A stretch of 64,000 nucleotides of DNA. It comes from Actinomycetota bacterium. GTDB lineage: Bacteria; Actinomycetota; Actinomycetes; S36-B12. The stretch spans positions 103,430-167,429 of the forward strand of contig VGBL01000003.1 in assembly GCA_016870515.1 (NCBI GenBank), written 5' to 3'. The notes under the pieces are model-generated. The model saw nothing but the letters and a program-made list of their open reading frames with translations, was not told the DNA's origin and made no database searches. Below, in pieces: positions 1 through 64,000 of this stretch (positions are counted from its first letter, which is position 1; the number at the start of each line of letters is the position of its first letter). The translations under genes were made by a program, and so were the position numbers.

Positions 1-475
1 CCGCACAATCCTCCCGGCACGTTGGCGCGAGGGGCAGTCGCGGAACGACCGCATCTCGCACCGTCGGCTCGAGATCGATGAGGTCTCCCTCGATCGCTGG
101 CGGGGCATCCTCGTCGTCCTCCAACGCCTCCACGCGATGTCCTCGCGCGTCCTGCGGCGGATAGACGAACAACTCCTGGATGTCCGCGTCCTCATCCCAT
201 TCGACCGGCTCGAGGCAGCGCGCGCACTCGGCACGAACCGTCACCCGAAGGCTTCCTGACACGAGAACCCCCTCCACCACCGACTCCAGCCTCAGGTCGA
301 GGTCGATGTCGGTGCCTTCGGGGACCTTGGCAAGCCCCGAGCCCAGGTCCACCGGAGCAGGGACGGTGCGGTGGAGCCTTTGCATGGCCCCGGCCCGCCG
401 CCCGAGGTCGCGAATGCTCACGACGAACGGGGCTCGGGGGTCGAGGGTGCTCAAGGCGCCTCCGGACTCCTGCAC
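1..475 (-). CDS. DUF177/YceD-family protein (3' end runs off the window start)
   Basis: Hand translation of the minus strand; absent from the ORF track because no stop lies in the window. Reads ...LDPRAPFVVSIRDLGRRAGAMQRLHRTVPAPVDLGSGLAKVPEGTDIDLDLRLESVVEGVLVSGSLRVTVRAECARCLEPVEWDEDADIQELFVYPP... The CxxC and acidic tail are typical of DUF177. GTG at 475-473 is the likely start. Confidence 0.7.
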   Translation of the reverse strand, partial: MQESGGALSTLDPRAPFVVSIRDLGRRAGAMQRLHRTVPAPVDLGSGLAKVPEGTDIDLDLRLESVVEGVLVSGSLRVTVRAECARCLEPVEWDEDADIQELFVYPPQDARGHRVEALEDDEDAPPAIEGDLIDLEPTVRDAVVPRLPLAPTCREDCA

Positions 476-548
476 GTGGACCCGGTCTTGCGACCGGCCG
501 TATAGAAGGATACGCCACGGGCGGGGGTCCCCGCCCCGGCGGGCCGCG

Positions 549-1034
549 CTACGAGGGAAGCGGCTGATCGTCCTCGATGTAGTCCTCCTCGACCTGGCCG
601 CGCAGTTTGTCGCGCCCGCGCTCCACGGCGGTGAGAGTCTTGTTGAGGGTGATCTCGAACGTGGCCAGGCGGGCGTCGATGTAGTCGTCGGTCTCCCGGC
701 GCATGCGGTACGTCTCTTCCTCGGTCTCGGCTCGCAGGGCCTCGGCCTCCGCCACGGCGACGAGGTAGATCTCATGCTGGGAGAGCATGCGCACCTGCTC
801 CTCGCGCGCCTCGGCGATCAGGCGTTGGGCCTCAAGGCGACCCTCGGCCACGACGGCCTCGCGCTCGGCGAGCAACTGGTCAGCGTCACTGAGCGAGCGG
901 GGCAGCGCGTCGCGAATATCCTCGATGACATCGAGCACCTGGGCACGATTGACCATGCAGGACGCCGACAGCGGAACGGCCTTGGCCTGCTCCACCATCT
1001 GCGCAAGCTCATCGAGTCTTTGATCGACATCCAC
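549..1034 (-). CDS. coiled-coil protein of unknown function (DivIVA / ATP-synthase-b-like)
   Basis: 161-aa ORF MDVDQRLDELAQMVEQAK..., rich in E/A/R/L heptads. It sits in the conserved slot between DUF177 and coaD. Family assignment is from memory only. Confidence 0.55.
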   Translation of the reverse strand: MDVDQRLDELAQMVEQAKAVPLSASCMVNRAQVLDVIEDIRDALPRSLSDADQLLAEREAVVAEGRLEAQRLIAEAREEQVRMLSQHEIYLVAVAEAEALRAETEEETYRMRRETDDYIDARLATFEITLNKTLTAVERGRDKLRGQVEEDYIEDDQPLPS

Positions 1035-1055
1035 GGCGTCTCCTTAGTTCCGGGC

Positions 1056-1538
1056 TCAGCCCTGGGCACCTAGTTTGGCCTGCAGCCGGGCGAGCACCGC
1101 ATCCGGGACCAGGCCCTCGACGCTGCCGCCGTGACGCGCAACCTCCTTGACCAGGCTGGACGACAGGTAGCTGTAGAGGGGGTTGGTGGAGACGAAGAGG
1201 GTCTCCACGCCACCGAGCCGGTAGTTCATCTGGGCCATCTGCAGCTCGTAGTCGAAGTCGCTGACCGCACGCAGGCCCTTGACGATGGCGTTGACGTTGC
1301 GGTGCTTGCAGTAGTCGACCAGCAGGCCGTAGAACGAGTCGACCTCGACGTTGGGCAGCGGAGCAACGACTTCGCGGAGGATCTCGATGCGCTCATCGAC
1401 AGAAAAGAGGCTGGACTTCGTCTTGTTAATGAGTACGGCCACGATGACCTTGTCGGCCAGGGCGGAGGCACGCGTGAACACATCAAGATGCCCGTTGGTC
1501 ACCGGATCAAAGGAGCCAGGACAGACGGCGACGCGCAT
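1056..1538 (-). CDS. coaD: phosphopantetheine adenylyltransferase
   Basis: MRVAVCPGSFDPVTNGHLDV... (T/HxGH nucleotidyltransferase motif). Start moved to the internal ATG at 1538. Confidence 0.9.
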   Translation of the reverse strand: MRVAVCPGSFDPVTNGHLDVFTRASALADKVIVAVLINKTKSSLFSVDERIEILREVVAPLPNVEVDSFYGLLVDYCKHRNVNAIVKGLRAVSDFDYELQMAQMNYRLGGVETLFVSTNPLYSYLSSSLVKEVARHGGSVEGLVPDAVLARLQAKLGAQG

Positions 1539-1568
1539 GGCCACCCGCCTCCGATCCCCCCACAAGGG

Positions 1569-2132
1569 CTAGCTGCCTAGGTGTCGACCGTACCAAAGCG
1601 CCGTGTCGCCGAAATCACGGCGACGCAACGCCTCCCACCCTTCCTCCGGCCAAGGCTGCTCATCGGAGCGCGAGTCGCGCTCGACCACGACGAGCGCATC
1701 AGGGGCAAGCCAGCCGTGGCCCCCGAGCGCCCCGAGGACGCCGCGCACGCTCGCCGACGTCACCGCATAGGGGGGATCGGCGAAGACCACGTCGAACGCC
1801 GCATCCGCGGCGCGCGCAACCCACGTCTCGACATCGGAGCAGGTCACCCGCGCGCCGGGCAGCGACAGGCCGGAGACATTGGCCTCGATCACGCGGACGC
1901 TCCCCCGATCACGCTCGACGAACGCCGCCCCTGCTGCACCGCGACTGAGAGCCTCGAGCCCGAGAGCGCCGGACCCGGCGTAGAGGTCGAGAACGCAAAC
2001 GCCGGACCAACCACCGAGCAGTGACTCGAGGGACGAGAAGAGCGACTCGCGGACGCGATCGGACGTTGGCCGCGTTCCACGGGCCGGCACTGACAGGCGG
2101 CGTCCGCCCGCCGAGCCTGCGATGATGCGCAT
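1569..2132 (-). CDS. rsmD: 16S rRNA (guanine966-N2)-methyltransferase
   Basis: MRIIAGSAGGRRL...RPTSDRVRESLF...LDLYAGSGALGLEALSRGA...FADPPY. Start set at ATG 2132, directly after the recG stop. Confidence 0.85.
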   Translation of the reverse strand: MRIIAGSAGGRRLSVPARGTRPTSDRVRESLFSSLESLLGGWSGVCVLDLYAGSGALGLEALSRGAAGAAFVERDRGSVRVIEANVSGLSLPGARVTCSDVETWVARAADAAFDVVFADPPYAVTSASVRGVLGALGGHGWLAPDALVVVERDSRSDEQPWPEEGWEALRRRDFGDTALWYGRHLGS

Positions 2133-2133
2133 G

Positions 2134-4362
2134 TCAGCCCTTCTCCAGGAAGTCGGACCTATCGTCGCTGGCGATGTCGGCGATGTGCGCACGCAGCGCC
2201 GGCCAGCGCGAGAGCCTCGGATCATCTTCCACGATCTGCGTTGCGGCATCTCGCGCCTCGAGGACCACATCCTCATCGCGGATCACCTCCAGCAGCCGAA
2301 GCGAGGAGCGGCGACCGGACTGCAGGGTGCCGAGGATGTCGCCCTCGCGGCGCGCCTGCAGGTCAACCCGAGCGAGCGCGAAGCCGTCGGTCGTGGCGGC
2401 CACGGCTGACAGGCGCTCGCGGGCCGGGGTGTCGGGATCTGCGGCCGTGACGAGGAGGCACAGGCCGTCCTCGCCGCCTCTGGCGATTCGACCGCGCAAC
2501 TGATGGAGTTGGGAGATGCCAAAGCGATCGGCATCGAGGACGACCATCGTCGATGCCGACGGCACGTCGACCCCGACTTCGATCACGGTCGTGGCCACGA
2601 GTACGTCGAGGGCGTCGGGATCATCGTGGGGCGCAGCCAGCCGGCGCATCGCCTCGTCCTTGTTGTCGGCGCTCATGCGCCCATAGACCATACCGACGCG
2701 CAGATCGGGAAGAAAGCGCTCACTGAGTTCGGCCGTGACGTCGAGCACGGCAGACACGGGGTGAGTCTCGGGCTCGACAGACCCGATGTCCTCATCGCCG
2801 AGGTCGGCCCCGTCATCGCCGATACGCGGGCACACGACGAAGACCTTGCGCCCGGCGGCCACCTCCTCGCGCACCCGCTGCCATGCGCGCGTCAGGTGCG
2901 CCGGATGCTCGCGCGGCGCCACCACATGAGTGGCGATCGTGCCGCGTCCGGGCGGATAGCCGTCGATGACACTCACATCGAGGTCGCCGAAGACGGTCAT
3001 CGCGACCGTCCTCGGGATCGGGGTGGCGGTCATCACGAGCACATGCGGGCGCAGACCGTCGCCTGCCCGCTCAGCGAGGGCCGCCCGCTGCTCCACGCCG
3101 AATCGATGCTGCTCATCGACGACCACCAGCCCCAGATCGGCGAACTCGACGGTGTCCTCCAGGAGCGCGTGGGTGCCGACGACGATGCCGGCCTCGCCGC
3201 TGGCGATCGCGGCGAGTTCCTCGCGGCGGACCTTGGCCGTCTGCGAGCCCGACAGGAAGGCCAGGCGCGTGCCCTGGTCGTCGCCGCCCAGAAGCCCGCC
3301 CTCGGCGAGGGGGCCGAGGAAGGCCTGGAGCGTGCGCAGGTGCTGCTGGGCGAGCACCTCAGTGGGGGCCAGCAGGGCCGCCTGCCCGCCCGCATCGACC
3401 ACCTGCAGCATCGCGCGCAGGGCGACCAGCGTCTTGCCGCTGCCGACATCGCCCTGCAGAAGTCGGTGCATCGGATGCGTCTGCTCCAGGTCGACGGAGA
3501 TCTCCTCGCCGACGCGCGACTGCGCAGGGGTGAGCTGCAGGTGCAATCGCGCGTCGAATGCCTCCAAGAGCCCGCCGGCACGACGTTCGCGCGCCTGCGC
3601 CGCCTGAGTGCGCATCTCGTGCCTGCGCTGGGCGAGCACCGCTTGGAGGCCGAAGGCCTCCTCGAACCGCAGCCGACGCTGGCCGAGCTCGATCGACTCG
3701 CGATCCGGCGGGCGATGCACGGCGCGCAGCGCATCGGCGAAGCTCAGCAGGCCGTGACGCATGCGCACGGCGGGGGGTAGCGGGTCATTGGCGTCGGAGC
3801 CCGACAGGGGCGGCTCCGTCGACCCGCCGGGCCAGACCGCGTCGAGAGCCAGGCGCACGGCCTGCTGGATCCGCCAGCTCGGGAGCCCGGCCGTCGACGG
3901 ATACACCGGGATGATCAGGTCGGCGAACGCCGCCTCTCCCTCGGCGTCCGCCTCTCCCGCATCGGGCAGCATGACGAACCGCGGGTGCGCCAGCTGGCGC
4001 GTGCCGCCGTAGGCGGAGACGGTGCCGGCGAAGAGGCCGCGACGTCCGGTGCGCAACTGGCTCTCGCTGCGCCAGGCCTGGTTGAAGAAGACCAGGCTGA
4101 TGCGGCCGCGACCGTCGGAGACCACGACTTCGGTCACCGTTCCCTTGCGCTGCTGCATGCGCCTGGTACCGGCCGAGACGACCTCGGCGAAGACGGTGGC
4201 GTGCTCACCGACCTGAAGCGAGGCGAGATCGGTGAGTTCGCCGGGGTCGATGTAGCGGCGCGGATAGTGGCGCAGTAGGTCGCCGACCGTGACGATCTGC
4301 AGGCCGTCGCGCAGGGCCTTGGCCGTCTTGCCCCCGGCCACCACCGACACGGGGGCCGACAT
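2134..4362 (-). CDS. recG: ATP-dependent DNA helicase RecG
   Basis: Walker A GDVGSGKT, DEQHRFG box and a wedge-domain N-terminus. The ORF-track N-terminal 94 aa are R/G-rich and overlap yloV, so the start is set at ATG 4362. Confidence 0.9.
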   Translation of the reverse strand: MSAPVSVVAGGKTAKALRDGLQIVTVGDLLRHYPRRYIDPGELTDLASLQVGEHATVFAEVVSAGTRRMQQRKGTVTEVVVSDGRGRISLVFFNQAWRSESQLRTGRRGLFAGTVSAYGGTRQLAHPRFVMLPDAGEADAEGEAAFADLIIPVYPSTAGLPSWRIQQAVRLALDAVWPGGSTEPPLSGSDANDPLPPAVRMRHGLLSFADALRAVHRPPDRESIELGQRRLRFEEAFGLQAVLAQRRHEMRTQAAQARERRAGGLLEAFDARLHLQLTPAQSRVGEEISVDLEQTHPMHRLLQGDVGSGKTLVALRAMLQVVDAGGQAALLAPTEVLAQQHLRTLQAFLGPLAEGGLLGGDDQGTRLAFLSGSQTAKVRREELAAIASGEAGIVVGTHALLEDTVEFADLGLVVVDEQHRFGVEQRAALAERAGDGLRPHVLVMTATPIPRTVAMTVFGDLDVSVIDGYPPGRGTIATHVVAPREHPAHLTRAWQRVREEVAAGRKVFVVCPRIGDDGADLGDEDIGSVEPETHPVSAVLDVTAELSERFLPDLRVGMVYGRMSADNKDEAMRRLAAPHDDPDALDVLVATTVIEVGVDVPSASTMVVLDADRFGISQLHQLRGRIARGGEDGLCLLVTAADPDTPARERLSAVAATTDGFALARVDLQARREGDILGTLQSGRRSSLRLLEVIRDEDVVLEARDAATQIVEDDPRLSRWPALRAHIADIASDDRSDFLEKG

Positions 4363-4382
4363 CTCGACGGGCGCCACGGGGG

Positions 4383-6029
4383 CTACTCCACTCCCACGAT
4401 GAGCGGCCAGAGCGGCTGCCCGCCGGTCACCGACACCAGATCGAGCCCGGGGTGCTGCGCGGACAGCCAGTCCTCGAGGGAGTCGGCGAGGCTGGCCGCG
4501 GCATCCTCGCCCGTGACAAGTGTGACGAGTTCGCCTCCCGAGGACAGCAGACGCTCCAGCACCGCACGCGACACCGCATCGACGCTCGCGCCGATCTCGA
4601 CGATGTCGCCATCGGCCAGACCGAGGATGTCGCCTTCGCGGCACGACCCCGCCGACGTCATAGCCTCTCGCGACGCCACGGTGACGGCTCCGTAGCGCGT
4701 CGCCCCGGCAGCGCGGGTCATCGCCACGACATCGTCGTCGAACCGCGCGCCCGGGTCGTGCACGGCAACGGCCGCAAGGCTCTGCACGACCGAGCGCGTC
4801 GGGATGACGCAGACGCGCACGCCCGCTGCCCGCGCCTGCTCCGCCGCGGCCTCGGCAACCGCGAGCGTGTCGGAGTCGCTGGGCAGGAGGAGCACTTCGG
4901 CACTGTCAGCGCGCGTGATGCCGTCGAGGAGATCGGCCGTCGAAGGCCGGCGGCGCGGCTGTGCGGGCACGACGACAGCACCCTGCTCCTCGAGCAGAGT
5001 CGAGACACCGGGGCCATGCGCCACGGCAACGACCCGGCGACCGACACGCGCTTCCGCTGGCAGGGCACTCGGCAGGTAGGTGACGCGAATGCGGTGCACG
5101 CGCCCCAGGTCCAGCCCGGATTCGATGGCGGCACCCGCGTCGTGTACGTGGACATGCACGTTCCACAGACCGTCGGCCCCGGTGACCACAAGTGATTCGC
5201 CGAGTGCGTCGAGGCGCGTGCGCAACGCATCCGCCGACGCATCGTCGCCACCGAAGAGGTACATCACCTCGTAGGAGGTCTCACCGCCCGCGGCCGTGAC
5301 GGGCAGGCCGTGGGCGGCAGACAACGCGCGCGCAGCCACCGGTAGCTTGGCACGCACGCCGCGCCCGGGGCGGCGACGGCGTACGCCGGTCACGACGTCA
5401 AGGAGCGCGTCGTACACCACGACGAGTCCCTGGCCGCCAGCGTCGACGACGCCTGCATCGCGCAGCACCGGAAGGAGGTCGGGCGTCTGATCGAGCGCGA
5501 CGTGTGATGCTGCCACGGCGCTCTCGATCACGCCGACCAGGTCGTCACCGGCATGGCCTTCGGCGGCCTCAGCGGCCGCGCGCGCGACGGTGAGGATGGT
5601 TCCCTCCACCGGATGCGCGACCGCACCGTAGGCCTCATCGCATGCGCGACGCAGGCCCTGGCGCACGACGTCGCCGGTGAACGTCGCGGGCGCCTGCGCC
5701 AGCACCGAGGCAACACCGCGGATGATCTGGGCGAGAATGACCCCGGAGTTGCCGCGGGCCCCGAGCACAGCGCCTCGACCGAATGCCTCGGCGACCTCCG
5801 CGAGCTCCGGGACGGCCGCGGGGTGCGCCGCGTCGAAGACCTCGGCGATGCCCGCACAGGCGGACTCCAGGGTGAGGAACATGTTGGTGCCGGTGTCGCC
5901 GTCGGGGACAGGGAAGACGTTGAGGGCGTCGATGGCCGCCCGCTCCTCGCCGAGCGCTTGCAGGGAGGCCTCGGCCCATAGGCGGACCGACAGGGCGCTC
6001 AGCGGAGGCGCCGGGAGGCTCTCGCTCAC
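4383..6029 (-). CDS. DAK2 domain fusion protein (YloV family)
   Basis: DGDTGTNM Dak2 motif near the N-terminus, 548 aa, in the usual position upstream of recG. Confidence 0.85.
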
Positions 6030-6178
6030 GGTACTCCCCTCACCCGCTCATCGGCAGGATCACGCTATCGGCCCCGAGGGGCCGGCGGCCGCCCCGGTTT
6101 GAGCGGGCCATGGGACTTCGCTACCCTTATGCGGTTGCTCGGGCCTTCGGCCCGACGCGAAATCCCGAGGAGAGCACC

Positions 6179-6367
6179 GTGGCTGCCACCTGTGACGTTT
6201 GCGGCAAGGGGCCCGGATTCGGCAACAGCATCTCCCACTCGCACCGCCGCACCTCGCGCCGCTGGAACCCCAACATCCAGTCGGTCCGCGCGATCGCGGG
6301 TCGCACCACCAAGCGCCTCAACGTCTGCACCTCCTGCCTCAAGGCCGGGAAGGTCACCCGCACCTAG
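6179..6367 (+). CDS. rpmB: 50S ribosomal protein L28
   Basis: [34 protein letters not shown]... GTG 6179 is preceded by GAGGAGAG. The ORF-track ATG at 6110 is an over-extension. Confidence 0.9.
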
Positions 6368-7338
6368 CTGCGGAAGTGCTCGAAGCCGGGCATGAACGCC
6401 GGCGCTCGCCCGTCAACGCTGACCACGGGACCATCCGGGTCGCACTTGGCCGCTTTCCCGATCGCCGTGAATCCCTCGGGCAACGTCGCACCTTTCGCGA
6501 AAGCCCCCAGCAGCGCGTGATCGTCTCCACCGCCCAGCACCCAGGTGAGGGGGTCCAGGTTGTACGCCGCCGCCGTCGACACCAGCACCTCATCGACGGG
6601 GATCACCGCCGAATCGAGGTCGATGCTCACACCCGATGCCTTCGCAAGGCGTCCCGCGTCGAGGAGCAGTCCATCGCTCACGTCCATGAGCGCGTGGGCG
6701 CCACTTTTGGCCGCGCGAATCCCCGCTGTGTAGTCGGGCTCGGGGCGACGATGCGCGTCAACGAGCGCACGCGGCGACCGGAAGCCACGCGACAGGACGG
6801 CAAGCCCTGCGGCAGCGCAGCCCAGCCTCCCAGATACGGCCATCACGTCGCCGGCTCTAGCACCGCTGCGCAACACCGGCTCGCGATCCTCCAGGTCGCC
6901 CATGGCCGTGACCGATACAAAGATGACATCAGCGCGGACCACGTCGCCGCCGGCGAGTGCTGCGCCTACCCGACCGGCCTCCGCGAGAACACCGGCCAGG
7001 AAGCCATCTACCCAGGCCACCTCTGTCTCCGGAGGAAGCGCCAGGCCGATGACCAGACCGGTGGGCCGCGCGCCCATCGCGGCGATGTCCGCAAGGTTTT
7101 CGGCGACGGCCTTCACTCCGATGTCCTCGGCACTGGACCAGTCGCGGCGGAAGTGTCGAGACTCGACGAGCACGTCGGTGGTAACGACGACTCGGCCATC
7201 GGGGGCGGCCAGTACAGCCGCATCGTCACCGGCGCCGACGACGACCACACCTTTGCGCGGGCCCTTGACTGCCCGCGTGGCAGCGATGATGCGGTCGACG
7301 AGTGCGATCTCGCCGAGTCCGCCCACCGTCTGCGCCAT
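6364..7338 (-). CDS. thiL: thiamine-monophosphate kinase
   Basis: [17 protein letters not shown]...GDDAAVL...[15 protein letters not shown]...[12 protein letters not shown], the AIR-synthase-like fold of ThiL. Confidence 0.85.
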
Positions 7339-7410
7339 TCTTCTCGCCCTCCGCACCCGATCCTGCGGGCGCTACGCTCGATCCACCCACCCGAAGGAGG
7401 ACCTTTACAC

Positions 7411-7872
7411 GTGAACGTACACAGTGAGCGTGCGCACAGGCCGCGCATGACACGGCTCGTCGCCGTCTCCCTGTGCGCCCTCGCCCTCATCTGCGCCTGC
7501 GGGCGACAGGTGGCGGTAGCTTGGCCCGAGAGCCCGGCCCCGGCATGTGCGGGCCTGGCACTCCCGGAGACCGTCGCCGGCGGCGCCCTGCGCCCCACAG
7601 GGCCTGACGGCACGGCCGCCTGGGGCGAGCCGCCGATCACCTGGCGCTGCGGGGTGCCTCGACCGGCCGCCCTCCAGCCGACGTCGAAGCTGCTCGAGGT
7701 CGGCGGCGTTGCCTGGCTGCCGATCGAGGGCTCGGGCGGATCGGCGTTCATCGCCGTGAACTGGCCCACCCAGTCCGACCCGATCTATGTCGAGGTGATC
7801 GTGCCGGACACCTACGACAACCCCGGCAGCGTCCTGCTCGACCTCTCGCCGTCTTTGGTCACCCAAGCCTGA
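7411..7872 (+). CDS. DUF3515 membrane-anchored/lipoprotein-like protein
   Basis: Only the last ~150 codons of the 557-aa antisense ORF are real. GAAGGAGG (7393-7400) precedes GTG 7411; ATG 7447 is an alternative start. Hydrophobic anchor LVAVSLCALALICACG, then ...AAWGEPPITWRCGV...IYVEVIVPDTY, typical of DUF3515 between thiL and ddl. Confidence 0.7.
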   Translation: MNVHSERAHRPRMTRLVAVSLCALALICACGRQVAVAWPESPAPACAGLALPETVAGGALRPTGPDGTAAWGEPPITWRCGVPRPAALQPTSKLLEVGGVAWLPIEGSGGSAFIAVNWPTQSDPIYVEVIVPDTYDNPGSVLLDLSPSLVTQA

Positions 7873-7875
7873 TCG

Positions 7876-7935
7876 CCGAGTGTGCAGTTGTGCCCGACTG
7901 CCCCCCTAGGCGACGCGCAACGCCTGCACACTCGG
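7876..7935. terminator. long hairpin between convergent DUF3515 gene and ddl
   Basis: Perfect 12-bp arms CCGAGTGTGCAG (7876-7887) and CTGCACACTCGG (7924-7935), with further imperfect pairing inside. No clear U-tract. Confidence 0.4.
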
Positions 7936-7958
7936 GGTAGGGAAGGGGGAGCGGGTGG

Positions 7959-9098
7959 CTAGCGCAAGCCGGTGCCCTTGCGCACGGCATCGTCGATCAG
8001 TCGGTCGACAAGCTCGTGGTAGCCGATGCCAGAGGCACCCCACATGCGCGGATACATCGAGATGGGCGTGAAGCCAGGCATCGTGTTGACCTCGTTGAGC
8101 AGGACGTCGTCACCGGTCACGAAGAAGTCGACTCGCGCCAGGCCCTCGCAATCGAGGGCATCAAACGCGCGGACCGCGAGTTCTCGCACCCGCTCCTCCA
8201 CCACCGGATCCAGCTGCGCGGGCACGATAAGTTCGGCTCCGTCGTCGAGGTATTTAGCCTCGAAGTCGTAGAAGTCGTGATCAGGGTGGACGATGATCTC
8301 CGCGCAGCGGCTCGCCTGGGGAGCGCCTGACGGATCAGCGAGTACGCCGCACTCGATCTCACGCGCGCCCTCGATAGCCGCCTCCGCGATCACGCGGGGA
8401 TCCCACGAGTGCGCCTCGCGCACGGCCGCCTCGAGCGCGGTCGGATCCGACACCCTGCTGATGCCCACGGATGAGCCAGCTCGCGCCGGCTTGACGAAGA
8501 GCGGGAACCCCAGGGTGCTGATGCGGGCCAGGCAGGCGGTCGGATCGGCAGCCCACTCGCGCGACGTCACAAGCTGCCACGGCCCCACGGGGATGGCCGC
8601 GTGCGCAAGCATCGCCTTCATGTGGCCCTTGTCCATGGCCACGGCGGAGGCGAAAACCCCTGATCCGACGAAGGAGATGCCCGCCATCTCCAGCAGACCC
8701 TGGATCGTGCCGTCCTCCCCCCACGGACCATGCAGCACGGGGAAGACCACGTCGACCCCGCGCAGCACCTCAGCGGGAAGGGCTTCGCGCTGGCCCACCG
8801 GCTCCGGCAGCAGGGCCACCGGTTGACCACTGTCGACGACGACGGGCAGCTGGCCGTCTGTCGCGTCGAGCGCGGCCGGGTCGGCGGGCACGCGCACCCA
8901 CCGGCCATCGGGCAGGATCCCCACGGCGGTGATGTCGTAACGGGCTGGATCGAGTGCACGCAGGATTCCTGCCGCACTCACGCACGAGATCGAGTGCTCG
9001 CTGCTGCGTCCACCGAAGAGCACGAGGACGCGTCGACGCGGGCTGTGCTCCACGGAGGTGACGTTAGCCGTCGACCCTCGCGCTAGGGTCATCGCCAT
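7959..9098 (-). CDS. ddl: D-alanine--D-alanine ligase
   Basis: RRRVLVLFGGRSSEHSISCVSA... and an ATP-grasp C-terminal half. The start is ambiguous: ATG 9098/9092 or GTG 9053 (VEHSPRRRVLV...). Confidence 0.88.
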   Translation of the reverse strand: MAMTLARGSTANVTSVEHSPRRRVLVLFGGRSSEHSISCVSAAGILRALDPARYDITAVGILPDGRWVRVPADPAALDATDGQLPVVVDSGQPVALLPEPVGQREALPAEVLRGVDVVFPVLHGPWGEDGTIQGLLEMAGISFVGSGVFASAVAMDKGHMKAMLAHAAIPVGPWQLVTSREWAADPTACLARISTLGFPLFVKPARAGSSVGISRVSDPTALEAAVREAHSWDPRVIAEAAIEGAREIECGVLADPSGAPQASRCAEIIVHPDHDFYDFEAKYLDDGAELIVPAQLDPVVEERVRELAVRAFDALDCEGLARVDFFVTGDDVLLNEVNTMPGFTPISMYPRMWGASGIGYHELVDRLIDDAVRKGTGLR

Positions 9099-10206
9099 GC
9101 CGGACGACTCCTGGGCGGTCGAGACGCGCCTTGTCCACGACGGGCGGCCCGCTCCCACGCCGGGAGCGCCGCTCAACCAGCCCGTCGAACTCGCCTCGAC
9201 CTATTACGCGGGTGGCGAGACCGAGTATGCGCGCGACGGCACCCGCGGCATGTGGGCCCTCGAAGAAGCTGTCGGGCCCCTCGAGGGCGGCGGAGCCGTG
9301 GCCTTCGCCTCGGGAATGGCAGCGGCCAACGCCATCCTCGACCTGTTACCTGCTGGTGCAACCGTCGTCGCTGCGCGCTTCACCTACACCGGCGTGGCGG
9401 CACGCCTGCGCGAACTGGATGCGGTCGGTCGCATCCGGCTTCGCACCGTGGACATTGCCGACACCGACGCGATCGTGAAGGCCGTGCCGGGCGCTGATGT
9501 CGTATGGGTGGAGTCGCCCACCAACCCCGTGCTCGAGATCGCCGACATTCGGGCGATCGCCGCCGCGGCGCACTCCGTCGGTGCGCTCGTCGTCTGCGAC
9601 AACACCTTCGCCACCCCGCTGGGACAGCAGCCGCTGGAGTTGGGCGCTGATGTCGTGCTGCACAGCGCGACCAAGGCCATCGGGGGCCACTCCGACTGCC
9701 TACTCGGGATCGTCGTCACCGTCGACCCCGGCCGACTCGATGCCCTACGTCTGCGGCGCACGCTCCTCGGCGCGACTCCCGGTGCGCTCGAGTGCTACCT
9801 CGTGTTGCGGGGCCTGCGCACGCTGGCGCTACGCCACCAGCGCTCCCAGGCGTCGGCCCTGGAGATCGCCAACAAGCTCGTCGGGCACCCCGCCGTCGAC
9901 CGCGTGCGCTATCCGGGGCTGGCTGACGATCCCGGCCACGACCTCGCGAGTGCGCAGATGACCGGCCCCGGGAGCCTGATCTCGATCGAGGTACGCGGTG
10001 GCGCCGATGCCGCGCAAGCCGCCGCCGAACGCACCCGACTGTGGGTGCATGCCACCAGCCTGGGCGGAGTCGAGTCATTGCTCGAACGCCGACGCCGCTG
10101 GGCGCTGGAAAACCCACTCGTGCCCGAATCACTGTTGCGGCTGTCGGTCGGCATCGAGGACCCGGCCGACCTGTGGGCCGACCTCGACCGCGCACTGCGC
10201 GGCTAG
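9097..10206 (+). CDS. PLP-dependent Cys/Met-metabolism enzyme (cystathionine gamma-synthase/lyase family)
   Basis: MPDDSWAVETRLVH...ASTYY...NPVLEIADI...DNTFATP...HSATKAIGGHSD (PLP lysine). Start set at ATG 9097 rather than GTG 9058. Confidence 0.8.
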   Translation: MPDDSWAVETRLVHDGRPAPTPGAPLNQPVELASTYYAGGETEYARDGTRGMWALEEAVGPLEGGGAVAFASGMAAANAILDLLPAGATVVAARFTYTGVAARLRELDAVGRIRLRTVDIADTDAIVKAVPGADVVWVESPTNPVLEIADIRAIAAAAHSVGALVVCDNTFATPLGQQPLELGADVVLHSATKAIGGHSDCLLGIVVTVDPGRLDALRLRRTLLGATPGALECYLVLRGLRTLALRHQRSQASALEIANKLVGHPAVDRVRYPGLADDPGHDLASAQMTGPGSLISIEVRGGADAAQAAAERTRLWVHATSLGGVESLLERRRRWALENPLVPESLLRLSVGIEDPADLWADLDRALRG

Positions 10207-11210
10207 CCCAGTGACGCCTCGGCCCTGGGCGCACGAGCCATGAAGGCGGCCAGCAACTTCTTCGGTGACATTCCATGGTGGACAACCTGCACGACCTGCT
10301 CGGTGATGGGCATGTCGACGTCATTGCGGCGCCCGAGCTCAAGGATCGACTGACAGCTCTTGACCGCCTCGCACGTCTGCTGCGTCAACGCAATGGTCTC
10401 CTGGACGCTAAGACCCGAGCCGAGATTGACGCCGAAGGTGCGGTTGCGCGACAACGGCGACTGGCACGTGGCGATGAGGTCACCCACCCCGGCCAGGCCC
10501 TGGAAGGTCAGTGGATCGGCACCGAGCGCCATGCCCAGTCGCGCCATCTCAGCGAGTCCGCGCGTGATCAGGGAGGCCTGGGAGTTTTTCGCCGAGCCCA
10601 GGCCCGCGGCCATTCCGTTGGCCAGGGCGATGACGTTCTTGACCGATCCGCCGATCTCTGCCCCCACGACATCGGTCGTCCAGTAGGGACGGAAGTAGTC
10701 GGTCGTGCATGCGTCCTGCAGTCGCAGGGCACTTGCCTCGTCGGAGCAGGCCACGGTCGTGGCTGCCGGCTGCTTCAAGGCGATCTCGCGGGCCAGGTTG
10801 GGCCCGGACACCACGGCAACGCGCGAAGGTGACACCTGGGCCACGTCTTCGATCACCTGGCTCATGCGCAGCGACGTGCCGGCCTCGATGCCCTTCATGA
10901 GACTGACGACCACGCCATCGTCAGCGAGCATGCCGCTCCACCGCGCGAGGTTGTCGCGCAGGGATTGCGCCGGCACAGCAAGCACGACGAGATCAGAGCC
11001 TTCGAGGGCCTCGCCGGGATCATGCGTGGCGCGAATGCCGCTGGGCAGCACGATGCCCGGGTGGTAGCGCTTGTTGGTGTGGTGTTGGTTGATCTCGCAG
11101 GCAGTTGACGCGTCGCGTGACCACACCACCACGTCGCCGCCCGCATCGGCAAGGATCATCGCGAAGGCGGTCCCCCAGGACCCGCTTCCCATGACCGCGG
11201 TCCGGCTCAT
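10203..11210 (-). CDS. gpsA: NAD(P)H-dependent glycerol-3-phosphate dehydrogenase
   Basis: MSRTAVMGSGSWGTAFAMILA... Start is ATG 11210, which overlaps the plsC stop (ATGA). The 93-aa track extension is rejected. Confidence 0.9.
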   Translation of the reverse strand: MSRTAVMGSGSWGTAFAMILADAGGDVVVWSRDASTACEINQHHTNKRYHPGIVLPSGIRATHDPGEALEGSDLVVLAVPAQSLRDNLARWSGMLADDGVVVSLMKGIEAGTSLRMSQVIEDVAQVSPSRVAVVSGPNLAREIALKQPAATTVACSDEASALRLQDACTTDYFRPYWTTDVVGAEIGGSVKNVIALANGMAAGLGSAKNSQASLITRGLAEMARLGMALGADPLTFQGLAGVGDLIATCQSPLSRNRTFGVNLGSGLSVQETIALTQQTCEAVKSCQSILELGRRNDVDMPITEQVVQVVHHGMSPKKLLAAFMARAPRAEASLG

Positions 11211-11893
11211 GGATGCTCCTTCCGGATCTGCTGAAGCAACTCGTTGATCGCCGACATCAGGCGCTCGGTGGCCACTCGCAGCGTCTCGGCGTCGAGCGGG
11301 GCGTCGTAGAGATCGTCGAGAGGCACCGGCGGACCCACGATGACATGCATCTTCTTGCGAGGGAGGAGTTTGAGCTCCTTGCGGTAGGGGCGCATCACCC
11401 TCTGGGCACCCCAATGGGCCATCGGCACGAGCGGGACCCGCGCGGTCAGGGCGATGCGTGCCGCCCCTGTCTTGGCGGCCTTGGGCCATAGGTCGGGATC
11501 TTTGGTGATGGTCCCCTCAGGGTAGACGATGACACACTCGCCGTTCTTGGCGGCCAGGACCGCGGCCTCGGCGGCTGCACTGGCATCGCGGGTGCCGCGC
11601 AAGACCGGTATCTGCTCCGTGCTGCGCATAATCGCGCCTACGACCGGGACGCCGAAGAGGGAATCCTTGGCCAGGAACCTCGGCGGGCGTCCGCTGTCCC
11701 ATGTCACGTGGGAGATGACGATCGGGTCGAACCACGACAGGTGATTGGCAGCCACCACGATGCCACTGTCGACATGGAGATTGCCGGTGCCGCTCCAGTC
11801 ACGCCTGGTGAAGGCCATCATGATTGGACGCAGGATGATGGCGGCACACCAGAACGCGAACCCCAGCCGCGTCTTGCCGCGTGCCCCTGCCAC
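11207..11893 (-). CDS. plsC: 1-acyl-sn-glycerol-3-phosphate acyltransferase
   Basis: AANHLSWFDP (HX4D-type box) ...FLAKDSLF...IPVLRG...YPEGT. GTG 11893 is preceded by GGGAG; the alternative ATG 11995 would overlap the cofC start. Confidence 0.8.
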   Translation of the reverse strand: MAGARGKTRLGFAFWCAAIILRPIMMAFTRRDWSGTGNLHVDSGIVVAANHLSWFDPIVISHVTWDSGRPPRFLAKDSLFGVPVVGAIMRSTEQIPVLRGTRDASAAAEAAVLAAKNGECVIVYPEGTITKDPDLWPKAAKTGAARIALTARVPLVPMAHWGAQRVMRPYRKELKLLPRKKMHVIVGPPVPLDDLYDAPLDAETLRVATERLMSAINELLQQIRKEHP

Positions 11894-11993
11894 CCGAACT
11901 CCCAAGATCGTCCCCGAGCCTTCGATCCTGCCAGCCTTCCACGACGTGTCAGGCCCGGCACGGGCACCGCCCGTGCCGTGATGGGATGAGCGC

Positions 11994-12596
11994 ATGCGGC
12001 CGTGGTGGGTGATCGTGCCGGTGCGCTCCGGCCCCGGTGCGAAGACCCGACTGGCGACCCTGCCTGCTCAGACGCGCGCGGCCATCGCGCTTGCCTTCGC
12101 TCACGACACGATTACGGCGGTCCTGGCGTGCCATGAGGTAGCAGGCGTGATCGTCGTATCCGACGACGCAACACGCGAGAAGTTGCAGATTCCCGGCGTG
12201 GCCTTCGCCACTGATCCCGGCAACGGGCTCAACGGTGCCCTGACCGCCGGTGTCGCCATCGCGCCCGACGGCGCAGGCGTCGTGGCTCTCGTGTCGGACC
12301 TGCCCGCGCTCACCCCCGACGAGCTCGGGCGCGCACTGCTCCTGGCACGCGAGTCACCCCGGTCCTTCGTGTGCGATAGCGAGGGCATCGGTACGACGCT
12401 CCTGGCCTCCTCGGATCCCGCAGCGCTTGATCCGCACTTCGGCGAACGCTCACGCGCAGCGCACGCGGCCAGCGGCGCTGTCGAGATCGACTCCGAGGAG
12501 CTCCCGAGACTGCGACGCGACGTCGACAGCGAGGTAGCACTCTGGGATGCCCAGCGCCTCGGGGTCGGTGCCGCGACCGCGAAGGCACTGGCATGA
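11994..12596 (+). CDS. cofC: 2-phospho-L-lactate (phosphoenolpyruvate) guanylyltransferase, F420 biosynthesis
   Basis: MRPWWVIVPVRSGPGAKTRLA...VSDLPALTPDEL. Same neighbourhood as M. tuberculosis fbiD (next to plsC/gpsA). Confidence 0.75.
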   Translation: MRPWWVIVPVRSGPGAKTRLATLPAQTRAAIALAFAHDTITAVLACHEVAGVIVVSDDATREKLQIPGVAFATDPGNGLNGALTAGVAIAPDGAGVVALVSDLPALTPDELGRALLLARESPRSFVCDSEGIGTTLLASSDPAALDPHFGERSRAAHAASGAVEIDSEELPRLRRDVDSEVALWDAQRLGVGAATAKALA

Positions 12597-12787
12597 GCGA
12601 CGGATACGCGCCGGCCACCGTGCGCCGGTGGGACGACCGCCGAGAAGTGGTGCTCGACGACGGTCGAGTGGTGACATTGGGTTCGGACGTGCCACTCGAG
12701 GGGTTTCGCACCCTCGCCGTCGGCCAGCGCGTGCGCCTGCGGATGACTGGGGAGGGCATCGACGCCATCACGTGGCCCGTGGACTGA
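12593..12787 (+). CDS. hypothetical 64-aa protein, translationally coupled to cofC
   Basis: ATGA start/stop overlap at 12593-12596 and GC-rich third positions throughout. No motif recognised. Confidence 0.45.
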   Translation: MSDGYAPATVRRWDDRREVVLDDGRVVTLGSDVPLEGFRTLAVGQRVRLRMTGEGIDAITWPVD

Positions 12788-12795
12788 CCCCGCAA

Positions 12796-12832
12796 TGATG
12801 AAGGGACCGGTCATCGCCCGATCCCTTCATCA
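12796..12832. terminator. bidirectional hairpin between the 64-aa ORF and hupB
   Basis: Perfect 11-bp arms TGATGAAGGGA (12796-12806) and TCCCTTCATCA (12822-12832) with a 15-nt loop. Confidence 0.45.
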
Positions 12833-12846
12833 CGTGCACAGTTGTA

Positions 12847-13248
12847 TTAGCGCTTCGCGCCCTTCTTGGCCGGGGCCTTCTTCGCAGCCTTCTTCGGCGC
12901 GGACTTCTTGGCAGCAGCCTTCTTCGGCGCGGACTTCTTGGCAGCAGCCTTCTTCGGCGCGGACGGCTTCTTCGCACCGGAAACGACGGCCTTGAACTCC
13001 GCACCGGGGCGGAACTTTGGCAACTTCGTTGCCTTGATCTTCACGGCCTCACCCGTCTGCGGGTTGCGGCCCGTGCGCGCCGCACGGTCGTGACGCTGGA
13101 AGACGCCGAAGCCGGCAAGGGCAACCTTCTCACCCCGAGCCACCGCACGCTTCAGCTCTTCGAGAGCAGCCTCGACGACATTGGAGACGTCACGCTTGCT
13201 ATGCCCGAGCTGCGTGCTGATGTTGTCAATAAGCTCTTGCTTGTTCAC
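12847..13248 (-). CDS. hupB: HU-type DNA-binding protein with Lys/Ala-rich C-terminal tail
   Basis: MNKQELIDNIS...GFGVFQRHDRAARTGRNPQTGEAVKI..., then KKPSAPKKAAAKKSAPKKAAAKKSAPKKAAKKAPAKKGAKR. Confidence 0.9.
   Translation of the reverse strand: MNKQELIDNISTQLGHSKRDVSNVVEAALEELKRAVARGEKVALAGFGVFQRHDRAARTGRNPQTGEAVKIKATKLPKFRPGAEFKAVVSGAKKPSAPKKAAAKKSAPKKAAAKKSAPKKAAKKAPAKKGAKR
12888..12964 (-). repeat. 30-bp tandem repeat (about 2.6 copies) inside the hupB tail
   Basis: CCTTCTTCGGCGCGGACTTCTTGGCAGCAG repeats exactly at 12888-12917 and 12918-12947, then a partial copy. It encodes the AAAKKSAPKK units. Confidence 0.85.
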
Positions 13249-13413
13249 TGAGTTCCCCTCCGGAGGGATTCAAGGCCGACCCTATGGCCGGCAGCGGTCC
13301 AACCCTATAACGAAGTGCACCCGTGGCGCACCCCAGGCTCGCCAGGGTGACGGACACGACAATCCTCGCCACTTCGGTGAAATCTGCGCCGATGACGCGC
13401 CGTCACCGATCGG

Positions 13414-14001
13414 TCAGCGCGTCGTTGGCGTGAAAGTTGGTCGGGCCGACTCGAAATCCGAGATGTCCGCCTCGTTTTGCAACGTGATGCCGATGTCGTC
13501 GAGCCCTTCGAGCAGGCGCCAGCGCACATAGGGGTCGACGTCGAAGGAGGCGACGACATCGCCCGCGGAGATGGTCTGGGCAGCCAGGTCCACCGTGACG
13601 GGGGTCGACGGATCGGACTCGATGAGCGCCCAGAGCCGCTCTACGACGTCCTGGTCAACCAGCGCCGTGAGTAGCCCGGCCTTGCCCGAATTGCCGCGGA
13701 AGATGTCGGCGAAGCGCGAGGAGATGACGACCTGGAAGCCGTAGTCCTGCAGCGCCCATACGGCATGCTCGCGCGAGGAACCGGTGCCGAAGTCCGGGCC
13801 GGCCACGAGGACGGAAACTCCGAAGTACTGCGGCTGGTTGAGCACGAAACCGGAATCATCTCGCCACGCCTTGAAAAGGCCATCTTCGAACCCATGCCGG
13901 GTGATCCGCTTGAGGTACTCGGCCGGGATGATCTGGTCGGTGTCGACATTGCTACGGCGCAGCGGCGCAGCGGTGCCGGTATGGACGGTGAAAGCCTCCA
14001 C
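13414..14001 (-). CDS. leuD: 3-isopropylmalate dehydratase small subunit
   Basis: [26 protein letters not shown]...[16 protein letters not shown] 14001 is preceded by AAGGAG, 10 nt after the leuC stop. Confidence 0.9.
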
Positions 14002-14011
14002 GTGCGTCTCC

Positions 14012-15415
14012 TTATCGAGCCAGGTCGGCGGGCGAGGCGAAGCGTCCGGTGACCGCGGTGGCCGCGGCCACCTGCGGCGACACAAGGTGGGTGCGACCGC
14101 CCGGGCCCTGGCGCCCTTCGAAGTTGCGGTTGGAGGTCGAGGCGCTGCGCTCCCCCGGCGTGAGCTTGTCGGGGTTCATCGCCAGGCACATCGAGCAGCC
14201 GGCCTCGCGCCATTCGGCGCCGGCCTGCGTGAAGACCTTGTCGAGCCCTTCGGACATCGCCTGCAGGCGCACCTTGGCCGAGCCGGGGACGACGAGCATG
14301 CGCACGCCGTCGGCGACCTGGCGACCCTCGAGCACGGCGGCAGCCGCGCGCAGGTCCTCGATCCGGCCATTGGTGCACGAACCCACAAAGACGGTGTCGA
14401 CGGGGATCTCTCGCATGGGGGTGCCCGGCGTCAACGCCATGTACGCAAGGGCGCGCTCGATCGAGGCCCGCTCGACATCATCGGCGGCATCCTCAGGGGA
14501 AGGGACCGAACCCGACAGGGGGATGCCCTGCCCGGGGTTGGTGCCCCAGGTGACGAAGGGACTCAACTCGGAGGCCTCGATCACCACTTCTTTGTCGAAC
14601 GTCGCATCCGCATCGGTGACGAGGGTTTTCCAGTAGGCGAGGGCCGCGTCCCAGTCGGCGCCCCTAGGCGCATGCTCGCGCCCCTCGATATAGGCGAATG
14701 TGGTCTCGTCGGGGGCCACCATGCCAGCTCGAGCACCGCCCTCGATCGACATGTTGCACAAGGTCATGCGACCTTCCATTGAGAGCTCGCACACGCCTTC
14801 TCCGCGGTATTCGATGACGTAGCCCTGGCCGCCGCCGGTGCCGATTTTGGCAATGACCGCGAGGATGACGTCCTTCGCGGTGACGCCGTCGGGCAGCGAG
14901 CCATGGACGGTGACCGCCATGGTCTTGAACGGCTTCAGCGGCAAAGTCTGCGTGGCCAGCACGTGCTCCACCTCGCTGGTGCCGATGCCGAAGGCCAGTG
15001 CCCCGAAAGCGCCGTGGGTCGAGGTGTGGGAGTCGCCGCACACGACGGTCATGCCCGGCTGGGTGAGGCCGAGCTGGGGACCGACGACGTGCACGATGCC
15101 CTGCTCGGCACTGCCGAGCGGAAACAGCGGCACGTCGAACTCCGCGCAGTTCTTACGCAGTGCCTCCACCTGCGCGCGCGACACGGGGTCGGCGATCGGC
15201 TTGTCGATGTCGATTGTGGGGACGTTGTGGTCCTCGGTGGCCAGGGTGAGGTCGGGGCGGCGTACGGGCCGCCCCGTGGCGCGGAGGGCGTCGAATGCCT
15301 GCGGGCTGGTGACTTCGTGGACGAGGTGGAGGTCGATGTAGAGCAGGTCTGGCTCGCCTTCGGCGCGGCGCACCACGTGCGCATCCCAGACCTTCTCGGC
15401 GAGCGTCTTGCCCAT
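14012..15415 (-). CDS. leuC: 3-isopropylmalate dehydratase large subunit
   Basis: [13 protein letters not shown]...[12 protein letters not shown]...[23 protein letters not shown]. Start is ATG 15415, preceded by GAAGGAG. Confidence 0.92.
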
Positions 15416-15458
15416 GCGCACTCCTTCGGGGAATGGCAACAGGGTAGCCGCGCATGCA

Positions 15459-15518
15459 AGAAGGCCCAACCCCGAGGGGTCGGGCCTTCTTGCGCTCCGC
15501 GGATCGGTGGATCCGCGG
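15459..15518 (-). terminator. two tandem hairpins downstream of tRNA-Glu (end of the gltX-tRNA unit)
   Basis: CCGCGGATC-GGTG-GATCCGCGG (15497-15518), and AGAAGGCCC...GGGCCTTCT with an inner ACCCC/GGGGT stem (15459-15490). U-tracts are weak. Confidence 0.4.
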
Positions 15519-15527
15519 ACCTTTGCG

Positions 15528-15600
15528 TAGCCCCGACGGGATTCGAACCCGCGCTACCGCCTTGAGAGGGCGGCGTGCTAGGCCGCTACACAACGGGGCC
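15528..15600 (-). tRNA. tRNA-Glu (anticodon CUC)
   Basis: Minus strand GGCCCCGTTGTGTAGCGGCCTAGCACGCCGCCCTCTCAAGGCGGTAGCGCGGGTTCGAATCCCGTCGGGGCTA. It forms a cloverleaf with anticodon loop CU-CUC-AA and T-loop GGTTCGAATCC. CCA is not encoded. Confidence 0.9.
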
Positions 15601-15629
15601 ATGCGCACGCGAGAGAGCACGTGCACTCG

Positions 15630-15701
15630 CTGGGGTACCAGGACTCGAACCTAGACTAACTGAACCAGAATCAGTTGGGCTGCCAATTACCCCATACCCC
15701 A
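15630..15701 (-). tRNA. tRNA-Gln (anticodon CUG)
   Basis: Minus strand TGGGGTATGGGGTAATTGGCAGCCCAACTGATTCTGGTTCAGTTAGTCTAGGTTCGAGTCCTGGTACCCCAG. Anticodon stem ACTGA/TCAGT with loop TT-CTG-GT. Confidence 0.9.
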
Positions 15702-15751
15702 TGGGACCTCAGGGCAGTTGCCGCGAGGCGCAAGGAGTATAGCCAGCGGAC

Positions 15752-17224
15752 CTAGGGGCGACGTGCTGCGGTCAACCGACCCACGGCTCGCTCGCGACCG
15801 AGGATCTCCAGGCTCTCGAAGAGCGGGGGCGACACACGGCGCCCCGTGACAGCGATGCGCACCGCTCCGAACGCCACCTTGGGCTTTAGGCCCAGACCGT
15901 CGATGAGCGCGCCTCGCAGAGCCGCCTGCAGCGACGCCGCATCCCAGGCATCAAGGACGCTCAACGCGTCGAGCGCCGCGACGACGACCTGCTGGGACTG
16001 CTCGTCGGAGATGTCCTGGTCGGGATCGATGGCGAACGCCGGCTCGGCGACGAAGAGGAAGCCGAGCATGCCGACGGCCTGGCCGAGGGTCTCCATGCGC
16101 TCCTGCACGAGCGGCACTGCCTGCATGAGGACGGCCCACTCAGAGTCCGAGATGGGGTCCTGGACGAGGCCGTCGCGCTCGAGGAAGGGCACGATGCGCC
16201 GGCCGATCTCCTCGGCGGGCAGCGAGCGGATCCAGTCCCCGTTGATGGCGGTGCACTTCTTCAGGTCGAAGCGCGCCGGGTTGGGGCTCACGCGCGAGAC
16301 GTCGAAAGCCTCGGCCATCTCGGGCAGGGAGAAGAACTCGCGGTCCTCCCCCATCGACCAGCCCAGTAGGGCCAGGTAGTTGAGCAGCGCCTCGGGCAGG
16401 TAGCCGTTCTCGCGATACATAAGCAGCGAGGACTCCGGATCGCGCTTGGACAGCTTCTTGTTGCCCTGGCCCATGACATAGGGCAGGTGGCCGAAGCGCG
16501 GAGTCCTTCCGTCGCCCACGCCGATCGCCGCGAGGGCCTGATACATCGCGAGCTGACGGGGTGTCGACGAAAGGAGGTCTTCTCCGCGCAACACGTGAGT
16601 GATGCGCATTAGCGCGTCATCGACAGGGTTGACGAGTGTGTAGAGGGGGTCGCCGTTAGCGCGCACGATGACGTAGTCGGGCACGTGCTCGCGACCGAAG
16701 GTCACCTCACCGCGCACGAGGTCGTCCCAGGTCCAGTCCTGCTCCGGCATCGCGAAGCGCGTGACCGAAGTGCGCCCTTCGGCCTCGAACGCCGCGCGCT
16801 GGTCAGGGGTCAGGTGACGGCAGCGCCCGGAATAGCCCTGCGTGCGCCCGGCAGCGCGCGCGGCCTCACGCTCGGCCTCGAGCTCCCCGGCCGTGCAGTA
16901 GCAGGGGTAGGCGTGTCCGGCCTCGACGAGCCTGCGCGCGACATCGGCGGAGATGTCCATGCGCTCGGACTGGCGGTAGGGGCCGTAGGGGCCGCCTACC
17001 TCGGGGCCCTCGTCCCAGTCGAGGCCGAGCCAGCGCAAGGAGTCCAGGAGCGCGATGTAAGAGTCCTCGGAGTCGCGCTCAGCGTCGGTGTCCTCGATGC
17101 GGAAGACGAAGGTGCCGCCGTGGTGGCGGGCGAAGGCCCAGTTGAACAGCGCGGTGCGCACCATGCCGACGTGCGGATTGCCAGTTGGCGAAGGGCAGAA
17201 GCGCACGCGGATATCGCTAGACAC
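15752..17224 (-). CDS. gltX: glutamate--tRNA ligase
   Basis: RVRFCPSPTGNPHVGMVRTALFNW (HIGH-type motif) and KLSKRD (KMSKS). GTG start at 17224. Confidence 0.92.
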   Translation of the reverse strand: MSSDIRVRFCPSPTGNPHVGMVRTALFNWAFARHHGGTFVFRIEDTDAERDSEDSYIALLDSLRWLGLDWDEGPEVGGPYGPYRQSERMDISADVARRLVEAGHAYPCYCTAGELEAEREAARAAGRTQGYSGRCRHLTPDQRAAFEAEGRTSVTRFAMPEQDWTWDDLVRGEVTFGREHVPDYVIVRANGDPLYTLVNPVDDALMRITHVLRGEDLLSSTPRQLAMYQALAAIGVGDGRTPRFGHLPYVMGQGNKKLSKRDPESSLLMYRENGYLPEALLNYLALLGWSMGEDREFFSLPEMAEAFDVSRVSPNPARFDLKKCTAINGDWIRSLPAEEIGRRIVPFLERDGLVQDPISDSEWAVLMQAVPLVQERMETLGQAVGMLGFLFVAEPAFAIDPDQDISDEQSQQVVVAALDALSVLDAWDAASLQAALRGALIDGLGLKPKVAFGAVRIAVTGRRVSPPLFESLEILGRERAVGRLTAARRP

Positions 17225-17225
17225 G

Positions 17226-17984
17226 TCAGGAGCCTATCGACGGGGCCGGCAGCGCGATCACCGCGTAGACGAGCGCGCGATCCCAGGCATAGGCCCCGTT
17301 GACGCTGGCGACGCCGAGGCCGGCGGCAAGTCGCTCCCCCAGCGCTGCGGTCCACGTGCCGGAATCCGTTCTCCGTGCCCAGGACGTCACCGGCTGCACG
17401 GATTGGCACTCAGAAGCGTCGGTGCAGACCGATGCCTCGTCGAAGCCGACGAAGCGCTGCACGCGGGCATGCGAAGCCTTGAAGAGCGCCTCCTTCGCGG
17501 CGAAAGCAAGGCTCACGGCCGCGTCGCTGGGCTGCGCGGCGAGCTCGCTGGGCGTCAGGCATCGACGTACGACGGCCCGCAGGCGATCGCCCTCCAGAAG
17601 CGGGGCGATGTCGATGCCGATGCCACCGGCCGACTCACGGGCCACAGCGCAGGCCACGCCCCCGTAGTGCGAGATGGAGCCCTCGACCCCCTCGGGCCAG
17701 CGCGGCGATCCGTCGTCGGCTCGGCCGATCTGCGCATCCGCACCGGTCAGCGAACGCACCGCCTCGCGCGCGGTCAGGCGTCCGGCCAGAAAGTCGGCAC
17801 GGCGGAGCCCGACGGGGGCGGCTGCGTCGTCCCGCCGGGCCGAGTCGGCGGCGTCGCGCATCGCCTCGGGCCACTCGCCCGCGGGCATCGCGGCAATCAG
17901 GGCAGCAACAGTGGCGACATCGACGCGCGCGCCGTGGCAGCCCAGTGGCAGCGCCACCGGCAGCGGGGCGAAGGTCGGGGTCAT
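17226..17984 (-). CDS. 4'-phosphopantetheinyl transferase (EntD/Sfp type)
   Basis: RRADFLAGRLTAREAV...GSISHYGG...GIGIDIAP...FAAKEALFKA. ATGA overlap with the upstream FAH gene; its stop lies 1 nt before the gltX start. Confidence 0.75.
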   Translation of the reverse strand: MTPTFAPLPVALPLGCHGARVDVATVAALIAAMPAGEWPEAMRDAADSARRDDAAAPVGLRRADFLAGRLTAREAVRSLTGADAQIGRADDGSPRWPEGVEGSISHYGGVACAVARESAGGIGIDIAPLLEGDRLRAVVRRCLTPSELAAQPSDAAVSLAFAAKEALFKASHARVQRFVGFDEASVCTDASECQSVQPVTSWARRTDSGTWTAALGERLAAGLGVASVNGAYAWDRALVYAVIALPAPSIGS

Positions 17985-18766
17985 CCCCCGACGGTATTGA
18001 CCAGGGTGCCGATCCCCTGGATCGTGACGGCGACCTCGTCACCGGCCACGATCGGGCTGACGCCCGCGGGGGTGCCGGTGAGGATGACATCGCCGGGCAG
18101 CAGCGTCATGACCGTGCTGATCCACGACACGAGCTCGGGTACCCCGCGCACCATCTCCGAGGTGCGCGACTCCTGGCGGATATCGCCATTGACATCACAA
18201 GCGATCGCCAGATCACTCGGATCCTCGTCGGTGTTGATCCAGGGCCCGAGGGGGCAGAAGGTGTCGAAGCCCTTGGCGCGACCCCACTGGCCGTCGGTGC
18301 GCTGCAGGTCGCGCGCGGTGACGTCGTTGGCGCAGGTGTAGCCCAAGACGACCTCTTTCACGCGCTCGCGCGGCACCTCCTTGCACAGCCGGCCGATGAC
18401 GATGGCGAGCTCGGCCTCGTGCTCGATCTGCTGCGACATCGCGGGCAGGTCGATGGTGTCGCCCGGGCCGATCACCGATGTGCTCGGCTTGAGGAAGATC
18501 ATCGGCTCAGCGGGCACGTCGCCCCCCATCTCCTTGGCGTGCTCGGCGTAGTTCTTGCCGACGGCGATGATCTTGCTCGGTAGCACGGGCGCGAGCAGTC
18601 GCACCTGCGAGCCGAGCAGCTCCTGACCGGTGTAGGTGATCTCGCCAAAGGGGTGCGCGTCGATGACGCGCAGCCGGGCGTCGGCGGGCAGGTCGCTGCC
18701 GCCGGGCTCCTCCAGGACGCAGACGAAGTGGACCTCGGACTGGAAGGAGACGCGGGCAATCAGCAC
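17981..18766 (-). CDS. fumarylacetoacetate hydrolase (FAH) family protein
   Basis: ...KIIAVGKNYAEHAKEMGG...PMIFLKPSTSVIGPGDTIDLP...EAELAIVIG...DVTARDLQ... Confidence 0.85.
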   Translation of the reverse strand: MLIARVSFQSEVHFVCVLEEPGGSDLPADARLRVIDAHPFGEITYTGQELLGSQVRLLAPVLPSKIIAVGKNYAEHAKEMGGDVPAEPMIFLKPSTSVIGPGDTIDLPAMSQQIEHEAELAIVIGRLCKEVPRERVKEVVLGYTCANDVTARDLQRTDGQWGRAKGFDTFCPLGPWINTDEDPSDLAIACDVNGDIRQESRTSEMVRGVPELVSWISTVMTLLPGDVILTGTPAGVSPIVAGDEVAVTIQGIGTLVNTVGG

Positions 18767-18786
18767 GGCGGGACCCTATCTGACGG

Positions 18787-20382
18787 CTAGGCGGGCGACC
18801 CGGAGCGCAGCAGGCTGTAGGCCAGGGCGTCCTCGAGAGCGATCCACGAGGCGGCAATGACGTTTTCGTGTACGCCCACGGTGCTCCAGTCGGCCGCGCC
18901 ATCGGTGGTGCCGATGAGCACGCGGGTGACGGCATCGGTGCCCGCCACTCCCTCGAGGATGCGCACCTTGTAGTCGGTGAGCCGCACCCCCTCGAGTTGT
19001 GGGAAGAGGCGCACGAGGGCACGGCGCAGGGCGCGGTCGAGGGCGTTGACGGGGCCGTTGCCCTCGGCGGTCATGATGACGCGCTCTCCACCGGCGTAGA
19101 CCTTGACGGTCGCCTCGCAGACGACGCTGCCGTCGGCGCGCTGCTCGACGATGGTGCGCCACGACTCCACGGTGTAGGGCTTCGGGCGCCCGCCGGGGCC
19201 CTCGTCGAGCACGAGCAGTTCGAAGGATGCGTCAGCCGCCTCGAAGGTCCACCCCTGTGCCTCGAGGGCCTTCACGCGCTCGACCACGCGCGCCAGGGTG
19301 CCGGGATCGTCGACCAGGTCGAGCCCGAGCTCGCGACCCTTGAGCTCGACCGAGGCACGTCCGGCCATCTCGGTGATAAGGATGCGCTGGTCGTTGCCGA
19401 CGATCGCCGGATCGATGTGGTTGTAGAGCTCGGCGTTCACCTTCAGGGCGCTCGCGTGCAGGCCGGCCTTGTGGGCGAACGACGAGACCCCGGCATAGGG
19501 CTGATGGGTGTCGGGGGCGATGTTGGCAATGGCCGCGATGGCGTGCGAGACCCGCACGGTGTCGCGCAGGTGGCCTTCGGGCAGCACGGACAAGCCGAGC
19601 TTGGTCTCGAGGTTGGCCACGACCGGGAAGAGGTCGGCGTTGCCGGTGCGCTCGCCGTAACCGTTCGCGGTGCACTGCACGTGGGTGACCCCGGCCTCGA
19701 CGGCCGAGAGGGTATTGGCGATGGCACAGCCGGTGTCGTCCTGGCAGTGGATGCCCAGGCGCACGCCGGAGCGCGCGAGGACGTCGGTCACGGCCTCGTA
19801 CATCCCGTGCGGGAGCATGCCGCCGTTGGTGTCGCACATGACTCCGACATCGGCGCCGGCGGAGAAGGCCGCCTCGAGCACGCGGATGCCGTAGTCGGGG
19901 TCGTGCCGGTAGCCGTCGAAGAAATGCTCCATGTCGACGAAGACGCGGCGGTCGTGCTTGCGCAGGAAGCGCACAGTGTCAGCCACCATCGCGAGGTTCT
20001 CCTCGTTGGTGGTCTTCAGCGCCTCGGCCACGTGTCGTACGTCGGACTTCGCGACGATGGTGACCACGGGAGCCTGGGAGTCGAGCAGTGCGCGCACCTG
20101 AGCGTCGTCCTCGACCCTGACACCCGCCTTGCGCGTGGCACCGAAGGCGACCAGCTGCGCAGTCTGCAGGTCGAGCTCCTCGCGCGCACGGGCGAAGAAC
20201 TCCGTGTCCTTGGGCATCGCTCCGGGCCAGCCGCCCTCGATGAAGCCGACGCCATAGCCGTCGAGAAGCCGCGCGACCGCGAGCTTGTCGTTGACGGAGT
20301 AGGCGATGCCCTCGCGCTGGGCTCCGTCGCGCAGCGTCGTGTCGTAGACATGGAAGTCATCCCCCAGGGGCAGGGTGGCCAT
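18787..20382 (-). CDS. cimA: citramalate synthase (LeuA/HCS family, CimA type)
   Basis: MATLPLGDDFHVYDTTLRDGAQREGIAYSVNDKLAVARLLDGYGVGFIEGGWPGAMPKDTEFF... plus a C-terminal LeuA-type regulatory domain. ATG 20382 is preceded by AAGGAGG. The 95-aa track extension is rejected. Confidence 0.75.
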   Translation of the reverse strand: MATLPLGDDFHVYDTTLRDGAQREGIAYSVNDKLAVARLLDGYGVGFIEGGWPGAMPKDTEFFARAREELDLQTAQLVAFGATRKAGVRVEDDAQVRALLDSQAPVVTIVAKSDVRHVAEALKTTNEENLAMVADTVRFLRKHDRRVFVDMEHFFDGYRHDPDYGIRVLEAAFSAGADVGVMCDTNGGMLPHGMYEAVTDVLARSGVRLGIHCQDDTGCAIANTLSAVEAGVTHVQCTANGYGERTGNADLFPVVANLETKLGLSVLPEGHLRDTVRVSHAIAAIANIAPDTHQPYAGVSSFAHKAGLHASALKVNAELYNHIDPAIVGNDQRILITEMAGRASVELKGRELGLDLVDDPGTLARVVERVKALEAQGWTFEAADASFELLVLDEGPGGRPKPYTVESWRTIVEQRADGSVVCEATVKVYAGGERVIMTAEGNGPVNALDRALRRALVRLFPQLEGVRLTDYKVRILEGVAGTDAVTRVLIGTTDGAADWSTVGVHENVIAASWIALEDALAYSLLRSGSPA

Positions 20383-20399
20383 GTCGTCCTCCTTCAAGC

Positions 20400-20427
20400 A
20401 AAAAGCCCCTCGCGGGTGCGAAGGGCT
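20400..20427 (-). terminator. intrinsic terminator / attenuator stem upstream of cimA
   Basis: Minus-strand RNA AGCCCUUCGC-ACCC-GCGAGGGGCU followed by UUUU. The 10-bp stem includes one G-U pair that forms only in this orientation. It lies 12 nt before the cimA SD. Confidence 0.6.
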
Positions 20428-20460
20428 GCGCATCGATGCCGCGGGGCGGCGCCGATGCGC
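20428..20460 (-). promoter_or_regulatory. hairpin 1 of the putative cimA attenuator
   Basis: Outer stem GCGCAUCG/CGAUGCGC (8 bp) and inner stem GCCGC-CCC-GCGGC. The 5' arm starts at the G of the leader stop codon. The inner GCCCCGCGG can alternatively pair with the terminator 3' arm. Confidence 0.45.
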
Positions 20461-20489
20461 TAGGCAATGATGATGCTGGCGTGAAGCAC
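20460..20489 (-). CDS. putative cimA leader peptide MLHASIIIA
   Basis: GTG CTT CAC GCC AGC ATC ATC ATT GCC TAG. TACACT (20501-20496) lies 6 nt upstream of the GTG, the geometry of a leaderless transcript. Confidence 0.45.
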   Translation of the reverse strand: MLHASIIIA

Positions 20490-20593
20490 GGGCCGAGTGT
20501 ACCGGGACCTGACGGGACGCGATAGCCCGGCTTCCGCACGGGCCGAGGAGCCCGCAGGGCCCGCGGGCCGGATCCCGCTCCTGGGGGCCGGGA

Positions 20594-21724
20594 TCAGGAG
20601 TCGATGATCTTGTGCAGCCAGGCGTGCTTGTCGGGCACGGCGCCGGTCTGGATGTCGAGCAGCGCATTGCGCAGCCGCATGGTGACCTCGCCGGCTCCGC
20701 CGTTGCCGACCGTCCAGTTGCCCAGGCGCGACTTCACGAAGCCCACCGGCGTAACGACAGCAGCGGTGCCGCACGCGAAGACCTCCGTGATCTCGCCCGA
20801 CGCGCAGCCGGCCTGCCATTCCTCGACGCTGATCCGGCCCTCGTCGGCGCGGATGCCGAGATCCTGCGCGACCGTCAGGAGGGAGTCGCGCGTGACGCCT
20901 GGCAGGAGTGCGCCGGTCAGGCTCGGCGTCATGATGCGCGCCTGGTCGCCGGAGCCGTAGACGAAGTACAGGTTCATGCCGCCCATCTCCTCGATCCACC
21001 GGTGCTCAGCGGCATCGAGCCAGACGACCTGGTCGCAGCCATGCTGCGCGGCCTCGGCTTGGGCGATGAGGCTCGCGGCGTAGTTGCCGGCGCACTTGGT
21101 CTCGCCGGTGCCGCCGGGAGCGGCGCGGACGTAGTCGTCGGAGAGCCACACGGTGACCGGGTGGATGCCCTTGGCGAAGTAGGCGCCGGCGGGCGAGGCG
21201 ATGAGGAGGAACTGGTAGGTGTTGGACGGCCGTACGCCCAGGCCGATCTCGGTGCCCAGCATGAACGGCCGCAGGTAGAGCGAGGTCTCTCCCCCGCTGG
21301 GCACCCAGTCGCGATCAGCGCTGACGAGCGCGGCGATGGAGCCGATGAAGAGTTCCTCGGGGACCTCGGCCATGGCGAGGCGGCGGGCGGAATTGTTGAA
21401 GCGCGTCGCGTTCTTGAGCGGGCGGTAGAGCCAGATGGACCCGTCGGCATGGCGGTAGGCCTTCATGCCCTCGAAGATCGCCTGGCCGTAGTGCAAGAAG
21501 TTGGTCGCTGGGTCGAAGGTCAGCGGCTGGTATGCGACGAGTTCGGCGTCATGCCAGCCCTCGTCCTCGGTCCAGGTCGCCCGCACCATGTGGTCGGTGT
21601 AGTGCTTGCCGAACCCGGGCTCGGCGAGGATCTCGGCGCGGCGCTCCGGCGACGTGGGGTTGGGATTGGGCTGCGCGACGATCGGCCACAGGTGCGTGTC
21701 GGCGAGCGAGGGCGACGTCGTCAT
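20594..21724 (-). CDS. ilvE: branched-chain amino acid aminotransferase
   Basis: ...FGKHYTDHMV...FHYGQAIFEGMKAY...PGGTGETKCAGNYAASL..., 376 aa of the actinobacterial long type. Confidence 0.9.
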   Translation of the reverse strand: MTTSPSLADTHLWPIVAQPNPNPTSPERRAEILAEPGFGKHYTDHMVRATWTEDEGWHDAELVAYQPLTFDPATNFLHYGQAIFEGMKAYRHADGSIWLYRPLKNATRFNNSARRLAMAEVPEELFIGSIAALVSADRDWVPSGGETSLYLRPFMLGTEIGLGVRPSNTYQFLLIASPAGAYFAKGIHPVTVWLSDDYVRAAPGGTGETKCAGNYAASLIAQAEAAQHGCDQVVWLDAAEHRWIEEMGGMNLYFVYGSGDQARIMTPSLTGALLPGVTRDSLLTVAQDLGIRADEGRISVEEWQAGCASGEITEVFACGTAAVVTPVGFVKSRLGNWTVGNGGAGEVTMRLRNALLDIQTGAVPDKHAWLHKIIDS

Positions 21725-21747
21725 GGCAGTGCAGACTACTCCTGCGC

Positions 21748-22788
21748 CTAGCTGGCCGCGCCCGCGGCGAGGGCGTCGCCGACCTGGCTCGTCGAGCGTG
21801 TTGTCGACCCGCGCGAGGCGAGGTCGGCGGAGACGGCCGCCTCCACTCGCTCGGCCTTGGCCTCCTCGCCCACGAAATCCAAGAGCAGGGCCAGGCTCAT
21901 GACCGTGGCCGTCGGATCAGCCTTGCCCTGCCCGGCGATATCGGGCGCCGATCCGTGGACGGGCTCGAACATGCTCGGGTTGCTGCGGCTCGGGTCGAGG
22001 TTGCCGCTCGCCGCCAGGCCGATGCCACCGCAGATGGCCGCGCCGATGTCGGTGAGGATGTCGCCGAAGAGGTTGTCGGTGACGACGACATCGAAGCGCT
22101 CCGGCTGCGTGATGAAGAACATCGCCGCGGCATCGACATGCTGGTAGTCGGTCTTGACGTCGGGGTACTCCGCCGCCACGCGGTCGAAGGTGCGCTTCCA
22201 CAGGCTGCCGGCATTGGTGAGCACGTTGGTCTTATGCACCAGCGTCACGTGCTTGCGGCGCTTTGTCGCGCGATTGAAGGCCTCGCGGATGATGCGCTCC
22301 GCGCCGTAGGCGGTGTTGATGCTCTCCTCCGTCGCCACCTCCTGCGGGGTCCCGCGGCGCAGCACTCCGCCGGCACCGACATAAGGACCCTCGGTGCCCT
22401 CGCGGTAGACGACGAAGTCGATCTCGTTGGGCCCCTTGCCGAGCAGCGGCGACGTGACCCCCGGGTAGAGCTTCACCGGCCGGTAGTTGACGTGGTGGTC
22501 GAGGTTGAACCGCAGCGGCAGGAGCACCCCGCGCTCGAGCACCCCCGGCGGGACGCTCGGGTCGCCAATGGCGCCGAGCAGGATCGCGTCGTAGCCGCGC
22601 AGCTCCTCAAGGACCGAGTCGGGCAGGGTCTCGCCCGTGGCGTTGTAGCGGCGCGCACCCAGGTCGTATTCGGTCGTGGTGACGACCACGTCGCCCTTGA
22701 CGGCGTCGAGGACCTTGAGAGCCTCGGCGACCACCTCGGTGCCGATGCCATCGCCGGGGATGAGGGCAAGGTTGAGGGTGCGTGCCAT
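21748..22788 (-). CDS. leuB: 3-isopropylmalate dehydrogenase
   Basis: [20 protein letters not shown]...NLFGDILTD...[14 protein letters not shown]. Confidence 0.92.
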
Positions 22789-22809
22789 GGGGCGAAGGCT
22801 AGTCGGGGC

Positions 22810-27013
<4,204 letters not shown>

Positions 27014-27069
27014 CTTGCTGTGAAGCGGCCCACGGATCGAGCCGGCCGGGGAAGTCTAACGAGGAGGAC

Positions 27070-28281
27070 CTAGACGCGCGCGCGGCGTCGCCAGGCCGTG
27101 AACGAGGTCACAGGGCCATCGTGCGGGGGTACCAGCCACGGCCAGGCGTGCACTCGCGCGAGCCGCATGTGCTCGGCACGACGACGCCACCCCGGCACGG
27201 GCGCGAACGTGGTGGCCACTGCCGTGTCTCGCAACTCTTCGACGGGATCACCGACATGCACGCGCACCTCGCGCCTGGTCGCGAGGTCGGCGACACACTC
27301 GGCCAGGAAGAGCAGGCGCGTGGTCGACAATCGGAGACGTTGGAGCAGTGGTCGATCCCACACGAAGGCGACGGGCAGATCGGGATGCGCGCGCAGTGTC
27401 GGGTCGTCGTCACCGAGCGACTCGGCGGTGATCCAGACCGCCTGTGGATCGCCGCCCTCGCCCGGGATGACATCAAGGCCTTTCGTGGCCGCCAGGTCGG
27501 GATCGCGGCGTATGCGCAGGTCGACGTAGGGCCTTGGCTCGCGCGCCTCCTCCGGCGGCCAATGCTGGATCGGGCAGGCGCGCGCGAAACTGCAGGTATC
27601 GCACAGGCCGGGCGCGCGCTTTTCGACCTGCCAGCGCGAGAAGCCGTAGGACTTCCCGGTGAGCGCACCGACAGTCCATTGCCATCCGATGCGGTTGGCC
27701 GCGCGCGAGCCGTCGAGCAGGTGCCGGAAGAAGGCGTCCTCGCCATCGCGCCAGCCCCAGCCATCGCGCACCGTCCACTGGCTGGCCAGCCACATGCGCT
27801 GCTGATTGGTGAGCCACCCTGCCTCGAGCTCACCGACGGAGAAGTCGATGCAGGCCATCCCCTCGGGCCACGCCGGTGAACCCTCGCTGCGCTCGGGCAC
27901 CTGATAGCGCAAGCTGCGCCGGGTCGCCTCCCCCAGCCGCGCATAGAGGTGCCGGGCGTACTCCTGCCACAGCAGCTCATCGCGGAATGTCATGACGTCC
28001 TTGCTCGGGCCGCCCGCGACGTGGTCCCACACACGGGGCAGGGTGAGCAGCCCATGGCGGATGTACGGCGAGAGCCGCGATGCACCGCGTCGATCCGTCG
28101 GCCACACCTCGTTGCGACGACCGGCGTAGCCGCGCACCGTGAACGCCTCGAGTGCGGCGTCAGCGCGTGACTGGCCGCCGTGCACTGCCGGCTCGCGAAT
28201 GGGCTCGCGCACGAGGTCGGCCAAATGCTCCTGCAGCCAGGCGGCCTCGGCGCCGACCTCGGGTGGTGGGAGATCAGCCAC
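27070..28281 (-). CDS. photolyase/cryptochrome-family FAD-domain protein with FeS-BCP-like Cys motif and a C-terminal alpha/beta-like domain
   Basis: ...RLSPYIRHGLL..., GMACIDFSVGELEAGWLTNQQRMWLASQW, FFRHLLDGSRAANRIGWQWTVG, GLCDTCSFARACP. GTG 28281 overlaps the stop of the upstream DUF2256/DUF3253 gene by 8 nt. The track's 115-aa extension runs in another frame of that gene and is rejected. Confidence 0.7.
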   Translation of the reverse strand: MADLPPPEVGAEAAWLQEHLADLVREPIREPAVHGGQSRADAALEAFTVRGYAGRRNEVWPTDRRGASRLSPYIRHGLLTLPRVWDHVAGGPSKDVMTFRDELLWQEYARHLYARLGEATRRSLRYQVPERSEGSPAWPEGMACIDFSVGELEAGWLTNQQRMWLASQWTVRDGWGWRDGEDAFFRHLLDGSRAANRIGWQWTVGALTGKSYGFSRWQVEKRAPGLCDTCSFARACPIQHWPPEEAREPRPYVDLRIRRDPDLAATKGLDVIPGEGGDPQAVWITAESLGDDDPTLRAHPDLPVAFVWDRPLLQRLRLSTTRLLFLAECVADLATRREVRVHVGDPVEELRDTAVATTFAPVPGWRRRAEHMRLARVHAWPWLVPPHDGPVTSFTAWRRRARV

Positions 28282-28648
28282 GGCGCACGCGCCGGATGCG
28301 GATGGGCCCCTTGGCGTGACTGGGATCGACGACGTGCCCGCCCTGGGTGATCTCGACCTCGTCCCGGGCGACGAGGCGGCGCGCCGCCTGCCTCGCAGGC
28401 TCCATGAGATCGCGCCATCCCTCGGGATCGACGGCACGGGCCACCTCGCTCGGGCAGATGGTCGCGCTCCCGGCACGCGCATCGAGCAGGTCGAGGATCG
28501 AGGCCTCGAGCGCTTCATCAGTGGCCGTGAGCTTGTAGCGCCGGCAGGCGTCGGAGCAGTAGCGCACGGAATCCCAGTTGCGTGCCCACGCCTTGCGCCA
28601 CTGCATGGTGCGGCCACATCGGACACACGTCTTGGGCTCTGGCGACAC
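28274..28648 (-). CDS. DUF2256 zinc-ribbon + DUF3253 fusion protein
   Basis: VSPEPKTCVRCGRTMQWRKAWARNWDSVRYCSDACR (DUF2256), then ILDLLDARAGSATICPSEVARAV...GWRDLMEPARQAARRLVARDEVEITQGG...AKGPIRIR (DUF3253). GC3 rises only from GTG 28648 onward in this frame. Confidence 0.7.
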   Translation of the reverse strand: MSPEPKTCVRCGRTMQWRKAWARNWDSVRYCSDACRRYKLTATDEALEASILDLLDARAGSATICPSEVARAVDPEGWRDLMEPARQAARRLVARDEVEITQGGHVVDPSHAKGPIRIRRVRRG

Positions 28649-28650
28649 GA

Positions 28651-29206
28651 CTACATCTTCGACGCGAGCGGCCCCGAGCGCATCCTCAGGAGGTAGTAGC
28701 GGGCCTTGCCGGTGCCACCTGAGCCAGGGGATTCGACGTGGCCGGGGCGATCCGAGATCGTCATCGTGGTGTCTTCGGTACAGCTTCCACGTGCCCTCGG
28801 GATTGGCCGTGACCGTCATGGAGAACGCCGTCGTCTTGAAGTGCGCGATCAGGAAGGGGTTGGAACTGATGCCGTAGTCGTGCGCGCCCAGGGTGGCCTT
28901 GACGGTGAAGGTCGTGGCGTCGGCATCGCACTGGCCCCCCGCGAGCAGCACCTGGCCTCGCGGGATGGCCGCCGTCAGCATCACGGTGTTGGTCGCCGGC
29001 TCCCACAGCCAGTAGCCGTCCTGGTCGTGGAAGGTGGCCGTCTTGTCGGGCTTGGTGATGTGCGTGTGGTAGCGCAGGCCATAGAACAACTGCGGGCCAT
29101 TGGTCTGGGGATCGATCGATTGCGCTTCGTGGTTCTCGACGTAGACCTGGTCCTTGGCACCCGACTTGTTGAGGTGCACGTCGGCACCGGCCGTGCCCTG
29201 CCACAC
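28651..29206 (-). pseudogene. heme-binding beta-barrel (THAP4/nitrobindin-like, DUF1794) gene with a +1 frameshift and no canonical start
   Basis: ...LFYGLRYHTHITKPDKTATFHDQDGYWLWEPATNTVMLTAAIPRGQVLLAGG...TWKLY. After TAC (28780-28778) the high-GC3 frame shifts by one base (extra nt near 28777), giving EDTTMTISDRPGHVE...ASKM-TAG (stop 28653-28651). The coding-like signal also continues upstream of GTG 29206 to the ilvC stop without an ATG, GTG or TTG. Confidence 0.5.
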
Positions 29207-29258
29207 GTCCGCCAGGGCACGCAGGGGCCTGACATTGGCGAGCGTGTCAGGGCTGATG

Positions 29259-30859
<1,601 letters not shown>

Positions 30860-30860
30860 G

Positions 30861-32612
30861 TCACTCCTCCGAATCCCAGGAGGGCGCCATCTCGCGCGCC
30901 ACCATGATGTCGTCATTGCTGGTGCCCGCAGCCACCATCGGCCACACCATCGCGTCGCGGTGAACGACGAAGTCGATGACCACCGGCGCGTCGTTGAGGC
31001 CGAGGGCCTGCTCGATCACCGAATCGACGTCCTCGGGACGCTCGCAGCGCAGGCCGTGGCAGCCGAAGGCGTCGGCGAGCTTGACGAAGTCGGGGATCCG
31101 GTGCGAGTGCAGGTCGGTCTCGGAGTAGCGCGAGTTGTAGAACAACGTCTGCCACTGCCGGACCATGCCCAGGCTCGAATTATTGATGAGCGCGACCTTG
31201 ATCGGGATGTCGTTGATCGCGCAGGTGGCGAGCTCCTGATTGGTCATCTGGAAGCAGCCATCGCCGTCGATGGCCCACACGGTGGATCCGGGCAGGCCGA
31301 CCTTGGCGCCCATGGCGGCCGGGACGGCGTAGCCCATCGTGCCGAGGCCACCGGAGTTGAGCCACATGCGCGGCCTCTCGTACTTCACGAACTGCGCGCC
31401 CCACATCTGGTGCTGGCCGACGCCTGCGGCATAGACCGCATCGGGGCCGCTGAGCACACCGAGGCGCTCGATGACGTACTGCGGGGACAGGCTGTCGTCG
31501 GAGGGAAGGTCGTAGCCGAGCGGATAGGTGTCGCGCCAGCGATTGAGGGTCGACCACCACGCGTCGTAGTCGCCGCGAAGTCCCGCCGCCTTCTCCTCAC
31601 CCAGCACGGCGGTGAGCTCGGTCATGACCTCGCCGACGTCACCGACGATGGGCACATCAGCGAAGCGGTTCTTGGAGATCTCAGCCGGATCGATGTCAGC
31701 GTGGATGATCGTCGCGTCGGGCGCGAAGGTCGACAGCTTGCCGGTGACGCGATCATCGAAGCGCGCGCCCAGGGCGATGATGAGGTCGGCCTTCTGAAGC
31801 GAGCCCACCGCGGCCACGGTGCCGTGCATGCCGGGCATGCCGAGGTGCTGCGGATGGCTGTCGGGGAATGCCCCGCGCGCCATCAGCGTGGTGATGACCG
31901 GCAGGCCGGTGAGTTCGGCGAGGGCCTTCAACTGCGCGGCGGCATCGGCGCGGATGACACCGCCGCCGACGTACAGGACGGGGCGCTTGGACTCCAGGAT
32001 GAGGCGAGCGGCCTCGCGGATCTGCTTGGAGTGCGGCTTGGTGACGGGGTGGTAGCCGGCGAGGTGGATGTCATCGGGCCACTCGAATGTCGTCATGGCC
32101 TGGAGGGCGTCCTTGGAGACGTCGACGAGCACCGGCCCGGGGCGGCCGGTCGACGCGAGGTGGAACGCCTCGGCCATGGCGCGCGGGATCTCGGCGGGAT
32201 CGGTCACCAGGTAGTTGTGCTTGGTGATCGGCATCGTGATGCCGCGGATATCGGCCTCTTGGAATGCGTCGGTGCCGATGGCCGAGCTGGGCACCTGGCC
32301 GGTGATGGCGACCATGGGCACGGAGTCCATGTGGGCATCGGCGATGGGGGTGACGAGGTTGGTCGCTCCAGGACCGCTGGTGGCCATGCACACGCCGACG
32401 CGCCCGGTCGCGGCCGCATAGCCCTCGGCCGCGTGGCCCGCGGCCTGCTCGTGGCGCACCAGGATGTGCCGGACCTTCGAGGAGTCCATGAGGGGGTCGT
32501 AGGCGGGCAGGATGGCGCCGCCGGGGATGCCGAAGACGACGTCGACGCCCGCGTGCTCCATGGACCGGATCAGGCTCTGGGCCCCCGTGACCCGCTCGTC
32601 GCTGGTGCTCAT
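30861..32612 (-). CDS. ilvB: acetolactate synthase large subunit
   Basis: [36 protein letters not shown]...[17 protein letters not shown] (ThDP motif). ATG 32612; GTG 32615 is an alternative. Confidence 0.92.
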
Positions 32613-32666
32613 CACTCCCTCACTTCACTTCCGCTTCGGTGACCATGGTGGCGCATGGCCCCTGCT

Positions 32667-32693
32667 AACACGAAACCCCCCGGCCCGGGTGGG
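32667..32693 (-). terminator. candidate ilvB attenuator terminator
   Basis: Minus-strand CCC(A)CCC-GGGCC-GGGGGG followed by UUUCGUGUU, 54 nt before the ilvB ATG. Confidence 0.45.
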
Positions 32694-32734
32694 CTCGGAG
32701 GGTGCGCGGGGTCGCCGTGGACGACAGGGGGCGG

Positions 32735-32776
32735 TTATCCCGCGCGCCTGTGTACGACAATGACGATCCGCTGCAT
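32735..32776 (-). CDS. putative ilvB leader peptide MQRIVIVVHRRAG
   Basis: ATG CAG CGG ATC GTC ATT GTC GTA CAC AGG CGC GCG GGA TAA. TATCCT (32788-32783) lies 6 nt upstream of the ATG. Confidence 0.55.
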   Translation of the reverse strand: MQRIVIVVHRRAG

Positions 32777-32867
32777 GGAATGAGGATAGCGGACTCCCGC
32801 CACCGGGTCGACCAGGCCCGCCCCACCCCTCCCCGCGAGGGGCCATAGCCCTTGGCAGGATGCCGTC

Positions 32868-33716
32868 ATGGACGCCACCACCCTCGTGACGGTCGATGAG
32901 TTGCGCGACGCGCTGGGCTCGCCCGGCCTGGTCATCCTCGATGCTCGCTTCTCCCTCGACGACGAGGAGTGGGGCAGCCGTGCGTACCACGAGGGTCACA
33001 TCCTGGGGGCGACGCACGCCAACACCGCGACCCACCTGGCCGGCGAGATCATCCCGGGAGTCACCGGCAGGCGCCCCTTCCCCGACCCCGGCGTGTTCGC
33101 GCGTCAGCTCGGCGAGTGGGGCATCGACGAGTCGACTCAGGTAGTCGCCTACGACGCCGACGGCGGGCTCATGTCGGCCGCGCGCGTGTGGTTGATGCTG
33201 CGCTGGATGGGCCACGACCGAGTCGCCGTGCTCGACGGCGGATGGCAGGCCTGGGTGGACTCCGGGTCACCGATTGACTCCATCGTGCCAACGCCCACGC
33301 CCGCGCCCTTCACCGCGCGAGTGCGCCCCGACCTCCTCGCCGACGTCGACGAGGTCGACATCGCCCGGCAGCAGCCCCTCACCTGCGTCTTCGACTCACG
33401 TGGGGAGGAGGGGTATCACGGCCGAGGGGTCTACCACGATCCGGTGCGCGGCCACATCGCCGGAGCGGGCCTGGCCGATCGCGCCCACACCCTGACGCCC
33501 GACAAGCACTTCCGCTCCCCCGACGAATTGCGCGCCCACTACGACTCGCTCATCAGCGACCAGGCGCCCGACGACATCATCTTCTACTGCGGGTCGGGCA
33601 TCACGGCAGCGCAGAACGTGCTGGCCATGACTGTTGCCGGCCTACCGGGCTCGCGGATGTATGTCGGGTCGTGGAGCGAGTGGATCAACGATCCGAGGAG
33701 GCCGACCGAACTATGA
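32868..33716 (+). CDS. sseA: two-domain rhodanese, 3-mercaptopyruvate/thiosulfate sulfurtransferase type
   Basis: ...LVILDARFSL...YHEGHILGA...and catalytic loop IIFYCGSGITAAQ (CGSGxT, the MST-type loop). Confidence 0.8.
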   Translation: MDATTLVTVDELRDALGSPGLVILDARFSLDDEEWGSRAYHEGHILGATHANTATHLAGEIIPGVTGRRPFPDPGVFARQLGEWGIDESTQVVAYDADGGLMSAARVWLMLRWMGHDRVAVLDGGWQAWVDSGSPIDSIVPTPTPAPFTARVRPDLLADVDEVDIARQQPLTCVFDSRGEEGYHGRGVYHDPVRGHIAGAGLADRAHTLTPDKHFRSPDELRAHYDSLISDQAPDDIIFYCGSGITAAQNVLAMTVAGLPGSRMYVGSWSEWINDPRRPTEL

Positions 33717-34780
33717 GTCGCCCGTATCGCTTCGCGGTCATCGGCACCGGGTTCTTCGCGCAGAACCACCTGCACGCGTGGGCACAGATCCCCGACGTCG
33801 AGCTCGTCGCCGTCTGCGACACCGATCCCGAGCGACTGGCCGCGGCCGCGCGCGACTTCAGTGGCCGGCCGTACGCCGATGCCGCCGAGCTCTTCGCCAA
33901 CGAGGAACTCGACTTCGTCGACATCGCCACGACGCCCCCGACCCATCCGCAGATGGTTTTCCTCGCCGCGGAGCATGGGGTGCCGGCAATCTGCCAGAAG
34001 CCCCTGGCCTGGGACCTAGCCGACGCGCGAGCGATGGTCGAGGCCATGGAGGCCAAGGGCCTGCCCTTCATGGTGCACGAGAACTTTCGGTTCCAATACC
34101 CCATGCGACGCGTCAAGGAGGTGCTGGACGCCGGCACGATCGGGCGACCGTTCTTCGGCCGCTTCAGTTTCCGCAGCTTCCATGACTGCTACACGCCGCA
34201 GCCCTGGCTGCTCGACAGCGAGCGCATGATCATCGTCGACGTCGTGGTGCACCTGTTTGACCTGGCCCGCTTCTTCATCGGCGAGCCTGAGTCGCTCTAC
34301 GCCGAGGCCCTCAAGGTCAATCCGCGCATCATAGGCGAGGATGTCGCGACGGTGATGATGCGCATGCCGGGCGCCACTGCGATCGCTGACGCGAGCTATG
34401 AGACCTTCTCGAATCACTCAACCTACCCGCAGGCCTTCGTCACGATCGAGGGGACCCGGGGCGTCATCACCCTCGGGCCCGACTATCACCTCCAGGTCGT
34501 GTCCCACCCGGTCGACGTCGGCGACTCCGCGGCACGGATGACCGGTGCCGTGGTCTTCGACGAGGACCTGCAGATCCCCGAGCACGCCTGGGCGTCGCGG
34601 CCGTGGCACGGCATCCAGGACAGCGTCGTGGCGCTGCAGCGCCACTGGGTCGAATGTCTGCGCACCGGGCGCACTCCCGAGACGAGCGGCGCGGACACGC
34701 TGCGCACTATGGAGCTCACCCTCGGCGCCTACGAGTCCCTCGCCACGGGCCAGCCCTATCGGGTGGGCAGCTCCGCGTGA
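33713..34780 (+). CDS. Gfo/Idh/MocA family NAD(P)-dependent oxidoreductase
   Basis: MSRPYRFAVIGTGFFAQNHLHAW...VAVCD...ICQKPLA. ATGA overlap with the sseA stop. Confidence 0.85.
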   Translation: MSRPYRFAVIGTGFFAQNHLHAWAQIPDVELVAVCDTDPERLAAAARDFSGRPYADAAELFANEELDFVDIATTPPTHPQMVFLAAEHGVPAICQKPLAWDLADARAMVEAMEAKGLPFMVHENFRFQYPMRRVKEVLDAGTIGRPFFGRFSFRSFHDCYTPQPWLLDSERMIIVDVVVHLFDLARFFIGEPESLYAEALKVNPRIIGEDVATVMMRMPGATAIADASYETFSNHSTYPQAFVTIEGTRGVITLGPDYHLQVVSHPVDVGDSAARMTGAVVFDEDLQIPEHAWASRPWHGIQDSVVALQRHWVECLRTGRTPETSGADTLRTMELTLGAYESLATGQPYRVGSSA

Positions 34781-36534
34781 CCGCTGTCATCCCCCTCTGT
34801 GCCGGTCCCCTGCGGCTGGACTACGACTCCGGCGACCTGCGCGCTATCCGGCTCGGCGGCCTGGAGATCGTCCGGCGCATCTATGTCGTCTTCCAGGACC
34901 GCAACTGGACGGCGCGGCCATGGATCATCGAGGACGAGATCATCGAGTCACGAGGCGATGGCTTCGCCATCGCGCTCCACGCGCGAGGCACATTCGATGC
35001 GTCGGCCTTCACGTGGTCGGCCGAGATCACCGGCGCCCCCGACGGCACCATTCGCTACGCCATCGACGGCGCCACCACCGATCCGTTCCTGCGTAATCGA
35101 CTCGGCCTGTGCGTCCTGCATCCCATGGACGGCTTTGCCGGACGCGCATGCACGATCACGGCCCCCGATGGCAGCGTGACATCGTCGGCCTTCCCGGACG
35201 AGATCTCCCCGCATCAGCCCTTCCGGGATATCCGTGCCATGGAGTACCCCGCCACGCCGGGATCTCTCGTGCGGGTCGAATTCGATGGCGAGATCTTCGA
35301 GACCGAGGACCATCGCAACTGGAGCGACGCGTCTTACAAGACCTACTGCACGCCCATCTCCCTGCCCTTCCCCGCCCAGGTGCGGCCGGGCGATGAGATC
35401 GGGCAGTCGGTCACGATCACCGTCAGCGGAGAGATGCCTGCGCCCGTCGACCCACCCGACGTCGTGACGGTGACGGTCTCCGCGGATCAGGTCGCCCTTC
35501 CCGCGATCGGCACCCAGGCCACAGACCTGCCGTGGAGCGATACCGAGATCGCCGCCGTGCGGGCTCTCCACCTCGACCACCTCATGGTCAGCGTGACCGG
35601 CGATGCGAACCCCACCGAGACGCTGCGCCTGGCCGTCGACGTCGCGCAGGCGACGGGCACCCGACTGCGCGTGCGACTGGCCGACGTCGAGGACTACGCG
35701 TCACTGCGCGAGGCAGTGAGCGCGGTCGCCCCCTTCGCCGACTCCTGGATGGTCGTCAGGTCGGACGAGAAGGTGACGTCTGTCGCATCGCTCGAGGCAG
35801 CCCAGGACGCCCTGGGTCGCCAACTGCCGTGGAGCGCCGGCACCGATCGCTACTTCACCGAGATCAATCGCCAGCCGCCGGACACCTACGGCGCGACCTG
35901 GCTGTCCTTCGCGCTCAACCCCCAGGTGCATGCGGCCGACGACCGCTCGATCCTGCAGAGCACCGCGAGCCAGGAGGTCATTGCCCGCAACGCGCCGCGC
36001 GTGGCGAACGCCGCTCGGATCGCGGTCGGCCCCGTCAGCCTGCGTCCGCGCTACAACCCCAATGCGACAGATCCCGCGGCTGATCCCAGCAACACGGCAC
36101 TGCCGTCGTCGGTGGATGCCCGGCAGCGTACCTGGCTCGGGGCGGCCTGGACCGCCCTGTCGCTGCGCGGACTGGCGCAAGCGGGCACGATCGACAGCGT
36201 CACCTACTTCGAGGCGCTCGGCTGGCGCGGCCTTCGCGAACGCGACACCGGGTCAGTGGACCCCGCGGCATTCCCCTCGCAGCCCGGCGAGGAATTCCCC
36301 GTCTACGCGTTGCTGCGCGATCTCGTCGGCTACGACCTCCTGCATCCCTCGCGTTCGGATCAACCGGAGGTGGCCGACGCGCTCGTGGTGAACGGCGCAC
36401 CCGGCCCGCGGGCGTTTGTCGCCAACCTGTCGGCACAAGCGCAGACAATCCTGCTGGAGGGAGCGATCTCTGCCACGATCGAGGCTGACCCGATGAGCCT
36501 GAGCGTCATCGACCTGCCCGGGAGGACCGCGTGA
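34777..36534 (+). CDS. hypothetical 585-aa protein (no family recognised)
   Basis: GTGA overlaps at both ends (34777-34780 and 36531-34) and high GC3 throughout. Contains ...FETEDHRNWSDASYKTYCTP... The track's 58-aa N-terminal extension lies inside the preceding gene. Confidence 0.7.
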   Translation: MTAVIPLCAGPLRLDYDSGDLRAIRLGGLEIVRRIYVVFQDRNWTARPWIIEDEIIESRGDGFAIALHARGTFDASAFTWSAEITGAPDGTIRYAIDGATTDPFLRNRLGLCVLHPMDGFAGRACTITAPDGSVTSSAFPDEISPHQPFRDIRAMEYPATPGSLVRVEFDGEIFETEDHRNWSDASYKTYCTPISLPFPAQVRPGDEIGQSVTITVSGEMPAPVDPPDVVTVTVSADQVALPAIGTQATDLPWSDTEIAAVRALHLDHLMVSVTGDANPTETLRLAVDVAQATGTRLRVRLADVEDYASLREAVSAVAPFADSWMVVRSDEKVTSVASLEAAQDALGRQLPWSAGTDRYFTEINRQPPDTYGATWLSFALNPQVHAADDRSILQSTASQEVIARNAPRVANAARIAVGPVSLRPRYNPNATDPAADPSNTALPSSVDARQRTWLGAAWTALSLRGLAQAGTIDSVTYFEALGWRGLRERDTGSVDPAAFPSQPGEEFPVYALLRDLVGYDLLHPSRSDQPEVADALVVNGAPGPRAFVANLSAQAQTILLEGAISATIEADPMSLSVIDLPGRTA

Positions 36535-37322
36535 CCGACCCCCTGTTCGATCTCGACGGCCGCGCCGTCCTCATCACCGGCGCGGGGGGCGCCATCGGCT
36601 CCACGATTGCCCAGGCACTCGCCGCCCGGGGCACACGCTTGGTCGTCCAGGACATCAGCGCCGACAAGCTCGCTCCCCTGCAGGAGTCGATCAGCGCGGT
36701 CGGAGGGCACGCCCAGACGCTGGTCGCCGACCTATCGGATGCCGACACGGCCGGGGACGTCGTTCGGACCGCCCAGGCAACACTCGGCGGCCTCGACGTG
36801 CTCATCAACAGCGCCGGGATCAATCGCCGCAAGCCCATCGACGACGTCACCCCCGACGACTTCGACGCCATCGTGGCGGTCAACCTGCGCGCTGTCTACT
36901 TCGCCAGCCAGGCCGCGCACCCCATCATGAGGGCTGCCGGCGGCGGCAGCATCGTCAACCTGAGCTCGCTCAGCGCGCGCTTCAGCTTCACCACGATCTC
37001 GGTGTACGCCGCGACTAAGGCGGGCGTCACCTCGCTCACACGAAGTTGCGCGCGCGAGTGGGCGCGCGATGGCGTGCGGGTCAACTGCCTGGAGCCCTTC
37101 GTCATCAAGACCGAGTTCACCAAGCCCCTATGGGGCGAGGACCACCGGCAGCGGTGGTTCGACCACGTCACGCCGATGGGCCGCCTCGGCAGCCCCGTCG
37201 AACTCGTAGGTGCCGTGGTCTTCCTGGCCAGCGACGCCTCATCGTGGATGACCGGGCAGTCACTGGTGATCGATGGCGGCCTGACCACCGGTGCCGATTG
37301 GGACGCCTACCGCGACATGTGA
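36531..37322 (+). CDS. short-chain dehydrogenase/reductase (SDR)
   Basis: VLITGAGGAIGSTIA...NSAG...SSLSARF...YAATKAG (YxxxK). Confidence 0.88.
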   Translation: MTDPLFDLDGRAVLITGAGGAIGSTIAQALAARGTRLVVQDISADKLAPLQESISAVGGHAQTLVADLSDADTAGDVVRTAQATLGGLDVLINSAGINRRKPIDDVTPDDFDAIVAVNLRAVYFASQAAHPIMRAAGGGSIVNLSSLSARFSFTTISVYAATKAGVTSLTRSCAREWARDGVRVNCLEPFVIKTEFTKPLWGEDHRQRWFDHVTPMGRLGSPVELVGAVVFLASDASSWMTGQSLVIDGGLTTGADWDAYRDM

Positions 37323-37328
37323 CGCCGG

Positions 37329-38003
37329 CTACTCCACGCGCACGATGGTCGCTGTGCCACCACGGACCTCAATGATGACGGTGTTGGCCTGCTCGAGGTT
37401 GGGGCATTGCACGGGGCCTCGCCCGTAGACTGAAACGTCGCCTTCCATGGTGCCCTCCATCGACACGATGGGGCCGCCGTAGCTGCACTCGTTGTCGAAG
37501 TTGACGCGACGCTCGGGCGACATGAGGTACTGGCCATCGGCCAGGCCGGTGCGGGTGTTGATGGTCGGATCTAGGGTAGATGCGACCTGGGCGAAGATCC
37601 CGATGCCGAGTGCGGCCAGTACCGCCAAGACGATGCCGCCGATGATGGAGGCGGCTATGTTGATCCACGCGATGATGCGCGTCGCCGTGTTGATGCCCGC
37701 GCCACTCAGGGTTCCGCCCGACGCCTTGATCTCCTTATCGGACGACCGCGCGAGCAGGAGCGCCACGATGGCGGCGATCAGCGGGCACAGCATCCACGAC
37801 AGGATGGCCAGGACGAGACCGACGATGGCGTTGGTCGACGTCGGCGGGGTCGCCCCCGGCGCGCTGGCAGGCGCGGGGGTCGACGCCACCAGGGCAGTCG
37901 GTGCCGCGGCCGACCACGATGACCCGTCCCAGAAGCGTTGCTGGCCAGGATTTTGTGGATCGGGATACCACCCCGCAGGCACGCTGGGTGTCCGTTCGCT
38001 CAT
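37329..38003 (-). CDS. DUF2510 + DUF4190-like membrane protein
   Basis: GWYPDPQNPGQQRFWDGSSW N-terminal motif, a Pro/Ala linker, two to three TM helices and a C-terminal extracytoplasmic domain. Confidence 0.7.
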   Translation of the reverse strand: MSERTPSVPAGWYPDPQNPGQQRFWDGSSWSAAAPTALVASTPAPASAPGATPPTSTNAIVGLVLAILSWMLCPLIAAIVALLLARSSDKEIKASGGTLSGAGINTATRIIAWINIAASIIGGIVLAVLAALGIGIFAQVASTLDPTINTRTGLADGQYLMSPERRVNFDNECSYGGPIVSMEGTMEGDVSVYGRGPVQCPNLEQANTVIIEVRGGTATIVRVE

Positions 38004-38062
38004 GGCACAGCACCCTAATAGCCCGCTCGGTCATCCACAGCGATCGGGTGGTCAAACGACGC

Positions 38063-39760
38063 TCAGTCGCAGATTGCTCCCCGGGAGGCCGAGCCGACAA
38101 GACGGGCGTATTTGGCGAGCACGCCTCGGTCATAGCGCAGGGGCAGCGGTGTGAAGCCGGCACGACGGCGTGCGAGTTCGTCGTCGTCAACCAGCAGATC
38201 GAGTGTGCGCTCCTTGACATCGATGCGCACGCGATCGCCACTGCGCATGAGACCGATCGGACCGCCATCGACCGCCTCGGGAGAGACGTGCCCGACGCAC
38301 AGTCCGGTCGTGCCGCCGGAGAAGCGGCCGTCGGTGATGAGCAGGACGTCCTTGCCGAGGCCTGCACCCTTGATGGCGCCGGTGATCATCAGCATCTCGC
38401 GCATGCCAGGACCGCCCTTGGGGCCCTCGTAGCGAATAATGATCACGTCACCCGCCTGTATCGTGCCGTCCTCGAGGGCCGCCATGGCCGCCTGCTCGCG
38501 CTCGAAGACTCGGGCAACACCCTCGAACGCCTCGACCGGCACGCCGGCGTTCTTCACCACGGCGCCCTCGGGCGCCAGGGATCCCGACAGGATCGTGATG
38601 CCCCCACTGGCGGCGAGGGCATCGTTGGACGCATGCAGGATCTGGCCGTCCGGATCGGGCGGGTTGATGGCCGCCAGGTTTTCCGCCATCGTCTTGCCGG
38701 TCACCGTGAGGCAGTCGCCGTGAAGCAGGCCGGCGTCGAGGAGTGCGCGCAGCACCACCGGAATGCCGCCCACGCGGTCGACATCGCTCATGACATAGCG
38801 GCCGAAGGGCTTCAGATCAGCAAGCAGCGGCACCTTGGAGCCCACCCGGTGGAAGTCCTCCATCTCGAGAGGCACTCCTGCCTCGTGGGCGATGGCGAGC
38901 AGGTGCAGGACAGCGTTGGTGGAGCCACCGAGCGCCATGACGACGGTGATCGAGTTTTCGAGCGAGTGGCGCGTGATGATGTCGCGCGCGGTGATGCCCT
39001 GGCGGATGAGTTCGACCACGGCCTCGCCGGATCGGCGGGCGTAGCCGTCGCGACGACGATCGACCGCGGGGGGTGCCGATGAGCCGGGCAGCGACATGCC
39101 CATGGCCTCGATGGCGCTGGCCATGGTGTTAGCGGTGTACATGCCGCCGCACGCACCCTCGCCGGGACAGATGGCCCGCTCGATGGTGTCGACGTCCTCG
39201 CGTGACATCAGGCCTCTCGCACATGCGCCAACGGCCTCGAAGGCGTCGATGATGGTGACGTCCTTCTCCGTGCCGTCGCTGAGCTTGACGTGGCCGGGCA
39301 GGATCGACCCGGCGTAGACGAAGACGCTCGCGAGGTTGAGGCGCGCGGCCGCCATGATCATGCCGGGCAGACTCTTATCGCACCCGGCGAAGGTGACCAT
39401 GCCATCGAGGCGCTCGGCCTGCATGACAGCCTCGACCGAGTCGGCGATGATTTCGCGGCTGACCAGCGAGAAGTGCATGCCCTCGTGGCCCATGGAGATG
39501 CCGTCGGAGACCGAGATGGTGCCGAACTGCATGGGAAAGCCGCCGGCCGCGTGCACACCCTCCTTGGCCGCCTTGGCAAGGCGATCCAGCGAGAGGTTGC
39601 AGGGCGTGATCTCGTTCCACGAGGAGGCGATGCCGATCTGCGGCTTGGCGAAGTCCTCGTCGACCATGCCAACGGCGCGGAGCATGCCGCGAGCAGCGGA
39701 ACGCTCGAGACCGTCGGTGACCTCACGGCTGCGGGGTTTCATGTCGGGTGTCTGGGCCAT
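38063..39760 (-). CDS. ilvD: dihydroxy-acid dehydratase
   Basis: ...[17 protein letters not shown]...[15 protein letters not shown]...[16 protein letters not shown]... Confidence 0.95.
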
Positions 39761-39769
39761 GCCGCCAGC

Positions 39770-40645
39770 CTAGGACACAATGACATTGCGCAGCGGGTCC
39801 CCCGACTGCCAGCGCTGCACCTGGTCGGTCACCAGATGCCCCACGCGCGGCAGGAACGCGCTGGTGTTGCCGCCCACGTGCGGGCTGATGAAGACCCCCG
39901 GCGCGCGCCAAAGCGGGTGATCGGCCGGCAGCGGCTCGGGGTCGGTGACGTCGAGGGCGAAGTTCAGACGGCCAGCCTCGGTCAGCATCGCATCGGTGTC
40001 GACGATGCCACCGCGGGCGACATTGACCAACAGCGCGCCGTCCTTCATGCGCGACAGGAATCCCGCATTGACCATGCATCGCGAGGAGTTGTCCAGCGGC
40101 AGCGCGAGTACGACGACATCGGCCTCCAGGATGAGGTCATCGAGGTCGTCGCGGGCGCGTACGCCGTCGCGCGCCGTACGCCCGACGAGGACGACATCGC
40201 ACTCGAAGCCCTCGAGTCGTCGCCGGAGCGCCTGGCCGATGCCGCCGGCGCCCACGACCACGACCGACTTGTCGGCCAGGGCATCGAAGCGATCGTGCAG
40301 GAACTCCCCCCGCGGCATGGCGCGGGCCATGTCATCCAGGCGGCGCAGCCGGGTCAGGATGAGGCCCACGGCGAGCTCCGCCGTGCTCGCATCGTGGATG
40401 CCCGCGCCGTTGCACAGCGTGACGCCCGCGGGCACCCAGGGGAGCGCATGCTCGTAGCCGGCCGTCGGAAGCTGGCAGACCTCCAGGTGGGGCAGGCCTC
40501 GCATGACCTCGAAGGCCCACTCCCCCGCCATGTAGGACGGCACGTAGAAGCGCGCCTCGCGGATCGGCGCCGTGTCACCGCCGTCCCAGACGGTCAGCTC
40601 GGGGACGTCGACGTAGTCGGCAATCTCACCCGGGACCACGATCAA
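39770..40645 (-). CDS. D-isomer-specific 2-hydroxyacid dehydrogenase family protein
   Basis: VVVVGAGGIGQALRRRL...NVARGGIVDTDA...DVTDPEPLPADHPLW...SPHVGG. Confidence 0.8.
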   Translation of the reverse strand: MIVVPGEIADYVDVPELTVWDGGDTAPIREARFYVPSYMAGEWAFEVMRGLPHLEVCQLPTAGYEHALPWVPAGVTLCNGAGIHDASTAELAVGLILTRLRRLDDMARAMPRGEFLHDRFDALADKSVVVVGAGGIGQALRRRLEGFECDVVLVGRTARDGVRARDDLDDLILEADVVVLALPLDNSSRCMVNAGFLSRMKDGALLVNVARGGIVDTDAMLTEAGRLNFALDVTDPEPLPADHPLWRAPGVFISPHVGGNTSAFLPRVGHLVTDQVQRWQSGDPLRNVIVS

Positions 40646-40648
40646 GCG

Positions 40649-42163
40649 CTACTCCGAGACGCCGAGGCGCTCCAGCAGCAGCGCGCGCACCTTGGCCGCA
40701 TCGGCCTGACCCCGCGTCGACTTCATGACCGCGCCCACGATCGCGCCGGCGGCCTGCACTTTGCCCGAGCGGATCTTCTCTGTCACGTCGGGCTGCGCCG
40801 CGAGGGCCTCGTCGATCGCGGCCAGCAGAGCGCCGTCGTCGGACACCACGGCAAGGCCGCGCGCGGTGACCACGTCGTCGGGTGCTCCCTCGCCCGCGAG
40901 CACTCCCTCGAAAACCTGGCGGGCGAGCTTGTCATTGATGGCCCCGGACGCGATCAGTTCCTCGACGCGCAGGATGTCGCCGTGTGAGACGGACAGTGTG
41001 GCCACGTCGACCCCCCGCTCATTGGCCACGCGTGTGAGCTCGCCGCCCCACCACTTGCGAGCGGCCTCGGGGGCGACCCCCGCGGCGACCGATTCCTCGA
41101 CCAGGTCGAGCACGCCGGCATGGACCAGGGCCTGCATGTCGAAGTCGCTGATGCCCCATGCCTGCGCGAGACGCGCGCGACGCGCACTGGGCTGCTCCGG
41201 CAGTGTGGCCCGCAGCTCATCGACCCATTCACGAGACGGCGCGATGGGCACAAGGTCGGGCTCGGGGAAGTAGCGGTAGTCCTCGGCGTGCTCCTTCGAG
41301 CGACCCGGGGTCGTCACACCGGTGTCCTCGTGCAAGTGACGTGTCTCCTGCACCACGCGGTCGCCGGCAAGCAGCACGGCGGCCTGTCGCTCGATCTCCG
41401 ATCTCACCGCGCGTTCCACCGAGCGCAGGGAGTTGACATTTTTAGTCTCCGAACGCGTGCCCCACTCGGCGCCCGGGCGATTGAGGGACACGTTGGCATC
41501 ACAGCGCAGCGACCCTTCCTCCATCTTGACGTCCGAGACACCGAGCCCGCGCATGATGTCGCGCAGCTCAGTCACGTAGGCGCGGGCGACGGCAGGCGCG
41601 AGCGCCCCGGTGCCGACCACGGGCTTGGTGACGATCTCGACCAGTGGAATGCCCGCGCGGTTGTAGTCGACCAGGGAGTAGTCCGCGCCGTGGATGCGGC
41701 CGGTCGCACCGCCCGCATGCGTGAGCTTGCCGGTGTCCTCTTCCATGTGGACGCGCTCGATATCGACGCGGAACACGCGGGGGCCTTCATCGGTGTCGAC
41801 GGTCACGTCGAGGTAGCCGTTGATGCAGATCGGCTCGTCGTACTGGCTGACCTGGTAGTCCTTGGGCATGTCGGGGTAGAAGTAGTTCTTGCGCGCCATA
41901 CGGCACCACTCGACGATGTCGCAGTTGAGCGCCAGCCCTATGCGGATGATCGACTCGATCGCCTTGGCGTTGGCAACGGGCAGCGAGCCTGGGAGGCCGA
42001 GGCACACCGGGCAGACCTGGGTGTTGGGCTCGGCGCCGAAGTCGGTAGGACAGCCGCAGAACATCTTGGTGCGCGTGCCGAGCTCGACGTGCACCTCAAG
42101 GCCGATGACCGGATCGAATGTCGCGATGGCGTCGTCGAAGGGGATGGGCGTTACCGTGCTCAT
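40649..42163 (-). CDS. gatB: Asp/Glu-tRNA amidotransferase subunit B
   Basis: [24 protein letters not shown]... Confidence 0.95.
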
Positions 42164-43668
42164 AGGGCCGGCACCTCCTCGATCAGCAGATGACCCCAGC
42201 GATCGCGCAGGGCCGCCTCGAGTGCGCCGCCCACGAGGTAGAGGCGATCGTCTGCCTGCGGCGGAACCATGACCTGCAGCCCGACCGGCAGCCCGTCTTC
42301 GGGCGCCAGGCCGACCGGCAACGACATCGCGCAGTTGCCGGCGAGGTTGACGGGGATGGTGGCGATGTCGTTGAGGTACATCGCCAACGGGTCGTCGACC
42401 TTCTCGCCGATGCGGAATGCCGTCGTCGGGGTGGTGGGCGACACCAGCACGTCGACATCGGCAAAGGCCTGGGCGAAGTCACGCTGGATCAGCGTGCGCA
42501 CCTTCTGCGCCTGGCCGTAGTATGCGGCGTAGTAGCCACTCGACAGGGCGTAAGTGCCCAGCATGATGCGGCGCTTGACCTCGGCACCGAAGCCCGCCTC
42601 GCGCGTCAGCGACATGACCTCCTCGACGGAGCGATCGGCGTCGTCGCCCACACGCAGGCCGTAGCGCATGCCGTCGAACCGGGCGAGGTTGGATGAACAC
42701 TCGCTGGGAAGGATTAGGTAGTAGGCGCCGAGCGCGTAGTCGAAGTGCGGGCATGACACCTCGACGACTTCGGCCCCGAGGTCCTCCAGGATCGCCACCG
42801 CCTCGCGGAAACGCTGCTCGACACCCGCCTGATAGCCCTCTCCCGACAGTTCCTTGACCAGGCCGATGCGCATGCCGCGCACGTCGGCACGTTCGGCGGC
42901 CGCGACGACATCGGGCACAGGGGCGTTGATCGAGGTGGAGTCGCGCGGGTCATATCCGCCGATCACCGACTGCAGGAGCGCCGCGTCCATGACCGTGCGC
43001 GTGCACGGTCCGGCCTGGTCGAGGCTCGAGGCAAGCGCGACGAGCCCGAAGCGGGAGACGCCGCCGTAGGTGGGCTTGACGCCGACCGTGCCGGTGACCG
43101 CCGCGGGCTGGCGGATGGAGCCGCCCGTGTCGGTGCCGATGGCCAGGGGTGCCTCGAAGGAGGCGATCGCCGCCGCGGAGCCGCCCCCGGATCCGCCGGG
43201 GATGCGTTCGAGGTCCCACGGATTGTGCGTCGGTCCGTATGCGGAGTGCTCGGTCGACGAGCCCATGGCGAACTCGTCCATGTTGGTCTTGCCCAGGATG
43301 ATCACGCCCGCCGCGCGCAGTCGCTCGACAACGGTCGCGTCGTAGGGAGGGCGCCAGCCCTCGAGGATGCGCGAGCCGCACGTGGTGGGCACGCCCTTCA
43401 TCGCGAGCACGTCCTTCAACGCGAGCGGTACGCCGGCCAGCGGGCTGCGGCGTATGCCCTCAGCGATCTCCGCATCGACAGCATCGGCGGCGGCGAGCGC
43501 GCCGTCGGTGTCGACGTACAGGAAGGCGTGCACGCGATCATCGACCTGGGCGATGCGATCGAGGTGGGCCTTGGTCACCTCGCGTGCCGACACCTCTCGC
43601 GCGGCAATGGCGTCGCCGAGGACGGCGGCGGGCTGCCGGATGAGGTCAGCCTCCATGGCGGCGCTCAC
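42160..43668 (-). CDS. gatA: Asp/Glu-tRNA amidotransferase subunit A
   Basis: Amidase signature ...[12 protein letters not shown]...; 4-nt overlaps with gatB and gatC. Confidence 0.95.
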
Positions 43669-43961
43669 TCCTCGTCCAGGATGCGCGGGACGCGGAAACG
43701 GCCATCTTCGACGGCGGGCGCGGCCGCCAGGGCCTGCTCCTGGGTCAGGCTCGGGGCGACCTCGTCGGGTCGGAATACGTTGACCAGGGGCATGGGGTGC
43801 GAGGTGGGCGGGATGTCGTCGGCCGCGACCTCGCAGACCCGCGCCACCGACTGCAGGATGACGTCGAGCTGCTGGGCATAGTGGTCGAGCTCGTCTTCGG
43901 CGAGGGCGAGGCGGGCAAGGCGGGCCAGATGCGCGACCTCCGCGCGGGTGATCGCGGACAT
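43665..43961 (-). CDS. gatC: Asp/Glu-tRNA amidotransferase subunit C
   Basis: [36 protein letters not shown]... Confidence 0.9.
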
Positions 43962-44021
43962 GGTGAGCAGTCTAGGGAGGAGCCCTCCGGCGATTTCCCG
44001 CTGGTCGACGTCGATCCGCGG

Positions 44022-44546
44022 TCAGGACGCGGCGCCGACGACTCCATGCTCGGGCATCTGCGGAAGGCGTCCGAGGCCTCGGCGGTAGAGCACGAGCAGC
44101 ACGATCGCGAGCAGGGGTTGCAGGATGTCGCTCGGGATCGCCCAGGTGTTGGCCGGGGCGTCATTGCCATCGCCCACGTATTGCATGACGTGCCCGATCG
44201 CATCTCCGCCATACGAGATGGCCAGGGCGACGACAGCCGCCGTCATCCATCGATCCCGGAACCAGAAGCACGCGATGCCCAGGACTGACAAGGTCAGGTC
44301 GCCGAAGCCGACCTCCCACTGGAACATGCTGGGCGCGTAGCCGATTTGCTCGGCCGTCTGCGCCGACATCGGGCCAATGTGAGCGAATACGCCGACCAGG
44401 CCCCACGCGCTCATCCAAACCATCACCCAGAGCAGGGAGATCTCGACGAAACGCGCAGCGGTTCGTCGGTCGGCGTGGCGGTCGACCAGCACGTTGATTC
44501 CCACGCCGGCGACCAGGACGATCCACGGGATGATGAAGAAGAGCAT
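44022..44546 (-). CDS. integral membrane protein of unknown function
   Basis: MLFFIIPWIVLVAGVGINVL..., about 5 predicted TM segments. Start set at ATG 44546. Confidence 0.55.
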   Translation of the reverse strand: MLFFIIPWIVLVAGVGINVLVDRHADRRTAARFVEISLLWVMVWMSAWGLVGVFAHIGPMSAQTAEQIGYAPSMFQWEVGFGDLTLSVLGIACFWFRDRWMTAAVVALAISYGGDAIGHVMQYVGDGNDAPANTWAIPSDILQPLLAIVLLVLYRRGLGRLPQMPEHGVVGAAS

Positions 44547-44696
44547 GCGAGCCTCATTTCGCGGTCGGCGACGCACGGCGAATAACCAAGGGGTCCGCGG
44601 ACCATCCAACAGGTAGAGCCAGGGTGACCCTCACCCTTCGAGCGAGAGCCTACTCTACGCAGACTCGGTCAATCCCTTCTCGTCGAAGGCGACCGG

Positions 44697-47886
<3,190 letters not shown>

Positions 47887-47890
<4 letters not shown>

Positions 47891-48960
47891 GCACTACTCC
47901 CGACGATGGTCGCACTGCCCACCACGCGCGTGCCGTCATATGCAACGAGCGTCTGTCCGGGTGCCACACCGCGCGCCGGCTCGTCCAGATGCGCAATCAC
48001 GGTGCCCCCATCGACCTCGAGGGTCGCCCTCAGCGGCTGACCGTGCGCACGGATCTGCACGGCCACGCGCGCGCCAGGCTTCGGGCTGGGCCCGCACCAG
48101 ATGGGACCACGGCCCTCGATGCGTCGCACCGACAGGAGTTGCTCGGTGCCGACGAGAACGCGCATGCCATCCTCCTCGCGACCGATGACATAGCGGCGCG
48201 CGCCATCGTCGCTGGGCACGGTGAGGCCGAGGCCGCGCCGCTGCCCCACGGTGAGCGCGTAGGTCGCCGCATGCATGCCCAGGGTTTCCCCCGACACGGC
48301 ATCGACGAGTTGGCCCTCGCGATCGCCCAGGCGACGGCGCAGGTAGCCCTCGGTGTCTGCGTCGGGGATGAAGCAAATGTCATGACTGTCGGGTTTGTCG
48401 GCCACACGCAGGCCGCGCCCGGCCGCCTCCGCGCGCACATCGGCCTTGCGGGTGTCACCCAGCGGGAAATGCGCGCCCGCAAGTTGCGGTTCGTCGAGGA
48501 CGGCAAGGACATAGGACTGGTCCTTGGTCTGGTCGATCGCGCGATGCAGTTCACGGCCACCAGGGCCCTCGACGATGCGCGCGTAGTGCCCGGTGACGAC
48601 GCCTTCGAATCCGAGGGCCAGGGCACGATCGAGGACGGCCGCGAACTTGATCTTCTCGTTGCAGCGAATGCAGGGGTTGGGAGTGAGGCCCTCGTCGTAG
48701 GACTGGACGAAGTCGTCGATGACATCGCGCTGGAACTCAGCCGACAGGTCCCAGACATAGAAGGGGATGCCGAGCACGTCGGCCACGCGACGCGCATCGC
48801 GGGCGTCCTCGGGCGTGCAGCAGCCACGGCTACCGGCCGGGCCGTTGCCGCTGCGTGCCAATGCCAGGTGGATGCCCACCACCTCGTACCCGGCATCGAC
48901 ACTGCGGGCAGCGGCCACCGACGAGTCGACCCCGCCGGACAGGGCCGCGATCAGGCGCAT
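47887..48960 (-). CDS. mnmA: tRNA 2-thiouridine(34) synthase
   Basis: MRLIAALSGGVDSSVAA (PP-loop)...TPNPCIRCNEKIKF... ATG 48960; the 75-aa track extension is rejected. Confidence 0.9.
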
Positions 48961-48961
48961 G

Positions 48962-50131
48962 TTAGGAGACCGTTCGAAACGTAGGCGAGCCCGCGCGCGA
49001 GGCGCGCTCGACCGCCCGCGGCAGCACGTCGAGGATGCGCTCAACGTCGTCCGGCGTCGACGTGCGCCCCAGCGAGAATCGCAACGAGCCGCGCGCCAGC
49101 GCGGGGTCGACGCCCATGGCGAGCAGCACGTGCGACGGCTCGGGCACGCCTGACGTGCACGCGGAGCCGGTTGAGCACTCGACACCGGAGGCGTCGAGCA
49201 GCATCAGGAGGGCATCGCCCTCGCATCCAGGGAACGACGCGTGGACATGGCCCGGCAGGCTCACCTCGGCCGTGCTGTTGAGCACGGCACCGGGCACTCG
49301 CCCGACAATCCCCGCGGCCAGGGCATCGCGAAGGCCGGCGATGCGCTCCGCGTGCGCCTGATGCTCGGTGACGGCGTGTCGCACGGCCACGGCCATCGCC
49401 GCGGATGATGCCGCATCGACGGTGCCGGAGCGCACGTCGCGCTCCTGGCCCCCGCCGTGCAGGACGGGCACGACGCGGGCGTCGCGATCGAGCACGAGCA
49501 CGCCCACGCCCACCGGAGCACCGATCTTGTGGCCGCTAAGAGCCAGCGACGTGATGCCGCGCCGTCCCGCGTCGACAGGAAGCTGACCGAGCGCCTGGAC
49601 GGCGTCGGTGTGGAAGGGCACGCCCGCATCGGCGCACGCGGCCGCAATCTCGGCGATCGGCTGGATCGTGCCGACCTCGTTGTTGGCCCACATCACCGTG
49701 CACAGGGCGACATCAACGTCGAGATGCGCGATCACGTCATCAACACTGACGCGGCCGACGGCGTCGACGCCCAGCCAGGTGATGGGCCTGCCCTGCTCGC
49801 CGAGCCACTCCACGGGATCCAGCACGGCGCGATGCTCGATGGGCGAGCAGACGATGCGCGGTCGATCCGGCGCTGCCCAGGCCAGGCCCTTGATGGCGAG
49901 GTTGTCTGCCTCGGTGCCGCCGGCGGTGAAGATGACCTCGCTGGGCCGCATGCCTAGGTCGTCGGCGATGCTCTCGCGCGACTCCTCGACGATACGACGC
50001 GCCGCACGACCAGACCCGTGCAGCGACGACGGGTTGCCGACGTGCCGGGACGCACGCTGCCAGGCATCGGCCGCCGACGGGAGCATCGGCGTGGAGGCGG
50101 CATGATCGACGTAGGTGCGCGGCTGCGTCAC
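48962..50131 (-). CDS. cysteine desulfurase (NifS/IscS class)
   Basis: ...YVDHAASTP...FTAGGTEADN...LSGHKIGAPVGVG (PLP Lys)...GSACTSG (active Cys). Confidence 0.9.
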   Translation of the reverse strand: MTQPRTYVDHAASTPMLPSAADAWQRASRHVGNPSSLHGSGRAARRIVEESRESIADDLGMRPSEVIFTAGGTEADNLAIKGLAWAAPDRPRIVCSPIEHRAVLDPVEWLGEQGRPITWLGVDAVGRVSVDDVIAHLDVDVALCTVMWANNEVGTIQPIAEIAAACADAGVPFHTDAVQALGQLPVDAGRRGITSLALSGHKIGAPVGVGVLVLDRDARVVPVLHGGGQERDVRSGTVDAASSAAMAVAVRHAVTEHQAHAERIAGLRDALAAGIVGRVPGAVLNSTAEVSLPGHVHASFPGCEGDALLMLLDASGVECSTGSACTSGVPEPSHVLLAMGVDPALARGSLRFSLGRTSTPDDVERILDVLPRAVERASRAGSPTFRTVS

Positions 50132-50157
50132 GCCCCCGATGGTATCCGTCAGGGCGA

Positions 50158-51114
50158 TCAGGCCTTGCGCTTGCCTATCTCCTCCGTCAACTGCGGGACC
50201 ACCGTGAACAGGTCGCCAACGACGCCGAAGTCGGCCAGCTCGAAGATGGGCGCCTCGGGGTCCTTGTTGACGACCACGATCGTCTTGGAGGTCTGCATGC
50301 CGGCACGGTGCTGGATGGCACCGCTGATGCCGTTGGCGATGTAGAGCTGCGGGGAGACGGTCTTGCCGGTCTGGCCCACCTGGAACTGATGGGGGTACCA
50401 GCCCGCATCGGTCGCTGCGCGTGAGGCGCCCACGGCCGCACCGAGGGTGTCGGCCAGCGCCTCGACGACACCGAAGCCCTCGGCACCGCCGACGCCACGC
50501 CCGCCGGAGACCACGATGGCGGCCTCGGCGAGATCGGGCCGGCCACCGCGCTGGGCGACGGTGCGGCCGGTGACCTTGGCGGACTTCGCCGCGTCGGAGA
50601 TGGCGGCGGCCACGTCGCTGCGCGTGCCGGTGGCCGGTGCGGCTTCGGGGGCGGTGGAATTAGGACGCACGGTGATGATGGGCGTGCCCCTGGTGACCTT
50701 GGACTTCACGACGGTCGATCCGCCGAAAACGCTTTGGGTGGCCGTGAGGTCGGCGGCGACGCCCACCGCATCGGTGATGACACCGGAGTCGGCCTTGATG
50801 GCCACGCGCCCGGCGATTTCTTTGCCGTCGGCGGTGGAGGCGATCAGGACCGCCGCTGGTGCCTTGTCGGCGATCAGCGAGGCGAGCACCTCGGCCTTGG
50901 GGGCGACGAGGAAGTCGTCGAGGTCAGCCGAGTCGGCGACGTAGATGGTCTCAGCACCGTATTCGCCGAGGATGGCCAGGGCCGCGGCGTCAGCGCCGGC
51001 ACCGAGCCACACCGCGGACGGCGTGCCAAGCGACCTCGCGAGCGTGAGGAGCTCGAGGGTGACCTTCTTGACGGCGCCTTCGGAGTGCTCGACGAGCACG
51101 AGGATCTCGGACAT
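50158..51114 (-). CDS. etfA: electron transfer flavoprotein alpha subunit
   Basis: MSEILVLVEH...VVSGGRGVG...GASRAATDAGW...QVGQTGKTVSPQLYIANGISGAIQH. Confidence 0.92.
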   Translation of the reverse strand: MSEILVLVEHSEGAVKKVTLELLTLARSLGTPSAVWLGAGADAAALAILGEYGAETIYVADSADLDDFLVAPKAEVLASLIADKAPAAVLIASTADGKEIAGRVAIKADSGVITDAVGVAADLTATQSVFGGSTVVKSKVTRGTPIITVRPNSTAPEAAPATGTRSDVAAAISDAAKSAKVTGRTVAQRGGRPDLAEAAIVVSGGRGVGGAEGFGVVEALADTLGAAVGASRAATDAGWYPHQFQVGQTGKTVSPQLYIANGISGAIQHRAGMQTSKTIVVVNKDPEAPIFELADFGVVGDLFTVVPQLTEEIGKRKA

Positions 51115-51126
51115 GGTCGCGTCTCC

Positions 51127-51906
51127 CTAGATGAACTTCTGCTGGCTGAGGTAGTCGGCGATCTTCACGCCACCCGCGCCGTCGTCGGCGATAACGGTGC
51201 CCGCGGCCTTCGGCGGGCGTGCGGCAAACTCGTCGACCGCCGACCAGGCGGCGGCCAGGCCAACAGTGACCGGCTCCAGCCCGAGGTCGGCGACCGTGAG
51301 AGTGTCGACCGGCTTCTTCTTGGCGGCCATGATGCCCTTGAACGACGGATAGCGCGGCTCGTTGATCTTCTCGACGACGCTGACCACGACGGGGGCAGAG
51401 GCCTCGATCGAGTCGTAGCCGTACTCGGCCTGACGCTCGATGCGCACGGTGGAGCCGTCGACCTCGACCTTCTGTGCGAATGTGAGCTGCGGCAGGCCTA
51501 GGCGCTCGGCGACCATGGCGGGCACCACGCTCATGCGGGCATCGGTGGACTCGGAGCCAAAGAGGATGAGGTCGAATCCGCGACCCTCGAGCGCCTTGGC
51601 GAGCGCGGCCGACGTGGCGATGGCATCGGAGCCATGCAGTGCATCGTCGACGATGTGGATGCCGGCGTCGGCACCCATGCTCAGGGCCTTGCGGATGGTC
51701 TCGCCGGCCCGCTCTGGGCCCATCGACACGACGACGACTTCGCCGCCCTGGGCCTCGATGAGGCGCAGGGCCTCCTCGACGGCGTATTCATCGAGTTCAT
51801 TCAGCACGCCCTCGGCCGATTCGCGGTCGAGGGTGGAGTCCTCGGGCTTCAGGCGCTTTTCCGCCCAGGTGTCGGGGACTTGCTTGACGCATACGGCGAT
51901 CTTCAC
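51127..51906 (-). CDS. etfB: electron transfer flavoprotein beta subunit
   Basis: VKIAVCVKQVPD...NELDEYAVEEALRL...; GTG start at 51906. Confidence 0.92.
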   Translation of the reverse strand: MKIAVCVKQVPDTWAEKRLKPEDSTLDRESAEGVLNELDEYAVEEALRLIEAQGGEVVVVSMGPERAGETIRKALSMGADAGIHIVDDALHGSDAIATSAALAKALEGRGFDLILFGSESTDARMSVVPAMVAERLGLPQLTFAQKVEVDGSTVRIERQAEYGYDSIEASAPVVVSVVEKINEPRYPSFKGIMAAKKKPVDTLTVADLGLEPVTVGLAAAWSAVDEFAARPPKAAGTVIADDGAGGVKIADYLSQQKFI

Positions 51907-51950
51907 GCCTAACTCCTCATGATACGGGCCGGACTGCCCCAGCTGGACCT

Positions 51951-52781
51951 ATGTTACTGGCGAGTCACTTAGCTTGCCCGACGGGACTAGGCTCGCTGAC
52001 CGTGCTCCCTCTCCCTGCCAGGTCTGCCCCCGCGCTGCCGCCCACGGGTGAGCGCACCGCTCCCGGCCTGCCCGACGAGGAGTACTGGTTCGCCCGCCAC
52101 GAAGTCGCCTACGCGTGGATCACCCGGCGCTTCGCCGAGCTCATCAGCGCGGGCATCGTCGCCGATGCTGGGGCCGGCGAGGGATACGGGACCGCCTGGC
52201 TGCGCGAGGCCGACCCCCGGTCTGTCATCGCCTGGGAGTACGACGAGGCCGCGTGCCTTCACGCGACGCGCACCTATCCGGAGACCGCAATGGTGCGTGC
52301 CAATCTCGACGCGCTGCCTGCCCGCGACAGCACCATCGACCTCATCGCGTGCTGCCAGGTGATCGAGCACCTGTGGGATCTGCCCCGCTTCCTTCGCGAG
52401 TGCTCTCGTGTCCTACGGCCCGGCGGTGCACTCATCGTCACGACGCCCAATCGCCTGACCTTCTCTCCCGGACTCGGGCGCTGCGCCAAGCCGGTCAACC
52501 CCTTTCACGTCGAGGAATTCGACGCCGAGCAGGTCGGCAGCCTGATGCGTGCCGCCGGCTTCGTAGGTATCGAGGTGCTGGGCCTTGACCACGCCGATCG
52601 CATCGATGCGTGGGAGCAAGACAACGGCTCGATAGTCGCGGCGCAGGTAGCCGCCGTGCTAGGCGATCACCTGCCCCCGGATCTGCGCGACTTCATCCGC
52701 ACCGTCAACCGCGACGACTTCACCGTGGGCAGCGCGAGCGACAGCGCGGCCGATCTCATTGGCATCGGATTCGCTCCGTGA
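51951..52781 (+). CDS. class I SAM-dependent methyltransferase (Rv3030-like position)
   Basis: ...VADAGAGEGYG...CCQVIEHLWD...LRPGGALIVTTPN. The start is uncertain: ATG 51951 or GTG 52002. Confidence 0.75.
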   Translation: MLLASHLACPTGLGSLTVLPLPARSAPALPPTGERTAPGLPDEEYWFARHEVAYAWITRRFAELISAGIVADAGAGEGYGTAWLREADPRSVIAWEYDEAACLHATRTYPETAMVRANLDALPARDSTIDLIACCQVIEHLWDLPRFLRECSRVLRPGGALIVTTPNRLTFSPGLGRCAKPVNPFHVEEFDAEQVGSLMRAAGFVGIEVLGLDHADRIDAWEQDNGSIVAAQVAAVLGDHLPPDLRDFIRTVNRDDFTVGSASDSAADLIGIGFAP

Positions 52782-54304
52782 GCACCCCACCCATCGGCAC
52801 CTTTTGCCTCGTCCTGCACACGCACTTGCCCTGGGTGGCGCACCACGGCGCCTGGCCGGTCGGCGAGGAGTGGCTGCACCAGGCCTGGGCGACGTCCTAC
52901 CAGCCCGTCGTCCGCGTGCTGGACGCCCTCGCGGCCGAAGGACGCCAGCATCTGCTCACCCTCGGCATGACGCCGGTGCTCGCCGCGCAGCTCGACGACC
53001 CCTATCTCCTCGACGAGCAGCACACCTGGCTCGGCTACTGGCGAGTGCGCGCCGAGGGTATGGCCGGTGCACGCGAGCAGTGGCGCAGGCAGGCCGGTCG
53101 CCGTGAGTGCGCCGAGGCCTCGCACGCACTCGACGACTTCGAAGCGCGCTGGTCGAGCGGCGCCTCCCCGGTGCTGCGCCGACTCGTTGACGACGACGTC
53201 ATCGAGTTACTCGGCGGACCGCTCACGCACCCCTTCCTGCCACTGCTCCCGGACGGCATTGCGCGGCCGAGTCTGGCCGCCGGACTCGACGATGCCCGGC
53301 ATCGCCTGGGTCGGCGGCCGGCGGGTCTATGGACTCCCGAGTGCGCCTACGAGCCAGGGCTCGAACGCGCGTATGCCGATGCCGGCGTCGGACACGTCGT
53401 GCTCGACGGCCCCTCCCTGCTGGGCGCGCAGGCCACCACCGCCGATGCATGGTGGCTCGGCGACTCCGATGTCGTCGCGGTCGGCCGCGACCTCGACGTC
53501 AGCTACCGCGTTTGGTCGCCCAAGCGCGGCTATCCCGGTGATCCGTGGTACCGCGACTTCCACACCTTCGACCACGAGTGGGGGTTCCGCACCGCCCGGG
53601 TCACCGGCCGGTCAGTCGATCCCCACGACAAGGCGCCGTACGAACCCGCGCGTGCGGCAGCGGTCATCCAGCGCGACGCGGAGGACTTCGTCGGCATCGT
53701 GCGGCAGCGCCTCATCGACCTACGCGAGCGGCGAGGCGAGAGGCCCGGCCTCGTGGTTGCTGCCTACGACACCGAGCTCTTCGGTCACTGGTGGCATGAG
53801 GGCCCCGCCTGGCTCGCTGCCGTACTCCGCGCGCTTCCGAAGGCGGGGATACGCGTGACGACACTGGGCGAGGCCATCGACGAGCCGGCCGGCCAGGTCT
53901 ACCCCGACTCCGGGTCATGGGGCCTGCACAAGGACTGGCACGTTTGGACCGGTGAGCGCGCCGCTCCGATAGCCGAGCGCCAGGAATCCCTGGCCAAGGA
54001 GACGCTGCAGGCCCTCGACGCCACGCATCCGCGCACGCATCGATCTGCCACGCACGACACCCTCGTGGCACAGGCGCTGCTCGCACTTTCGAGCGACTGG
54101 GCATTCATGGTGAGTCACGACAGCGCCGCGGCATACGCGTGGGATCGCTTTCAAGGTCACGACCAGACCGCCCGCGGCATCATCCATGCGCTGGCGCGCG
54201 GCGACATCGAGCTCGCCCGCGATCGAGCTGAGCGTGCTCGCCGCCTCGACAATCCCTTTCCGGTTCTCGATGCGCGTCGATTCCTCGATGGTAGTGCGTC
54301 ATGA
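52778..54304 (+). CDS. GH57-family alpha-glucan branching-type enzyme (Rv3031-like)
   Basis: VSTPPIGTFCLVLHTHLPWVAHHG...GMTPVLAAQL...TELFGHWWHEG. GTGA overlap with the upstream methyltransferase. Confidence 0.8.
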   Translation: MSTPPIGTFCLVLHTHLPWVAHHGAWPVGEEWLHQAWATSYQPVVRVLDALAAEGRQHLLTLGMTPVLAAQLDDPYLLDEQHTWLGYWRVRAEGMAGAREQWRRQAGRRECAEASHALDDFEARWSSGASPVLRRLVDDDVIELLGGPLTHPFLPLLPDGIARPSLAAGLDDARHRLGRRPAGLWTPECAYEPGLERAYADAGVGHVVLDGPSLLGAQATTADAWWLGDSDVVAVGRDLDVSYRVWSPKRGYPGDPWYRDFHTFDHEWGFRTARVTGRSVDPHDKAPYEPARAAAVIQRDAEDFVGIVRQRLIDLRERRGERPGLVVAAYDTELFGHWWHEGPAWLAAVLRALPKAGIRVTTLGEAIDEPAGQVYPDSGSWGLHKDWHVWTGERAAPIAERQESLAKETLQALDATHPRTHRSATHDTLVAQALLALSSDWAFMVSHDSAAAYAWDRFQGHDQTARGIIHALARGDIELARDRAERARRLDNPFPVLDARRFLDGSAS

Positions 54305-55566
54305 GCGGCAGGCGCATCCTGCACCTGTCGTGGGAGTATCCGCCCCTGGTCTACGGAGGCCTGGGCCGACACGTGCATGCACTTGCCGACGCCCAGGCGG
54401 CCCGCGGCGACGAAGTTGTCGTGCTCACCCAGAGTCTCGAGGACGTCGCTGGCGACGAGGTGGCCTCTGGCGTGCGCATCATTCGCGTGCCCCACGATCC
54501 ACCAGCGGTGCCCTTCGACGAGGCGCACCTGCTCGCCTGGGTCATGGGCATGGAGAGCGCCATCACCCGCCGCGGCCTGTCCCTGATCGAGGAGCACGCA
54601 CCGCACGTCGTGCATGCGCACGACTGGATGCTGGCGCACACTGCCACGACGCTGGTCGAGGCATCCCGCCATGAGTCGGCACTCGTCGCAACAATTCACG
54701 CGACCGAGGCCGGGCGCCACCAGGGCTGGCTGCCCACCGACCTTTCCGACTCCATCCACTCAGTCGAGCACTGGCTGGTGCACCGCGCACAGCGTGTCAT
54801 CGCCTGCTCACACCACATGCGCTACGAGATCGAGCGGCTCTTCCATCTCGATCCCGAGCGCATCGCCGTGGTTACCAACGGCATCGACCTGCGTCACTGG
54901 CGAGCATCGGCGACTGATCTGGCCCGCGCACGGGATCGTTTTGCGGCCACCGGACCCCTGATCATCTTCTGCGGGCGCCTGGAGTGGGAGAAGGGCGGCC
55001 ACACGCTCATCGACGCCCTTCCTCGACTGCGCCGTCGGCTGCCCGGGCTGCGCGTGGTGGTCGCCGGCCGCGGAGGCGCGGCATCCGACCTCGAACACCA
55101 GGCACGCGAGCGCCGCGTGTCCTCGATCGTGACGTTCACCGGGTGGCTCCCCGAGCGGGAATTGCACGGGCTCATGGCCGCCGCAGACGCCCTGGTCATC
55201 CCGAGTCTCTACGAGCCGTTCGGCCTAGTGGCACTCGAGGGAGCGGCCCTGTCGGCACCGCTGGTCGTCGCGCGGACGGGCGGTCTCGCCGAGTTCGTCG
55301 TAGACGAGAAAACCGGACGGACGTTCGCGCCAGGTGACCCGGAGGATCTTGCACGGGCGGTCACCGAGGCCGTGCGCGACCACGAGTCGTCGCGCGAGTT
55401 TGCGCGGGCGGCGCGCACCCGATTACGCGAGTCCTATCGATGGGAGCTCCTGGCAGCGCAGACCGACGAGGTCTATGCGCGGGCAGCGGCAAGCGAGCCG
55501 CGCCTGGGGAGCGCTCCCGCCGTCATCCCGCCGCGCGGGGTCAACCTGCTGCGCGACTTCGCGTAG
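54301..55566 (+). CDS. GT4 glycosyltransferase (Rv3032-like alpha-1,4-glucosyltransferase)
   Basis: MSGRRILHLSWEYPPLVYGGLGRHV...PSLYEPFGLVALEGAA. ATGA overlap with the GH57 gene. Confidence 0.85.
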   Translation: MSGRRILHLSWEYPPLVYGGLGRHVHALADAQAARGDEVVVLTQSLEDVAGDEVASGVRIIRVPHDPPAVPFDEAHLLAWVMGMESAITRRGLSLIEEHAPHVVHAHDWMLAHTATTLVEASRHESALVATIHATEAGRHQGWLPTDLSDSIHSVEHWLVHRAQRVIACSHHMRYEIERLFHLDPERIAVVTNGIDLRHWRASATDLARARDRFAATGPLIIFCGRLEWEKGGHTLIDALPRLRRRLPGLRVVVAGRGGAASDLEHQARERRVSSIVTFTGWLPERELHGLMAAADALVIPSLYEPFGLVALEGAALSAPLVVARTGGLAEFVVDEKTGRTFAPGDPEDLARAVTEAVRDHESSREFARAARTRLRESYRWELLAAQTDEVYARAAASEPRLGSAPAVIPPRGVNLLRDFA

Positions 55567-56257
55567 GCGACGACTCGCCCCGGTCCGGAGGGTCGGCCAA
55601 GCCGCCCCCGTCGGGCTCCGCCGCCTGCCGCTGCGCTGCCACGGCCGTCTTGCGCGCGATGTCGGCAACGGCCACGCGCGTGGCTTCCATCGCCGCGCAT
55701 ACCTCGCGGCGGTCCTTGAGCACCCTCGCGGGGATGCCGCCGGCGATGGAGAACGGCGGGACGTCTTGCTTGACCACGGCATGCGCGGCGATGACGCTGC
55801 CGTGGCCGACCGTGGAGCCACGCAGGATGGATGCCTTAGCACCGACCCACACGTCAGAACCGATGCGCACGGGGGACTTCACGATTCCCTGGTCCTTGAT
55901 GGGCCGATGCACGTTGTCGGTCACGTGGTCGAAGTCACAGATGTATACCCAGTCGGCGACGATCGTCCCTTCGCCGAACTCGACGTCGAGGTAGCAGTTC
56001 ACCGTGTTGTCACGACCGAAGACGCACTTGTCGCCGATTCGCATCGTTCCCTCATGGCAGCGGAGGCGGTTTTCGTCTCCGACGTGCACCCATCGCCCGA
56101 TGATCAGTCGTCCGTAGCCGGGTCGTGCGTATACCTCCACGCGCTTGCCGAGGAAGACCATTCCCTCGGTGATGATGTGCGGATTGCGCAACCGGAAGAC
56201 AAGGAAGCGCCAGTAGCGGATGAGGTACCACCACGACCAGGCCCGATTGCGCCACAC
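55541..56257 (-). CDS. hexapeptide-repeat acetyltransferase (Rv3034c-like)
   Basis: ...IGSDVWVGAKASILRGSTVGHGSVIAAHAVV... (LbH repeats). The start is uncertain. GTG 56257 is the first canonical start after the upstream gene. A CTG at 56317 would overlap the upstream stop as CTGA. The 3' end overlaps the GT4 gene by 26 nt. Confidence 0.7.
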   Translation of the reverse strand: MWRNRAWSWWYLIRYWRFLVFRLRNPHIITEGMVFLGKRVEVYARPGYGRLIIGRWVHVGDENRLRCHEGTMRIGDKCVFGRDNTVNCYLDVEFGEGTIVADWVYICDFDHVTDNVHRPIKDQGIVKSPVRIGSDVWVGAKASILRGSTVGHGSVIAAHAVVKQDVPPFSIAGGIPARVLKDRREVCAAMEATRVAVADIARKTAVAAQRQAAEPDGGGLADPPDRGESSPTRSRAAG

Positions 56258-56313
56258 CCAGCGCAGCGAGGCCCATGTGAGGAAACGGGCCTGGCGGGGA
56301 TCGCGACGAGAGA

Positions 56314-57234
56314 TCAGGGTCGCACTCCAGTGACGCAGACGTTGTAGAAGAACTCGTCGGGAACGACGCGCGCGAGCACGGTGGAATCCAAGGCCGAGAG
56401 GCGCTGCCAGGAGCGATACGCGAACACTGCCCAGTTCCAGCCGAGCGAACCCGGCCGGACCGCCGCCTCGAGAGTGCGAACCGGCCAGCCGAACCATGAC
56501 GCGGTCAACTCCTCGGTGACCGTGGTGACGTCGACGGCACCCGCCCGCATGGCCATGCGCGCCAGGGTGTTGGGGTCGAAGGTGTGCAGGTCGACGATGG
56601 CTTCAAGCCGAGCCGCCTCGGACGACGCCGCAAGCTCCTCGGCGGGTCGACCGTAGCGGTCGCGAAGGTAGGGGAGCCGCATCACCCGCGTCGCGGACCA
56701 CCACGTGAAGCGCGACAGTTGACGCGCGACGACGTCGCCACGCTCGGTGGGCTCGCCGCAGAAGACGAAACGCCCACCGGGACGAAGCACGCGAAGCACT
56801 TCGCGCAGCGCCAGCTCCACGTCGGGGATGTGATGCAGGACGGCGTGCCCGATGACGAGGTCGAACTCCCCATCGGCGAACGGCAGTGACTCCGCATCGG
56901 CCACACGTCCGGTGACGTCAAGCCCGAGCGCCGCACCATTGCGCACGGCCACATCGACCATGCCCGAGCTGATATCAGTGACGACCGCCGCGGAGGTCAG
57001 GCCTGCCTGCATGAGGTTGAGCACGAAGAAGCCAGTGCCCGCACCAATCTCGAGGACACGGCGATAGGGCCACTCGGTGTCGCCCGCGACATGCAGGAAT
57101 CGATCGCGTGCATAGGCGATACACCGCTCGTCATAGGAGATGCTCCACTTCTCGTCATAGGTGGAGGCCTCCCAGTCGTGGTAGACGACGTTGGCGAGCT
57201 TGGGGTCGGTCCAGGCATCGGCGATGTCGGTCAT
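56314..57234 (-). CDS. class I SAM-dependent methyltransferase (Rv3037c/38c-like)
   Basis: ...VLEIGAGTGFFVLNL...VIGHAVLHHIPD...LRPGGRFVFCGEP. ATGA overlap with the upstream echA-like gene. Confidence 0.8.
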   Translation of the reverse strand: MTDIADAWTDPKLANVVYHDWEASTYDEKWSISYDERCIAYARDRFLHVAGDTEWPYRRVLEIGAGTGFFVLNLMQAGLTSAAVVTDISSGMVDVAVRNGAALGLDVTGRVADAESLPFADGEFDLVIGHAVLHHIPDVELALREVLRVLRPGGRFVFCGEPTERGDVVARQLSRFTWWSATRVMRLPYLRDRYGRPAEELAASSEAARLEAIVDLHTFDPNTLARMAMRAGAVDVTTVTEELTASWFGWPVRTLEAAVRPGSLGWNWAVFAYRSWQRLSALDSTVLARVVPDEFFYNVCVTGVRP

Positions 57235-58013
57235 GGGTTGTTGAACTCCGCCTTACCCGGGCCGTGTTCGAGAAAGGACCGCATGCCGATCTCCTGGTCG
57301 CGGGTGCCGAAGAGGGCGGAGAAGTGCACTCGCTCGATCTCCAGTCCCGTGTCGATGTCGGTCTCGATTCCGCGATCGATCGCGGCCTTCGCCGCACGCG
57401 TGGCAAACGCCGGACCGGCGGCGAGCTGCCGCGCCCACTCCACGGCCGACGAGTAGACAGCGTCGGGGGCCACCACCTGGTCGACAAGACCGATGCGCAG
57501 TGCCTCGTCAGCCGACACGAATCGGCCGGAGAGGATGAGCTCCTTGGCTCGAGCGGTGCCGATGACACGCGGCAGCCGCTGAGTGCCGCCGGCTCCGGGG
57601 ATTATGCCGAGCAGGATCTCGGGCTGGCCCAACCTGGCGTTGTCTCCGGCGACGCGGAAGTCGCAGCACAGGGCCAGCTCGCATCCCCCGCCGAGCGCAA
57701 AGCCGGTGATGGCGGCGATCGTGGGCTGCGCGATGTTGGCGACGGCAGTGAAGGCCGACTGGAGTTCGCCCGTGCGTGCCAGGGCGTCGGTGAGCGACCA
57801 GTCAGCCATCTCCCTGACATCCGCGCCCGCCGCGAAGATCTTGGGGCCGCCGTAGACGATGACCGCGCGTACGTCGGCCCGCTCGGAGACCTCGCGAGCC
57901 GCGGCGCGCATCTCCTCCTGCACCTGCACGGACAGGGCGTTCATGGGAGGGCGCTCCAGGCGAATGGTCGCGATCGCGTCGCTGGCCTCCCACGACACGA
58001 ATTCGCCGCCCAC
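57231..58013 (-). CDS. enoyl-CoA hydratase/isomerase family protein
   Basis: ...IATIRLERPPMNAL...AITGFALGGGCELALCCDFRVA... GTG 58013 is preceded by GGGAGG at 6 nt; GTG 58043 is an alternative. Confidence 0.85.
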   Translation of the reverse strand: MGGEFVSWEASDAIATIRLERPPMNALSVQVQEEMRAAAREVSERADVRAVIVYGGPKIFAAGADVREMADWSLTDALARTGELQSAFTAVANIAQPTIAAITGFALGGGCELALCCDFRVAGDNARLGQPEILLGIIPGAGGTQRLPRVIGTARAKELILSGRFVSADEALRIGLVDQVVAPDAVYSSAVEWARQLAAGPAFATRAAKAAIDRGIETDIDTGLEIERVHFSALFGTRDQEIGMRSFLEHGPGKAEFNNP

Positions 58014-58109
58014 GACATGCCTCCCTCTTGCCCGCTCGAGCACCGGGCTGGTCCCAGGAGCCTAGTAGCGTGCAGCGAGGACAGTCAGCCCCCCGGCAGC
58101 AAGGACGGC

Positions 58110-60212
58110 ATGGACCACGAGATCGATGGATCCGGGTCGTGGGACCCGCTCGGCGTGACACTCGACGCCACGGGGGCCAACGTCGCCCTGTGGGCCCCGG
58201 GAGCCGACGCGGTCGACCTGTGCCTCTTCGATGCAGATGGCACCGAGACCCCGATCCGGCTGCCGGAGCAGACCTTCGGGGTTTTCCACGGGCACGTGAG
58301 CGCCGTGGCCGAGGGCACCGCATACGGGTTCCGCGTCGACGGTCCATGGGATCCGGCCAGCGGGCGCCGCTGGAACCACGCCAAACTGCTGCAGGATCCC
58401 TACGCCCACGCCATGGATGGTGCCTTTCGCCTGACACCGGCCGTGTTCGGCAACGTCGGCACCGACGATCTGCTGCGCAACGACGACGACTCCGCGCCGT
58501 TCGTGCCGCGATCGATCGCCGTGGGCTCGGCCTTCGACTGGTACGGCGACCAGCCCCTCAACATTCCGTGGAACGACACGATCATCTACGAGACCCACGT
58601 CAAGGGGCTCACCATGCGTCATCCCGACGTGCCCGAGCACCTTCGCGGCACCTATGCCGGACTCGCGCATCCCGCGGTGGTCGACCACCTCACTCAACTC
58701 GGCGTCACCGCCATCGAACTCATGCCCATCCACCACTTCGTCGATGAAGTGCATCTACTCGAGCTCGGCCTCACCAACTACTGGGGCTACAACACCCTGG
58801 GCTTTTTCGCTCCGCATGCTGCCTACAGCTCTGTCGGGGGCCGCGGTGGCCAGGTGCGCGAGTTCAAGGAGATGGTGCGCACCCTTCACCAGGCTGGCCT
58901 CGAGGTCATCCTCGACGTCGTCTACAACCACACCGCCGAGGGCAACGAGTTCGGCCCCACGCTGTCCTTCCGCGGCATCTGCAACCCGGGCTACTACCGG
59001 CTGAGCGATGGCCGGCACTACACCGACTACACCGGGTGCGGAAACACCCTCGACGTGTCGAATCCCCACGTGCTGCAGATGGTCATGGACTCCCTGCGCT
59101 ACTGGGTGCAGGAGATGCACGTCGACGGGTTCCGCTTCGACCTGGCTGCCGCTCTCGCGCGGTCGTTCCACGACGTCGACATGCTGGGCGCCTTCGTTAC
59201 GACGATCCAGCAAGACCCGATCCTTCGTCGCGCCAAGCTCATCGCCGAGCCCTGGGACGTCGGGCCCGGTGGCTACCAGGTGGGCGAGTTCCCCACACTG
59301 TGGACCGAGTGGAACGGCAAGTACCGCGACTGCCTGCGCGACTTCTGGCGCGGGGCGACCGGGGTTGGCGAACTAGGCTGGCGTCTGTCCGGCTCCGCCG
59401 ATCTGTACGCAGGAGACGGCCGTCGGCCCTATGCCTCGATCAACTTCATCACCGCCCACGACGGCTTCCCGATGCGCGACCTGTCCACCTACGAGCACAA
59501 GCACAACGAGGCCAATCTCGAGGACAACCGAGACGGCACGGACGACAATCGCTCGGCGAACTACGGCCATGAGGGCGAGACCGACGGCGAAGGCATCAAC
59601 TCGATTCGCCACCGTCAGATTCTCAACATGATGACCACCCTCCTGCTGGCCACAGGCGTGCCCATGATGCTCGGCGGCGATGAGATCGGGCGCACGCAGG
59701 GAGGCAATAACAACGCCTACTGCCAAGACAACGAGATCTCGTGGTTCGACTGGCACCTGGAGCCGTGGCAGCGCCAGGTCCTCGACGTCACGCGCGCCCT
59801 CGTGCGCCTGCGCCGAGGCCATCGCGTCTTCCGGCAGCGCTTCTTCTTCGACGGACGCCCTGTTCGCGAGGGAGGAGCGCCCGACCTCGCGTGGCTGGGG
59901 CCCGATGGCCAGCCCCTTACCGACGAGGAATGGAACGCCGGATGGACCAAGACCCTCGGGATGTACCTGTCGGGTGAGGTTCATCCGGTGCCCGGCGAAC
60001 CCGCCCTAGCCCCGGACGACTCATTCCTACTGCTCCTGCACGCCTCGGATGACGAGATCGACTTCACGATGCCCGGAGCACCCTTCGGCACGGCGTACAC
60101 CACCGTGATCGACACGGCCGATGACGTCGCCGGGCCCGAGCGCACCTACCGCGCCAGCGAGGCCATCCGACTTACGCCGCGCTCGAGCGTGCTGCTGCGC
60201 GTGGGCAACTAG
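58110..60212 (+). CDS. glgX: glycogen debranching enzyme
   Basis: MDHEIDGSGSWDPLGVTLDATGANVALWAP...VYNHTAEG...GFRFDLAAAL...EPWD...; GH13 motifs. The track's 334-aa extension is antisense to the echA-like gene and is rejected. Confidence 0.9.
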   Translation: MDHEIDGSGSWDPLGVTLDATGANVALWAPGADAVDLCLFDADGTETPIRLPEQTFGVFHGHVSAVAEGTAYGFRVDGPWDPASGRRWNHAKLLQDPYAHAMDGAFRLTPAVFGNVGTDDLLRNDDDSAPFVPRSIAVGSAFDWYGDQPLNIPWNDTIIYETHVKGLTMRHPDVPEHLRGTYAGLAHPAVVDHLTQLGVTAIELMPIHHFVDEVHLLELGLTNYWGYNTLGFFAPHAAYSSVGGRGGQVREFKEMVRTLHQAGLEVILDVVYNHTAEGNEFGPTLSFRGICNPGYYRLSDGRHYTDYTGCGNTLDVSNPHVLQMVMDSLRYWVQEMHVDGFRFDLAAALARSFHDVDMLGAFVTTIQQDPILRRAKLIAEPWDVGPGGYQVGEFPTLWTEWNGKYRDCLRDFWRGATGVGELGWRLSGSADLYAGDGRRPYASINFITAHDGFPMRDLSTYEHKHNEANLEDNRDGTDDNRSANYGHEGETDGEGINSIRHRQILNMMTTLLLATGVPMMLGGDEIGRTQGGNNNAYCQDNEISWFDWHLEPWQRQVLDVTRALVRLRRGHRVFRQRFFFDGRPVREGGAPDLAWLGPDGQPLTDEEWNAGWTKTLGMYLSGEVHPVPGEPALAPDDSFLLLLHASDDEIDFTMPGAPFGTAYTTVIDTADDVAGPERTYRASEAIRLTPRSSVLLRVGN

Positions 60213-62812
60213 CGCAGATCGCCCTCGGCGAGACCAGCGGTCGGCGCCGGCGCAGCCAGCAGGCCCATCTCGACCGAAGACACCATAGCCTCGTGATGCG
60301 GGAGCACGCGCACGGTGTAACCAAAGGGTCCGGTGCGATCCAGGGTGAGGTCACCCTCGTAGAGCCAGCGGCCCCCATCGAACCCCTCGACCGCCTTGAG
60401 CTCATCGACCTGCGGCGACACGATGCGGTCGTTGTCGTCGACGCGGCCCGACACTACCTGCACGACGACGTCGAGGGGGACGAGCTCGGCCAGCCGCAGG
60501 TGGGCGCGCAGATGGATCGGCGCACCCAGGGATGGCGCGTCACCGACTCCGGAGGCCTCGACATGCTCAACGGCGACCTGGGGCCACGCCCTTCGGACGT
60601 GCTGCTTCCACGAGGCCACCTCCCGACCGAGTCGGTAGTCATCGGCACTCATCGCACGCGAGCCCAGCGCCGCTGGCAGATAGAGCCGCTCGACGTATTC
60701 GCTCACCATGCGGCTCGCGAGGACCTTGGGCCCCAGCGTCTGAAGCATGTGCCGCACCCTGTCGATCCATCGGTGCGGCAGCCCGTCGTGGCCACGGTCA
60801 TAGAAGGCCGGGGCCACCTCGCGCTCGACCAGGTCGTAGAGCGCAGCCGCCTCCAGGTCGTCGCGTCGCTCCATATCATCCACGCCGTCAGCGGTCGGAA
60901 TTGCCCAGCCATTGCGACCGTCGTACCACTCATCCCACCACCCATCGAGGATGGACAGGTTGAGTGCGCCGTTGAGCGCAGCCTTCATGCCCGATGTGCC
61001 ACTCGCCTCGAGGGGGCGGATCGGGTTGTTGAGCCACACGTCGCAGCCGGGATAGAGCACCTGGGCCATGGCGATGTCGTAGTCGGGCAGGAAGACGATT
61101 CGATGGCGCACCTGCGGGTCGTCTGCGAAGCGCACGAGCTCCTGGATCAGGCCCTTACCGCCATCGTCGGCCGGATGAGCCTTGCCCGCCACGACGATCT
61201 GGACGGGCCGATCGGGGTCAAGCAGCAGGGCGCGTAGCCGATGGGGGTCACGCAGCATGAGCGTCAGGCGTTTGTAGGAGGGGACGCGTCGCGCGAAACC
61301 GATGGTGAGCACGTCGGGGTCGAGGACATCGTCGATCCAACCGAGTTCGGCATCGCTCGCACCGCGCGCATTCCATGATGCCCGCAGTCGCGCACGAGCA
61401 TCGTCGACCAGGTGCTGGCGCAGCACTCGCTTGACGGGCCAGATCACGTCGTCGGGTATGCCACCGATGGCTTCCCAGCCCTGGGACTCCTCGATCAGGC
61501 CGGGACCGATCTCGCGCATGGCGATCTCCAAGACCTCCGGCGCGACCCAGGTGGGCGCGTGGACTCCGTTGGTGATGGAAGTGATGAGGACTTCATCGGG
61601 CTCGAAGCCCGGGAAGAGAAAGCTGAACATGCCACGGCTGACCTGGCCGTGAAGCAGGCTCACGCCGTTGGCGCGCTGCGACAGTCGCAGGCCCATGACC
61701 GCCATGTTGAAGACCGACGGATCGCCACCCTCATGGTCTTCGGCGCCCAGGGCAAGGATGTGCTCGATCGGCACCGCTGGGTCGGCATTGTCTCCACCGA
61801 AGAACGTCTCGATGAGCTCGCGCGGGAAGCGATCGATACCCGCCGGCACGGGCGTATGAGTCGTGAACACCGTGCCGGCCCGCACCACTTCGAGCGCCGA
61901 CGCAACATCAAGGCCTTGGCCTGACACGAGCTCGCGGATGCGCTCAAGGCCCAGGAATCCAGCGTGCCCTTCATTGGAGTGGAAGACCTCAGGCTCGGCA
62001 GCCTGACAGATTCGGCAGTACGCGCGGATCGCGCGCACGCCACCGATGCCCAGCAGGACCTCCTGCTGCAGCCGGTGGTCGGAGCCACCGCCGTAGAGGC
62101 GGTCCGTGACCTCCCGGTCGATCGGGTCGTTGTCTTCGACATCGGAGTCGAGGAGGAGAAGCGGCACGCGGCCCACCTGCGCCACCCACACGCGCGCGTG
62201 GAGGGTGCGTCCTGCCGGCATGCCGATCGTGATCGTTGCCGGAGCGCCGGATTCCTCGCGCAGGAGCGTGACCGGCATCTCGTCGGGGTCGACGACCGGA
62301 TAGCTCTCCTGCTGCCATCCGTCGCGCGACAGCCACTGACGGAAGTAGCCGGAGCGATAGAAGAGACCGACTCCGATAATGGGCACGCCGAGGTCGGATG
62401 CGGCCTTGAGGTGATCGCCGGCCAGGATCCCGAGGCCGCCGGAGTACTGCGGGAGCGCGGCCGCGATGCCGTATTCGGGAGAGAAGTAGGCGATCGCCCG
62501 CGGGGCGACAGGACCAAGCGACTGGAACCACGCGTCGCGCTCGAGGTAGTGCCGCAGGTCATCGCGGGCGTGATGCACCCACGCGACGTATCCCTCGTCA
62601 CGCGCCATCTCTTGGAGACGATCGGATGAGACCTCCCCCAGCATGCGCAGGGGATCGTCACCAAGTCGCCGCCACAATTGCGGGTCGAGCGCGGCAAAGA
62701 CTTGACGGGTCGGCTCGTGCCATGACCACCTAAGATTTCCGGCGAGTTCGCTGAGCGGCTCGAGCGGAGCAGGCAGGACCGTGCGGACCGTGAAGCGTCG
62801 GATCGCGCGCAT
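60209..62812 (-). CDS. glgP: alpha-glucan (maltodextrin/glycogen) phosphorylase
   Basis: MRAIRRFTVRTVLP...LRWSWH...AYFSPEYG...EASGTSGMKAALNGALNLS (PLP Lys). ATG 62812. Confidence 0.88.
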   Translation of the reverse strand: MRAIRRFTVRTVLPAPLEPLSELAGNLRWSWHEPTRQVFAALDPQLWRRLGDDPLRMLGEVSSDRLQEMARDEGYVAWVHHARDDLRHYLERDAWFQSLGPVAPRAIAYFSPEYGIAAALPQYSGGLGILAGDHLKAASDLGVPIIGVGLFYRSGYFRQWLSRDGWQQESYPVVDPDEMPVTLLREESGAPATITIGMPAGRTLHARVWVAQVGRVPLLLLDSDVEDNDPIDREVTDRLYGGGSDHRLQQEVLLGIGGVRAIRAYCRICQAAEPEVFHSNEGHAGFLGLERIRELVSGQGLDVASALEVVRAGTVFTTHTPVPAGIDRFPRELIETFFGGDNADPAVPIEHILALGAEDHEGGDPSVFNMAVMGLRLSQRANGVSLLHGQVSRGMFSFLFPGFEPDEVLITSITNGVHAPTWVAPEVLEIAMREIGPGLIEESQGWEAIGGIPDDVIWPVKRVLRQHLVDDARARLRASWNARGASDAELGWIDDVLDPDVLTIGFARRVPSYKRLTLMLRDPHRLRALLLDPDRPVQIVVAGKAHPADDGGKGLIQELVRFADDPQVRHRIVFLPDYDIAMAQVLYPGCDVWLNNPIRPLEASGTSGMKAALNGALNLSILDGWWDEWYDGRNGWAIPTADGVDDMERRDDLEAAALYDLVEREVAPAFYDRGHDGLPHRWIDRVRHMLQTLGPKVLASRMVSEYVERLYLPAALGSRAMSADDYRLGREVASWKQHVRRAWPQVAVEHVEASGVGDAPSLGAPIHLRAHLRLAELVPLDVVVQVVSGRVDDNDRIVSPQVDELKAVEGFDGGRWLYEGDLTLDRTGPFGYTVRVLPHHEAMVSSVEMGLLAAPAPTAGLAEGDLR

Positions 62813-62872
62813 GTCCGCCACGCTAGCGCGTGCACTGTTGCCCACTGAGGCGCCCCGCGACTTGCAGGCCCC

Positions 62873-62896
62873 CTGAAATCTGGCCCGGGATTTCAG
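62873..62896. promoter_or_regulatory. palindromic candidate operator in the glgP-glgE divergent spacer
   Basis: CTGAAATC-N8-GATTTCAG (perfect 8-bp arms) in the AT-richest stretch of the 203-nt spacer. A second GATTTCGG half-site-like copy follows at 62900-62907. Confidence 0.35.
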
Positions 62897-63015
62897 CAGG
62901 ATTTCGGCGCTTTCTGAAGGGTGTTCCTACTCCCCGGTAGCGCCAGTACCCTGGCTGCATGCCGCCTATCCCCTCCGCACGCGGAAGGCGATCGACTAAG
63001 ACCTCGGCAGTAACC

Positions 63016-64000
63016 GTGCCCAACGTCCTCACGGGACGATTCCCGGTGACCGACGTCCAGCCCAGCGTCGAGGGGGGCCGCCTGCCCGCCAAGGCGGTCG
63101 TCGGCGAGGTCGTGCCCCTGCGGGTCACCGCGTTTCGCGAGGGCCATAATGCGCTCGGAGTCGAGGCGGTGCTACGCGGGCCTGACGGCAAGGAGCACGC
63201 CCGGCGGCGCATGGACGACGCGGCCACCGGCCTCGACCAATGGGTGACCACCGTGACTGCGGACTATGAGGGCGACTGGTCATTCACCATAGAGGCTTGG
63301 GGTGATCCGTGGGCCACGTGGTCACACCGTGCAGGCATCAAGGTGGCTGCCGGGATCGACATCGAGCTCGAGTTTTCCGAGGGGTCCCTCCTACTCGAGC
63401 GCGTGCAGGAATCGTTGGCGGCATCGCAGCGTACGCAACTAGCCACCCTGCAGGCAGCCATCACGACCCTGCACAACGATGCGCTGCCTCCCGTCGTCCG
63501 CTACGCCGCGACGCAGGATGATGCCGTTGCCGCGATCATGGTCACCAATCCGATTCGCGACGGGGTGACGCAGAGCGGTCCCTGGCCGCTCATGGTCGAA
63601 CGGCGTCGCGCCCTCGTCGGCTCGTGGTACGAGTTCTTCCCGCGCAGCGAAGGCGCCACGTCCCGTAAGTCCGGCACCTTTGCCACCGCCGCCAAGCGCC
63701 TACCCGCCGTCGCCGCGATGGGCTTCGATGTCGTCTACCTCCCGCCCATCCACCCCATCGGCACGACCCATCGCAAGGGACGCAACAACTCGCTCAACGC
63801 CAAGGCCGGCGATCCGGGATCCCCGTGGGCGATCGGATCCGCCGCCGGTGGTCACGATGCCCTCCACCCCGATCTCGGATCCGAGGCCGATTTCGCCGCC
63901 TTCGTCGCCGCCGCGAAAGCTGCCGGACTCGACGTCGCGATCGACCTGGCGCTCCAGGCATCGCCGGACCATCCCTGGGTCACCACCCACCCCGAGTGGT
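63016..64000 (+). CDS. glgE: alpha-1,4-glucan:maltose-1-phosphate maltosyltransferase (5' part; runs off window end)
   Basis: Hand translation from GTG 63016: VPNVLTGRFPVTDVQPSVEGGRLPAKAVVGEVVPLRVTAFREGHNALGVEAVLRGPDG...YEFFPRSEG...FDVVYLPPIHPIG...DLALQASPDHPWV. No stop in the window, so it is absent from the ORF track. Confidence 0.85.
   Translation, partial: MPNVLTGRFPVTDVQPSVEGGRLPAKAVVGEVVPLRVTAFREGHNALGVEAVLRGPDGKEHARRRMDDAATGLDQWVTTVTADYEGDWSFTIEAWGDPWATWSHRAGIKVAAGIDIELEFSEGSLLLERVQESLAASQRTQLATLQAAITTLHNDALPPVVRYAATQDDAVAAIMVTNPIRDGVTQSGPWPLMVERRRALVGSWYEFFPRSEGATSRKSGTFATAAKRLPAVAAMGFDVVYLPPIHPIGTTHRKGRNNSLNAKAGDPGSPWAIGSAAGGHDALHPDLGSEADFAAFVAAAKAAGLDVAIDLALQASPDHPWVTTHPEW

What the first reader, a model, noticed from the sequence alone, without database searches (positions are those of the whole stretch)
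20400..20501. Putative Ile-sensing attenuator upstream of citramalate synthase: leaderless 9-codon Ile-Ile-Ile leader ORF plus terminator
These elements are read on the minus strand between the ilvE stop (20594) and the cimA ATG (20382). TACACT (20501-20496) lies 6 nt upstream of GTG 20489, the geometry of an actinobacterial -10 box driving a leaderless mRNA. The GTG opens GTG CTT CAC GCC AGC ATC ATC ATT GCC TAG = MLHASIIIA (20489-20460). It has three consecutive Ile codons, including the rare ATT, in a genome with strongly GC-biased third positions. The G of the stop codon begins hairpin 1: outer stem GCGCAUCG/CGAUGCGC (20460-20453 / 20435-20428) and inner stem GCCGC-CCC-GCGGC. Hairpin 2 follows immediately: AGCCCUUCGC-ACCC-GCGAGGGGCU plus UUUU (20427-20400). 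It contains a G-U pair that forms only in the minus-strand RNA, and it ends 12 nt before the cimA SD AAGGAGG. GCCCCGCGG inside hairpin 1 can instead pair with CCGCG(A)GGGGC of the terminator 3' arm (9 bp, one bulge), which is a candidate antiterminator. A ribosome stalled on the Ile codons would cover the 5' arm of hairpin 1 and favour that alternative. Leader-peptide attenuation is established for ilvBNC and leuA in Corynebacterium glutamicum. I am not aware of it being described for cimA, the entry step of the pyruvate (citramalate) route to isoleucine.
Basis: partly seen in the sequence, partly recalled or inferred. Interest (0 to 1): 0.65.

Follow-up and report, generated by a model that had tools for sequence, protein, structure and literature searches.

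The report
Isoleucine-sensing leader upstream of citramalate synthase
A tiny upstream reading frame with a run of isoleucine codons, followed by two RNA hairpins and a transcription stop signal, sits in front of the citramalate synthase gene in actinobacteria from freshwater plankton to Streptomyces; it most likely switches that isoleucine-pathway gene on when isoleucine runs short, and it is a previously unlisted sibling of a known control element.

Summary
On the minus strand lie a -10 box, a GTG 6 nt after it, the 9-codon ORF MLHASIIIA, hairpin 1 starting at the G of the TAG, hairpin 2 with a U-run, and then the cimA SD and ATG. The single sequence proves little. The evidence is comparative. 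The same element lies just upstream of cimA in 75 of 79 related loci that include sequence upstream of cimA, and in 10 of 10 Streptomycetaceae loci. It is there whether or not ilvE is the upstream gene. The conserved parts are an extended -10 placed 6-7 nt before GTG/ATG, an ORF whose only conserved residues are 2-4 Ile (half encoded by the rare ATT), two hairpins with compensatory changes and strand-specific U-G pairs, and a U-tract. A covariance model built from these leaders finds this genome's ilvB leader as its next-best hit, so the cimA leader looks like an Ile-only paralogue of the actinobacterial ilvB leader. By geometry, a ribosome stalled at the last Ile codon leaves hairpin 1 intact, and only a ribosome at the stop codon melts it. 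Verdict: a real Ile-specific leader-peptide attenuator, a new member of a known kind, with the read-through step unresolved.

The parts
20496..20501 (-). -10 promoter hexamer TACACT, 6 nt upstream of the leader start codon
   Evidence: A NAnnnT hexamer lies 6 nt (60 loci) or 7 nt (13 loci) before the leader GTG/ATG in 73 of 76 loci. The consensus is tgTGnCAnnnT, an extended -10, and no -35 is conserved. The same motif occurs in Streptomycetaceae. No transcription start site has been measured.
20460..20489 (-). Leaderless leader ORF GTG CTT CAC GCC AGC ATC ATC ATT GCC TAG (MLHASIIIA)
   Evidence: An in-frame ORF is present in relatives. Most are 9-11 codons counted through the codon whose third base starts hairpin 1. 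The N-terminus varies. There is no SD before the GTG.
20466..20474 (-). Regulatory Ile codons ATC ATC ATT
   Evidence: Counting back from the hairpin-1 base codon, Ile occupies position -2 in 65 of 67, -3 in 61 of 67 and -4 in 41 of 67 distinct leader peptides. ATT makes up 78 of 158 leader Ile codons but only 6 of 173 in this window's genes, and the last Ile codon is ATT in 52 of 64.
20428..20460 (-). Hairpin 1. It begins with the G of the TAG stop codon. The GC-rich base GCGC(A/G) is nearly invariant and the upper part covaries.
   Evidence: 7 of 10 pairs show changes on both sides, 95% of cells are paired, and U-G/G-U pairs are present. Its length ranges from 24 to about 75 nt across taxa.
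20400..20427 (-). Hairpin 2 plus U-run: intrinsic terminator AGCCCUUCGC-ACCC-GCGAGGGGCU-UUUU
   Evidence: It forms in all 75 distinct sequences, and its many 5'U-3'G pairs can only form in this strand's RNA. The linker to hairpin 1 is 0-3 nt. The U-rich tract continues as UUUUUnnUUG.
20388..20394 (-). cimA Shine-Dalgarno AAGGAGG
   Evidence: It lies 5 nt after the U-run and 5 nt before the ATG.
18787..20382 (-). cimA, (R)-citramalate synthase, the regulated gene
   Evidence: TIGR00977 at 602 bits against a cutoff of 450. A separate leuA with its own Leu leader lies elsewhere in the window.

Best explanation
This is an isoleucine-specific, ribosome-mediated transcription attenuator (leader-peptide attenuator) that controls cimA. 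It is a paralogue of the leaderless ilvB leader (ilvL type) of actinobacteria.

Shown by sequence and comparison:
- A conserved extended -10 box places the transcript start at or next to a GTG/ATG, so the short ORF would be translated as a leaderless mRNA.
- The only conserved codons in that ORF are 2-4 Ile codons, and they are enriched for the rare ATT.
- One codon after the last Ile codon, a GC-rich hairpin (hp1) begins. The ORF ends at its base or inside its 5' half.
- A canonical intrinsic terminator (hp2 plus U-tract) follows hp1 within 0-3 nt, and cimA comes next.

Inferred logic:
- When Ile-tRNA is plentiful, the ribosome runs to the stop codon, unwinds hp1 and leaves. hp2 then folds and transcription ends in an RNA of about 90 nt.
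- When Ile-tRNA is scarce, the ribosome waits at the Ile codons, most often at the slowly decoded last one. hp1 stays folded against the ribosome's leading edge, and termination at hp2 is reduced, so cimA is transcribed.

How the stalled state lowers termination is not shown. No antiterminator that shares bases with hp2 can be found. My preferred guess, at about 0.3, is that folded hp1 holds the stalled ribosome within a few nucleotides of the 5' arm of hp2 and so hinders completion of the terminator stem in the RNA exit channel of the polymerase. hp1 probably also pauses the polymerase so that translation and transcription stay in step.
For: Distribution and linkage. A covariance model gives exactly one hit per locus, always on the cimA strand and just upstream of cimA, in 79 of 84 loci. 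No other hit appears in 553 kb. Ten Streptomycetaceae loci that were not used to build the model hit at E = 3e-10 to 2.6e-6. The element stays with cimA in 25 loci where ilvE is not adjacent and in Streptomyces clavuligerus, where the upstream gene encodes an MFS transporter.

Leaderless start. A -10 box lies 6-7 nt before GTG/ATG in 73 of 76 loci. Mycobacterial leaderless mRNAs start with a 5' AUG or GUG (abstract of 10.1101/834739, shown).

Codons. Ile is the only conserved residue. The rare ATT is about 14-fold enriched over the window's genes.

Structure. 91.7% of cells are paired, 10 pairs have changes on both sides, none of 500 shuffles reaches the observed value on any of five measures, and the slid controls are far lower. 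The U-G pairs are strand-specific.

Kinship with ilvL. The model's next-best hit in the window is this genome's ilvB leader (32665-32777, minus strand), matched over the full model at 18.5 bits and a rough E-value of 0.008. That leader, MQRIVIVVHRRAG, has the same spacing between its last regulatory codon and hp1. Leaders whose ORF runs into hp1 end in ...IIIGKRVGV, which resembles Streptomyces lividans IlvL, MRTRILVLGKRVG (PMC8079986).

Logic. The same ribosome logic has been proposed for the Mycobacterium tuberculosis ilvB1 attenuator: stalling at the regulatory codons leaves an upstream hairpin formed, and a ribosome at the stop codon masks it. That work also reports a terminated leader RNA of about 120 nt and ribosome footprints on the uORF (PMC13236596).

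Gene context. This genome also carries typical ilvB and leuA leaderless leaders.
Against: There are no expression data of any kind for this element: no TSS, no 3' ends, no response to Ile.

The defining alternative structure of a classical attenuator is missing. hp2 stays in the MFE under every ribosome mask tested. No pair of regions other than hp1 and hp2 is more complementary than shuffled controls. The step from stalling to read-through is therefore conjecture.

In Streptomyces coelicolor, mutating the candidate regulatory codons of the related ilvB leader had no effect on regulation (cited in PMC1262725). Members of this architecture may therefore not work by simple codon sensing.

The ilvB match has a rough E-value, because the model was only briefly calibrated. 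Part of the similarity is GC-rich stem plus terminator, so convergence cannot be excluded.

Four low-GC relatives lack the element altogether.
Confidence: 0.72

Rival explanations
1. A classical attenuator. The stalled ribosome covers the 5' arm of hairpin 1, and the freed inner or 3' part of hairpin 1 pairs with the 3' arm of the terminator as an antiterminator.
For: The 9-bp pairing with one bulge exists in the window and its closest relatives. The hairpin-1 loop against the terminator 3' arm is slightly better than shuffled: -0.94 kcal/mol on average, better in 67% of sequences.
Against: The pairing is -14.3 kcal/mol even with the terminator 5' arm forced open, against -25.6 for the fold that keeps the terminator. 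It never appears under any masking. The C-rich apical part of hairpin 1 is absent in most relatives, whose loops are 2-7 nt of variable sequence. By geometry, hairpin 1 sits at +12 to +15 from the P site of a ribosome stalled on the last Ile codon, so its 5' arm is not covered.
Confidence: 0.06
2. Hairpin 2 is simply the constitutive terminator of the upstream leuB-ilvE transcript, and the mini-ORF is a chance open frame in GC-rich DNA.
For: No other terminator lies between ilvE and cimA. The mini-ORF is the tail of a 179-codon open frame. The Ile run is not significant within the window alone.
Against: The element follows cimA, not ilvE. It is present in 25 loci where ilvE is separated or absent and after an MFS transporter gene in Streptomyces. 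The promoter, start codon, reading frame, Ile codons and stop position are conserved between Nanopelagicales-like genomes and Streptomycetaceae. A fully constitutive terminator would leave cimA poorly expressed. Hairpin 2 may still also end ilvE read-through transcripts; the two roles are compatible.
Confidence: 0.05
3. The unit is an independent small gene, coding for a micropeptide or for a roughly 90-nt small RNA that acts in trans, and does not control cimA in cis.
For: It has its own promoter and terminator. Attenuator-derived RNAs and leader peptides with trans functions are known in Sinorhizobium (rnTrpL and peTrpL; abstracts).
Against: It is strictly placed in front of cimA in every locus. 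The peptide varies except for the Ile residues and is only 8-10 residues long in most relatives. The codon-level signature (rare ATT, fixed spacing to hairpin 1) points to decoding speed, not to a peptide product. A trans role on top of cis control is not excluded.
Confidence: 0.07
4. Termination at hairpin 2 is controlled by a trans-acting factor, such as an RNA-binding protein that recognises the invariant GCGCG/CGCGC base of hairpin 1 or the conserved CGC-ACCC-GCG apex of hairpin 2. The ORF would be incidental or secondary.
For: No RNA antiterminator can be found. Sequence, not just pairing, is invariant at the base of hairpin 1 and at the apex of hairpin 2 from freshwater clades to Streptomyces. 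Codon mutations had no effect in the Streptomyces coelicolor ilvB leader (PMC1262725).
Against: This does not explain the conserved leaderless start, the reading frame, the Ile-only conservation, the rare-codon bias, or the rule that the ORF ends at or inside hairpin 1. A DNA operator is unlikely because the half-site distance varies from about 14 to about 65 nt and the stems contain G-U pairs. No candidate factor is known.
Confidence: 0.1

Closest known systems
Actinobacterial ilvB (ilvBNC/ilvBHC) leaderless leader-peptide attenuator: ilvL of Streptomyces, Mycobacterium ilvB1 uORF, and the ilvB leader of this same genome at 32665-32788 (minus strand)
   Same: Both have a leaderless short ORF starting 6-7 nt after a -10 box. 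The regulatory branched-chain codons include rare ones and end one codon before a GC-rich hairpin. The ORF ends at or inside that hairpin, and an intrinsic terminator with an ACCC loop and a U-tract follows directly. The cimA-leader covariance model hits this genome's ilvB leader over its full length. The peptide tails are similar...GKRVG(V) against IlvL ...GKRVG. As noted for actinobacterial leaders in PMC1262725, components of a classical attenuator are missing.
   Different: The cimA leader precedes cimA, not ilvB. Its regulatory run is Ile only (II to IIII) rather than a mix of Ile, Val and Leu, so it should report one amino acid. In most freshwater relatives the ORF stops exactly at the base of the hairpin, at a TAG.
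Classical enterobacterial leader-peptide attenuators (trp, his, leu, thr, ilvGMEDA, ilvBN)
   Same: A short upstream ORF is rich in codons for the pathway's end product, rare codons are used, an intrinsic terminator precedes the structural gene, and the ribosome's position is the sensor.
   Different: Those leaders have an SD-led ORF and four or more segments with a demonstrable 2:3 antiterminator that shares bases with the terminator, and the stalled ribosome masks segment 1. Here the mRNA is leaderless, there are only two non-overlapping hairpins, and the stalled ribosome leaves the first hairpin intact.
Corynebacterium ilvB-II motif / C. glutamicum ilvBNC three-hairpin attenuator (PMC10272879, PMC11857589)
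   Same: Actinobacterial, uORF-based and sensitive to branched-chain amino acids, with a start codon at or next to the 5' end of the transcript.
   Different: Three hairpins are proposed there, with overlapping terminator and antiterminator. No such overlap is detectable here.
Polycysteine leaderless short ORFs of mycobacteria (10.1101/834739)
   Same: A leaderless short ORF with a run of a single amino acid's codons, upstream of genes for that amino acid's synthesis.
   Different: I did not read this paper beyond its abstract. Seliverstov et al. found candidate cys leader peptides in Mycobacterium without obvious terminators (PMC1262725), whereas here a canonical terminator is the best-conserved part.

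Membership tests
Ribosome-mediated (leader-peptide) transcription attenuator | Short ORF upstream of a biosynthetic gene, enriched in codons for the pathway's end product | tested here: met
   The ORF is mostly 9-11 codons through the hairpin-1 base codon. Ile occupies positions -2, -3 and -4 in 65, 61 and 41 of 67 distinct leaders, and no other residue is conserved. cimA is the first step of the citramalate route to Ile (established pathway knowledge).
Ribosome-mediated (leader-peptide) transcription attenuator | The leader ORF is actually translated (has an initiation signal) | tested here: inconclusive
   The conserved -10 box 6-7 nt before GTG/ATG in 73 of 76 loci fits leaderless initiation. 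No TSS or ribosome-profiling data were available.
Ribosome-mediated (leader-peptide) transcription attenuator | Intrinsic terminator between the leader ORF and the structural gene | tested here: met
   Hairpin 2 plus U-tract is found by the terminator scan. It is present in all 75 distinct relatives and in Streptomycetaceae, with covariation and strand-specific U-G pairs.
Ribosome-mediated (leader-peptide) transcription attenuator | Antiterminator structure mutually exclusive with the terminator | tested here: not met
   Masked folding of the 15 representative leaders tested (11 including the window, 4 Streptomycetaceae), constrained folding of the window's leader and duplex energies against shuffled controls in all 75 distinct leaders show no competing pairing. 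Only thermodynamic and complementarity tests were run, so a kinetic or steric equivalent is not excluded.
Ribosome-mediated (leader-peptide) transcription attenuator | Read-through responds to the supply of the cognate charged tRNA | not testable with these tools
   This needs reporter, Term-seq or in vitro coupled assays.
Actinobacterial ilvL-type leaderless attenuator | Architecture: leaderless ORF, regulatory codons one codon before a GC-rich hairpin that contains the ORF end, and an adjacent terminator | tested here: met
   The window's ilvB leader has the same layout and the same +12 spacing. Model R1 hits it over its full length at 18.5 bits with a rough E-value of 0.008, the second-best hit in 128 kb searched.
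Actinobacterial ilvL-type leaderless attenuator | Located upstream of ilvB, with mixed Ile/Val/Leu regulatory codons | tested here: not met
   The element lies upstream of cimA in all 89 loci that carry it, and its regulatory run is Ile only. I therefore file it as a paralogous new member, not as an ilvL.
T-box riboswitch or any other Rfam family | Match to a curated covariance model | tested here: not met
   The permissive scan gave nothing below E = 7, and only two tRNAs reached gathering score in the whole window.

The most novel reading that the evidence does not exclude
An attenuator with no RNA antiterminator. Hairpin 1 would act as a spacer-collapsing device: when folded, it holds a ribosome stalled at the last Ile codon within 0-3 nt of the terminator's 5' arm. 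The ribosome, or the abutting helix itself, would then sterically prevent completion of the terminator stem in the polymerase's RNA exit channel. A ribosome that reaches the stop codon unzips hairpin 1, restores a flexible linker and allows termination. If this is right, it would be a distinct mechanistic class, shared with the ilvB leaders of high-GC actinobacteria, and it would explain why attenuator components have seemed to be missing there since 2005.
Probability: 0.2. Interest if true: 0.8.

Novelty: new member of a known kind. Interest (0 to 1): 0.5.

Why it matters
It gives the citramalate route to isoleucine its own dedicated sensor in actinobacteria, alongside the multivalent ilvB leader and the Leu-specific leuA leader encoded in the same 64-kb window. 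The element spans groups as distant as uncultured freshwater Nanopelagicales-like plankton and Streptomycetaceae, which include culturable, genetically tractable strains, so it can be tested directly. It matches no Rfam family and could seed a new one. Because cimA is a target in metabolic engineering of Ile and of 2-oxobutyrate-derived products, knowing that a terminator sits in front of it has practical use. The cimA and ilvB leaders form a natural paralogous pair for asking how a two-hairpin leader with no visible antiterminator turns ribosome stalling into read-through. That question has been open for actinobacterial ilvB leaders since Seliverstov et al. 2005.

Tried and rejected
- Rfam. 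A permissive scan of the region and a gathering-threshold scan of the whole window found no family.
- Antiterminator search. I masked 0-12 nt of the hairpin-1 5' arm in 11 diverse leaders. I placed ribosomes by a 26-nt occlusion and by P+12/P+15 edges at the last Ile codon and at the stop codon, for the window's cimA leader, its ilvB leader and four Streptomycetaceae leaders. I forced the terminator 5' arm open. I compared duplex energies for 17 region pairs with shuffled controls. Nothing competes with hairpin 2.
- The conserved TTG/ATG just after the U-tract as an alternative cimA start. It is in frame about as often as chance predicts, and every locus has its own SD and ATG further on. I read it as the distal part of the U-rich tract.
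- A DNA palindrome or operator reading of hairpin 1. Rejected because of the G-U pairs and the variable arm distance.
- The ilvE-terminator-only reading. Rejected on synteny.
- The second ATYATYATY site in the window (38435-38443). It lies inside the ilvD coding sequence.
- Pairing of the leader 5' end with the cimA SD, seen in the window's MFE. The 5' sequences differ among close relatives, so I did not pursue it.
- Reaching distant taxa. Two protein searches returned only the same environmental clade. A profile built from 50%-identity representatives finally reached Streptomycetaceae. Other orders (Mycobacteriales, Micrococcales and so on) were not sampled.
- Literature. No paper in the held library links cimA or SCO5529 to a leader peptide or prints these peptides.
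Full report
**1. What is in the sequence**

Read on the minus strand, the 211-nt spacer between the ilvE stop (20596-20594) and the cimA ATG (20382-20380) contains the following, in order:
- TACACT (20501-20496), then six bases, then GTG (20489-20487).
- The ORF GTG CTT CAC GCC AGC ATC ATC ATT GCC TAG (20489-20460), MLHASIIIA.
- Hairpin 1 (hp1, 20460-20428), whose first paired base is the G of the TAG.
- Hairpin 2 (hp2, 20427-20404), directly after hp1, followed by a run of five U (20404-20400).
- The SD AAGGAGG (20394-20388).

The gene identities hold. The downstream gene is citramalate synthase (TIGR00977, 602 bits against a cutoff of 450). The upstream genes are ilvE and leuB. RNAfold returns both hairpins (-59.2 kcal/mol, z = -5.0). 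hp2 is the only terminator-like site in 600 nt. The one factual slip in the finding is that the U-run ends 5 nt, not 12 nt, before the SD.

Taken alone, the window proves little. ATYATYATY occurs twice against 0.89 expected. The mini-ORF is also the tail of a long open frame, as often happens in DNA of 68.5% G+C.

**2. Comparative evidence**

A scan of one genome per species returned 80 loci whose CimA is 72-94% identical. All are metagenome-assembled actinobacteria, many labelled Nanopelagicales. Of these, 79 include sequence upstream of cimA, and 75 of those carry the same element directly upstream of cimA. The four that lack it are low-GC genomes with an ilvE-cimA spacer of only 66-73 nt.

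*Promoter.* In 73 of 76 sequences (75 loci plus the window), a NAnnnT hexamer lies 6 nt (60 cases) or 7 nt (13 cases) before an in-frame GTG (62) or ATG (11). The upstream consensus is tgTGnCAnnnT, an extended -10, and no -35 is conserved. This is the geometry of a leaderless mRNA. No SD precedes the start codon.

*Leader ORF.* Most ORFs are 9-11 codons, counted through the codon whose third base starts hp1. The N-terminus varies. Ile is the only conserved residue: 65, 61 and 41 of 67 distinct leaders have Ile at the last three positions before a variable spacer codon.

*Codon choice.* Half of these Ile codons are ATT (78 ATT, 80 ATC). The window's own genes use ATC 162 times and ATT 6 times. 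The last Ile codon is ATT in 52 of 64 leaders.

*Stop position.* In 50 of 64 leaders, the codon whose third base opens hp1 is TAG. TAG is the only stop codon that ends in G. In the rest it is a sense codon (AAG, AGG, GGG, GAG), the ORF runs into the 5' arm of an enlarged hp1, and it stops at a TGA or TAA in the loop. The distance from the last Ile codon to hp1 is unchanged.

*Structure.* Both hairpins form in all 75 distinct sequences, with 0-3 nt between them. On the alignment, 91.7% of cells pair and ten pairs change on both sides. None of 500 shuffles reaches the observed value on any of five measures, and sliding the partners by 1-3 columns drops pairing to 37-55%. hp2 carries about a hundred 5'U-3'G cells, and hp1 carries G-U pairs as well. 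On the other strand, or in duplex DNA, these would be mismatches.

**3. The element belongs to cimA, not to ilvE**

It sits in front of cimA in 25 loci where ilvE is separated by another gene or is absent from the upstream flank. A covariance model built from the alignment (R1) finds exactly one hit per locus. Every hit is on the cimA strand and next to cimA, and nothing else appears in 553 kb.

**4. Range**

Two protein searches stayed inside the same environmental clade. A profile of 50%-identity representatives then reached Streptomycetaceae CimA. I fetched ten loci: Streptomyces clavuligerus, a locus encoding the CimA named for S. bingchenggensis, Peterkaempfera bronchialis, Yinghuangia seranimata and other Streptomyces. 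None was used to build R1. All hit R1 over its full length at E = 3e-10 to 2.6e-6.

These loci show the same design:
- The same tgTGnnAnnnT box 6-7 nt before GTG/ATG.
- Leaders such as MPAFVMIIDSRRAGPQ, MLSFAMIIGSRRAGPQ and MQQWLIISRGVPATG.
- An hp1 of about 70 nt with the same GCGCGC base, or GCACGC/GCGUGC, which is a compensatory change.
- A stop codon inside the 5' half of hp1.
- hp2 GACCUCUCGC-ACCC-GCGAGGGGUC followed by a U-tract.

In S. clavuligerus and several other Streptomyces the upstream gene encodes an MFS transporter.

**5. Kinship with the ilvB leader**

The window also encodes ilvB, ilvC, serA, ilvD and leuA.

Upstream of ilvB (minus strand) lies TATCCT, then 6 nt, then ATG CAG CGG ATC GTC ATT GTC GTA CAC AGG CGC GCG GGA TAA (MQRIVIVVHRRAG). 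A hairpin starts at the G of AGG, and a terminator with an ACCC loop and a U-tract follows. The last regulatory codon is the rare GTA. One codon separates it from the codon that opens the hairpin, exactly as in the cimA leader.

R1's second-best hit in the window, over the full model, is this ilvB leader (18.5 bits, rough E = 0.008). The cimA leaders whose ORF runs into hp1 end in ...IIIGKRVGV, close to Streptomyces lividans IlvL, MRTRILVLGKRVG (PMC8079986).

I therefore read the cimA leader as an Ile-only paralogue of the ilvL-type attenuator. Convergence driven by the shared GC-rich stem cannot be fully excluded.

leuA has its own leaderless leader, [14 protein letters not shown].

**6. Mechanism: what holds and what does not**

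It uses the apical extension of hp1, which only the closest relatives have. It is worth -14.3 kcal/mol even with the terminator 5' arm forced open, against -25.6 for the fold that keeps the terminator. It never appears when 0-12 nt of hp1 are masked or when a ribosome is placed at the last Ile codon or at the stop.

The absence is general. Across 75 leaders, duplex energies for 15 other region pairs are indistinguishable from shuffled controls. Only hp1 (-10.6 kcal/mol better than control) and hp2 (-8.5) stand out. The window's ilvB leader and the Streptomycetaceae leaders behave the same way.

With the last Ile codon in the A site, the base of hp1 lies at +12 from the first P-site nucleotide (+14/+15 in Streptomycetaceae). 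From established knowledge of ribosome footprints and helicase position, that is at the entrance of the mRNA channel. A ribosome waiting for Ile-tRNA therefore leaves hp1 folded. A ribosome at the stop codon has unwound at least 6-7 of its pairs.

This is the logic proposed for the Mycobacterium tuberculosis ilvB1 attenuator. There, stalling lets an upstream hairpin form and a ribosome at the stop codon masks it. That work also reports a terminated leader RNA and ribosome footprints on the uORF (PMC13236596). In that model the upstream hairpin and the terminator share bases. Here they do not.

I therefore commit to two statements with different confidence:
- About 0.7: this is an Ile-sensing leader-peptide attenuator in which hp1 is the ribosome-sensitive element.
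- About 0.3, and inferred only: folded hp1 holds the stalled ribosome within a few nucleotides of the 5' arm of hp2 and hinders completion of the terminator stem.

The features that fit the second statement are the fixed short distances on both sides of hp1, the free variation of hp1 length, its invariant GC-rich base, and the rule that the ORF always ends at or inside hp1.

A caution: codon substitutions in the S. coelicolor ilvB leader reportedly did not change regulation (cited in PMC1262725).

**7. Rivals**

- hp2 as a constitutive ilvE terminator with a chance ORF fails on synteny and on conservation of the ORF and promoter.
- An independent micropeptide or small-RNA gene fails on the strict position before cimA and on the variability of the peptide, although a trans role on top of cis control is not excluded.
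- A trans-acting factor that binds the invariant stem bases cannot be excluded. It leaves the coding signature unexplained.
- A DNA operator is unlikely because of the G-U pairs and because the arm spacing varies from about 14 to about 65 nt.

**8. Novelty and score**

Rfam has no matching family. Seliverstov et al. 2005 list ilvB, leuA, trp, cys and T-box elements in Actinobacteria, but nothing for cimA. The S. lividans TK24 re-annotation lists eight leader peptides, none for cimA. Full-text searches for cimA or citramalate synthase together with leader peptide, for SCO5529, and for the peptides themselves found nothing relevant. The library is incomplete, so prior mention elsewhere remains possible.

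The kind of element is well known, so I class this as a new member of a known kind and score interest at 0.5. It is real and widespread, it matches no Rfam family, I found no paper describing it, and it can be tested in Streptomyces. It also sharpens an old question: how do these two-hairpin actinobacterial leaders work without a visible antiterminator?

Noticed in passing
window 32665-32788 (minus strand): A leaderless ilvB leader: TATCCT (32788-32783), 6 nt, then ATG at 32776, encoding MQRIVIVVHRRAG (stop 32737-32735). A large hairpin and a terminator CCCUCCGAGCCC-ACCC-GGGCCGGGGGG-UUUCGUGUU follow. It has the same two-hairpin layout as the cimA leader, the same codon-to-hairpin spacing, and likewise no detectable antiterminator.
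   Followed up: partly
window 23523-23580 (plus strand): A leaderless leuA leader: TACCCT, 7 nt, then ATG at 23536, encoding [14 protein letters not shown] (TAG 23578-23580). It lies about 90 nt upstream of the likely leuA start (ATG near 23671). It resembles Streptomyces lividans LeuL1, MRFGLLLLSCRGEGL.
   Followed up: no
L067, L072, L076, L077 (upstream of cimA): Four lower-GC Nanopelagicales-type genomes have only 66-73 nt between ilvE and cimA. They have no leader ORF, no hairpins and no terminator, which looks like loss of the attenuator in streamlined genomes.
   Followed up: partly
window 20570-20595 (minus strand): An inverted repeat GAUCCCG...CGGGAUC overlaps the ilvE stop codon, and GC-rich palindromes (GGCCCGCGGGCC) follow. 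None has a U-tract. Transcripts from ilvE may therefore run into the cimA leader and end at hairpin 2.
   Followed up: no
window 38435-38443 (minus strand): The only other ATYATYATY in the window lies inside a coding sequence with the dihydroxy-acid dehydratase motif [19 protein letters not shown]. ilvD (ORF 38063-39760, minus strand) is therefore also in this window.
   Followed up: partly
window 15527-15701 (minus strand): tRNA-Glu(CUC) and tRNA-Gln(CUG) genes lie immediately downstream of gltX (glutamate--tRNA ligase, 15752-17224).
   Followed up: no
L063 and L052, about 100-230 nt upstream of cimA; L053, between the terminator and cimA: There are short tandem repeats: GGTTCCACGCGGGGAGGTTCGC units before the leader promoter in L063, related AGCAAGTTCGCG units in L052, and CCAGCCAGCCCG units in the 5' UTR of L053. 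Their function is unknown.
   Followed up: no
titles of L008, L010, L012, L021, L077: Several freshwater metagenome-assembled genomes that carry this actinobacterial locus are titled 'Bifidobacterium breve' in the public records. This looks like a taxonomic mislabel.
   Followed up: no
hairpin 2 apex, window 20411-20420, and all related loci: The apex CGC-ACCC-GCG of the terminator is conserved in sequence in most of the freshwater loci and most of the Streptomycetaceae loci. Many hairpin-1 loops and the ilvB terminator loop are also ACCC. I have no explanation for the conserved loop sequence.
   Followed up: no
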